Source: Macrostomum lignano (lineage: Eukaryota). From it: DNA of 64,000 nt. Numbering within the stretch: position 1 is the stretch's first letter; every line of letters starts with the position of its first letter. The DNA lies in the NCBI GenBank assembly GCA_002269645.1, contig NIVC01000412.1, forward strand, positions 310,001-374,000, written 5' to 3'. Both the position numbers and the translations under genes were made by a program. Under the pieces are notes generated by a model. It was not told the DNA's origin and made no database searches. It saw only the letters and a program-made list of their open reading frames with translations. Below are positions 1-64,000 of the stretch, piece after piece.

Positions 1-233
<233 letters not shown>

Positions 234-239
234 CCTCAC

Positions 240-1206
240 CGTCGTCAAGCAGCCTGGCAACTCCGGTCGGGAAAATTTCATTCAGCCAAGCGCCGCCGCA
301 GGTCTCATTTCCGGTTGCTCCATCCGGGCAGAGCTGGTTGCACTCCCGGCGGCTCACCCGCTCGTACCTTCCGTAGGAGTCGCCGCAGTTGCACCAGGTG
401 CCGCCCTGCATCCCGAAGTACAGGTAGCCGCTGGCCCGGCAGTAGTCAAGGCAGTAGCGCTTGCTGACCAATTTAAAGTCCTGGTGCTGCTCGGGCAGAT
501 CCCGCTGGCTGTCCGAGTCCGTGTAGCAGCCCAGGCTGGGCAGGGCGTCCGGACCTGCTGCCGAATCAATTAGTCACTCTGATTCAGTCACTCTGATTCA
601 GTCACTCTGATTCAGTGCACTCTGATTCAGTCACTCTGATTCAGTCACTCTGATTCAGTCACTCTGATTAAGTGCACTTTGGTTCCGTCACTCTGATTCA
701 GTCACTCTGATTCAGTCACTCTGATTCAGTCACTCTGATTCAGTCACTCTGATTAAGTGCACTCTGATTCCGTCACTCTGATTCCGTCACTCTGATTCAG
801 TCACTCTGATTCAGTCACTCTGATTCAGTCACTCTGATTCAGTCACTCTGATTCAGTCACTCTGATTCAGTCACTCTGATTCAGTCACCCTGATTCAGTC
901 ACTCTGATTCAGTCACTCTCATTCAGTCACTCTGATTCAGTCACTCTGATTCAGTCACTCTGATTCAGTCACTCTAATTCAGTCACTCTGAGTTAGTCAC
1001 TCTGATTCAGTCACTCTGATTCAGTCACTCTAATTCAGTCACTCTGATTCAGTCACTCTAATTCAGTCACTCTGAGTTAGTCACTCTGATTCAGTCACTC
1101 TGATTCAGTCACTCAGTTTGACCAATCTATACCTACCATTTTCTTCAGCCCTGACAGAGTCGCAGAGCGAGCAGCAGGCCAAGATGAAGATCAATCCCCA
1201 CCGCAT
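240..1206 (-). CDS. Secreted WSC-domain protein, 5' part (continues off the window)
   Basis: Exon 1137-1206 encodes MRWGLIFILACCSLCDSVRAEEN (signal-peptide-like) with a phase-1 donor G/GTAGGT. Exon 240-554 (CAG acceptor, phase-1 GTGAG donor) encodes GPDALPSLGCYTDSDSQRDLP...YCLDYCRASGYLYFGMQGGTWCNCGDSYGRY...ECNQLCPDGATGNETCGGAWLNEIF, the WSC cysteine pattern. Not present in the ORF track. Confidence 0.9.
571..1114. repeat. 14-bp minisatellite (CAGTCACTCTGATT)n filling the WSC gene intron
   Basis: Near-perfect tandem units occupy almost the whole 555-1136 intron. Confidence 0.98.
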
Positions 1207-1778
1207 GACGCTGTAGGATTGTGAAATAATTTTTCAGATTCAAGTTGATATTTGACAGTATGCAGCATATATTTTTATAGAATGCATGGTTAGACTTTAT
1301 CTGCTTCGCTTAAGCCAGAATCGTTTACAATTTAGCTAGCTGCGCAACTTCGCACGTCTGCCACATCAGCTGATTTCATCGCAATGGTCGCAGATTCAGC
1401 AAGAAAAATGCTACTTCCACAATTTACAATAATTGGAGCTTGTTAAAGTTATACATTTTCATGGGTAACAAAATTCACTTGTGCCAAAGATCGACTAGAA
1501 GTAGTGCAGTGATAATTCAGTCATTTCAATTCATTTATGTTTAGGTATATTACCAGTTGGGTAATAAATTGGTTAATTAGTTAACAGATAGGTACGTATC
1601 TGTAATTACCTGCGTGCCTGTGTTGCGCTCCGGTAATTACTTGGACAGCTAGTTATAAATGGATCGTAAAAGTTTTATTCAACTTGAATAAAAATTATAG
1701 ATTGCAACCTTATTACTGTTAGGAGATCTTTTTCTGGCAACCAGGTTCAGTACCCAATACCTAGGGTATTCAGTAGCC

Positions 1779-3290
1779 AAGGTTACCCAACAATCAGAAA
1801 AGTACCCAGGTTACCCAACTAGTTAGAAAAGTACCCAGGTTACCCAACTAGTTAGAAAAGTACCCAGGTTACCCAACTAGTTAGAAAAGTACACAGGTTA
1901 CCCAACTATTTAGAAAAGTACACGGGTTAGCCAACTAGTTAGAAAAGTACACAGGTTACCCAACTAGTTAGAAAAGTACCCAGGTTACCCAACTAGTTAG
2001 AAAAGTACACAGGTTACCCAACTAGTTAGAAAAGTACACAGGTTACCCAACTATTTAGAAAAGTACACGGGTTAGCCAACTAGTTAGAAAAGTACACAGG
2101 TTACCCAACTAGTTAGAAAAGTACCCAGGTTACCCAACTAGTTAGAAAAGTACACAGGTTACCCAACAATCAGAAAAGTACCCATGTTACCCAACTAGTT
2201 AGAAAAGTACACAGGTTACCCAACTAGTTAGAAAAGTACACAGGTTACTCAACTAGTTAGAAAAGTGCACAGGTTACCCAACTAGTTAGAAAAGTACACA
2301 GGTTACCCAACTAGTTAGAAAAGTACACAGGTTACCCAACTAGTTAGAAAAGTACTCAGGTTACCCAACAATCAGAAAAGTACCCATGTTACCCAACTAG
2401 TTAGAAAAGTACACAGGTTACCCAACTAGTTAGAAAAGTACACAGGTTACCCAACTAGTTAGAAAAGTACACAGGTTACCCAACTATTTAGAAAAGTACA
2501 CGGGTTAGCCAACTAGTTAGAAAAGTACACAGGTTACCCAACTAGTTAGAAAAGTACCCAGGTTACCCAACTAGTTAGAAAAGTACACAGGTTACCCAAC
2601 AATCAGAAAAGTACCCATGTTACCCAACTAGTTAGAAAAGTACACAGGTTACCCAACTAGTTAGAAAAGTACACAGGTTACCCAACTAGTTAGAAAAGTA
2701 CACAGGTTACCCAACTAGTTAGAAAAGTACACAGGTTACCCAACTAGTTAGAAAAGTACACAGGTTACCCAACTAGTTAGAAAAGTACTCAGGTTGCCCA
2801 ACAATCAGAAAAGTACCCATGTTACCCAACTAGTTAGAAAAGTACACAGGTTACCCAACTAGTTAGAACAGTGCACAGGTTACCCAACTAGTTAGAAAAG
2901 TACACAGGTACTTAAATAATTAGAGAAGAACCCAGGTTACTTGACTAATTAGAATAGTACTCAGGTTACCCAATAGAGAAGAACCCAGGTTAACCGACTA
3001 ATTAAAGAAGTACCGGATTACCTAAATAGTTTTAGAAGTACCCAGGTACCTAAATAATTAGAGAAGTACGCAGGTTACCCAACCATTTGAAGAAGTACCA
3101 GATCACCTAAATAGTTATAGAAGTACCCAGGTACTTAAATAATTAAAGAAGTTACCCAGGTTTCCCGACTAATTAGAAAAGTACCCAAGTTACCCAATAG
3201 AGAAGAACCCAGGTTACCCGACTAATTAGAAAAGTACTCAGGTTACCCAACAATCAGGAATTACCTACTCAGGTTACCTGAAAAATGAGA
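1779..3290. repeat. 29-bp minisatellite (AGGTTACCCAACTAGTTAGAAAAGTACAC)n
   Basis: Period 29 (e.g. 2641 vs 2670), with recurrent 28-bp CAATCAG variants; degenerates after ~2900. Confidence 0.97.
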
Positions 3291-4157
3291 TTGCTACCCA
3301 ATGAGCAAAAAATGAGCAGCAACTTAAATAAATATTGACCAAAACCACCACTGTGCATAGACGCACCTGCATGTAAGATTACAAGTCAGTTTACTAATCC
3401 TGTCACCCCAACATCCCATCCGGCAGATCCTGTTCCCTCTCTTGCCAGCTGGCAAACAGATCTATGAATTTCTCGGGTTAAACTGAGAACTTAATCATTC
3501 ACCCCTGCTGCAGACGACAGAAAAAATGATGAAGCTATAGGCTTCTCAACCAAGGTCGTTATGGACGCTCCCCTTCCCAGCAGCCTGCATCCCCATCTCG
3601 TATTATTATCCCAACAGGCAGCCAGGTGCAACCCTCGCATTTTGTCCTTAACTCTCAAACCCCCCCCCGCAGTCTCGTTGCCATGGAGACCAGCCAGCGC
3701 TCTCCCTCCCTCCGGTCTCTGGCGGAGCTGTGTGTCTTATCCTGTCCTCCCCTCACTTTGTCTCACCCAGTCGGCCACGGCTATGGGATATTTAGTTGCT
3801 GTGGGAATTTTAACAACTACAACCCCCCACCCCAGAAAACTATAATTCCCTGATCTCCATAGCCTTGGGTTGGAGTGCGCGCTTGAGAGCTCTGCAGCTA
3901 GCCTTGTACTTGTATTTAGCTACCTCTACAAGCATAAATACGTTCTTGTAAGCTCAACTAAAGAACTCAGATAAGGAATCTTGCCTTTTTTTAACACCTG
4001 TTCTATCGAGCACCTACGAACTATTACGTGTAATATGGTAAGCAGAAGGTTTCACTATCGGCATTCTGGTTCATTTGGGTAGAAACCATCACCATAAAAG
4101 TACATAAGGTCCACTAGAAGTACAGTTAGACTTCCTCTGCTCCTGTCCGTCCGCCAG

Positions 4158-8137
<3,980 letters not shown>

Positions 8138-8792
8138 ATTGCAGATTGAGATCTCTATACTGCCGATGATCCTGAGCACAATGTATTGAATTTATTGATA
8201 TTGTGTGGAGAGAGCATCTTGAAATTAAAAAGTCTTTATTTTAAGTCCAGCCAGCAAGCATCTTTAAAACGCAAACTTACGAACTTGAAGTAATTAAATA
8301 CCCTAAAGTCTTAATTAGGTTAAAACAACACCCTTTTATTTCAGTCTGGTTCTTAAACCAGACGTTTTAACTGAACTTTGCCCTCATGTAGTAGTAAAAC
8401 TTTTTATTACAACAAATTATCTCTTATCAATTTAATAATAACGGCCGATAATTATTAGAGCGCAAATATACAAGTGCGGACACAAATAAATGCCGTGTGT
8501 CCCTCGCATAACTTGGCAAAATCAAAAATCGTTTTTGAAGGTCATCAAACTTCAAATAAGTGTTTAAGAGATGCGTGTTAAAGTTTGAATAGTCTGCTGT
8601 TGAGGCCTCTCGAGAGGATTTACCATAGACATGTCTTGGCTTTGCACTTGCTGAAAATCAAGGGGCTCTTGGCCATAGACATCTCAGTGGGTGGCCTGCC
8701 GTGCTTTTGAACTTCATTTCAACACCATTAGGCTGACTGTAATGAGCTTTTGACTATGGCATGACTGGCTCAGCAGCATAACTTAATTTGAT

Positions 8793-10068
8793 CTAGGGAA
8801 TAAAATCCCGGGATCCCGGGATTAGGCCCAAATCCTTCCCGGGAAAATCCCGGGAATGGACCATCGGGATCCCGACCCCGCTTTGCAATAATTCAATCAT
8901 TCATTCTCGAATAGTAGTACATGTATCTCGTCAGGTGAAAATTCATAACCCAGTTGTCCTGCTTTGATTTATTAATCTTTTTACGCGTAGCATGCAGGCT
9001 AGTGAGAAGGCTAGGGCTGCAGGGATACAAAACTGAAGCTGTTGGCAGATCGTAGGAGATTTCAGGTGTAACAATGTACGTGCAACTGTATGCATATGGT
9101 ACTCGCAGACTAATGTAATTATTATTCAAAAACCTGTGCACAGAGCCTAAAGCAATAGAAGGCAATTCCTCATTGTTTCCGATCACAGCGCTATTAGCTT
9201 GCCAGACGGGAGTCAAATCACTTGTTCATTTGAACTCTCCCTCAATCTCAAACCCAGCTAAAATCAAGGGGTCTCAGCCTAGATCAGAAGCCCCCCTATG
9301 CGAAAGACCTCATTCTCAACACTGTCAGGATGCCCAGCATAGAGGTGGTGGCAGAACTACATGTACTTTAAGCAGTCCCTACCTTCAAACCTCATTGGCC
9401 GTAGTTGGGATCAGAACAGTGGAAACTTGCTATCGGACCACAACCCAAGCTACCAGTTCTCCATTTAGGGCGGGTGAGGTCTGATCCCCTTCTACCCTGG
9501 TGTCAGTACCTCTGGTCATAGATCCAAATCTAAGCTATCATTCCCTAGGTTACATCACAATCAAGTGTGATCTTCCTGAGCTGATACTGGCATGTAAAAA
9601 AGCACGTCTATTACGCCAGACCGTACATCACACTCCAATTCAGAGCTCACTGTCAGCTTCTTCAACTTTCTTGTTAGCAAAATCTTATTCTGTTCTAATT
9701 TATTATTGAAAGCCCTTTAAAACCAGTCTAGATGGCTTCGTAAACCAAAATTGCGCCAACAAAGATTAGAAACTTTTTTTTAATCCCGGGATCCCGGCCC
9801 AATTTGTCGAGATCCCGGGATTGGCAAAGTCCGGGATATCCCAATCCCGAGAATCCTCGGGGTTTTCGAAGTCCGGGATATCCCAATCCCGAGGAATTCC
9901 CGGGATTGAAAAAGTCCGGGATATCCCAATCCCGAGAATCCCCGGGGTTTTCGAAGTCCGGGATATCCCGATCCCGAGAATCCCCGGGGTTTTCGAAGTC
10001 CGGGATATCCCGATCCCGAGAATCCCGGGATTGGCAAAACCCGGGGGATTTTGTATTCCCTTCCCTAG
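8793..10068. mobile_element. Foldback/MITE-like element with CCCGGGA subterminal repeats
   Basis: The left end CTAGGGAATAAAATCCCGG and right end CCGGGGGATTTTGTATTCCCTTCCCTAG form imperfect TIRs. ATCCCGGGAT repeats cluster at 8800-8880 and 9780-10050. Confidence 0.7.
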
Positions 10069-11548
10069 TCCTCACTGCTTGTGACTATTGATCATGTCTA
10101 AATGAAAAGCTAGGGTGAAACTATAGAGCCGCTATGGCCAAATTGCTACCATAGACAAAAGCTGTTTAAGATTGATACCTGGACTTTAACATGCCAGGAG
10201 TATACGAGCGCACTAAGTCTCTTGAGAGTCTAGAATATTTCCAAGTTTTTAGTAAACGTCAAACTGAGCTAAGGTTGTTAAAACGCTATTTAACTATTTA
10301 ACAATAAAAAATTTCTGAATTAGATTAAACTTTCAGCATCAAAATAATCATGCCATTTGGGGCCAGTCCCCAAGGCACATATGGGAGTGCACGTGCCCGA
10401 CGATCAAGAAAGTATGAGTTGCGCTGGTTGTGCTTATTGTTGAAACGAAAAGAAAGGAAACTTCTCTAATAAACTAGCTTATAGTTAGTTATAGACACAT
10501 TACTAGCAATAAATATATGCATATGCACTTTAACACGCGCAAGCCCGAATTCGTGTATAATATTCATTTTAGTCGTTAAATAAATATATATATATAAATA
10601 AAATTTTCTGTACAAACAAGTCACTTTAACAGCGTCAAAGTGAATGCACAATGAACAAAAATCAGAGCAGGTTAATTAGACAGGGATGCGTTAAGTGTAT
10701 TAAATATATGAGAACAGCTGCGGTTATTAACAAGCGAGCTCTGGGGATGAACTACAGATAAAAGTGCAAATCAGGAGTATTCATTCATTCAAGCTGCTAC
10801 AGAGAGCTGATTAAATATTACCTGGGCACACCTTCAAGGCGGTGTAGCATTAAAAAAAGGGCAGGTAAAAAAAAGATCCTTTTAAAAAAACGCAGGATCC
10901 AAATTAGCTGCATTTTTTGTAGCAGGAAAAATATAAATTTAGATGGCAAAATTGCGCGCAGACTACTTAAAATTGTTTTTAAAAAACACACACAGCAGAT
11001 AAGTAGTATCTTGTGCGCATATCTGTGGCCCCGGTTTGTAAATTAATATCAACTGCGAATGAGACGTAAGCTGTTGATTGATTAGCATAGTTAAGGACAG
11101 GTGTTTAATTGGTGCAGTCACTGGGGTTGGCAAGGCTGGTCTCAGGGGACTCGGACAGTCAAAAACAGACGACAATAAACAACAATTAACAAGCAGCAGA
11201 AACTGTAATTTTGCACATGTAGACACAATTTCTTACACGGATTACTACATAGATATGCACACTAACATATACAAGACAAGGAACTACATGATTCCATTTC
11301 TGACAGGTAATTTATTGCACACAAAAGCTCAAACAGCCACGGCTAGATAAATAAAAGAGAGATTCCAAACTGCTTGATTGAGACAGAGAAATTAAATTAT
11401 TAAAAACATTGTAAGAGCTTTTAATTACACAATATCGATAGAAACTACATTTTTAAAAAATTCTGAAACTTAAAAACGGATAAAAAAATCGCGGCAAACA
11501 AAGAGTGAATTAGAATAGCGTTTCTGCCTTGGCTCTGTTCGTTAGTCT

Positions 11549-12405
11549 ATAGCATGCTTTGCCTGTAAGTACAACTGTACACTCTGCAACCAGTGCACAC
11601 AGTACAACTGTACACTCTGTAACCAGTGCACACAGTACAACTGTACACTCTGCAACCAGTGCACACAGTACAACTGTACACTCTGTAACCAGTGCACACA
11701 GTACAACTGTACACTCTGCAACCAGTGCACACAGTACAACTGTACACTCTGCAACCAGTGCACACAGTACAACTGTACACTCTGCAACCAGTGCACACAG
11801 TACAACTGTACACTCTGTAACCAGTGCACACAGTACAACTGTACACTCTGCAACCAGTGCACACAGTACAACTGTACACTCTGTAACCAGTGAGTACACC
11901 GTACAACTGTACACTCTGCAACCAGTGAGTACACAGTACAACTGTACACTCTGCAACCAGTGCACACAGTACAACTGTACACTCTGTAACCAGTGAGTAC
12001 ACCGTACAACTGTACACTCTGCAACCAGTGCACACAGTACAACTGTACACTCTGCAACCAGTGAGTACACAGTACAACTGTACACTCTGCAACCAGTGCA
12101 CACAGTACAACTGTACACTCTGTAACCAGTAAGTACACAGTACAACTGTACACTCTGCAACCAGTGCACACAGTACAACTGTACACTCTGCAACCAGTGC
12201 ACACAGTACTACTGTACACTCTGCAACCAGTGAGTACACAGTACAACTGTACACTCTGCAACCAGTGCACACAGTACAACTGTACACTCTGTAACCAGTA
12301 AGTACACAGTACAACTGTACACTCTGCAACCAGTGCACACAGTACAACTGTACACTCTGCAACCAGTGCACACAGTACAACTGTACACTCTGTAACCAGT
12401 GAAGT
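11549..12405. repeat. 33-bp minisatellite (CAGTGCACACAGTACAACTGTACACTCTGCAAC)n
   Basis: An 11-aa periodicity (VHWLQSVQLYC) in overlapping ORFs; 35-bp variants present. Confidence 0.98.
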
Positions 12406-12567
12406 ACACAATCGCAGTACACTGTAAACTCTAGCAGCATGCACTAAAACGCTGTAAAAGTACAACGTCACTGCTACAAAAATAACAGCGACTGCCCCCC
12501 CCAGTTCCGCTGCAACGCAAGCAAAAAAAGCAACAAAGCAGCTAAAAAATGACAGAAATTCGCTAAA

Positions 12568-15361
12568 CTAACACGGCGATGGATGGCTGAGGCTCATGGG
12601 GGTATTCGGCTTGCTCCGGCAAGACCCCACGCTGCCAGCCGGCGATGGTGCCATGTGCGGGGGCGGCGGCGGCTGCTGCTGGACGCTGCTGGACACCGGC
12701 GGAGGCGGAGGAGGCGGCGGAGGGCGCGGCGGAGGCGGCTGCTGCTGAAGCTGATGATGATGCGGGTGCTGCTGGTGCATCATCATCATGGGAGGCGGTG
12801 GCAGCATGCCCATCTTGCCGTTGCCGCCATTATTATTATGAATATTATTATTATTATTATGGCCGAGGTGATTCATATTGTTGTAGAATCCGGACGAGGC
12901 CGAGGACGTGGATCGGCTGGGGTCGAACTGCGAATTCTCCAGCCGAGTTATCAGCCTCTCGTCTGCTTCTGCGCCCGCTCCGCAGCCCATCATGGTTGGC
13001 TCCGTCACGACCATCACGTCGGCCGGTCCCAGCATGCCAGTGGAAGCTGCCGCTGCCGCTGCAGCCGCCGCCGCTGCCGCATTAGCAGCCGATGAAGGAC
13101 TCGCCCTGGCTGCCTTCTTGGCGCCCTGACCGGCGGCGCCGTCACCAGAAGCGGCCGAAGCGGCTTTCCGTTTCTTGCCTTTGCCGGCGCTCGCCTTGCC
13201 GCCGCCTTTACCGCCGCCTTTGCCGTTCGACTTTGACGAATCGCCGGACGCTGCGGACGACGGGCCGCCGTTGGCAGTCGGCGGTCCGTTGCTGCCGCCG
13301 CCGCCGCTACTCCCGGTCTCGCGTTGCCACTTGCGATAGAGCACGTTGTGCAGACACTGGCGCGGCGCGTGACCGAACTGTCTCTGCATGGCCATGAGCT
13401 CTTGCATGGGCTGCAGAATGGCCGACAGGCGGGCGAAATGCACCAGATCGTTGGGCAAGCCGGCCCTAGTCATGTTCTTGGACGCCATGTCCAACAGAGC
13501 CTTGGGTGGGCCGGGCGGCGGGTGATGCTGCAAATGCGGATGCTGATGATGAGGCGGCGGCGGCGACTGCAGCATCAGGCGGGGCACTAGTTCACGGAAT
13601 CCGCGCACCTCCATACTCCATAGGCGAACTCGCATCTGGTCGTCCATGATGAATTCGATGTTCAAAGCCACGTCTGTCAGTACCTGGAACAGTGAGATAC
13701 GTGTTGGGAGATGGCATGTCAGAATTTAGTATACTGTGACTAGCTCTCTGCCCCCCTGTGGGGTCTTAAATAGCGAAATTTGTTTTGAGTATTCCCGACG
13801 AAAGCGGTACCTAAGGCGGTCCCAGATTGGGTCAACAAATTGAAAACGATGATACGTAACGGTACAAGTCGCAAAAAAAAATCGTCAAAGATTCTCTTTG
13901 AGGTGCTTTATTGTCTGCGACTCTGGGGAGACGCAAGTGACTCTTGGGCATATCTAGTTGCTTATCTAGCGAAAGTTAAGCGCCAACACAACAATTATTA
14001 GGCGAATTCTTTTGCGAATCTTTTACCTACGATTGTGCAACTGATGCAACAGTCGCCTCTCTGTTGCATTAGACACGTTTGAGTCGTTAAAAAGTCACTA
14101 GTCGCTGGAGTCACTTAATAGTTGAGACTTAAAAGCGATTCTTGTCACGGTATGGCTTTTTAATGGGAATTATCGCCCACGCGTGGGCCAACATCCTCAA
14201 TGCACAAAGAGTGTAGCCGCTGACAATGCAAAAATGAACTTAACATAGAAGCCGCCCAGGCTGAATGAATTACAACTCATAGGTGTCTCTCTTTATAGGG
14301 GGTTGTAGCCCTCGGAATCACGACTGAAAGGTCAGGGGTTCGATTCTCGACCCAGAACTCCGAAAAATTTGTGTTCCTGTCCTTGAGCACGACGCTTAAC
14401 TCTGCATTGCTTCAGTTCACCCAGCTGTAAAATGGGTGCCAGCATTACCTGGGGTCATTGAGGGTGTGTGTGGCGACCCCCAGTCCTTGGACTGAACAGC
14501 CGTACGCAGCCTTCAGCTGAGCTGTCGGTTGCACATGTGGTCATTAGGGCAGGTGTAATCAATTATTATCATTATTAAGGTCTCTCATACCTTGCACATA
14601 ACCGGCTGCACCCGATAATAGCTGGTGACCAGCTCTCCAGCCTGGCAGGACAGCACCAGAAGTGGTGGTACTGGCGGCCCCGGCCTCGGCGGCGGGCCCA
14701 GCAACGACTCGTGAGGCGTTCTCAGCCAGAAATAGGCTTCATCGCAGCCTTCCAGCAGGTATTGAAAGAATCTGGGTATTAGAACCCGGCCAATGACGTA
14801 GGACTTCGGGCCGGGCTCGTCTGGCAGCGGGCCAATGGACAAAATCATAACGGCGTCGTCTTCAAAGAATTCGTTAGCAAAGCTGTGCCACCACTGAATC
14901 GGCGTGTCCCGCGGCCGCTGCGACAGGCGCTTGTTGATCTCGTGGACTCGCAAGTCGGCTGTCGGCGGCGGGGGCGGCGGTGGCGGCGGCATCGGGTGGT
15001 GGGGATGCATGGGGTGATGATGATGGGGTGGCATCGGCGGCATCGCCGGACCGGCGTGAAAGCCGGCGGGGCCGCCGCCAGTTCCGGGATGGTGATGGTG
15101 CAGCGGTGCCGGCGGCGGCCTTGGCAGGCCCTGATGAGGAAGCGGGCCGTGATGATGGGGAGGCGGCGGAGGAAGATGATTGGGATGGTGATGGTGAGTG
15201 TGCGGCATCATTGGCATTGAGGATGGCGGCGGCGGGCCAGGGGCGTAGCGGTAGCCGGAGCTGGAGCAGCCGCCGGGCATTGAGTGGGGCGGCATCGGCG
15301 GCGGCGGCGGCTCGGGCGTGTGCACCGAGTGGACGCTGCCCGGCCTGGATGACTGACGAGA
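12568..15361 (-). CDS. ldb1: LIM domain-binding protein (Ldb1/Chip family)
   Basis: Exons 14591-15361 and 12568-13683 (phase 0). Dimerisation domain DLRVHEINKRL...WWHSFANEFFEDDA...GPKSYVIGRVLIPRFF, LCCD RQCLHNVLYRKWQR, basic KGKKRK, and LIM-interaction domain DVMVVTEPTMMG...DERLITRLENSQFD. The start is either ATG 15295 or an upstream exon spliced to the AG at 15363-15362. Confidence 0.96.
14282..14577 (+). mobile_element. tRNA-derived SINE, copy 2, in the Ldb intron
   Basis: B-box GGTTCGATTCTC; same central block and 3' part as 6262-6600; the ATT tail ends ~12 nt from the Ldb donor at 14590. Confidence 0.88.
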
Positions 15362-15929
15362 CTGCAATTTGTGTAGGCATGGATGACAATCGAACGTGCA
15401 ATATGTACTGTATAGCTGTGTTAATACTATGAATACAATAGATAATACCTACTTAGGAAGGGCCAGAAACTGTTTCTTAGAAACCATCAACTTTTAAGGT
15501 ATACAAAAAAACTTTATCATAAAACTTCCAAGCTGGATTGATACAATTTCAACCACTAATTAATGATAAAGACAAAACATATTTAGATTAAATAAAACTA
15601 ACAAAGCCATTCAAAAATATTCATGTTATAAGAAATATTCATGCACAAAAGCCCGCTTATGACTATTGTGATTTCAAATTGCCAAGTAAAGGTTTTATAG
15701 CATTTCTGTTTGAAATTAGCTAAAACTAGAAATTAGACCCGCTTTGTGGGACATAAAAATTAAAATTTACAGCAATACCCATTAGATAGTTTATGCCTAC
15801 GCCCCCCGTTGGGGGGAATTAAAAATAATGCCAAGTGGTTTTTACGTTGGCCCAAGAGTAATTAATAACCTTACTAATTATCTAAAATGATAATATCTAT
15901 TAATAATAAATTACAGTTCCTCCAGTAAG

Positions 15930-16745
15930 CATTGACATCTCAGCAATTCCCCCACCAAACCTAGACATCTCAATAATTCCCCCAAGCCTTGACATCTCAT
16001 AAATTCCCTCTTAAGCCTTGACATCTTATAAATTCCCTCTTAAGCTTTGACATCTCATAAATTCCCTCTTAGGCCATCTCAGCAATTGTCCTGGTAAGCC
16101 TGACATCTCATCAATTCCCCCCATGAGCCTGGATATCTCAGCAATTCCCACAATAAGCCATTACCCCAGCAAGCCTTGACATCTCATTGATTTCCCCCTG
16201 AGCCTTGATATCTTAGCAATTCTACCTGGTGAGCCTTGACATCTCAGCAATTCTACCAATGATATCTCAGAAATTCCCACAATAAGCCTTGACATCTCAG
16301 CCATTCACCCCAAAACTTGACACCTTTGGAACTTCTCCACCAAGCCTTGACAACTCAGCAATTCCATGTAGGCCTTGACATCTCAGCAATTCCCCTTAGG
16401 CCTTGACATCTTAGCAATTCCCTTTTACGCCTTGACATCTCAGCAATTCCCTCTTATGCCTTGACATCTCAGCAATTCCCTCTTATGCCTTGACATCTCA
16501 GCAATTCCCTCCTAAACCTTGACATCTCAGAAATCCCTCCAAGCTTTGACATCTCAGCAATTCCCTCCTAAGCCTTGACATTTTAGCCATTCCCCAAGAC
16601 TTGACATCTCAGTAATCCCCACCCAAGACTTGACAACTCAGGAACTCCCCCAAAGCCTTGATATTTCAGAAATTCTCCCAAGCCTTGAGATCTCAGCCAT
16701 TCCTCCCAAAACTTGACATTACTAGATTTCTACCCAAAGCCTTGA
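15930..16745. repeat. Degenerate ~28-31-bp minisatellite (AGCCTTGACATCTCAGCAATTCCC)
   Basis: Conserved core with variable linkers; single related units at ~24413-24454 (inverted) and ~54626. Confidence 0.9.
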
Positions 16746-19444
16746 AACACATGGGATGCATTCTGCAGTCTTGGATCCTCATCTAGCCTTTTAATGACAG
16801 CCTTGAAGCTGCAAACATAAGAGTTTTTGTGATGAAGCAGGTTCAGCTTCAGTCTCTTTTGTCCGGCTCTCAGAAACATACTGGCACAACTCTTCCAGTC
16901 TAGCTTGCCATTCTGCTTCCATCTCCTTTGCCTGGCAATCTACTATCCTCAGCCTTTCTTTTGCACTGCAACTTGCTTTGTTTAAGATGCATGTGTTTGG
17001 CTTTACAACTTTAATTTAATTTGCTAGCACAACATTGTCGAGGCAAAAAAATAGATCAATAGCATATTGTAGCTTTATTACTAGCTCAAATGATACTGCC
17101 TTGTTAACAACTATAGCAAAGATTTTCTAGACTTAATTCTTAGCTAAAATCATATTGCCTTTATGACAACTCTAGCAAAGATTTTCTTTTTGCCATAGAT
17201 CTAAAGTCTAAAGAAATTTAGATTTCTTTAATAGCCATCCATAGATTGCTATAAAGGATGGCTATTATACTGTATTATGGATAAATAGACTTACATTGAG
17301 TTTCACTTTTTACCATTTTATAAGTAAGTGTTCTGCAAATAATTTGAGTTTGAAACTAAAAGGTATCCTGTAAAAGTTTCTAGACTAAAACCTGCCAATT
17401 TGATAATTTTTATCTGATTTGTTGCAATTTCAAAACAAAAAAGAAACTGTTTTAGTCAGTTTATAAACTTTTATAATATTTTAAAAATTTAATAAAAATT
17501 TATAATCATTTAGAAAATCTCTATACTTAGTTATAAAATATGCTTTTCCAATTGCTAGCTACCAGCTTTTAATGCTGTCATTTTTGTTGCCCTATTGGAA
17601 AAAGTAGACAAAAGGTGTCTAACCATGTGTTGCAATATTGGAATTTTCTAGTGTCACATCAGAGTAGAGTCAAGGCAGGTGGTATTGTGGCATGGTGCAT
17701 TCTTAGGTAAAGGGTAAGAGTAACTGACTATTTTTGAAGCTAAATGTCTCATCAGCTAATTAGTACTATGCCTGTATTGGATATAAAAGTTGACATGTTT
17801 TATGTTACATTGCATTTCTAAACTATAATTTTAGATCCTATGTTGCATGTCGGTAGGTTTTCCACTTTTATTCCAATACGGTTTTGTTGCCTAAGGTATC
17901 CAAAGGCTAGCTGCTAGGGCCTAGTGATAGTGTGCTTTACAAATTTAGGAAAATATTATATTACTAGAATAAATATATAAAATAAGCCTACTTTTCTTAA
18001 AGGCAGTTGTTATTATTACAGTGACTATATTAATAGTAAGGTGGTTGTTTTTATAGTCAATACTTTAAACAAAAACTATCTAAATGAAATAGCCAACTTG
18101 TAGTAAAAAATACAAAAGTGGTTAAATTAAAAACAATAAAGAAATGACATTCTCATTAATAAATGTATCAATTCAAAAGTAATTTCTAATGATTCCTATT
18201 GCAATAGCTTACTTTAAAGTTAAGGTAATAGTTAAATATTACATGGGAATTTAACTGACATTCTTTTCCTAGCATGACTATAAAAATAGCCATTTAGCTT
18301 CCTATATCTATATAGTAACTGTAAAAATAACAAGTATAAATTGGCATTCTTTCGTTTTACAATCAGATAGCACTGTCCCTATGGGAGTCGGGACTTTTGT
18401 TATACGATCCCCCTACAGAGAATAGAAAATTGCTCTTAAAATCGAACTTCAAAATGGGACCACTTCTAAGTGTGTCATCCATTCCAATCCAATATATTAA
18501 AAATTAAAACTATGTACCTACCTATCTACCTATCTATATATCTATAGGAACCTTCGTTTAACTTGACTTTGCGTGGTCCGAATTTTGTGGGGTTTGCTGC
18601 ATTCGATGCGTATTTATGGTGCACTGGTACACAAAATTTTGCTAAGAAATTGCTTCATTTTTTCGGGATTAAATATTCGAAAAACTTGATTTTTTGCCCC
18701 ATTTTTTTAAGTTCAAACTCAAACTCTAAGGTTTGTATGCTTGTCTTTCCAATATACTAAAAATGGTCTGTTGGTATGTGTGTGATCAATTTTAGCCAAA
18801 ATGGCTGGACCGATATTGTTTGAACTTACACTGTTTGATCAGAAATTTTTTCATGATGGTACATGCAATGTGGCTAAGAAATTTCTTGATGCTAAAGGGA
18901 TTAAATATTTGAAAAACATGCTTTTTTGCAAAGGTCAAGTTAGCTCTTTTGATTTGAAATGCATTGTAAGAATGCTAGAGAAAAAACTGACTGGTTGAAT
19001 TCTGATTCTGAAATAGATTGCATCATCACAATAGGCCTTTTATTTATTGTCTATGTACTGGCTGAATTTTGACACTGAATTGAATTGCGTCATAGTATTG
19101 AAAACGCAGTGTGGAAGCATAGCACAATAACTTGATTTATATTGTGTAACCACAATGCTAACTTTAATAGACTGGTACTGACTTGCCTAAGAAATTGATT
19201 ATGTCATAACTGCTTTGTGTGACTTTTACTCAGTTGACTTGGTGTGAGTGTTGAATTATATAAGTGCTACAACTTCATTTATAATTTCAATGAGAGCTGG
19301 CCTAGATGTAAACACACTGGATTGCTAATGCAGCAACCTGGGTTTAAATCATAATAGTGTATAAAAGAATACAAGTAGCATAAAGTTTTTTATTGAAAGC
19401 TTTAATTAAAAAACTAATTTAAAAGACCTAGATTATGGCGCTAG

Positions 19445-20335
19445 ATAAACCAAGGATTACTGCACTTGATAAACCAAGGATTACTGCACTTGATAAACCA
19501 AGGATTATTGCACTTGATAAACCAAGGATTATTGCACTTGATAAACCAAGGATTATTTCACTTGTGTAATAATCTAAAAATTATTGCACTTGAAAAACCA
19601 AGGATTATTGCACTTGATAAACTAATGATTATTGCACTTGATAAACCAAGGATTACTTCACTTGATAAACCAAGGATTTTTGCACTTGATTAACCGAGGA
19701 TTACTGCACTTGATTAACCGAGGATTACTGCACTTGATAAACTAAAAATTATTGCACTTGATAAACTTAAAATATATTGCACTTGATAAACCAAGGATTA
19801 CTGCACTTGTTAAACCAAGGATTACTGCGCTTGATAAACCAAGGATTATTGCACTTGATAAACCAAAGATTATTGCACTTGATAAGCCAAGGATTATTGC
19901 ACTTGATAAGCCTATGAATTATTGCACTTGATAAACCAAGGATTATTTCACTTGATAAACCAAGAATTATTGCACTTGATAAGTCAAAGATTACTGCGCT
20001 TGATAAACCAAGGATTATTGCACTTGATAAGCCACAGAATATTACACTTGATAAATCAAGGATTATTGCACTTGATAAAGAAAGGATTATTGCACTTGAT
20101 AAACCTATGATTATTGCACTTAATAAACCAAGGATTATTGCACTTGATAAGCCAAAGATTATTGCACTATTTTAGAAAGGGCTATTGCACTAGCTGAGAC
20201 ATCAATTTTTAGACTTGATGAGTATAGGATTATTGCACTAGCTGAGAAGCTAATTATTGCGCTGTCTAAACAAGAGATTATTGCGCTTGCTAAGACGTGG
20301 ATTGTTGCACAACCTGAGAAAGCGATTATTGCATT
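19445..20335. repeat. 24-bp minisatellite (TTATTGCACTTGATAAACCAAGGA)n
   Basis: 8-aa periodicity LINQGLLH. Confidence 0.96.
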
Positions 20336-20374
20336 AGTGGAGGTAACATTTGAACTAGCTACTTGCAGTCTTGT

Positions 20375-21050
20375 GGATGCTTGCTATCTGGAGGATGCTT
20401 GCTCTCAAGGGGGGATACTTGCTATTTGGGAAAGGGGGATACTGGCTACATGTATGGGATTCTTTCTATCTAGGGATGCTTGCTATTTAGGGATTCTTGC
20501 TATCTATAGGATGCTTGCTATCTGGGTGGATGCTTCTATAATATGAGGGGTGCTTGCTATCTGCAGGATGCTTCTATAATATCTAGGGGGTGCTTGCTAT
20601 CTGCAGGATGCTTCTATAATATCTGGGGGGGGGGTGCTTGCTATCTGCAGGATGCTTCTATAATATCTGGGGGGGGGGTGCTTGCTATCTGCAGGATGCT
20701 TCTATAATATCTGGGGGGGGGTGCTTGCTATCTGCAGGATGCTTCTATAATATCTGGAGGGTGCTTGCTATCTGCAGGATGCTTGCTATCTGGGTGGATA
20801 CTTCTACAATATTTGGAGGATGCTTGCTATCTGTAGAATGCTTGCTATCTGGGTAGATGCTTCTATCTGGGGGATGCTTGCTGTTTGCAGATGCTTGCTA
20901 TCTACAGATGCTTGCTATCTGGGGGATGCTTGCTATCTGGGGGATGCTTGCTATCTGCAGATGCTTGCTATCTGGGGTAATGCTTGCTATGAGCATTAGA
21001 GGATGCTTGCTATCTGTGGTTGTTTACTTTAAAGGTAAGGGGGATGCTTG
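20375..21050. repeat. Degenerate ~18-bp minisatellite (GGATGCTTGCTATCTG core)
   Basis: Direct reading. Confidence 0.9.
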
Positions 21051-21331
21051 CTGTCTTGTGAATATTTTCTATTTAGGGGAAGCTGTCTATTTGTTAATTT
21101 TAGAGAAAAAGTAATTCTTTCACTTTGCAAACATCTTTGTCCATGACAATTTTACACAAATAAGGTGATTTTTAAAAGTAAAAAAGGAATTGGTGTTTAA
21201 GAAAATATGTTTATTTATTTTTTTATTGTTTTCCATGAACTATTTTTGCTCCTTTCTTATTGGGCACCCCGAAAGGGGGCCACACTAGATTGCTAGTTTT
21301 AACAAAAAATATTGTGTTTTATAAAAGTTAG

Positions 21332-21813
21332 TAGTGATGGATTGAAATAAATTTTCAAATTGAAATCGAAATCGAAATTTTCGGTTCCTTAAAATTAAAA
21401 TCAAAATTGAAATCGAAATCGAAATCAAAATTTTTGAGCTTAACAAATTTTTACTTTTTTGCTAATCATGCAAAAAGGTTAACACCTTGCCTCTGCATGT
21501 ATGAGCTTACATGTTTTATAAAAAGTATCTTTGATATGTTTAAACCAGAATACTTAAGATTTAACTTACTTGAAAAGGCGATTCTCACCTCCCCACTGAG
21601 TCTTTGAACCGCACTTCCTTTCACTTCCTATAGATTTTCTTTCTCGTGTAGCATGATCATCAATGTCTAAATTGTTAAAATATAACCAAAATTTCAAAAT
21701 GATTTTCGATGAATGGTGTTGAAATTTGAAATCAAAATTGAAATTATTTTGATGTAAAATTAGTTTTGAAATTCAGAATATTGAAATCAAAATCGAATTT
21801 CGATCTATCACTA
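21332..21813. mobile_element. MITE-like element with 17-bp TIRs
   Basis: TAGTGATGGATTGAAAT ... ATTTCGATCTATCACTA; internal GAAATC(G/A)AAA subrepeats. Confidence 0.7.
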
Positions 21814-21830
21814 GAAGTTAAAAGCCTGTC

Positions 21831-22471
21831 CTTATATTCACTTTCGTTATGCGATCATTTAAATGGTGAAGTTATATGCAGATGATTGCAAGACGAAACC
21901 GAAAGAGCTTGTAGATTTCGACTTACAATCACACCAATAATAAAATTGTATTGGAGGGATTGTATGACAAAATGGTAGGAGATTATCGCTATAATAGCCC
22001 TTTCAACCAAACAATCAATTGCAGCCTCTAATATGTCTGCAAACCAAAAGCCACCCACTTTTTACATGGCTCTTTTTGCATGACCTTTTTGGGCGCCGAC
22101 ACTGTCCCATGCCCCCCCTCACTTTTGTCATACGATCACCACTCTGTATAACACATATATCCAATGCATGGGGGGATCGTATGACGAAAGTGAAGGGGGC
22201 GGGGCGCGCAGCGCATGGGGCGACGGCGGTGCTCGCGAATCTTACAATGAATACAATTGCATTCTTAAACCCCTGCAGGTCATTGATGGAGATGTATCAG
22301 TTCGAATCGGAAGCTGCCATGAACTGGTGCAACTTCGCCAGGGATGAATGTGTAATCTATTCGTTTTTGTCATATGATCTCTCTCATATGACAAGCTCTT
22401 TCGGTTTTGTCTTGCGATCATCTACATATAACTTTACCATTTAAGTGATCGTATGATGAAAGTGAATATAA
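21831..22471. mobile_element. Foldback element with ~85-bp arms and an inner palindrome
   Basis: 21831-21915 is the reverse complement of ~22388-22471. An inner inverted pair CACTTTTGTCATACGATC / GATCGTATGACGAAAGTG lies at ~22112-22193. Confidence 0.75.
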
Positions 22472-23479
22472 GCTACGTGCTTTCATAACTAATGCTACGC
22501 CAACGATCCTCAAGTTGACTGAAAAGTGAGTTGCAGTGATGAATTAGGTTGACTGGAAAATGAGTTGCAATGATTTGTTCTTGGAAAATAAATGTGAAGA
22601 AACATACTTTTTTTGATAAACTAGAGTGTCTTTTCAAGTTTCAACTTTTTTTAATAGGGATCGTAAGACAAAACTTGACCTGCTCAGGGATCGTAAAACG
22701 AAAGAATGCCTATAGATCATAGGCCTAGATAATCTCTTATGTGTTAACCATAAAATAACTAGGCCTAGGCCTATATTGCTATTTACATGGTTACTAAAAT
22801 AATAACAATTGTCTTACTTAAAAAGGCCACTTTTAGATTAGTTGCAATTGCAATAAGCCTAGACAATTTTTCACTTTTATATTTTTAATTACTTTCTTTA
22901 AAAAATACAGCTTTTGTTTCTATTTAGTTTATTTAATAATAACTAATATATTTATAGTTTATAGTATAGGCTATAATAGAAAAAGCCATTATTATAGTTT
23001 TATTAGTAAGTAAAATTCAATTTAAGGGCCTCTGTACTGTAGGCATAGGCTTTAAGCATCTAGGCTTGACATGAAGCATTGTAGGCATAGGCTTTAAGCA
23101 TCTAGGCTTGATTAGAAGCATTTAAGATTCAATATTCTTAATTCTGTAGTGTAAAATAATCTATATTTTTACACTAAAGGCGGTAAAAATATATCGACAA
23201 AAGTTGGTTTAAGCTAAGGTAACAGCGTAGGGTAGGGATCGATCAAAGCATGCATACAGAAAAAATACTCAAAAAGCATAAAAAACTGTATATTGAGTTT
23301 TTATTTTGCTGCTTAAAATACTTTAAGTCGTAAATTTAGTTTTATAGTCTATTGTTTCCAATAAACATCGAGACGCACCTATCACACGAGTTAACATGAA
23401 ACAACATAAAAACACTTTTTTTGTTTCACTGAAGATGACGAGTCTATAAAAGATCCGTGCAATCTTTCCTTCAATTCTT

Positions 23480-23990
23480 TCTAATTCCTTCCATATATTG
23501 CTAAAAGTATAAGAAGGTTTTCCATAGCTATGTACGTATGCAATAAAAATGAAAATATGAAAAATCGCTAAACTGATTTTCATAAAAGTTGCACCGTTCC
23601 ATTAGAAATTTTCCTGCAACGGGTACAAGTGTCGTTGCTAAAGAAATTGCTCAATGCTTAATTAGAATATTCGAAAAACATGCTTTTGTGCAAGGCCAAG
23701 CCTACTTTTCGGCTTGAAATGCGGGATAAGAGTGCTAAAAACTGACTTACTTAAAGTAGATTCTGATAAAGATTACATTATGCTTTGTGTAACGATTTTA
23801 TTGTACTTTAACCGAGTTTGAAGCATTTGAGGGTAAAAGTTCTAAAATTTATGTCATCGGTTAGATGAGAGCTAGCCTAGACGTCAACAGACTGAACTGC
23901 TAATATGCAGTAACGTTTGGTTCGAAATTGAAATAGTAAGTTTTTTTATTTTAAGCTTTTTTAATATGATCTTAAACTAAAATAAAACAC
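23480..23990 (+). mobile_element. Diverged partial copy of the Helitron-like family
   Basis: Shares blocks with 18830-19420, e.g. ATATT(C/T)GAAAAACATGCTTTT and ATGAGAGCT(A/G)GCCTAGA. Confidence 0.6.
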
Positions 23991-25168
23991 ATACACTGTA
24001 CATAAAAAAATTAAGTGTTATGCTTTGATCCGTTAATGCAGCCAATACGTATGTGCTTAAACTGTGTCTATGTCCAAACTTTGTTAATCCTTCGAGTTGT
24101 AAGCCAGTATATCAATATCAGTCTTTCAGTGTGTATGCCTTCTTTCAGTTCCGAAATACAAGCGCTCGATTTGGCCTGGCCGCAAGCACGACCTTGCCCC
24201 GAAACTCTCATTGACTGACAACTAAATAACCTTGTGCTCCATATAAGTAGCCATCATGACATTAAGCGGATCATGTCAAACGTGAATTATTAAGATGCGC
24301 CATGTCAAAAAAGAAGCGTCATGTAAAACAGAAATATTAAGCGTCATGTCAAACATAAAATAGAAATAACATGTCTAAAAGTACATTTTGAAGGAGCATC
24401 TTGGGAAGAATTTTTGAGATGTCAACAAGGCTTAACGGGAAGAATTGCTGAGTCGATTGCGATGTCAACGCTGAGAGAGGGTCAGAAGGTACTGTGCATG
24501 TACGAGTATATTGTAGTTTTATTAAAAATTGATTCGATCCATTATTCCTTTTGATTACCTAAAATGTAATATCTGATTTGTTTACTTTTATTTATCAGTC
24601 ATGTACTTTACACATATACTACGGTATACATACATGTACATCTATATACAATGTGTTGTAATGCGACAGCTCCCGGTACATGTACTTATACTATAACATA
24701 AATAACTATCTGTGTACATGTATGTGCATGCAAATGATGTGTAAACGCATGATCCGCGGAGCTGTCACTTAAAGCAAGATCTGAGGTGTACAAATTAAAG
24801 CCTCTCCCCTTAAGGTCTTATAACTACAAAGATATACATACATTAGAAACTTAAATGTACATGTACAGTCACCACACGAGTTCGAAGGTCGATTGCCAGA
24901 AACAACTGGTTTAAACAATTTTTGCAACATAGCAGCAGTGCATGGGCCCCTGGCACAAAACGCTCTTAGCGACAGTACCTACAGGGGGCGAAGCCCAGCG
25001 GTAGCGCAGCTGCTCTGGTGTGCCAGCGACCCAGGCTCGATTCCAAGTGCAGTCACATTAATTTGGGGCTGAATTGGAATCTCGGCTTGGCTCTGCTCGT
25101 GCAATTAACGGCCTTGAGAGCCAACCCCCCAAGGCGAAGTGAAGTGTACATGCCTAACGATAAAAATA

Positions 25169-25494
25169 AAGTTAGGGCCGCTGTACACTCCTGTGTGAGT
25201 GTGTGCCTGCGTACGTATCCGCGCGCTTGTGTGCCTGCTCAGGGGAGTCGGCGGAATGGGCAGTAATGCCTCTCGCCGGTTGTGTGCCTATGTCGCTTAA
25301 AGTGCGCCAGGGTGCACACAACCCCCTGCCTCTAGTAAATAAAAAAATAGCGAAAGTACTATCCCACAGCAGCGGTGATCGAGGTATAAATACATGTAAC
25401 AACCGCAGGATACTGTATTGTACGCCGTCAAGCACGGCCAATACGCTCGCTCACATAAAGTAGGGTGTACATGCATGTACATTGGCCCTAACTT
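25169..25494. mobile_element. Small MITE-like element
   Basis: AAGTTAGGGCC(GC)TGTACA ... TGTACA(TT)GGCCCTAACTT imperfect TIRs. Confidence 0.5.
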
Positions 25495-25828
25495 CAGATT
25501 GTAGTACATGTACATATGTACACTCTCTGTTTCATGGTGTTGGCCCTCACCAACGTGGCCACACACGAAATCGATTGACTATTATATGGGTTACGCGTTT
25601 ACCAGCTGCTCTTGCTCACTACATGTAGGTTTGACCCATAGATCTCGTTATTAGATGTAGAATAAATACGTTATTCTTGCTCTATTTTAAAACCGACCGT
25701 CGTAGAAAGTTACAAGCAATTTTAAGACTAACCGAACCCAGTACAAATAGGAGAATGACACTGAGGTACATGAATGTAACTTGAGCATCGCAGGTCTCGT
25801 TGAACCGCTAGAAAAAACCTATTTATTT

Positions 25829-26739
25829 ATGACGTCATTAGCGCTCGCCGAACGCATCAAGGAGCTGCTCAAGCAGCGGCAGGATTTGCAGAGGCGCCGA
25901 AGGCGAAAGGCTACAAGTAAGCAACTGCACTGACTATTAAGTAGTTAACTTTGAGTACTTATATTATAAATAAACCAAACTTCTCTCACATGCAACACAC
26001 AGGCACCACTTCCTGTTTCGGGTCAGGCGATTCTAATAAAGTTCAACTCAACAAGCGCCGACTCAGGGCCAGTGTAGACGGCCTGCCGCCTCCGCCGCCG
26101 CCGCCTCCTCCGGAGTCTTGGCTCGGCGCCATCTCAAAGATCCCGGCTTTCGAAGCTGCCTCATCGAAGTCTGCTCGAGCCGCAGCGGGGTTTCTGTCTC
26201 AACTGGAGAGCACTCTGAATGCGCCGCCTCAGCCTTTGCCGCCGCGACGCCAGCGACAGGCGCAGCGCGGGCGCCGAAGCCACCGAGGCGCTGCTGGAAG
26301 ACTTCGCTGCTGCCAGCCGGTCCGCCAGCATCACGTGGCTGCCACCAGCGGCTGCTGTCGGCGCGTCCCCGAGCTTCGCATTGCTCGAGTGTCGCCACTG
26401 CCAGCAGCTTCTGGTCGGCATCACTATTCGAACCGGTCTCCGGTGAGGCACCGAGTCCAGCGCTGCCGCTGCTGCTTCAGACAAACGGCTCCGGGCTGCC
26501 TGGCGGACGCAGAGGTGGAGAACTGTCCAGCCATGCGGATCTACTGCCAGTCAGAGGACGACTATCTGCTTCCCGACTGCGCTGAGGAAGCCAACTTCTT
26601 GTCCTGGACGGTGTCAGCGAATTTGCGGACGCCGCCGCAGCCCACTGTTTCCATGGCAACTGTAACAGACGAAGCTCGAGGCGTCACCTGGGATAGCGGA
26701 GATCCGCTGGATAATAAAAAGAAAAACTGCTGCTGCTGA
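25829..26739 (+). CDS. Uncharacterised protein with C-terminal KKKNCCC; internal exon structure uncertain
   Basis: Exon 25829-25916 (MTSLALAERIKELLKQRQDLQRRRRRKAT, phase-1 GTAAG) splices in frame to the acceptor at 26003 and the 25951-26739 ORF. A possible 38-nt intron 26443-26480 would instead use another frame for the middle part. Confidence 0.6.
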
Positions 26740-27043
26740 TGCTAAAGCGAACGTATAGATTTTATTTTCATAATTTTCAGCAGAACCTCAGCAACAAGTT
26801 TATCGAGTAAATGTATGTTTGTCACAATAAATCCGAGATCATTGTTGAGCATCATTTTCAAAACAATACTATCCATGTGCCAGTTGTGCAGTGCAACTTA
26901 ACAACAACAACAGCTGATTCTGCCAATTCCACTTACTCTTAAGAGTAATTTCAGATTACTTTAGATTAATTAAGAGTAATTTCAGATTACTCTAAAAAGA
27001 CGAGATGTTAAGGTATAAAAGTCGCCAAAAACAATTTGAGGCG

Positions 27044-28095
27044 TGTAGCGGACACATGTACTTTTGACAGAGCCAGCCACTGCTACTCAAACTGTCTATG
27101 GCCCAAATAAACTCGAGCCGTAAATGGCCCAGCCGCAGCACTTTATTAAAAGACAAGCGGTCTTCATCTCGCCGCACGCAAGCCGCTTCAGTGGTGAGCC
27201 CGACTATACTCAGCCGTAGCTGAGTATTTCAAGCTTTTCGCCCGCTGCCTCGTCACAGTTTCGGCCACCAGGTTTTCCGAGTCTAGCCAAAGCCATCGGC
27301 CACCTCGATCCCTGCATCCGGCTCAGCGCTTCTGACTGGAGCCGCATCAAAGTGACCATGACCGATTCCTGGTCACTGCGGTTATGCAGTAGGTGAGCAG
27401 TGCACTCCGGGTAAGGGGCTCTCGCCTGCCAAAGTTTGCTTGCAACGCCCCACCCGACGCTGCGACGTCGATGCGGCTCACCTCGGCAACGCCTTGTCCC
27501 AGCAGCACAGGCGGACACGTCGGACGAAGCATCGGTGCACTTTTCTGCGCTTCAGGCCCCACCACGCCACCGACGGATCACCACCACAATGGCATACGTA
27601 CCAGCAGCATCATCATCAGCACAACCATCCACTGCTGCCGCTGCCCTCGGCCTCGAGGATGCTGGTGCCCATGACCTCAACTGTCCCACAACGTTGCCAG
27701 CAAACTTTGGCAGGCGAGAGCCCCTTACCCGGAGTGCACTGCTCACCTACTGCATAACCGCAGTGACCAGGAATCGGTCATGGTCACTTTGATGCGGCTC
27801 CAGTCAGAAGCGCTGAGCCGGATGCAGGGATCGAGGTGGCCGATGGCTTTGGCTGGACTCGGAAGACCTGGTGGCCGAAACTGTGACGAGGCAGCGGGCG
27901 AAAAGCTTGAAATACTCAGCTACGGCTGAGTATAGTCGGGCTCACCACTGAAGCGGCTTGCGTGCGGCGAGATGAGGACCGCTTGTCTTTTAATAAAGTG
28001 CTGCGGCTGGGCCATTTACGGCTCAAGTTTATTTGGGCCATAGACAGTTTGAGCAGCAGTGGCTGGCTCTGTCAAAAGTACATGTGTCCGCTACA
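27044..28095. mobile_element. 1052-bp non-autonomous element with 404-bp TIRs, TGT...ACA ends and a GGCG target-site duplication (Ginger-like or inverted LTR end)
   Basis: Arms 27044-27447 and 27692-28095 are near-perfect reverse complements (only a few mismatches seen). GGCG occurs at 27040-27043 and 28096-28099. Spacer is 244 bp. Confidence 0.88.
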
Positions 28096-28293
28096 GGCGT
28101 TTTATTGTCTGCGACTTTGAATAGAATCGCATTTCGCATTTGCAACAAGTCTACAAGCGTAGACTCATCAGCGGCTCTGTAATTGATGACTGTTTCGCCA
28201 CACTCTTTTACGATTCTGCAACTTACTTGATGCACTCGCGTAGTCGCCCAGAGCGCTGAAGCAGCGTCAGCAGCAGCACTTCGTATAAATGTA

Positions 28294-28657
28294 CACCGGT
28301 GTTATGGTTTAGGATCTCCGGGGGTCCGGTCAGTTTAGGGTGTCCGGGGCGGAGACCCTAAACGGTTTAGGATCTCCCCTGGAGACTTCTAACGGTTATG
28401 GGTCTCCGGGGTAGGAGATCTGAAACCGTTTAAGGGTCTCCGGGGCATTTTCAGGTCTCCGCACCCGGAGATCTTAAACCAGTTTCTGATCTCCCCCCAG
28501 GAGACTCTAAACCAGTTTCAGCTCTCTTCAGGGCCGCAAAAACAAAGTCCTGGTTTAGGATCTCCGTGTGGGCGATCTTAAAATGACACAATTTTCAGTT
28601 TGTGATCTCCGGGCCGGAGACCCTAAAACGCGGAGATCCTAAACTCTAACACCGGCG
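28294..28657. mobile_element. MITE with ~25-bp TIRs and GGTTTAGGATCTCC subrepeats
   Basis: CCGGTGTTATGGTTTAGGATCTCCG ... CGGAGATCCTAAACTCTAACACCGG. Confidence 0.8.
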
Positions 28658-29065
28658 CCAATGGTGCGGCCTACGTTCGCGTCGAGGCCCTGAAACGCGC
28701 CCTGTAAAGTCTACTGGCAGACTCACAACGTATTTTGTTGTTGTTGTTGTTGTGCAGTACGACTCGGCGCGAATGCCTACCAGCTGGAGTCGCCGACGGC
28801 GCAACAGGTTACCTGGGTATCAAAAGAAGCTTAGATATTCCTATGTTAAGTTAAATGTTTAGAATTGGTAGATTTAAATTACCAAGGGAAATGTTGTTTG
28901 GTATGCTTAGTTTTCCAACGAATACATTTTTGCTTTTTAATCAATCGATTTTCAAATTTATTTGCCCAGATTATTAGCAATCATTTTTTTTATATTCAAT
29001 TTTGCCAAAACAGTCTGCTTAAGAGAGTCTTAATCAGTCAGGTGATCAGAGATTTCCATCCGAAA

Positions 29066-29185
29066 TCAGTTCTCGATTTCGAACTCCTTGACCTCGGCAA
29101 TGGCCAGCATGTTCAGGTAAGATTGACGCGACGTGTTGTGACCAATTTTGCGTTCAGAAGTGGCCGATGGGGCTGGAATATTCAT
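29066..29185 (-). pseudogene. Possible remnant of an hAT transposase C-terminal dimerisation domain
   Basis: MNIPAPSATSERKIGHNTSRQSYLNMLAIAEV resembles the hAT IPAxSAxSER...LxxLAI motif with an internal deletion. Confidence 0.4.
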
Positions 29186-29269
29186 TACATGTATATATAT
29201 TAAAAATATGAATCCAAAAATAAAGTAAATGATATCCCAGACGACATTTATTCGGAGGTGGCTGCTTGG

Positions 29270-29620
29270 TTGACTGACTTGGGGGTGGGCTGATTGGCCG
29301 GGGGAGTTGACCAATTTGGGGGTAACTGATTGGTCGAGGGAGAGGTTGACTGACATGGGGGTGACTGATTGGCCGGGGGAGGGGTTGACCAATTTGGGGG
29401 TGACTGATTGGCTGGGGGAGAGGTTGACTGACATGGGGGTGGCTGATTGGCCGGAAGAAGGTTTGACTAATTTGGGGACGACTGATTGGCCGGGGGAGGG
29501 GTTGACTGACATGGGGTGGCTGATTGGCCGGGGGAGGGGTTGACTGACATGGGGTGGCTGATTGGCCGGGGGAGCGGTTGACTGACATGGGGGTGGCTGA
29601 TTGGCCGGTGGGGAGGGGTT
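29270..29620. repeat. G-rich ~39-bp minisatellite (GGGGTGGCTGATTGGCCGGGGGAGGGGTTGACTGACAT)
   Basis: Direct reading. Confidence 0.93.
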
Positions 29621-30355
29621 GGCTAGTTTTGAAGGAAGCAAATTAAGTAATTAAAAAAGAATTCAACGATTACAACTTTCTTACGCTCGTACTATCCAAA
29701 TTAAACGGCGATTCAGGTCGCGATTTTCTGTAGAATAAAAAATCAGACTAATTATTGATGATGTAACAAAATGATTAATTAAATAAATTTTCCGCAGCCG
29801 GGTGAATCAGTCAGCAATTAAAGAGACAAACCCGAAAACGATTTCGCTTCTCGGCAGAGCCATCCGTTGGGTTGCGGTCTCCGCATTGCGGCGGCCTTCC
29901 GCTGCAATTAAAAATCAAAATTTATGCTTTAATAAACAATAACTTCATATAATGATATGGTATGCAGCAAATATTTCGTTAGCCCACTCGATCCTCCAGC
30001 TACAGAAGCAGAGCCGCCCTTATCCGGCTCGTCCCTCAGTAGTCTGGAAGGGGGCAGTTTTGTTTTATTGCAATTGCAATTTGAATTTGAATTTTTATCT
30101 ATTATTTTCAACTCGTAAGAAGTATTATCTCGCGCGCAATGTCTGTAAGTTTATAATGGTAAGATTGAGTTTACGAGTACCCGTTAGGGACGGCGAAATT
30201 CCGGCCTATTCGGAAAACTGCAGAATTCGAGATAATTGGGAATTTTTTGCTGAAAAATAATAGAAACAACTTCCAAGCTCAACTTCCACATGCACAATAC
30301 GCGTGATTGATTCGAATTGAATTTTCAAATAAATATGTCAAAGGGACTTAGATAA

Positions 30356-31466
30356 TCACCTTAAGCAATTTTCATCCAGTTCAATGGAGCTGCAGCATGT
30401 GGCACCATTGTCTTCTGTCTTCGAATCGGCCACTTCCACGCTACTGGTCTCTTGGCTGTGGGCCAATTGCAGCTGGGTATAAGGAAGGAAGGAAGGAAGG
30501 AGGGAGGGAGATGAAGGAAAGGAGGAAGGGTGGGAGGAAGGAATGGAGGAAGAAAGAAAGGAAGGAAGAAGAGGGTGGAGGGAAGGAAAAGAGAAAGAAA
30601 GGGAGGGAGGGAGGAGGGAGGGAGGGAGGGAGGAAGGAAGGAAAGGAGGGAGGGAGATAGAGGAAGGGTGGGAGGAAGGGTGGGAGGAAGGAAGGGAGGA
30701 AGGAAGGGAGGAAGGGTGGGAGGAAGGAAGGGAGGAAGGGAGGCAGGTAGGAAGGGAGGAAGGAAGGGAGGAAGGGTGGGAGGAAGGAAGGGAGGAAGGG
30801 AGGCAGGGAGGAAGGGAGGCAGGTAGGAAGGGAGGAAGGAAGGGAGGAAGGGTGGGAGGAAGGAAGGGAGGAAGGAAGGGAGGAAGGGTGGGAGGAAGGA
30901 AGGGAGGAAGGGAGGCAGGGAGGAAGGGAGGAAGGAAGGGAGGAAGGGTGGGAGGAAGGAAGGGAGGAAGGGAGGCAGGGAGGAAGGGAGGAAGGGAGGC
31001 AGGTAGGAAGGGAGGAAGGAAGGGAGGAAGGGTGGGAGGAAGGAAGGGAGGAAGGGAGGCAGGGAGGAAGGGAGGAAGGGAGGAAGAGAGGCAGGGAGGA
31101 AGGGAGGGAGGAAGGGAGGAAGGAAGGGAGGAAGGGAGGAAGGGAGGAAGGGAGGCAGGGAGGAAGGGAGGAAGGAAGGGAGGCAGGGAGGAAGGGAGGG
31201 AGGAAGGGAAGGAAGGAGGAGGAAGGGAGGCAGGGAGGAAGGAAGGAAGGAAAGGAGGGAGGGAATATGCATCCCATGGCGTATATAGTTACTGTACATG
31301 TAATCACAGCAATACAACGGAAATGACGTCACCTAGAGGAGTCCAAGTCGAAGTGTTCGGTCAGCTTAATACATAAATACGCGAACAGGCCAGCGAAAGC
31401 AGCTACTAAAAGAATGCTGAACAGATAAAGGATGGAGATCCAGAGGTCCACGCTATCGTGCGGCAT
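30356..31466 (-). CDS. Putative small single-pass membrane protein (2 exons around a polypurine intron)
   Basis: Exon 31333-31466 encodes MPHDSVDLWISILYLFSILLVAAFAGLFAYLCIKLTEHFDLDSS (hydrophobic helix) with a phase-2 donor. A compatible acceptor at 30455 gives SQETSSVEVADSKTEDNGATCCSSIELDENCLR*. An alternative acceptor gives another tail. Confidence 0.4.
30480..31262. repeat. Polypurine (GGAA/GGGA)n tract
   Basis: About 780 bp of almost pure G/A. Confidence 0.98.
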
Positions 31467-31629
31467 TGCATGGGAGGTGTTGCCACTGACACAAAAGCTG
31501 CCACTATTGCGGGAGATCGCAGTATATAAATTTTTCAAATACATCGGCTCGTTTTCATTGGACGGAGTTAGTTAGCCAATTCGGATTGAGTGTTAGGATT
31601 CACAGATTTGAGTTGCGGAGACTGCCGTT

Positions 31630-32805
31630 CATAGGTGATGGAGAACTGGGTTTCCCAGGTGATGGAGAACTGGGATTTTCTCCCAGGTGATGGAGACTGA
31701 GATTTCCCAGGTGATGGAGACTGGGTTTCCCAGGTGATGGAGAACTGGGATTTCCTCCCAGGTGATGGAGACTGAGATTTCCCAGGTGATGGAGACTGGG
31801 ATTTCCCAGGTGATGGAGAACTGGGATTTCCTCCCAGGTGATGGAGAACTGGGATTTCCCAGGTAATGGAGACTGGGTTTCCTTCCCAGGTGATGGAGAC
31901 TGGGATTTCCTCCAAGGTGATGGAGACTGGGATTTCCCAGGTGATGGAGAACTCGGATTTCCTCCCAGGTGATGGAGACTGAGATTTCCCAGGTGATGGA
32001 GACTGAGATTTCCCAGGTGATGGAAACTGAGATTTCCCAGGTGATGGAGACTGGGTTTCTCAGGTGATGGAGAACTGAGATTTCCTCCCAGGTGATGGAG
32101 ACTGGGATTTCCCAGGTGTTAGAGAACTCTGATTTCCTTCCCAGGTGATGGAGACTGGGATTTCCTTCCCAGGTGATGGAGACTGGGATTTCCTCCCAGG
32201 TGATGGAGACTGAGATTTCCCAGGTGATGGAGACTGGGTTTCCTAGGTGATGGAGAACTGGGATTTCCTCCCAGGTGATGGAGACTGGGTTTCTCAGGTG
32301 ATGGAGAACTGGGATTTCCTCCCAGGTGATGGAGACTGGGTTTCTCAGGTGATGGAGAACTGGGATTTCCTCCCAGGTGATGGAGACTGGGATTTCCCAG
32401 GTGACGGAGAACTCTGATTTCCTTCCCGGGTGATGGAGACTGGGATTTCCTTCCCAGGTGATGGAGACTGGATTTCCTCCCAGGTGATGGAGACTGAGAT
32501 TTCCCAGGTGATGGAGACTGGGTTTCCCAGGTGATGGAGAACTGGGATTTCCTCCCAGGTGATGGAGACTGGGATTTCCCAGGTGATGGAGACTGGGTTT
32601 CCCAGGTGATGGAGAACTGGGATTTTCCAGGTGATGGAGACTGAGATTTCCCAGGTGATGGAGAACTGAGATTTCCCAGGTGATGGAGACTGAGATTTCC
32701 CAGGTGATGGAGACAGGGATTTCCCAGGTGATAGAGACTGGGATTTCCCAGGTGATGGAGGCTGGGATTTCCCAGGTGATAGAGACTGGGATTTCCCAGG
32801 TGATG
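31630..32805. repeat. 25-29-bp minisatellite (CCCAGGTGATGGAGACTGGGATTT core)
   Basis: Direct reading. Confidence 0.97.
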
Positions 32806-33489
32806 AAGATTCGAAAGGATAAAAAGAATTTTTAGAAATTCTTGAACAATTAAAGTATTTCAGAGCGTCATTGCAGTGATGGATGTACAGTGTATTTGAA
32901 TATTTTAAACCAAACAGTTTGCGAGCTTTGCTAAAGATGGCTTGTTATCATTTTTAGAAAAAATTGGACTCAGCCATTCAGAAAAAGCACTTGCTAGAAA
33001 ATTTCACGATAGAAAAGTTTAAAAAAAGCAAAACTTCTGAAATTTCTGTTTAGATAAAAAACTGTTGAATCAGAATTCCGCAAATTACCAATGACATTGA
33101 ATAATTAAAGGGAAAATTTACGTGACAAGATCAAACAAATAATTTATTAACTAATTTAGTTAGCATTTTTTGTTTTAACGAGCATGCAAAGATTGAATTT
33201 AAATTTGTGAGAAGAATGAGGAAACTGATTCACTTTTTGCAGAATCGAATAAGAGCATCGATGCATGTTGGATGAAATTTTATCATCAGTGAGTCAAAAT
33301 TTGATCAATGGGCAATCAAAATATTAAAAATTGAAGGCAAGCGGCTTCGCGACACGATAATTTGCTCATGATGGCTCAAGTACTGCGATTCACGGTCTGG
33401 GTTTCGAATAATTAGCTCTTTTTATTCACAGTAACTAACGAGCTTTGCTTCACAGATTTTGATTAACAGTCACACGGTTCACGGTCTTA

Positions 33490-34095
33490 CCATTCACGGT
33501 CTTACCATTCTAGCGATTCACAATCTTTCGATTCACAATCTAGCAATTCACAATCTTTCGATTCACAATCTAGCAATTCACAATCTAGCGATTCACAAAT
33601 CTAGCGATTCACAATAGTAAGATTCACAATCTTACCATTCACAATCTAGCGATTTATAATCATTCGATTCACAATCTTTCGATTCACAAATCCAGCGATT
33701 TACAATCTTTCGATTCACAATCTAGCGATTCACAATCTTTCGATTCACAAATCTAGCGATTCACAATCTTTCGATTCACAATCTAGCGATTCACAAATCT
33801 AGCGATTCAGAATCTAGCGATTCACAATCTTACCATTCACAATCTAGTGATTCACAATCTTACCATTCACAATCTAGCGATTCACAATCTTACCATTCAC
33901 AATCTAGCGATTCACAATCTAGCGATTCACAATCTTTCGATTCACAAATCTAGCGATTCACAATCTTGCGATTCACAATCTTACCATTCACAATCTAGCG
34001 ATTCACAATCTTACCATTCAAAATCTAGCGATTCACAATCTTACCATTCACAATCTAGCGATTCACAATCTTACCATTCACAATCTAGCGATTCA
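33490..34095. repeat. 15/16-bp minisatellite (TTCACAATCTAGCGA / TTCACAATCTTACCA)
   Basis: Alternating variants; lies just 3' of the espin-like stop codon. Confidence 0.96.
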
Positions 34096-34178
34096 CAGTC
34101 CTATGATTTTGAAATCTCACAATTCACCATTGAGAGCTAAGAACTCATCACTAAGCATTTGGGAACAACTCATTGAGC

Positions 34179-37100
34179 TCAGTTGCCCTTCTTCTTCAGA
34201 ATGATGTTTCTCTTCCACTCCGGCATGCCCGCCAGCTTCTCGGCCTCCTCAGCCTCGCGCCGGCGCCTCTCCTCAATGGGCAGCGCCTCCTCCCTGGCGC
34301 GCGCCTGGCGCTGATCGATCAGCTGGCGCTTCCACTCGGGCACGGCGCGCTGCCAGCGCTCCTGGCGCTCCTCCTCGGCTTTAGCGGCCAGAAAAGAGTC
34401 GATGGCTTCGCGATTCTTACGCTCGAGCAGGGCGCGCTTCCAATCCGGGGTGCCGGGCGGGATGGCTGAGTAGCCGGGCACCGAGGCCAGCTCAGCGTCT
34501 GTCAGCTGCGGCTGGCCGCTGGAGTCGTCCGGCTGGCGGCTGCTGTGGTTGCTGTCTGACGGCATGACGGCTGGCTGCGGAACTGCTGAAAGTTTTCAGA
34601 TTTTAGTTGTTGTGTTGAGGTGTCGGAACGTTAACGAAACATGTTTTTCTTCAGGTGGGGAAAGGTATTAGATTAGATATTAGTATTAGATGCATTATAA
34701 GGTGATGAAGTGTCTGTGTCAGTAGTTGATGAAGTATTTGTGTCAGAAGGTGATAAAGTATTTGTGTCAGAAGGTGATAAAGTATTTGTCAGTAGTTGAA
34801 CTTGTGTCAGTAGTTGATGAAGTATTTGTGTCAGAAGGTGATAAAGTATTTGTGTCAGAAAGTGATAAAGTATTTGTGTCAGAAGGTGATAAAGTATTTG
34901 TGTCAGAAGGTGAGAAAGTATTTGTGTCAGAAGGTGAGAAAGTATTTGTGTCAGTATTTGAACTTGTGTCAGTGGTCGATGAAGTATTTGTGTCAGAAGG
35001 TGATAAAGTATTTGTGTCAGAAGGTGATAAAGTATTTGTGTCAGTAGTTGAACTTGTGTCAGTAGTTGATGAAGTATTTGTGTCAGAAGGTGATAAAATA
35101 TTTGTGTCAGTAGTTGAACTTGTGTCAGTAGTTGATGAAGTATTTGTGTCAGAAGGTGATAAAGTATTTGCGTCAGAAGGTGAGAAAGTATTTGTGTCAG
35201 TATTTGAACTTGTGTCAGTAGTTGATAAAGTATTTGTGTCAGAAGGTGATAAAGTATTTGTGTCAGAAAGTGATAAAGTATTTGTGTCAGAAGGTGATAA
35301 AGTATTTGTGTCAGAAGGTGAGAAAGTATTTGTGTCAGTATTTGAACTTGTGTCAGTGGTCGATGAAGTATTTGTGTCAGAAGGTGATAAAGTATTTGTG
35401 TCAGAAGGTGAGAAAGTATTTGTGTTAGTAGTTGAACTTGTGTCAGTAGTTGATGAAGTACTTGTATCAGTAGTTGATAAAGTATTTGCGTCAGGTGATA
35501 AAGTATTTGTGTCAGGTGATGAAGTATTTGCGTCAGAAGGTGATGAAGTATTTGTGTCAGGTGATTAAGTATTTGTGTCAGTAGTTGATGAAGTATTTGC
35601 GTCAGGTGATGAAGTATTTGTGTCAGGTGATCAAGAATTTGTGTCAGGTGATGAAGTATTTGTGTCAGTATTTGATTAAGTATTTGTGTCAGAAGGTGAG
35701 AAAGTATTTGTGTCAGTAGTTGATGAAGTACTTGTGTCAGTAGTTGATGAAGTATTTGCGTCAGGTGATAAAGTATTTGTGTCAGGTGATGAAGTATTTG
35801 CGTCAGAAGGTGATGAAGTATTTGTGTCAGGTGATGAAGTATTTGTGTCAGTAGTTGATGAAGTATTTGCGTCAGGTGATGAAGTATTTGTGTCAGGTGA
35901 TGAAGAATTTGTGTCAGGTGATGAAGTATTCGTGTCAGTAGTTGATTAAGTTTTTGTGTCAGAAGGTGATGTAGCATTTGTGTCAGAAGGTGAGGTAGTA
36001 TTCGTGTCAGAAGGTGATAAAGTATTTGTGTCAGAAGGTGATGAAGTATTTGTGTCAGAAGGTGATGAAGCATTTGCGTCAGGTGATGAAGTATTTGTGT
36101 CAGGTGATGAAGTATTTGTGTCAGTAGTTGATGAAGTATTTGTGTCAGAAGGTGATGAAGTATTTGTGTCAGTAGTTGATTAAGTATTTGTGTCAGAAAG
36201 TGATAAAGTATTTGTGTCAGAAGGTGATGAAGTATTTGTGTCAGAAAGTGATTAAGTATTTGTGTCAGAAGGTGAGGTAGTATTTGTGTCAGAAGGTGAG
36301 GTAGTATTTGTGTCAGAAGGTGAGGTAGTATTTGTGTCAGAAAATGAGGTAGCATTTGTGTCAGAAGGTGAGGTAGTATTCGTGTCAGAAGGTGATAAAG
36401 TATTTGTGTCAGAAGGTGATGAAGTATTTGTGTCAGAAGGTGATGAAGTATTTGTGTCAGAAGGTGATGAAGTATTTGTGTCAGAAGGTGATGAAGTATT
36501 TGGGTCATGTGATAAAGTATTTGTGTCAGAAGGTGATGAAGTATTTGAGTCAGAAGGTGATGAAGTATTTGTGTCAGAAGGTGATGAAGTATTTGTGTCA
36601 GATGGTGATGAAGTGTTTGGGTCATGTGATAAAGTATTTGTGTCAGAAGGTGATGAAGTATTTGTGTCAGAAGGTGATGAAGTATTTGGGTCATGTGATA
36701 AAGTATTTGTGTCAGAAGGTGATGAAGTATTTGTCAGAAGGTGATGAAGTATTTGTGTCAGAAGGTGATGAAGTGTTTGGGTCATGTGATAAAGTATTTG
36801 TGTCAGAAGGTGATGAAGTATTTGTGTCACACTGTAATAAGGTGTTTAAAAAAATCTGGTAAAATGTCATACTACTGATGAATCCCTAACAGTAGTCAGT
36901 TGCGGTTTCGTATTAAATGTTCACCTGTAGCTACAGAAGCAGCCGGTATGGCGGGTTCGGGGTCTTTGCTGTGAACCGGCTTCAGCAAAAGACTCGGAGG
37001 GGGCGGCGGCAGTTCGTTTGGATCGAAGAGGTCGCCAGCTGGAGCTGCGTGTGACTGACTGCAGTCGCCTGCGGAACCTGCGGTGGTTTTTGGGACATTG

Positions 37101-39369
37101 AAATTATTTACCTAGCTTGTGGATTAAAATAGTTTCTTCTCTATCAGCTCCTCTCTCCTCTCCTCTCCTCTCTCTTCTCTCCTCATATCCTCTCCTTTCT
37201 CTTTCCTTATCTCCTCTCCTCTCTCCTCTTTTCTCTCTACTCATCTCTTCTCCTTTATTCTCTTGCCTCTCCTTTCTCTATCTCACTTTTCTCTTCTTAA
37301 TCCATCTCCTCTCTCCCCTCCTCTCGACCGCAGTCATGCTCTATAGGTCCTCTATCTGGCCTTTGAGGTAAAAAAGTTTTCCAACCTCCAAGAGAAGATA
37401 AGTAGGGGATAAGGAACACAGAAGAGGAGATAAGGAACAGAGAGGAGGAGATAAGGAACAGAGAAGAGGAGATAAGGAACAGAGAGGAGGAGATAAGGAA
37501 CAGGGAAGAGGAGATAAGGAACAGAGAAGAGGAGATAAGGAACAGAGAAGAGGAGATAAGGAACAGAGAAGAGGTGATAAGGAACAGAGAAGAGGAGATA
37601 AGGAACAGAGAAGAGGTGATAAGGAACAGAGAAGAGGTGATAAGGAACAGAGAAGAGGTGATAAGGAACAGAGAAGAGGTGATAAGGAACAGAGTAGAGG
37701 AGATAAGGAACAGGGAAGAGGAGATAAGGAACAGGGAAGAGGTGATAAGGAACAGAAGGAGATAAGGAACAGAGAAGAGGAGATAAGGAACAGAGTAGAG
37801 GAGATAAGGAACAGAGTAGAGGAGATAAGGAACAGAGAAGAGGAGATAAGGAACAGAGTAGAGGAGATAAGGAACAGAGAAGAGGAGATAAGGAACAGAG
37901 AAGAGGTGATAAGGAACAGAGTAGAGGAGATAAGGAACAGAGAAGAGGAGATAAGGAACAGAGAGGAGGAGATAAGGAACAGGGAAGAGGAGATAAGGAA
38001 CAGAGAAGAGGAGATAAGGAACAGAGAAGAGGAGATAAGGAACAGAGAAGAGGTGATAAGGAACAGAGAAGAGGAGATAAGGAACAGAGAAGAGGTGATA
38101 AGGAACAGAGAAGAGGTGATAAGGAACAGAGAAGAGGTGATAAGGAACAGAGAAGAGGAGATAAGGAACAGGGAAGAGGAGATAAGGAACAGGGAAGAGG
38201 TGATAAGGAACAGAAGGAGATAAGGAACAGAGAAGAGGAGATAAGGAACAGAGTAGAGGAGATAAGGAACAGAGTAGAGGAGATAAGGAACAGAGAAGAG
38301 GAGATAAGGAACAGAGTAGAGGAGATAAGGAACAGAGAAGAGGAGATAAGGAACAGAGAAGAGGTGATAAGGAACAGAGAAGAGGTGATAAGGAACAGAG
38401 TAGAGGAGATAAGGAACAGGGAAGAGGAGATAAGGAACAGAGAAGAGGAGATAAGGAACAGAGAAGAGGTGATAAGGAACAGAGAAGAGGTGATAAGGAA
38501 CAGAGAAGAGGAGATAAGGAACAGAGAAGAGGTGATAAGGAACAGAGAAGAGGTGATAAGGAACAGAGAAGAGGAGATAAGGAACAGGGAAGAGGAGATA
38601 AGGAACAGAGAAGAGGTGATAAGGAACAGAGAAGAGGTGATAAGGAACAGAGAAGAGGTGATAAGGAACAGAGAAGAGGAGATAAGGAACAGGGAAGAGG
38701 AGATAAGGAACAGAGAAGAGGTGATAAGGAACAGAGAAGAGGTGATAAGGAACAGAGAAGAGGTGATAAGGAACAGAGTAGAGGAGATAAGGAAGATTGC
38801 GTGCAAACAAGTTGAAACAAACAAAAAACTTTGAAAGTCACAAGAGTCCGAAAACAGCCCCCACTTACCTGATGAAGCTGAGCACTTGCTACTCGCGGAC
38901 TTTCTAAGCGACACGCCCTGCTGCAGCTGAGCAATTATAGCGGCTTGGCCGGGGCCTCCACCGCTGGGGTTGCGGCTGACTTGAACGGATGCTGAGGTGT
39001 CGGTTGATGGGGCGGCAGTAATTATTGCGGCCTGGGCTGAAGCTCCATTCCTTGGCGGCGGCGGAGGCTTGCACTCGGAGTTTGACCTGCCCACTGCGAG
39101 TCAGGCGGGGGGTGAACGGGAGAGAGTGATAGTGATGGGGAAAGGAACTGTGTAGCAAGAGTTCAGCCCCAGCAGCTGGCCCGGTTGCTAAGACTGAGAG
39201 AAGCATGCATGTTAGATAAGAGTAGAAAACCGGCAGGATGCGACCAGTTCATGAATTATTAATTTGATTGCAGGTCCTGCTAGATGGGTGACGTCTGTGC
39301 GCGCTGTGGATCGTAAGTTTTAGACTACGTATGCCCTGATCAAAAACTGCAGCTTATGCTGTACTTGCA

Positions 39370-39446
<77 letters not shown>

Positions 39447-42400
39447 TCAATAGTAGTAGTAGTAGTATAGTATTAGTAGTAATAGTAGTAGTATCTACTC
39501 ACCTTTCTTAGCAGACCCAGCAGAGGTGGCCCTGGCAACGCCTGACAACAAGCTTTGCTTCAGCAATTGCAGCTGGGACACAACCGAAGATGCTGCGGAT
39601 GTCTGCGTCTTCTGCTGCTGCTGCTGTTGTTGCCAATAATCGCCACCTTCAGGTGCAAACTGATAAGGTACCGCGTAGGTCTGATCCTCGTCTTCTTCTG
39701 CCACAAGTTCCTTTTTCTGTTGTACCAGATATTGCTGCTGCTGCTGTTGCTGCTGCTTCTGCTGGGGTGGCGTGGGCGGTGGCGGAGGTGTCGGAGGTGG
39801 CGGAGGCAGCGGGCGATACTCCAGCTTCTGCGGAGCCTGGGGAGGCACTGCTGGAGACGGGGTGAACTGCTGCTGCTGCTGCTGCTGCGGAACTAATGGA
39901 TGACTGGAAGACTCGGAAGCAACCTGCTGAAGGATGAAGCGCTGCTGCTGCTGCTGGCCCCCCTGCTGAGGAGCCGGCTGCAGCACCAGCTGGGTTGGCT
40001 GTTCCGCAGGCTGCTTGGAGCTTGAAGGCTTCTTCGCTTTGGACAGCACGTTCTGCTTGTTGAAGAGGTTCAGGATCTCCGAGACAGACGGCACCGCGGT
40101 CTCGATGTCTGAGTCGATGTCCTCCTCGTCCCTGGTGGCATCCTCGAACTCCAGTGGTGGAGGCGGCAGCGACGGAGGCTGCGGTTGCTGCTGGACGAAC
40201 AACACTTCGGGTTCGCTTTTGCCCGACAGTCGAGTCGACGGAGCCCGTCGAGGAATGCTCGGCGGCGAAGGTCGTCCAACGGCTGGCATCGACGGACTGT
40301 CGGGAGCGACGACCCGTCGGAGAAAACTGCTGCAGTTTTGCTGCTGCTGCTGCTGCGGCTGCTGATATGACGGCTGCTGTGGCTGCTGCTTGCGGCACTC
40401 TGAGAGAGCTGCTGAAGGCAGCGGCAGGCAGTTCACCGGGCGCAAAGTTGCGTGCGGCGTCTTGGCCGCCGCCGCTGCCAGCCGGTTGCGACCGGACAGA
40501 CCTGAGTCTGCGCTTGCTGCCTGCGGCGACTGGGACAGCACGTCTGGGAGAGGGAGGGGGTGAGGTGGTGCATTTGCTCACGCTAATAATTAATTATATC
40601 ACCTGGTTACCTGAGAATCTCACTCGGATACCTGAGAATCTCACTCGGATACATGAGAATCTCACTCGGATACCTGAGAATCTCACTCGGATACCTGAGA
40701 ATCTCACTCGGATACATGAGAATCTCACTCGGATACCTGAGAATTTCACTCGGATACCTGAGAATCTCACTCGGATACCTGAGAATCTCACTCGGATACA
40801 TGAGAATTTCACTCGGATACCTGAGAATCTCACTCGGATACCTGAGAATCTCACTCGGATACCTGAGAATCTCAACCCGGATACATGAGAATCTCACTCG
40901 GATACCTGAGAATCTCACTCGGATACCTGAGAATCTCACTCGGATACCTGAGAATCTCACTCGGATACATGAGAATCTCGCTCGGATACCTGAGAATCTC
41001 ACTCGGATACCTGAGAATCTCACTCGGATACCTGAGAATCTCACTCGGATACCTGAGAATCTCACTCGGATACCTGAGAATCTCACTCGGATACATGAGA
41101 ATCTCACTCGGATACCTGAGAATCTCACTCGGATACATGAGAATCTCACTCGGATACATGAGAATCTCACTCGGATACATGAGAATCTCACTCGGATACC
41201 TAAGAATCTCAACCCGGATACATGAGAATCTCACTCGGATACCTAAGAATCTCAACCCGGATACATGAGAATCTCACTCGGATACATAAAAAATTACTCG
41301 GATACCTGAGAATCTCAACCCGGACACCTGAGAATCTCACTCGGATACCTGAGAATCTCACTCAGATAATTGAGAATCTCACTCAAAATAGATCTAGTTA
41401 AGAGTTCAAATAACAATTAAGATGGGATGGGATCTGTTTTGATATCTGCATTAAGAAATTAGGAACCTAAGCTGAATTTTGCTTAACCAAGAAAATTGAG
41501 CAATAATATTTGCTTTCCATTTACTAATAAGTAGGATGTAACGCTCCTTATTTCTCTTATTGGATTTAATTTTTAGTGTAAATAAGATTGATAGTTTTTC
41601 AACCTTCTTACCATAAATGGAAGTGGAGATTTCGGCTGAACTGTTGGCAACGCTGGTGGACATTGCGGCTTGGCCGTCCCGAGTTTCGGGCGTCGAATAA
41701 CTGCTGGCAGGCGCTGTCAGAAGGCACTCGTGACTTCGAAGTACAGCGTCAAGTTCCTCGAGAGAGCGGAGAGCCTCCTCGTTTCTGCATGGATTAGGGG
41801 TTAGTTAGTGTGCGGGGGGGCTGCGGCCGCCCGCTGTCACAGAATTCCAGGCCACGGCGAGGAGGCGCCTGACCCCTGACCACGCACACGCAACACGCTC
41901 ACACAGTGTGTACAGTTTTTGTTGGAATTGGGGGTGATTTTGTTGGAATTGGGGACGATTTTGTTGGAATTGGGGACGATCTTGTTGGAATTGGGGACGA
42001 TTTTGTTGAAATTGGGGACGATTCTGTTGGAATTGGGGGCGATTTTGTTGGAATTGGGGCGATTTTGTTAAAATAGGGGGCGATTTTGTTGGAATTGGGG
42101 GCGATTTTGTTGGAATTGGGGCGATTTTGTTGAAATTGGGGACGATTCTGTTGGAATTGGGGGGCGATTTTTTGAAATTGGGGGGATATTGTTGGAATTG
42201 GGGACGATTTTGTTGGAATTGGGGCGATTTTGTTGGAATTGGGGGCGATTTTGTTGGAATTAGGGGGCGATTTTGTTGGCATTGGGGACGATTTTGTTGG
42301 AATTGGGGGGCTATTGTTTGAATTGGGGGATATTGTTGGAATTGGGGGGGATATTGTTGAAATTGGGGGCGATTTTGTTGGAAATGGGGGCGATTTTGTT

Positions 42401-42618
42401 GGAATGGGGGGGGGGCGATTCTGTTGGAATTGGGGGCGATTTTGTTGGAATTGGGGGGCGATTTTGTTGGCATTGGGGGCGATTTTGTTGGAATGGTTGG
42501 CGACTTTCTCAACTCACGCAAGTTTATCCAGTAAAAGCAGCCTCTGCTGCTGCATGTGGCCTTGCTGGGCAGCAGCAAGGTGCTGAGGCACTCGATGAAG
42601 CCCAGTCGCAAAAGGCAT
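34179..42618 (-). CDS. Espin/forked-like actin-binding protein (~699 aa, 6 exons)
   Basis: Exons 42518-42618, 41612-41784, 39503-40543, 38869-39093, 36925-37077 and 34179-34585 are all GT-AG and total 2100 nt in one frame. Contains Pro/Gln-rich segments, a WH2-like AAIIAQLQQGVSLRKS, and a C-terminal module with three PxWKR motifs ending EKLAGMPEWKRNIILKKKGN*, like the espin actin-bundling module. Confidence 0.8.
34680..36835. repeat. Complex ~21-24-bp minisatellite (TGTCAGAAGGTGATGAAGTATTTG)
   Basis: Fills intron 34586-36924. Confidence 0.98.
37400..38790. repeat. 21-bp minisatellite (GATAAGGAACAGAGAAGAGGA)n
   Basis: 7-aa periodicity IRNREEE; preceded by a CT-rich tract at 37130-37320. Confidence 0.98.
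39370..39492. repeat. (TAG)n microsatellite
   Basis: Abuts the donor at 39502. Confidence 0.97.
40610..41390. repeat. 21-bp minisatellite (GAGAATCTCACTCGGATACCT)n
   Basis: 7-aa periodicity ENLTRIP. Confidence 0.98.
41915..42492. repeat. ~20-21-bp minisatellite (GATTTTGTTGGAATTGGGGGC)n
   Basis: Direct reading. Confidence 0.97.
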
Positions 42619-43059
42619 GAAGACTCAATAAGCGCCTTGTCTGATTTTAAGCACGCAAGTCAGAGGCCAGTTGGGGGCAGCCACAGCATCTCTTCTATAA
42701 AGCTACAGGCTTACAGGGTCAGGTCGAATCGGTGCCTTTCAATTTTCGCCATTGGCGAAGCTTGAATAGAAAATTCGACTTAGCCATCGGATTGGACAGG
42801 AGAATCTCTAGCTTGACTGGCCTAGCAACTTGAGATTTCAGTCGAATGAGTCGGAATATCGCTCTCTTGGAAAGAGAAAGGGGAAATAATCCCACGGGGT
42901 CAGGGTTCAAGTAAAAAACTGTGGGCTGAAAAAAAATTTAGCTCAATCTGGCTGCTTCGAATAGAGGTCATGAGCTCGATTCCCGACGCGACCTCGAAAT
43001 CAAGGGCCGAATATTGGATATCGAAATGTGAGTCAGAAGCACACAAATAGGAGTCATGA

Positions 43060-43590
43060 AGCGCCATTTGTGAGAGTCAGGAGGCGTTGATTATAAGAGT
43101 CAGGAGGTGCCATTTTTAGGAGTCAGGAGGCGCCATTTTTAGGAGTCAAGAGTCGTTGATTATAAGAGTCAGGAGGCGCCATTTTTAAGAGTCAGAAGGC
43201 GCAATTTGTAGGGGTCAGGAGGCGTTGATTTTAAGAGTCAGGAGGCGCCATTTTTAGGAGTCAGGAGGCGCCATTTTTAGGGGTCAGGAGGCGCCATTTT
43301 TAGGGGTCAGGAGACGCCATTTTTAGGAGTCAGAAGCCGCCATTTGTAGGAGTCAGGAGACGCCATTTGTAAGAGTCAGGAGGCGCCATTTGTAGGAGTC
43401 AGGAGGCGCCATTTGTAAGAGTCAGGAGGCGCCATTTGTAAGAGTCAGGAGGCACCATTTGTAGGAGTCAGGAGGCGCCATTTGTAGGAGTCAGAAGGCG
43501 CCATTTGTAGGAGTCAGGAGGCGCCATTTGTAGGAGTCAGGAGGCGCCATTTGTAGGAGTTAAGAGGTGCCATTTATGAGATTTAGGAGG
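43060..43590. repeat. 23-bp minisatellite (AGGAGTCAGGAGGCGCCATTTGT)n
   Basis: Period 23 (43501 vs 43524). Confidence 0.96.
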
Positions 43591-44209
43591 CTACCAATAT
43601 TGAAACCCTTAAAAACTCTCAAGAAATCATTAAGTTGGCATCCTGATCTTGCCTACCGATATGTAGCGCAAAACGATTTCCTAACCAAGACAAATATTCC
43701 AAAACAACATGAGAAAAATACAATAAGATTTCAGTTTTTGTAGAAATTCGCTAAGCAAAGGACGACGATTCAAAAATAGAAACAAAAATGTCTCGGGTTC
43801 AGGTCAGTCTGGGTTCAGACGGAGTGGAATAGGAATGGGGAAGAGAACTGTGGAGCAAAGGAGGGGGATGAGGAGAGTGCGAGGGCGGCAGTGCAGACAG
43901 AGACACGTCATCCTTCTGCGCAGCAACTGCACTGGTCTTGTGAAATTGGAAATTTCCCTATGGCATAAACAGTCTGCAGTCGGCTTCCCCTATTTCGATA
44001 AGCCACTTCCCTGCACTACCCAAACGCGTGGCTATAGTGGTCCCCAGAGCTTTCTGTTAAGGAGATAAGAGCCTTTAGTATGGATGGAACCTATCAACTT
44101 TTACTTTATTTTCTCTTATCTGTGGCCACAGCAACAGCTGTTAACTGTAGGAGACCCTGGAAGACTGTTGCAGCTTGGCCTGGGAGTGTGAAGTCGAAAA
44201 AAGGATTGG

Positions 44210-44780
44210 TGGGCGCTAAAATGGTTTTGAATGGCGCCAAATCAGTTTGGATGGCGCCAAATCAGTTTGAATGGCGTCAAATCAGTTTGGGTGGCTCCAA
44301 ATCAGTTTGGGTGGCTCCAAATCAGTTTGAATGGCGCCAAATCAGTTTGGGTGGCTCCAAATCAGTTTGGGTGGCTCCAAATCAGTTTGAATGGCGCCAA
44401 ATCAGTTTGGATGGCGCCAAATCAGTTTGGATGGCGCCAATTCAGTTTGGATGGCGCCAAATCAGTTTGGATGGCTCCAAATCAGTTTGAATGGCGCCAA
44501 ATCAGTTTGGATGGCGCCAAATCAGTTTGGATGGCGCCAATTCAGTTTGGATGGCGCCAAATCAGTTTGGATGGCTCCAAATCAGTTTGGGTGGCTCTAA
44601 ATCAGTTTGGAAGGCGCCAAATCAGTTTGAATGGCGTCAAATCAGTTTGGATGGCGTCAAATCAGTTTGCGTGGCTCCAAATCAGTTTTGATTACGCCAA
44701 ATCAGTTTGGATGGCGCCAAATCAGTTTGGATTACGCTAAATCAGTTTGGATGGCGCCAAATCAGTTTGGATGGCGCCAA
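44210..44780. repeat. 20-bp minisatellite (GGCGCCAAATCAGTTTGGAT)n
   Basis: Direct reading. Confidence 0.98.
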
Positions 44781-45274
44781 TATCTAATATAGTGTCGTGA
44801 AAGCCGTTATTCCACTACTTGCATTATTGCCTTGGCTCAGGAAGTGACGTAACACATAGGGCTATGGAGCAGAGGCAGGGAGAGAGTTGACAGCAGCGAC
44901 AAGGCAGAGAGGGGGATCTATCAAAACACCGGGGCCATTGCCAGCGCCATAACTTTTGTAAACACCCAGCGGGGGGCCGTGCCGTGCCTGTAGCGAGTAA
45001 GCTGTATAGGGAAAATCAGATGGGATTTTTGTGGAAGGGGATAAACAGAACTTCTGTTGACAGCATGAGTCACTCAGGGGTGGGAGCGCACGGCACACGC
45101 AGGTTGCAGCACTGCTGCAGTGGCAGTCGACCGTATGACCAATTCGTTCTGAATTGATGATGTAAAATATACAATAAAATATTATATTTATTAATGTACT
45201 ACGGTTTCTTTTTAATTTGGGATTTTTCTTCTTGGGGGAGGAAAACTTAGTATACGGTTTAGTTCCGTTTAGAG

Positions 45275-46395
45275 GGAGGCGCCAAATGCAGTTTAGAGAG
45301 AGGCGCCAAATGCAGTTTAGAGAGAGGCGCCAAATGCAGTTTAGAGAGAGGCGCCAAATGCAGTTTAGAGAGAGGCGCTAAATGCAGTTTAGAGAGAGGC
45401 GCCAAATGCAGTTTAGAGAGAGGCGCCAAATGTTGTTTAGGGAGAGGCGCCAAATGCAGTTTAGAGAGAGGCGCCAAATGCAGTTTAGGGAGAGGCGCCA
45501 AATGTTGTTTAGGGAGAGGCGCCAAATGCAGTTTAGAGAGAGGCGCCAAATGTTGTTTAGGGAGAGGCGCCAAATGCAGTTTAGGGATAGGCGCCTAATG
45601 CAGTTTAGAGAGAGGCGCCAAATGTTGTTTAGGGAGAGGCGCCAAATGCAGTTTAGAGAGAGGCGCCAAATGTTGTCTAGGGAGAGGCGCCAAATGCAGT
45701 TTAGGGATAGCCGCCTAATGCAGTTTAGAGAGAGGCGCCAAATGCAGTTTAGAGAGAGGCGCCAAATGCAGTTTAGAGAGAGGCGCCAAATGCAGCTTAG
45801 GGAGAGGCGCCAAATGCAGCTTAGGGAGAGGCGCCAAATGCAGCTTAGGGAGAGGCGCCAAATGCAGCTTAGGGAGAGGCGCCAAATGCAGCTTAGGGAG
45901 AGGCGCCAAATGCAGCTTAGGGAGAGGCGCCAAATGCAGCTTAGGGAGAGGCGCCAAATGCAGCTTAGAGAGAGGCGCCAAATGTTGTTTAGGGAGAGGC
46001 GCCAAATGCAGTTTAGGGATAGGCGCCTAATGCAGTTTAGAGAGAGGCGCCAAATGCAGTTTAGAGAGAGGCGCCAAATGCAGCTTAGGGAGAGGCGCCA
46101 AATGCAGCTTACGGAGAGGCGCCAAATGCAGCTTAGGGAGAGGCGCCAAATGCAGCTTAGAGAGAGGCGCCAAATGTTGTTTAGGGAGAGGCGCCAAATG
46201 CAGTTTAGGGATAGGCGCCTAATGCAGTTTAGAGAGAGGCGCCAAATGCAGTTTAGAGAGAGGCGCCAAATGCAGCTTAGGGAGAGGCGCCAAATGCAGC
46301 TTAGGGAGAGGCGCCAAATGCAGCTTAGGGAGAGGCGCCAAATGCAGCTTAGGGAGAGGCGCCAAATGCAGCTTAGAGAGAGGCGCCAAATGCAG
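45275..46395. repeat. 24-bp minisatellite (AGGCGCCAAATGCAGTTTAGAGAG)n
   Basis: 8-aa periodicity MQFRERRQ. Confidence 0.98.
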
Positions 46396-46596
46396 TTTTT
46401 CTCAATGCCGTTAAGCAGTAAAATAAGTACACGCATATATCGGCTAACAAAAATGCGTTTTTTCTATAATTTATATACTACTGATGAATAAAATACAAGT
46501 AGCCCTATTGAGCATTTAAGTCAAACTATACATCAGCTTGTTATTCTACAGTAAGAACTTATTTTATTAATAGGTAAAAATCTGGATGATATTAAG

Positions 46597-47112
46597 GTGG
46601 GTAGACGGGGAGTGGGTAGACGGGGAGTGGGTAGACGAGGAGTGGGTAGATGGGGAGTGGGTAGATGGGGAGTGGGTAGATGGGGAGTGGGTAGATGGGG
46701 AGTGGGTAGATGGGGAGTGGGTAGACGGGGAGTGGGTAGATGGGGAGTGGGTAGACGGGGAGTGGGTAGACGGGGAGTGGGTAGATGGGGAGTGGGTAGA
46801 TGGGGAATGGGTAGAGGGGGAGTGGGTAAATGGGGAGTGGGTAGACGGGGAGTGGGTAGATGGGGAGTGGGTAGATGGGGAGTGGGTAGATGGGGAGTGG
46901 GTAGACGGGGAGTGGGTAGACGGGGAGTGGGTAGACGGGGAGTTGGTAGATGGGGAGTGGGTAGACGGGGAGTGGGTAGATGGGGAGTGGGTAGATGGGG
47001 AGTGGGTAGACGGGGAGTGGGTAGACGGGGAGTGGGTAGACGGGGAGTGGGTAGACGGGGAGTGGGTAGATGGGGAGTGGGTAGATGGGGAGTGGGTAGA
47101 CGTGAAGTGGGT
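46597..47112. repeat. 15-bp G-rich minisatellite (GGGTAGATGGGGAGT)n
   Basis: 5-aa periodicity WVDGE. Confidence 0.98.
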
Positions 47113-47479
47113 AGCGAAAGGGTGTTTGCAATAATAATGATCAGCAGTTTCATTTAACCTGCTGCTTTAAGGCGCAATTAGCGAGAAAACGATAACGAGT
47201 CGATTGGAGTGGAAGCAAGTCAGAAAAAACTACACTGCATAGAAAGTTCAGCATTGCTCCGGCTCTCTATAATACTATAGCCAAGTATCCACTATTAGGG
47301 TCAGACAGTCCGATTCACTCTCGAAGAGGGTTCAAAGCGAAGAGGGGCTGCATTATTTTTCTTTGCGACCCTGTACGCAACCGCCAAGTTCTGTGTGCAT
47401 GGCTGTGCCTTTTACCGCTTTGCCTGGCTTAGGGATTTTATTACCTGCATATCGGCTGCGGCAGATGCTGCACCAATCC

Positions 47480-47480
<1 letters not shown>

Positions 47481-47552
<72 letters not shown>

Positions 47553-47985
47553 TTCTGTCTGTCTCCTAAGTAATTGTCGTAGTGTCTAGTGTCTGTCTCA
47601 GGTCTCAGTGTCTCAGTGCCTGTCTCAGTGTCTGTCTCAGTGTCTGTCTAAGTGTCTGTCTCAGTGCCTGTCTTAGTGCCTGTCTCAGTGCCTGTCTCAG
47701 CCTCTCAGTGCCTGTCTCAGTGCCTGTCTCAGTGCCTATCTCAGTGCCTGTCTCAGTGCCTGTCTCAGTGCCTGTCTCAGTGCCTGTCTCAGCCTCTCAG
47801 TGCCTGTCTCAGTGCCTGTCTCAGTGCCTGTCTCAGTGCCTGTCTCAGTGCCTGTCTCAGTGCCTGTCTCAGTGCCTGTCTTACAGTGCCTGTCTTACAG
47901 TGCCTGTCTCAGTGCCTGTCTCAGTGCCTGTCTCAGTGCCTGTCTCAGTGTCTGTCTCACTGTCCGTCTCAGTGTCTGTCCGTCT
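47481..47985. repeat. (GTCT)n followed by a 12-bp (CAGTGCCTGTCT)n array
   Basis: Direct reading. Confidence 0.96.
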
Positions 47986-49306
47986 TAGGGTTGATTTTAA
48001 AACAAAAAAGCAAAATCTACACCGTTTATTATAACGTTACGAAATTAAAAATAAAATTATTTTATTCTTTAAAACAAAAAATACTGTGTAAATAAATGGT
48101 ACGTATTTACTTAATCATTAACTTAAATGAGCATCTGTGAATTTAAAATAATTCTTAATTTTCCCTTACCTTCAATCTCTTGTAGCTTCTTGCAAGATCT
48201 TCACTTTATAATCGACCTCTTCTGAATCTGACTCAGCTGACTCAAACTTGTACGTTAATAAAAATAGAAGAAAGGCATTACGCAACACAGGAAATTTAAT
48301 CCCTATGCAATTGTTTTAGTCTCTCCCTCTGTTCTCCCTAACCTGGCCTAGCTGCTCAGCTCAATCGATTTGGAGCAGGGAAATGCTTTATCGTTGAAAA
48401 ATGGCAAACTTAAAAAAGGCTTGCTTTAACCTTCGTTCCGTTTCGTCTTGGACGTCGAGGCGGGGGGGGGGGCAATTGGGGCGCAAATATCGAACACCAT
48501 CGCATCGGATTCGCGAAGCAGAGCTGGGTTTGGGCTGGTGGGGTGGTGGGGCGGCGGGCCGCCCGCCCCCAACCCACCCCAACAAGCTACAATGTACATT
48601 GCTGGGGGGAGCATTCTTGCGCAATGTACATTTTGCCAGGCCAGCATTAAACGAAGGGCTACTTTTACAACACACAATATGGTCGGGGGCATGAGGGGGG
48701 GGGCAGAGAGGCGAACAGATGATGGGTGAGCCAAGCTTGACTGGGGAAACCCGACCCCGCGAGTGTTCTGAAGGAGTAAGCAGACCGGCGGGTGGGTTAG
48801 GATTAGGAAAGGCAAAGAGGGAGGATTCCCAGTTGCAGCCATTCTTGTGTTCAGTCTGGGTATTAAACGCGATGAGTCACCGACATCGTTACAGGGGTAG
48901 GGGAGATATTAAACCCTGAATTTCTGTCCCGCTATTAGGAGAATTGGAAAATTTATAACTATTTATCCAAATACCAACCTCATCGAACAAGGGTTCGTAA
49001 TGATACATGTATCTTGCAAAGAATTTTTTACTGTATTATTTAGTTCTCTACAATGCCAGGACTTTGGCTTTGTCCTTAAATTAAAAGTATGTATTCAACA
49101 TATATTTTTTAGTTTAACTTGAGAAAAAGAGTGAAAAGGCGATTTCGCCATAGTTATTCTGATTTTAGTAGTAGATAGCGCATACGTGGGTAAAACAAGA
49201 GACTACAAGTCTGAAATTGATAAATTTTTTGATTATCACTTATTTGATTATCAATTATCAATTATTATCAATTTGATTATCAATTTTTTGATGGATGAAG
49301 AAACAA

Positions 49307-49418
<112 letters not shown>

Positions 49419-49426
49419 CCCGGCCC

Positions 49427-52400
49427 TCAGTCAGGCAGGAGTAGCCAGCGCAGCGGGTTTGGGCACTGGCAGACGGCCCTCAGCTTGTCGCCGGCCATCC
49501 AATCAGCCAGACCGCTGAGCTTCAGTCTGGCCGCATACCCGGAGTTGTTCGGCTCATCAGAGATCCACAGAGTGGAGTTCACCTGAGTGCAGGCAGGGTG
49601 CGGTGCGGTGTACACATGTAACTTGCTCAACTATCAGCTTATTGAATCATAAACTCAATCACAAACTCATGAACTCGCAAACTCACTAATGGACTCACTA
49701 AGCTGATAAAATCATCTGTTAGGCGTGAGAACTCACCTCTCCGCCGCACGAGGCCCACACCCAGGCGGTTCCCGCGGCATTCTTCCTGGCAGCCACCCAG
49801 AGCTCCTCGGCGGCCACAATCGAGGTCGAATTGCTTTCCGGACTCAGAGCGCCGACCGAGCGCAGAGCGTCAGCCAGGGCTTCCTGAGGCCGCGGTCCGT
49901 CAATCTGGGCCAGCCTGCTGAGGCCAGCCGATCCCAGAGAGGCGCAGGCGGCCTGCTGCTCCTCAAAGCTGCCAGTCGCCTCGGTGCGCAGGTACACCAT
50001 GGCATTGTCAGAGTTGCCAGAGGCCGGCTGCACAAACCGGAAGCCGAGGCAAAGGTCCGGTCGAATGTAGGCGGTTACAATGGCAGCGTGTGCAGCGCAC
50101 CTGTCCGGAGTCATGGTCAGCCAAGGTGGCTGGCTGCATGCATTGAACTGCAGCAGGCGGCAGGAGAGCAGCTCGAGCTCAGCAATGAAGCCCTGCGTGG
50201 TGAGCACGATGGGCCAGTGATTGAAAAAAACGTTATAGAATGAAGCTGCAGTCTAATTGGAAACCGGCAAGGTCAAGCAAAGTTCCGACAAAATTTCGCA
50301 GTTGCTCTGTGTCTTTAGTGTACTTTTTAGATGAGGCTTATCGACTGCATTTGTCAAATTTCACTCTCTAAATTTACTTTGTAGAATCTGTGCTCAATGC
50401 TGCAGTTGACATCCATTGTGCAAACTCTGTTAGATTCATTTTTCCCGTAAATAAACCTAGGGTAGTCTTGATAATTTGAGCGAAATTCACTCCGATTGTG
50501 AAACTCAAACAATAAATCTATGCATGTAGCAGCTCTTTACACTGTAGAGAGTTTGTATGAGTTTGTAAACAAATTGTCTTAGCAACTGCGCAGACCCTGA
50601 ATATCATGAAACCAGACGGGGTTTTTCCCAGTGTGTTCAGTTTTTGTGAACGCTGCAAAATGGTGGATGGATCTTATATTGACATTAAAAGTATCGTAGT
50701 CGTCTGTTAAATTGTCAACCGTATTTGCATGGCTAATGCATTTTTTACTCGTCAGCCGATTTTAAGCCTGATTGTACCATGACTTTTGTGCCCGCTGGGC
50801 ACTTATTCTTGCCTTTTAATGCCATAGACTATATTTAAGCCCGCTTGCAGGACTTTAATGCTTTAAACTTACTTTAATGCAAATAAGCGGGCAGTTAATG
50901 ACATTTAACGCCCGATTGTCTATGTCAAACTTACTTTAATGCAAATTAGCGGGCAGTTAATGACATTTAACGCCCGATTGTCTATGTCAAACTTACTTTA
51001 ATGCAAATAAGCGGGCAGTTAATGACATTTAACGCCCGATTGTCTATGTCAAACTTACTTTAATGCAAATTAGCGGGCAGTTAATGACATTTAACGCCCG
51101 ATTGTCTATGTCAAACTTACTTTAATGCAAATTAGCGGGCAGTTAATGACATTTAACGCCCGATTGTTTATGTCAAACTTAATTTAATGCAAATTAGCGG
51201 GCAGTTAATGACATTTAACGCCCGATAATTCTGTCCCACTTTGTCAAGGACACAAATGTCCATGGCACAATAATAGTAATACCCATGCTTTGCGGGCGTA
51301 CTATTAAATAGGCGCCTTCATTGTGGTTACATAGATTCGTTGCCTGAAATGCTGTGGCTCATGGGGGGTTTCTGAGATGCCAAGGGTCAATATTATTGGT
51401 AGAATTGTGGGTAGGCCAAGCATCAAAGGGAGAGAGTATAGGGTTATGCCATGACTTGAAGCAGAGGCCGGCAAATGTTTTGCCTTAAGAGCAAGGTAAA
51501 GAACAAAGAGAATGACTGTGAGCCAGAGGGGGGAGAGAAGAGGAAATAGGAGAAAGGAGAGGCCAGAAGGGGGAGAAGAAAGGAGAGAAGATGAGAGAAG
51601 AGGAGAGACGAGAGAAAAGAGAGCAGAGAGAGGAGAAGAGACACAAACCTTGAGCGGGCCGAATTGTTATCGGGAAGTTTCAAAGGATCTGAGGGCCGGA
51701 TAGAAGAGCTTTTAACCCCCGGCTTAAAAGCTCTCAGGGGATGCTTTTTTCCTTAAATTTTTTTTCTAAGATACTAATAAGCAATAGCGACTGTCAAGGT
51801 AAAAAGCTGCATTAAGTTTATTAAAAAAACTACTCCTTTCGTTGTCGCCTCCCTAACGGGGGCGTAGATTGGTAGTCCACTTATACTAAAAATGATTTGC
51901 CTCTCAGGTATCTAGATAGTATAGTAGGTATGTTATTGATTTAAGACAAACGGTTTAATCGATTTTCATGAAAGTTGCACTGGTCGATTAGAAATTTATT
52001 TGTTAAAAGTTTAAAAAAAAATTTATAAGTTGCAACCTTGGAAAAAAACAAATGCGAATGTCCAATATTGGTAATTTTGTACTAAAATAACTATCCAATT
52101 GATGAATTTCGCAGCAAAAATTGGTCTTCAACGAAATGTACAAGAAATGTACTGCTCCCTTCTGAATGTACAATCCCAGTTTCGCTAAGAAAGACGCCAT
52201 CTACACGGGGATTCACTTGGAAAGGTCAAGTAATATCGAGCACGTAAAGAGTTCAAACAGACTCAGCTTCAGATTTTCCCCGAGGAACATGATCTTGTTT
52301 AATTTCTCTCATCAAAGCTTTCGCCATGGAAGTTAAACCATTTGGGCCTGCGCGCATTTAATTCAAGATACGTTTGCCAATGTAATGGAGCTTTTGGTAG

Positions 52401-55400
52401 CGATATGGTAGCTATGGTAGCAAGGCTGGCACAGCAGGCATTCAACTTGGTCCAACAAGCATCAATTTGGTCCATAGCTTCATTTGCAACTGCTGCGGAG
52501 TAAGATCAGCCCAGAATTTTGGACCATGTGCCAGGCTGTCAAACGAATGTCATTGGCTTGTGATCGAAGCACTCGACAGAAGTGAACACCCAAAGGGCAT
52601 TGCAAGGCTGCTGAATGTAAAAGAAAAGATGGTTTACAGCATCCATCAGTGCGTTGAAACTCTCCTGGCAGAGATCGCCTGCGAAGGGGTGGCAATCGCC
52701 AAGGCAAGTTGCTCGAGAGCCTCAGGTCCAACTGCTACTCGATGCAGTTGAGACGAACCCTTTGTTGACGGTGTAGAAATGCAGCAGAAGTTGAAGGAAC
52801 AGTTCTAGTTGGCTATCAAATTTCGACTATCGGCAGCCAGAGCTCTGGAAAAGCGACTGACGGGTAGAGACGCTGACATTCCAGCGGTACGCAACAACCT
52901 GCATGCAGACGGTTGCGAGGGGCATGAATTTGCCGAATGGCTCACGAGCGTTTGGACCAAATTGATGCTTGTTGGACCAAATTACATGTAAATTCTGCTA
53001 TGCCAAGCCTTGCTGCCATAGACAAAAGCTCCGTTGCATTGACGTACGTATCTTGGATTAAATTCAATGTAGGATTCATACATCGATGTATGAATCCTAC
53101 ATTGTATCACGCTGGCTTAATACTTTAGATGGCGCGTTAGATGCACGCTCAGTTAATTTGTCTTAACCATAGACAAAAATGCGTGAAAGGCACGCAAGTT
53201 GATTGAGTGTTGCGAAGAAGGGAATAAGAAGCTGTTAAATTAAAATCACTTGTGAGAGAATATGGCTGAGCCACCAACTAAAGTCAGACTTCTGAATCTG
53301 AGCAAATTTCCAAACGAAATGATTTCCGGCTTGTCCACCAATGAGATTGACGACATTCTGAACGAGCCTGATAATCTACCGGAGTCGGCAATTGATCGAG
53401 AAGAGGAGGATCTTCTGGAGGCAATTTTCAAGAAGATACCTGACGAAGAAGCTGAACTACTTGAATTGGAACAGCTCGTTTCCGAAATCGAGGACACTGC
53501 TGCTAGTAAAAGTGTGACAAAGGCTACCGAATATTATGTCGGTAAGTTGCAGAGCTTCATGGAGAACCATCCGTCAGTTCAGCGTGATTTGGCGACTTCT
53601 ACACCGCGCGAGATCGACAGTCTATTGCGATACTTCTATGGCTCACTTCGCAAGAGGAATGGCGAATACTTTGCTCCAGCCACGTTGATTTGTATCCGAG
53701 CTGCGCTCTACCGGCATTTCATGTTGACAAGGCGAATCAATATTCTAACTGACGACGCATTCTATGCTTCCAATACGACACTGAAGTCAATGGGCAGAAT
53801 CTTCATTGCCCGAGGCGGACGCGCCCGACACTTCCAATCGATCGAGCCTGTTGATCTGAAGAGGCTGTCTGACTACTTCAATCGGAAATCTCCAGAGGTG
53901 CTACTCACTTTCCGTGCATTACACGCACGCGTTAGACGCACGCTTGTTGCCTTTACTCAGATAGAAAATTGCCATAGACACCTACATTAGACGCACAGTA
54001 AATCGTGCATCTAACGCGCGCCAGCGTGATACAATGCACGTAGGCCCAAATGGGCTGCAGAAAGCTATATTTTTCCAAGAATTATAACAATTAATTGCAG
54101 GCACATTTTCACAGAGTATCATATGCAGTCCGTAGTTTTCTCGTATAAAAAGCCAATAAAATATTGCTTTTAGAAAAAGCCTAAGAATAAATAATTCATA
54201 CGGGTATGTAGAAACCAATGGCTAAAACTTTTGGAATTCCGCACCTTGGAGAAGCAGAAATTTCATGGAAAATCTCACCCTTATAACCCGAGACTTCAAA
54301 TGTACGCTTATAAGACGTGTTGGTTCTCGACAGTTCTTAACTTCTTAGCATAATCTTCAAGTCCGCTAAACAGTAGGAGCGTTAAATAAATAAAAAATTA
54401 AGGCGATGCGAATTTTAGGTGTTGCGAAGTTTATGCGTTACTATAGCAACCTGTGCACCTCGTTGAGGGGGCAAAAAGGAAATAAAAGATATTTTGGAAT
54501 AAAGTACTTCGTAAATGTCAGGTTTTTTTACCTTGTGGTCTCTTTTTAATTAGTATCTTAAAGGAGAATGATGTATGTAGCCTAATATATCAGCTGAAAT
54601 GTCTTATCAGATATCAGATAAGACATCTCAGCAATTCTCCCCAAGTTCCACAGCAGCGATTCCCCCATGAGTCTTTTATGGTTGACACAGCGCAATTCTT
54701 TTATAGGGCTTTAAGATCCGACAGAATGGGCCGCATAGAAGACGCCAAGCCCTGCATGGAGCGGCAAAGTGAGGCGAGGCCATCAGATTAAGGTATTAAA
54801 GTGGCACAAAAAGCAGATAGAGCAAATAGATAGAACAATAGAGGCCTACAATGGAATGCAACAGCTCGTGACAGAACTGTAGCAGCCGCCATCCATTCCA
54901 TACGGAAGACAAAGGCGAGGCGGCAGACTGAAACGAGGCAGTAGATAGGCAAAGCCAGCCGGAGAAGACTAATGAGCGCTGCGGGAGCCCGACAATTGCC
55001 CGCAATCAAACCCTATCAAAACGTTTCGATGGTAACTGCATATCAAATGCATATTCTTATTGTAGCTTTTCCTTTCTATATACAGCCATGGGTACATCTG
55101 TGAGCTATTAATTCATGTTCATACATGTCATGCCGTTTTGTTCCCTAAATCTCTTCATTAAGACTTAATAAGCATAAGAAGGCAACGCTGACAAAATCTT
55201 GGCGGGAAAAAGTCGGCGGGAAAATCTCCTGCGGGCAATTCTCATGGACTCCCATTACCAATAGTCTAACCAAGCCAGAAAGAAGATTTTAACACCGGAG
55301 ACGAAAATGGTCTTACGTCTTTTATGATTGACAGGGCGCTTCTACTACGGTTGACATGGCGTTAAGGTGCCATGAAGTCTAGTAGGTTTAATGAAAGTGG

Positions 55401-55805
55401 ATGCTTATATCTTGTAGGCGATGTGACTTTCGCCTCTTGAAAAAGTGCAACACGCAAGCCCTGGCTACTTGCCCGAGACCCATTTTCTTGAATTAACAAT
55501 CTGAATCGAACATGACAGACAGTGAGTGGTCAGTGTACCTGGCAATCAGGACGGGCGTCGCAGGCCTGGGCGCAGAAGAGCTGCATCAACCACAGATGCT
55601 GCTCAGATGCACCAGCGTAGGCACCTCCGGGATGCAAGCAGCCCGGCCAGGGCAGCCGTAGCTGATGCTGGGTTGCCAGGCAGTCTCGGATGAGGCGTTT
55701 GGAAAAACTCCATCGAGAATCGAACCCGGTACCGCAGTTGCCATTGGCAGTTGCCATGACAACATAGTTCGGCAGGTAGGCCAGAATAATAGCTATCAGA
55801 TGCAT
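49427..55805 (-). CDS. Secreted PAN/apple + C-type lectin domain protein (~292 aa, 3 exons)
   Basis: Exons 55539-55805, 49737-50192 and 49427-49582 are all phase 0. Signal-like MHLIAIILAYLPNYVVMATA. A PAN-like LFCAQACDARPDCQ|GFIAELELLSCRL spans the first junction. CTL region SFEEQQAAC...RLAQID...LWVAAR...WVW..|VNSTLWISDEPNN...LADW...RAVCQ. Confidence 0.82.
50860..51226. repeat. 62-bp tandem repeat, ~6 copies
   Basis: Unit TTAATGCAAATTAGCGGGCAGTTAATGACATTTAACGCCCGATTGTCTATGTCAAACTTACT; period 62 (50921 vs 50983). Confidence 0.95.
52356..53063 (+). mobile_element. Cassette X: ~110-bp TIRs enclosing a degenerate Tc1/mariner-like N-terminal HTH region
   Basis: Arms 52356-52474 and 52953-53063. 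The interior reads VIEALDRSEHPKGIARLLNVKEKMVYSI (paired-like HTH) and, after frameshifts/stops, AVETNP...EMQQKLKEQF*LAI...SAARALEKRL. No DDE domain. Confidence 0.55.
53262..53990 (+). CDS. Truncated Crypton-type tyrosine recombinase (N-terminal core-binding part; catalytic domain missing)
   Basis: 242-codon ORF with ATEYYVGKLQSFM...TPREIDSLLRYFYGSLRKRNGEYFAPATLICIRAALYRHF...INILTDDAFYASNTTL...HFQSIEPVDLKRLSDYFNRKSPEVL, typical of Crypton / KCTD1-ZMYM-QRICH1 (DUF3504-associated) proteins. Homology ends at ~53900, where the ORF runs into the right TIR. Confidence 0.82.
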   Translation: MAEPPTKVRLLNLSKFPNEMISGLSTNEIDDILNEPDNLPESAIDREEEDLLEAIFKKIPDEEAELLELEQLVSEIEDTAASKSVTKATEYYVGKLQSFMENHPSVQRDLATSTPREIDSLLRYFYGSLRKRNGEYFAPATLICIRAALYRHFMLTRRINILTDDAFYASNTTLKSMGRIFIARGGRARHFQSIEPVDLKRLSDYFNRKSPEVLLTFRALHARVRRTLVAFTQIENCHRHLH

Positions 55806-55974
55806 TCTGCTGTTGGAGTAGAGATTCTCTTTCTCGCAGAATATTTTTTTAAGCCCAACTGATTCCAGCTGCTAAAATGCTAGGCAAGACGACCAATGAG
55901 ATCCGTCCTGCCAAGCTTAACCCGGCTAACTGACTGGGAAACAGGTTCTGTGCTTCAGGATGGACTGACAAATA

Positions 55975-57065
<1,091 letters not shown>

Positions 57066-57469
57066 TAGATAGCTCGTGGATAGTGACGAATGAAAAAAAT
57101 TTCTGCAGACAGGGGCGTTGAGAGGGTCCGGCCTATGCAAATGGGTGCACAGCTGAAGAGGGTCGCATTCCAGCAGCTGCTTGAATTACAAGCCGGCAAA
57201 TACTCGCGCGAGCGAACTGATGGCTGATTGACAAGTGCTCAAATACTTCTCTAAAAGCAGCTGGTAGCCAAGCGAAGCCTTTTCATTATTTTTGAGTCAA
57301 CACTCTACCTGTCACTTGGCTGTTAGGCTTTAGGTGTGACTTCGCACTTAAAATGCCTGACGGTGAGTTGGTGCTCATCAACTTGGTTATGAATAATACT
57401 TTAAATCTAAAGTGTTTGTTTTAGACAGGACGATGCGTCTAATTAAAAAACCTTCGTCTAATAAAGGAT

Positions 57470-58550
57470 AGCGGCGTCTAATTTAGGACAGCGGCGCTTA
57501 ATTTAAGATAGTCTCACCTAATTTAGGATAGCTTCGCCTAATTTAGGACAGCTTCGCCTATTTTAGGACAGCTTCGACTAATTTAAGATAGCTTCGCCTA
57601 ATTTAAGATAGCCTCGCCTAATTTAGGATAGCTTTGCCTAATTTAAGATAGCTTCGCTTAATTTAGGATAGCCTCACCTAATTTAGGATAGCTTCGCCTA
57701 ATTTAGGATGGCTGCGCCTAATTTAGGATAGCTTCGCCTAATTTAGGACAGCTTTGCCTATTTTAGGACAGCTTCGACTAATTTAGGATAGCTGCACCTA
57801 ATTTAGGATAGCTTCGCCTAATTTAGGATAGCTTCGATTAAGTTAGGATAGCTTCGCCTAATTTAGGATAGCTGCGCGTAATTTAGGATAGCTTCGCCTA
57901 ATTTAAGATAGCTTCGCCTAATTTAGGACAGCTTTGCCTATTTTAGGACAGCTTCGACTAATTTAGGATAGCTGCACCTAATTTAGGATAGCTTCGCCTA
58001 ATTTAGGATAGCTTCGATTAAGTTAGGATAGCTTCGCCTAATTTAGGATAGCTTTGCCTATTTTAGGACAGCTTCGACTAATTTAGGATAGCTGCACCTA
58101 ATTTAGGATAGCTTCGCCTAATTTAGGATAGCTTCGATTAAGTTAGGATAGCTTCGCCTAATTTAGGATAGCTGCGCGTAATTTAGGATAGCTTCGCCTA
58201 ATTTAAGATAGCTGCGCGTAATTTAGGATAGCTTCGCCTAATTTAGGATAGCTGCGCCTAATTTAGGATAGCTTCGCCTAATTTAGGATAGCTTCGCCTA
58301 ATTTAGGATAGCTTCGCCTAATTTAGGATAGCTGCGCCTAATTTAGGATAGCTTCGCCTAATTTAGGATAGCTTCGCCTAATTTAGGACAGCTTTGCCTA
58401 TTTTAGGACAGCTTCGACTAATTTAGGATAGCTTCGCCTAATTTAGGATAGCTGCGCCTAATTTAGAAGAATATCTGCACCTAATTTAGGACAGCGGCGC
58501 TAAATTTAGGATAGCGGCGCCTAATTTAGGATAGCTTCGCCTAATTTAAA
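57470..58550. repeat. 20-bp minisatellite (CGCCTAATTTAGGATAGCTT)n
   Basis: Direct reading; flanking units read GGCGCCTAATTTAGG. Confidence 0.98.
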
Positions 58551-59094
58551 CAGCGCACACTTTCTGCGATTACCCAGTTGTGAAAACAAGGAATTTTCCT
58601 CCGCCCACTGAATCCCATCTGTTTCCACAGTCCCGCGTGCTTCAGCTACTGCCAATGCAAGATCCATTGTTTTCAACGACATAAGTAATCAGCTATAGAA
58701 GGCACTTCACGCTAATGCATTCGTCCGACAAAAAATTTAACACGCGTTGCTAAGCTTCCCACTTGTATCAACAAATATGCATTTATTGACCCCATTATGA
58801 GGAACCAATTAGAAAAAATTCCTAAAAAGGTAAAAAAAATCAGGACTTAAGGACACGAAAAGCATTTTAGCTCGTATGAGGAATTGTATAAATGGCTTAA
58901 TGGCTTGAGAATAGCAAAACGATATATTTCATTGATAATAGTGCAATATGTAGAAGGTAATTGCAATATACAGAACTAATAGAGAAACAGGTACGCTTGC
59001 CTGTCGATTAGCCAGTGATAAAATTGTGGCAATCAATTTTTAACATAGCATTAAATATATATTTCTTCTCCAACATCACACATGCCTACCCCTA

Positions 59095-59395
59095 GACACC
59101 AACCTCACTGCTGCCCCAACCCCCACTGAGACACCAACCTCACTCCTGCCCCAGCCCCAACTGAGACACCAACCTCACTCCTGCCCCAACCCCCACTGAG
59201 ACACCAACCTCACTGCTGCCCCAACCCCCACTGAGACACCAACCTCACTCCTGCCCCAACCTCCACTGATACACCAACCTCACTCCTGCCCCAGCCCCAA
59301 CTGAGACACCAACCTCACTCCTGCCCCAACCCCCACTGAGACACCAACCTCACTCCTGCCCCAGCCCCCACTGAGACACAAGCCTCACTCCTGCT
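59095..59395. repeat. ~37-bp C-rich minisatellite (CCCACTGAGACACCAACCTCACTCCTGCCCCAAC)
   Basis: About 8 copies. Confidence 0.95.
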
Positions 59396-59703
59396 CCAAA
59401 CTGACAAGTTACTTGGTAAAAAAGTGGAAGGCCTTAATCAGATAACAGTTTTAAATTTAAATTATTTTTAACTACGTGGTGTCATGATTTTTTATCAAAA
59501 GAATACAAAACAATCGTGTTTTAAACAATTCCACCAGTATAACCACAAGCCCAATTAGTTTAAGATCTCGAATACGAATATTGTAGGACATAATTTATTA
59601 AATTTTGTACTATACCGTTCTGCATAATGAAACCAACGACAATTAAATGCTATTCTCTGGCTATCTATTCGGTCATTATAAATCTTTTACAAAAATTTAT
59701 GTA

Positions 59704-62700
59704 CTATCTTTGACCGACTCCAAAGCCAGACTTTCGACCAACAGTTGACGCGCTTTGCTGATTGCTGCTACCATTGTTAGACACGGACGATGCGGCCGCC
59801 GTATACAGCCGGGCGTAGGGATGAAACCGATTGGCGCCAGCTGAACTAGCCGCGCTGGTGGCACCGACAGTTGCTGTTGTGGCAGCGGCGGAGGAGGCGG
59901 CTGCACCAGCAGTCAGGAAGGCGTTTCGTCTTGGCGGCTCGGCTAGCGGAGGTGGCGGCTGCTGCTGCTGCGACTGCTTCGACGCTTGCCGGACTGCTAA
60001 CAGAGGCGTTGAAGAGGCGGCAATCGGCGCTGATGTCTGCTGCTGCATCAGCGGTTGCACTTTATTATTATTGCTAGTGCTGCTGCCGCTCGCATTGCCG
60101 CTTGCTGCTGCAGCAGAGCCAGACGCATTCTTTAAAAAGCCGCGAATACCGTCAAGTTTCGGCGGAGGCTGCTGCTGCTGCCGCTGCGCACTGGCGGTCG
60201 TTGATGAGGCATACCGCAGCTCGGACAGAACGCTGCCAACTGCGCTAGCCACATCCGGGGCGAGCCGCAACATTGGCTGCTGACTCATGACAGCAGCAGT
60301 TTGAGCCTGAGTACTGGCTGCTGAGATCAGACCCGACATCGACATCATTACGGCTGGCGGAGGCATGGATGGAATTGACGGCGGCCGAGAAGACAGAGAC
60401 GAGGCCAACGAGGCCGTGACAGCCGCGGAGGGAAAGCGACTGGCGGTCGGCAGAAACTGCGGCGGTTTCGGTGGAACTCCGCTGCCGCGCCTGCGACGCA
60501 GGTAGAGAGCGGCCAGGGGGCTGCACTGGCGGGGCCGGGGCACCGGGTGGTAGAAAGAGTTCTCGAACTCGTACAGGTAGGCCTGCGGACAGACAGGGGA
60601 ATGAGGGCTGACTGACACACAGATATGATGGTCTGAGGCACCTACTGACTGACACACAGATATGATGCCCTGAGGCACCTACTGACTGACACACAGATAT
60701 GATGCCCTGAGGCACCTACTGACTGACACACAGATATGATGGCCTGAGACACCTACTGACTGACACACAGATATGATGGCCTGAGACACCTACTGACTGA
60801 CACACAGATATGATGGCCTGAGACACCTACTGACTGACACACAGATATGATGGCCTGAGACACCTACTGACTGACACACAGATATGATGCCCTGAGGCAC
60901 CTACTGACTGACACAGATATGATGGCCTGAGACACCTACTGACTGACACAGATATGATGGCCTGAGACACCTACTGACTGACACACAGATATGATGGCCT
61001 GAGGCACCTACTGACTGACACACAGATATGATGCCCTGAGGCACCTACTGACTGACACACAGATATGATGGCCTGAGGCACCTACTGACTGACACACAGA
61101 TATGATGGCCTGAGACACCTACTGACTGACACACAGATATGATGCCCAGAGGCACCTACTGACTGACACAGATATGATGCCCTGAGGCACCTACTGACTG
61201 ACACAGTTATGATGCCCTGAGGCACCTACTGACTGACACTGCAGAACTCACCAATGATCTGAGGTATTGGTCAGACAAAGAGTCGGTCCTGCCAGGCCTG
61301 ACATCGGGAATGTGGCAGTTAAACCCAGGACTAGGCGCTATAATAGCCATATCCTTAGGCGTGACGGGGGTCACTCGCCGGGTCCTGCCGAACATGAACT
61401 TGAACGCAACCAGTACAATCTGCTCGCCATCGTCTCCAGTCTCCAGCGCCGCCTCCTGCAGACAGACGTCGCCGTGTACGCACAGGTGAACACCGGAAAT
61501 GCAGTAGCCAAGCGAGTTAATTGGACAGAAGCGAACTTTGAGGCCTTCTCGTAGCGTTAGATCGACCAGCTCTTCGCTAGCCGCGGCCAGGAAGCCATAG
61601 TGAGTGGACAGCTCGTCCTGAGCCAGGCCTTGGCGCGAGAACTCGGCCCGCCTCTCTGGTGAAAAATAGTGGCAAGACAAATGGATGTTTGGCTAGTTTA
61701 AAAAAAGGAGACGTAACCCTTGGATGTCTTTATTTTATTGGGAAAAGGCGTCGCAAAATAGCGGCATAACCCTTTGATGTCTTTATTTTATTGGGAAAAG
61801 GCGTCGCAAAATAGCGGCATAACCCTTTGATGTCTTTATTTGACTGGGTAAAGGCGGCGCTGAATAGCGGCATAACCCTTTGGTGTCTTTATTTGACTGG
61901 GTAAAGGCGGCGCTGAATGGCGGCATAACCCCTTGATATTTCGTTTAATGAGTGAAGGAAACACTTAATGAGGGCACAATTCCAAGAAAAAAATTGATAC
62001 AAAAACTATTTGTTGTGCGGATGAAAGAGGCCTTGGCTCAAATTTGAAAGATGCATTTTATCTTTCAAACGCCAAATGATCCATCTTTGACATTAAGATG
62101 AAACGAGACCTGAGCATCCGATACATACTCTTGCCTTACCCAAGCCCTTGTTAAAAGCAAATTGATTGTGCTTCTAACAAGTCGACGAGTAGGCTGAGAA
62201 TTAATTTGAGGATTCAGTGATCACAAGGACCTCAGGAGCGGAGAGGAAGAGCGGATTCTTAAGGACAGAGGGGGAGCGGAGAGGCAGATTCTCAAGGGGA
62301 GCTGAGAGGCAGATTCTCAAGGACAGAGGGGGAGTGGAGAGGCAGATTCTCAAGGAAAGAGGGGGAGTGGAGAGGCAGATTCTCAAGGACAGAGGGGGAG
62401 CTGAGAGGCAGATTCTCAAGGGGAGCTGAGAGGCAGATTCTTAAGGACAGAGGGGGAGTGGAGAGGCAGATTCTCAAGGAAAGAGGGGTAGTGGAGAGGC
62501 AGATTCTCAAGGACAGAGGGGGAGCGGAGAGGCAGATTCTCAAGGACAGAGGGGGAGTGGAGAGGCAGATTCTCAAGGAAAGAGGGGGAGTGGAGAGGCA
62601 GATTCTCAAGGAAAGAGGGGGAGCTGAGAGGCAGATTCTCAAGGAAAGAAGGGGGAACGGAGAGGCAGATTCTCAAGGACTGGGGGAACGGAGAGGCAGA

Positions 62701-63764
62701 TTCTCAAGGACAGAGGGGGAGCGGAGAGGCAGATTCTCAAGGAAAGAAGGGGGAGCGGAGAGGCAGATTCTCAAGGACTGGGGGAGTGGAGAGGCAGATA
62801 AAAACGTAGAAGCAATGCATAAAAATCATAATAAAAGCATGTTCGGACACTCCAGTTGCAAAAATGGCCAAACAGCAAATTCTAAGCCAAAAATTTGCCA
62901 AAAAGAAGCCAAGTATTAATCTAGCCATACCCAAGCCCTTGCGCAAGCCAGGAAAGCAAAGAATATTCCTCTTAGACAGGGGAAGATCTGAGCAGCTTTG
63001 CGCAAGTTGACGAGCAGGCAGTTATTTCAAATCAAAAGTTAAACAGTTTCGAATTCAAACATTTGCTAACAGTCATTTGTATATTAATTAGTTGACATTA
63101 AATTACATTACATAAATTCTACATTGAACTGTATCCAAAATACTCCAGCAAATCGCACAGCTAAAAGGATAGAACAATGCGATTAAATATGAATCTGGGA
63201 TATTTAAGGATAAATTAATGTTGCACAAGCGTCCCCTCGCAAAGGCATTATTGATATAGTTATAAGCAACTTTGCAAGTTTACTTTCTGTGCCACAAGAT
63301 ACTTTTAGTAGTGCATATCGAATATTTCCTTAAAAATATGTAGACTTGTAAACCCGAGTTTAAAAAAGCGGAACTACCTGGTACCAATGAGACGAATCTA
63401 GCCTCACTGACTAAAGGATCATAAATTTAGGATGAGTTCAGGCCTAGGATCAAGATAGAATGGAGCTGCTGAGATGCCAAATCTTACCTGAAAACTCCTC
63501 CTCAAAGTAGCCATTCTCCAGCATTTCCAGTTTCACCAGGCGCCACTGATCTAGGGTGGCTGATGGAGGATTCAAGAAGCTGTCAACAAAGCCGCGAAAA
63601 ATTTGAGTGGCATAATCAGATCCAAGGTTGACAGCCTCGCGAATAACTAAAATTTAATTTCAGAATGACAAGTTTCCATTTATTGACCATAATGAGTCTT
63701 AAACATAAAATATACTGTCAGTATAAGCTGATAGCTTACCTCTTCGCGAGGAGTACTTGTCCAT
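59704..63764 (-). CDS. DUF3715 (TASOR/TEX15-type pseudo-PARP) domain protein with a low-complexity tail (~488 aa, 4 exons)
   Basis: Exons 63740-63764, 63488-63646, 61252-61655 and 59704-60582 are phase-compatible and total 1467 nt. Reads FVDSFLNPPS...LENGYFEEEFSERRAEF...ELSTHYGFL...REGLKV...INSLG...GVHLCVHGD...LVAFKFMFGR...PSPGFNCHI...|AYLYEFE...RPRQCSPLAAL, collinear with my recollection of the TASOR/TEX15 DUF3715 domain. Confidence 0.88.
60610..61240. repeat. 37-bp minisatellite (GACTGACACACAGATATGATGGCCTGAGACACCTACT)n
   Basis: Fills intron 60583-61251; period 37. Confidence 0.98.
61720..61930. repeat. ~52-bp tandem repeat, ~4 copies
   Basis: CATAACCCTTTGATGTCTTTATT...GGCG(T/G)CGC..AATAGCGG units. 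Confidence 0.9.
62225..62800. repeat. ~33-bp purine-rich minisatellite (GAGAGGCAGATTCTCAAGGACAGAGGGGGAGTG)
   Basis: 11-aa periodicity ERQILKDRGGV. Confidence 0.96.
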
Positions 63765-64000
63765 ATATAGGAAAAACAATTAAATGTTGATGCACAATGG
63801 TACAGTCAGACTGAAAATGTATAGAAATTCAATTTAATCAACTGTAAACGAAATTAAAGCTTGACAGCATACTCAAACAGATGGTCACATATTCATATTA
63901 ACCAAGTTAAAAAATATAGAATATAAAAAAACTCATAATAATGTCAATGAACATATTTGTCACTCTTAACCAAACTAGCTTGAGGCATTTAATGAAAGCA

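What the first reader, a model, noticed from the sequence alone, without database searches (positions are those of the whole stretch)
52338..54053. Palindromic scaffold with two cassettes at mirror-equivalent sites, one encoding a Crypton recombinase fragment
Seen: deleting cassette X (52356-53063) and cassette Y (~53100-54036) leaves an ~80-bp near-perfect palindrome, CCATTTGGGCCTRCGYGCA(A)TG-TAGGATTCATACATCGATGTATGAATCCTA-CATTGCACGTAGGCCCAAATGG, whose central 40 bp (53065-53104) is perfect. Both cassettes sit at the same CAATG/CATTG position, one in each arm. Each has its own unrelated TIRs, both carry CCATAGACAAAA, and I see no TSD. X holds a Tc1-like HTH remnant; Y holds a tyrosine recombinase fragment. 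Knowledge: tyrosine recombinases act on palindromic sites, and most Cryptons lack long TIRs and TSDs. Inference: site-specific, attachment-site-like integration of different cassettes into a palindromic target, or a hairpin-rich composite transposon. I know of no described equivalent.
Basis: partly seen in the sequence, partly recalled or inferred. Interest (0 to 1): 0.82.

Follow-up and report, generated by a model that had tools for sequence, protein, structure and literature searches.

The report
Crypton-like element nested in Tc1-like transposon
The supposed palindromic scaffold with two cassettes is really two nested transposons of the flatworm Macrostomum lignano: a young, recombinase-type (Crypton-like) defective element that carries its own terminal palindrome, inserted into the inverted repeat of an old Tc1/mariner-like element.

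Summary
Related loci from Macrostomum lignano (GCA_002269645.1) show three things.

- **The outer arms are X's own repeat tips.** In L001, an X-like copy carries them contiguously at both ends, with no palindrome and no Y. X is a decayed Tc1/mariner-type non-autonomous element, not a cassette.
- **The central palindrome belongs to Y.** It travels with Y to two other loci. One is the homologous spot in the repeat of a different Tc1-like element (L002). The other is unique DNA whose paralogue keeps the empty site (L003/L004).
- **Y is a discrete ~0.97-kb insertion** at 53070-54036, flanked by a 5-bp direct repeat (NAATG). Its ends are not inverted repeats. It encodes only the N-terminal half of a Crypton-type tyrosine recombinase.

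Full-length relatives (35-41% amino-acid identity) from other organisms share the layout: core, 110-135-nt palindrome, inverted core, inverted copy of the right end, ORF, right end, core. The library papers I read report no terminal repeats in animal Cryptons, so this layout is the interesting residue.

The nested-transposon verdict is firm. Movement of Y by a tyrosine recombinase is inferred.

The parts
52338..52500 (+). Left terminal inverted repeat of X, an old Tc1/mariner-like non-autonomous element. It has a 5-nt deletion (TTGAA, TGAAT or GAATT) relative to the other three repeat ends. The outermost ~14-23 nt (about 52315-52337) are degenerate.
   Evidence: Window 52338-53069 aligns to L001 9964-10660 at 81.7% over 747 nt, and the four repeat ends align.
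52530..52900 (+). Decayed remnant of a paired-like (PAI/RED) HTH DNA-binding domain of a Tc1/mariner-type transposase. It is interrupted by stops and has no DDE domain.
   Evidence: The frame +1 translation hits M. lignano P0002 at 59% identity, E 3.6e-44. P0002 against the X2 ORF gives 31% identity over 125 aa, E 1e-10. The X2 ORF matches HTH_32 (3.2e-8) and HTH_29 (9.3e-7), both above their Pfam cut-offs, and also HTH_SB and PAX below their cut-offs. P0002 itself matches HTH_29 only weakly (E 0.006).
52930..53069 (-). Inner part of X's right terminal inverted repeat. It ends in AAATTCAATG, the point where Y is inserted.
   Evidence: The uninterrupted homologous repeats in L001 read AAATTCAGTGCGCGTGAGCCC and AAATTCAATGCGCGAAAGCCC.
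53065..53069 (+). Left copy of the 5-bp direct repeat CAATG flanking Y. It is a crossover core or a target-site duplication.
   Evidence: The flanking pentamers in the three copies are CAATG/CAATG (window), GAATG/CAATG (L002) and AAATG/AAATG (L003). The empty site in L004 has a single AAATG.
53070..53099 (.). Y's left-terminal palindrome, 2 x 15 nt. With the flanking CAATG and CATTG it forms the perfect 40-bp palindrome. It is a centre-deleted version of the longer palindrome in L002 (38-nt arms, 92%, 21-nt centre).
   Evidence: Full-length relatives carry equivalent 110-135-nt palindromes.
53100..53147 (+). Inverted core CATTG, then an inverted copy of Y's right end: TATCACGCTGGC, a 15-nt insert, then GCGCGTTAGATGCACG.
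   Evidence: pairs I8 and I9. Conserved in L002 and L003.
53262..53990 (+). A 242-aa ORF. Nucleotides 53262-53906 encode the N-terminal (core-binding, QRICH1-like) half of a Crypton-type tyrosine recombinase. The catalytic half is missing after ...SPEVLL, and the last 27 codons read into non-coding end sequence.
   Evidence: Pfam QRICH1 E 5.7e-5, below the cut-off. There are 541 homologues; residues ~10-215 align to the N-terminus of 400-525-aa proteins. Of the five such proteins scanned (403-487 aa), four match QRICH1, all five match DUF3504 and four match Phage_integrase at E<=0.01. Alignment A3. The same truncation is present in L002 and L003.
53915..54019 (+). Right subterminal repeats of GCGTTAGAYGCACG: two direct copies, one inverted copy and one degenerate copy. 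They form an imperfect stem (21-nt arms, 86%).
   Evidence: D2, D4, I5; 4 matches against 0.29 expected.
54020..54036 (+). Y's right end GCCAGCGTGATA (54020-54031) followed by the right copy of the direct repeat CAATG (54032-54036).
   Evidence: The three-copy alignment is conserved exactly up to GTGATA+(C/A)AATG and then diverges.
54037..54069 (-). The outer 31 nt of X's right repeat (CACGTAGGCCCAAATGGGCTGCAGAAAGCTA, 54037-54067) plus the flanking TA (54068-54069).
   Evidence: L001 and X2 both end ...CTGCAAAATGCTA|TA.
53016..53024 (+). CCATAGACA motif in X's right repeat, 46 nt upstream of the Y insertion point. Further copies lie in Y at 53167-53175 and 53972-53980.

Best explanation
Window 52338-54067 is a nested pair of transposons in a Macrostomum lignano-type genome.

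**X.** X is an old, decayed, non-autonomous Tc1/mariner-like element with ~140-165-nt terminal inverted repeats, a TA flank and a remnant of the paired-like DNA-binding domain. It spans about 52315/52338-53069 plus 54037-54067.

**Y.** Y is a young ~0.97-kb defective element (53070-54036) inserted 31 bp from X's right end. It is bounded by a 5-bp direct repeat (CAATG; NAATG across the three copies). Its layout is: core, terminal palindrome, inverted core (CATTG), inverted copy of its own right end, 5' half of a Crypton-type tyrosine recombinase gene, subterminal repeats, right end, core.

**Shown.** The nesting, the boundaries, independent insertions at three loci, one preserved empty site, and conservation of the palindrome layout in full-length relatives.

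**Inferred.** Y is an internal-deletion derivative of an autonomous Crypton. A full-length recombinase supplied in trans moves it through a circular form whose junction (right end, NAATG, palindrome) recombines with an NAATG in the target.
For: X's boundaries:
- The L001 X-like copy (81.7% identity) has CCCATTTGGGC..CGCGCATTGAATTT contiguous with the repeat at both ends. It has TA flanks and no palindrome or Y.

Y as a mobile unit:
- Y plus palindrome is found 96.8% identical in L002, inside the right repeat of a different Tc1-like element (X2). It sits at the homologous position, 31 nt from the end, in the same orientation.
- It is found 98.2% identical in L003, in unrelated DNA.
- L004 carries the empty paralogous site, GTGCATAAAATG|GTAGTTAAT.
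- The three-copy alignment stops exactly at GTGATA+NAATG.
- Y's extreme ends (TAGGATTC... and ...GCGTGATA) are not inverted repeats.

Crypton origin:
- Residues ~10-215 of the ORF align to the N-terminus of 400-525-aa proteins. All five scanned (403-487 aa) match DUF3504, and four each also match QRICH1 and Phage_integrase.
- UniRef protein P0001 (98% identical) continues past Y's breakpoint with HEVYYNF. This aligns to the start of the catalytic domain in relatives, so a longer copy exists.

Fit to the recombinase model:
- In L002 the left pentamer is the target's GAATG and the right one is CAATG. A crossover inside AATG predicts exactly this.
- Full-length relatives share the layout, often in head-to-tail tandem. 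Their palindromes fold at -40 to -50 kcal/mol, z -11.5 to -14.6.
- Literature: Cryptons are bounded by 4-6-bp direct repeats regarded as recombination substrates, and non-autonomous Cryptons exist (PMC3212892; PMC13465315).
Against: - Only three Y copies could be examined.
- No full-length parent with Y-type ends was recovered, and no circular junction was observed.
- All Y copies lack the catalytic domain, so recombinase-mediated movement is inferred from ancestry and end structure.
- The flanking AAATG/AAATG in L003 fits a plain 5-bp target-site duplication at least as well as a crossover core. Under the crossover model the donor circle must already have carried AAATG.
- The L003 copy has lost the hairpin (z 0.01), so the palindrome is either dispensable after insertion or simply unstable.
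- X's left terminus is degenerate, so its TA flank is seen only on the right.
Confidence: 0.8

Rival explanations
1. An ~80-bp palindromic attachment-like scaffold received two different cassettes (X and Y) at mirror-equivalent CAATG/CATTG positions.
For: The inverted repeats and the palindrome exist at the stated coordinates. Y does favour NAATG.
Against: - The outer arms are contiguous parts of X's repeat in L001, and the repeat extends beyond them.
- The palindrome moves with Y to L002 and L003.
- The left 'junction' is a 5-nt deletion, not an insertion point.
- No scaffold copy was found in the window, in the M. lignano loci L001-L004 (pattern searched), or in two public collections.
Confidence: 0.03
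2. Y is a cut-and-paste (DDE-type) non-autonomous transposon. It makes a 4-5-bp AATG-specific target-site duplication and merely carries a captured fragment of a Crypton gene.
For: - The flanking pentamers are identical in the window and in L003, and the empty site has one copy.
- Internal inverted repeats of 17 + 16 nt and subterminal repeats resemble transposase-binding sites.
- There is a precedent for a Crypton recombinase inside a mariner-type element: MarCry-1_FO (PMC3212892).
Against: - The extreme termini are not inverted repeats.
- The left inverted repeat lies inside the palindrome, yet the palindrome always moves with the element.
- L002 has GAATG on the left and CAATG on the right, which needs a later mutation under this model.
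- The same end layout occurs in full-length elements whose only ORF is the tyrosine recombinase.
Confidence: 0.12
3. Y moves as single-stranded DNA through a hairpin-recognising HUH-type enzyme (IS200/IS605-like, Helitron-like or Replitron-like). It inserts 3' of AATG without duplication, and the recombinase fragment is captured cargo.
For: - A terminal hairpin at the left end and an imperfect stem near the right end.
- Insertion always 3' of AATG.
- If the right AATG is counted as part of the element, no duplication is needed in the window or in L002.
Against: - No Rep/HUH gene is associated with Y or its relatives.
- Relatives with the same ends encode only a tyrosine recombinase.
- The L003 right pentamer follows the target (AAATG).
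Confidence: 0.04
4. The arrangement is an assembly artefact, a chimeric join or a palindrome produced by sequencing.
For: The window is very rich in repeats and minisatellites. Perfect palindromes can be artefacts.
Against: Y with the same left-end palindrome region and the same boundaries recurs in two independent contigs of another assembly; the hairpin is intact in L002 but degraded in L003. Distant relatives have the same layout.
Confidence: 0.01

Closest known systems
Non-autonomous animal Cryptons (CryptonI-1N1_RPro, CryptonA-1N1/1N2_OL; Kojima & Jurka 2011, PMC3212892)
   Same: An internal-deletion derivative keeps the 5' and 3' parts of an element whose only gene is a DUF3504-type tyrosine recombinase. 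Cryptons in general carry short (4-6 bp) terminal direct repeats. There are no inverted repeats at the extreme termini.
   Different: That paper reports no terminal repeats, direct or inverted, in animal Cryptons. Y and its relatives have a 5-bp direct repeat, a long left-terminal palindrome and an inverted copy of the right end just inside it.
MarCry-1_FO (a Crypton recombinase inside a mariner-type transposon, Fusarium; PMC3212892)
   Same: Crypton-derived sequence is physically combined with a Tc1/mariner-type element bounded by inverted repeats and TA.
   Different: MarCry is one composite that moves by its DDE transposase. Here Y is a separate, independently mobile insertion inside the repeat of a dead Tc1-like element. 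It is found elsewhere without X.
DIRS1-type retrotransposons (inverted terminal repeats plus internal complementary region)
   Same: The element uses a tyrosine recombinase. It has inverted repeats and an internal segment (palindrome arm, CATTG, inverted right end) that is the reverse complement of the predicted circle junction (right end, CAATG, palindrome arm).
   Different: No reverse transcriptase or RNase H is seen. The full-length relatives sampled are 1.8-2.1 kb with the tyrosine recombinase as the only ORF called within the unit. The complementary segment lies at the left end. Y is flanked by a 5-bp direct repeat.
Tc1/mariner elements with long inverted repeats containing direct repeats (IR-DR type, e.g. 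Sleeping Beauty) - for X and X2
   Same: TA flanks and long terminal inverted repeats. X2 has repeated internal binding-site-like motifs (GGGCATTCAAATTAGACAAG). The DNA-binding domain is paired-like.
   Different: No DDE/D catalytic domain is present in any copy seen, so these are non-autonomous deletion derivatives. The family is unnamed here.
IS200/IS605 and Helitron-type hairpin-end elements
   Same: Subterminal hairpins, asymmetric ends and insertion next to a fixed short motif.
   Different: No HUH or Rep gene is present. The pentamer is duplicated or shared at both junctions. The associated enzyme is a tyrosine recombinase of the integrase type.

Membership tests
Crypton (tyrosine-recombinase DNA transposon), as a non-autonomous derivative | Encodes, or derives from an element encoding, a tyrosine recombinase with the R-H-R-Y catalytic domain | tested here: inconclusive
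   Y encodes only the N-terminal half; all catalytic motifs are absent in the three copies. Homologues of 400-525 aa extend well beyond it; all five scanned match DUF3504 and four match Phage_integrase. P0001 (98% identical) runs 7 aa into the catalytic domain. No full-length parent with Y-type ends was recovered.
Crypton (tyrosine-recombinase DNA transposon), as a non-autonomous derivative | Short (4-6 bp) direct repeats at both termini that match the target | tested here: met
   The flanks are CAATG/CAATG, GAATG/CAATG and AAATG/AAATG. The empty site has a single AAATG, and uninterrupted X-family repeats have one pentamer at that position (CAATG or CAGTG in L001, GAATG in X2).
Crypton (tyrosine-recombinase DNA transposon), as a non-autonomous derivative | No inverted repeats at the extreme termini and no long terminal direct repeats | tested here: met
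   The termini TAGGATTC... and ...GCGTGATA are not complementary. The element does, however, carry an internal inverted copy of its right end and a terminal palindrome. This departs from published descriptions.
Crypton (tyrosine-recombinase DNA transposon), as a non-autonomous derivative | No reverse transcriptase, which distinguishes it from DIRS, Ngaro and PAT | tested here: inconclusive
   Y is internally deleted. Full-length relatives sit on 1.6-2.3-kb contigs or repeat units, and the recombinase is the only ORF called within the unit. Y's own parent was not seen.
Crypton (tyrosine-recombinase DNA transposon), as a non-autonomous derivative | Excision and integration through a circular double-stranded intermediate | not testable with these tools
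   This needs read-level or PCR evidence for the junction right end, NAATG, palindrome. Head-to-tail tandems with that junction exist in relatives (L006, L014, L015), but they do not prove a circle.
Tc1/mariner superfamily (for X), as a non-autonomous derivative | TA target-site duplication and terminal inverted repeats | tested here: met
   L001 and X2 have TA|TAGC...GCTA|TA at both ends. The window's right end reads GCTA|TA at 54067-54069; its left end is degenerate. The repeats are ~140 nt at 74-78% identity.
Tc1/mariner superfamily (for X), as a non-autonomous derivative | DD(E/D) transposase with an N-terminal paired-like HTH domain | tested here: inconclusive
   Only the HTH part is present. 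X2 matches HTH_32 and HTH_29 above their cut-offs, and HTH_SB and PAX more weakly. X is homologous to X2 at E 1e-10. No catalytic domain was found in any copy, and a protein search with the X2 ORF found nothing.
   No further copy was found in the window, in the M. lignano loci L001-L004 or in two public collections. Its parts segregate: the arms go with X (L001) and the centre goes with Y (L002, L003).

The most novel reading that the evidence does not exclude
The 40-bp palindrome is the centre-deleted remnant of a conserved cis-element of a whole lineage of animal DUF3504-type Cryptons.

Integrated copies read: NAATG-like core, 110-135-nt palindrome with a GC-rich apex, inverted core, inverted copy of the right end, recombinase gene, right end, core. 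The circular form would therefore carry one long palindromic 'double attachment' site with two mirrored crossover cores.

Animal Cryptons have been reported to lack any terminal repeats. If this reading holds, it would be the first sequence-defined recombination site for them. It would also explain the head-to-tail tandems and possibly the preference for Tc1-like repeats that carry a CCATAGAC motif about 46 nt from an AATG.
Probability: 0.4. Interest if true: 0.65.

Novelty: new variant of a known kind. Interest (0 to 1): 0.45.

Why it matters
As first described, a new kind of palindromic integration scaffold, the finding dissolves into ordinary nested transposons.

What remains is useful to people who study mobile DNA. 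Crypton boundaries are notoriously hard to define. [quoted passage not shown]

This work provides:
- A young non-autonomous Crypton-like family with exact boundaries and a preserved empty site.
- A 5-bp NAATG junction repeat.
- A terminal palindrome plus inverted right-end copy that recurs in full-length relatives from other organisms.

Together these give concrete candidate recombination sites that can be tested directly. They also warn annotators that several M. lignano gene models (P0002, P0004, P0005) read through these transposons.

Tried and rejected
**Early readings, dropped**
- I first read X and Y as two separate TA- or TTAA-targeting insertions into a small palindromic MITE. L001 showed the arms are X's own repeat, so I dropped this.
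- I considered Y a circularly permuted inverted-repeat transposon crossed over at CAATG. All three copies and the distant relatives share the same 'permuted' order, so this is simply the native layout.
- I asked whether the long L002 hairpin derives from an X-type repeat (CCATTTGAGCGCGCA against CCATTTGGGCCTGCGCGCA). Local alignment against shuffles is not significant, p about 0.05-0.08.

**Searches that led nowhere**
- The central palindrome has no match in metagenome contigs or genome contigs.
- Looking up contigs by exact protein failed for the window ORF, P0001 and P0005.
- A protein search with the X2 ORF found nothing.
- An nhmmer search with an X repeat profile found no further copy in the window. 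The region 8700-10200 shares only a ~35-nt motif block with X.
- Pfam on the window's own X ORFs gave no HTH hit. Support for the HTH remnant comes only through P0002 and X2.

**Left unresolved**
- Whether CCATAGAC is a binding motif of the recombinase.
- Whether the 5-nt deletion in X's left repeat is a footprint or a coincidence.

Full report
**1. The observation**

- Outer inverted repeat at 52338-52358 / 54033-54053 (21 nt, 90%).
- X (52356-53063) with inverted ends. BLAST and MAFFT extend these to about 120 nt at 74%.
- A palindrome whose central 40 bp (53065-53104) is perfect. As single-stranded DNA it folds at -17.9 kcal/mol, z -8.6.
- Y with two perfect inverted blocks, 17 nt at 53100-53116 / 54020-54036 and 16 nt at 53132-53147 / 54004-54019. 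A 15-nt insert separates the two blocks on the left side only.
- CCATAGACAAAA in both X and Y.
- A 242-aa ORF at 53262-53990.

Nothing else in the 64-kb window resembles the outer arms, the palindrome or Y.

**2. The source organism**

The Y ORF is 98% identical to a UniRef protein of the flatworm Macrostomum lignano (P0001). The translated remnant inside X hits an M. lignano 'hypothetical protein' (P0002, 59% identity). Through these proteins and their cluster mates I fetched four contig segments of assembly GCA_002269645.1 (L001-L004). The window comes from M. lignano or a very close relative.

**3. X is a whole transposon, and the 'outer arms' are its repeat tips**

L001 holds an X-like copy, 81.7% identical over 747 nt. 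In it, CCCATTTGGGC..CGCGCATTGAATTTRATCCAAGATA runs uninterrupted at both ends, with no palindrome and no Y.

Aligning the four ends (window left, window right with the insert removed, L001 left, L001 right) shows three things.
- The repeat continues outward to TAGC(W)TTYTGCAGCCC and is flanked by TA. The window's right end is therefore 54067, with TA at 54068-54069.
- The window's left repeat differs from the other three by a 5-nt deletion in GCA[TTGAA]TTTAAT.
- The outermost ~14 nt of the window's left repeat are degenerate.

A better preserved relative, X2 in L002 (1774-3651), has the same terminal 13-15 nt and TA flanks. It has repeated GGGCATTCAAATTAGACAAG motifs inside its inverted repeats. 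It also has a 176-aa ORF that matches HTH_32 and HTH_29 above their Pfam cut-offs, plus HTH_SB and PAX below their cut-offs. Weak PDB matches are to Pax5/8 and the Sleeping Beauty PAI subdomain. P0002, a gene model that merely reads through an X copy from repeat to repeat, is homologous to that ORF (31% identity over 125 aa, E 1e-10).

X is thus a decayed, non-autonomous Tc1/mariner-type element.

**4. The palindrome belongs to Y, and Y is mobile**

*Second copy (L002).* L002 carries a copy 96.8% identical to window 53082-54095. It lies in the right repeat of X2, between GTCTAATTTGAATG and CCCGCAGTTCAAAC. That is 31 nt from the element's end, the same distance and orientation as in the window (AAATTCAATG | CACGTAGG...). 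X and X2 are too diverged to align outside short blocks, while the Y copies are 97-99% identical. These are therefore independent insertions at homologous sites.

*Third copy (L003) and its empty site.* L003 carries a copy 98.2% identical to the window. It lies in unrelated DNA...GTGCATAAAATG | TAGGATTC...GCCAGCGTGATA AAATG | GTAATTAATG. The paralogous locus L004 keeps the empty site...GTGCATAAAATG GTAGTTAAT..., with a single AAATG.

*Boundaries.* In all three copies the block TAGGATTCATACATCGAT...CATTG precedes the body. The alignment of the right ends stops exactly at GTGATA + (C/A)AATG.

*The hairpin.*
- The L002 hairpin is long: 38-nt arms at 92%, a 21-nt centre, -46 kcal/mol, z -11.2.
- The window copy lacks the central 74 nt.
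- The L003 copy has lost most of the right arm (z 0.01).

*The mobile unit in the window* is therefore 53070-54036 (967 bp), flanked by CAATG at 53065-53069 and 54032-54036. The flanking pentamers are CAATG/CAATG (window), GAATG/CAATG (L002) and AAATG/AAATG (L003).

**5. What Y encodes**

An exhaustive HMMER search found 541 homologues. Residues ~10-215 of the ORF align to the N-terminal ~215 residues of proteins of 400-525 aa. Five of these (403-487 aa) were scanned against Pfam at E<=0.01: all five match DUF3504, four match QRICH1 and four match Phage_integrase. The alignment shows the RGRE, HCxR, GHK and RY catalytic motifs downstream of the point where Y stops.

All three Y copies break at the same place (...SPEVLL) and share the same stop. 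The L003 copy also has a CGA-to-TGA nonsense change and a frameshift, so the ORF is not under selection. P0001 continues EVLL-HEVYYNF. This matches LLHELFYSIVYYFGTRGRE in relatives, so a longer version about 98% identical exists in the species.

Y is best read as an internal-deletion derivative of a Crypton-type element.

**6. Mechanism**

*Shown:*
- A discrete insertion with an empty site.
- A 5-bp junction repeat with an invariant AATG.
- Extreme termini that are not inverted repeats.

*Known from the literature:*
- Cryptons carry 4-6-bp terminal direct repeats regarded as substrates for recombination between a circular form and the target.
- Non-autonomous Cryptons exist (PMC3212892; PMC13465315).

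*Inferred:* a full-length recombinase excises Y as a circle whose junction reads right end, NAATG, palindrome. It then re-inserts Y by crossover at an NAATG in the target.

*How the flanks bear on this.* L002 fits the crossover model without extra assumptions: the left pentamer is the target's GAATG and the right one is CAATG. A plain duplication needs one later mutation there. L003's AAATG/AAATG fits a duplication, or a donor circle that already carried AAATG. I put the recombinase route at roughly 0.55-0.6, a DDE-type route with an AATG-specific duplication at about 0.12, and a hairpin-dependent HUH route at about 0.04. The nested-transposon anatomy itself I put at about 0.9 or higher.

**7. 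The layout is conserved in full-length relatives**

| Locus | Source and protein | Layout seen |
|---|---|---|
| L006 | ENA scaffold, 471-aa recombinase | Two head-to-tail copies (300-nt repeat, 99%, spacing 1837). Junction: AACATAGCTAAACTAATTA-CAATG-[38-nt arm]-GTCA-[38-nt arm]-CATTG-TAATTAGTTCTGCTATGTT |
| L007-L013 | One 450-aa protein in seven marine-metagenome contigs | 55-nt-arm palindrome at the left boundary. It is followed at once by ATATTATTCAGGATTTT, whose partner AAAATCCTGAATAATAT lies at the right boundary. Four different left flanks and five different right flanks diverge exactly there. |
| L014 | ENA contig, two tandem elements | Each element is preceded by a palindrome. One junction reads ...GATATA-CAATG-...-CATTG-TATATC... 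|
| L015 | Logan contig, 525 aa | TAATG-palindrome-CATTA, and terminal direct repeats 2130 nt apart |
| L005 | Logan contig, 487 aa, 41% identity | CATTACCGCACGC / GCGTGCGGTAATG on either side of the ORF |

The palindromes in L006, L009, L014 (both) and L015 fold at -40 to -50 kcal/mol, with z -11.5 to -14.6. Their GC-rich apexes resemble the one in L002: GTGCGC-T-GCGCAC in L002 against GTGCGC-GTCA-GCGCAC in L006.

Most full-length relatives sit on contigs of 1.6-2.3 kb. This is what compact single-gene repeats would give.

The segment 'palindrome arm, CATTG, inverted right end' is the reverse complement of the predicted circle junction. This is formally reminiscent of the internal complementary region of DIRS1. 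Kojima and Jurka state that they found no terminal repeats in animal Cryptons. I could not check Repbase entries, so the layout appears undescribed rather than proven new.

**8.

Three things read together give the apparent 80-bp palindrome: X's left repeat tip, Y's palindrome with its flanking CAATG/CATTG, and X's right repeat tip. The 'same CAATG/CATTG position in each arm' combines one real junction on the right with one 5-nt deletion on the left. X's left repeat carries at least two other indels (visible in the repeat alignments), so one of them falling near the mirror position is not remarkable.

**9. Verdict**

- The structure is a nested insertion: a non-autonomous Crypton-like element in the repeat of a Tc1/mariner-like element.
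- The Crypton end architecture is the part worth following up.
- Interest is 0.45. Novelty is a new variant of a known kind.
- Limits: three Y copies, no autonomous parent, no direct evidence of circles, and the relatives come from short, partly chimeric metagenomic contigs.

Noticed in passing
window 8623, 8673, 8746(-), 10149, 27094(-), 28038, 50822, 53016, 53167, 53972; L005 53/115; L015 152/220/2129: The octamer CCATAGAC is about 5-fold enriched in the window (9 against 1.8 expected) and in the M. lignano loci. It sits subterminally in unrelated repeat families: X-family repeats, Y, and a foldback. It also occurs in the closest full-length Crypton relatives (L005: 2 against 0.06 expected; L015: 3 against 0.07). 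In X and X2 it (CCATAGAC in X, the one-off variant CCATAGAT in X2) lies 46-47 nt upstream of the Y insertion point. It could be a recombinase recognition motif or a host promoter motif.
   Followed up: partly
window 27031-28108: A large foldback: 417-nt arms, 97% complementary, 244-nt spacer. It contains GGCCATAGACAGTTTGAG in each arm. It was not characterised further.
   Followed up: no
window 8700-10200: A region bounded by inverted copies of a ~35-nt block shared with X's subterminal repeat (GCTACCATAGACAAAAGCT). It encloses a nested element with CCGGGATCCCGGGATTA inverted repeats (8808-8824 / 9781-9797) and a 42-bp tandem array (9827-10026).
   Followed up: partly
window, whole length: The window is dominated by dozens of different minisatellite arrays (71 Tandem Repeats Finder rows, periods 4-202). 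Most of the long 'ORFs' are artefacts of these arrays.
   Followed up: no
L002 4480-4790: About 1 kb downstream of X2::Y lies a second, different fragment that by eye resembles a Crypton N-terminal domain (...ATTKNQINRFKKFLREKNLPDD...YAPDTIRGFRASIHRF). UniRef gene model P0004 (738 aa) splices host exons, the Y ORF and this fragment together.
   Followed up: partly
L001 10001-10612; UniRef P0004 and P0005: Public M. lignano gene models are chimeric with these transposons. P0002 is a read-through of an X copy from repeat to repeat. P0005 is a protein kinase with Y ORF residues 8-92 as its C-terminus. P0004 is described in the item above.
   Followed up: partly
window 52356-52360: X's left repeat has lost 5 nt (TTGAA, TGAAT or GAATT). 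The deletion overlaps the mirror image of the pentamer where Y is inserted in the right repeat. This may be coincidence or the footprint of an earlier event.
   Followed up: partly
L006 448-855 (-): In the metagenomic relative, the first (5'-truncated) Crypton copy abuts a reverse-strand ORF with a Tnp_P_element (P-element/THAP9-like transposase) Pfam hit.
   Followed up: no
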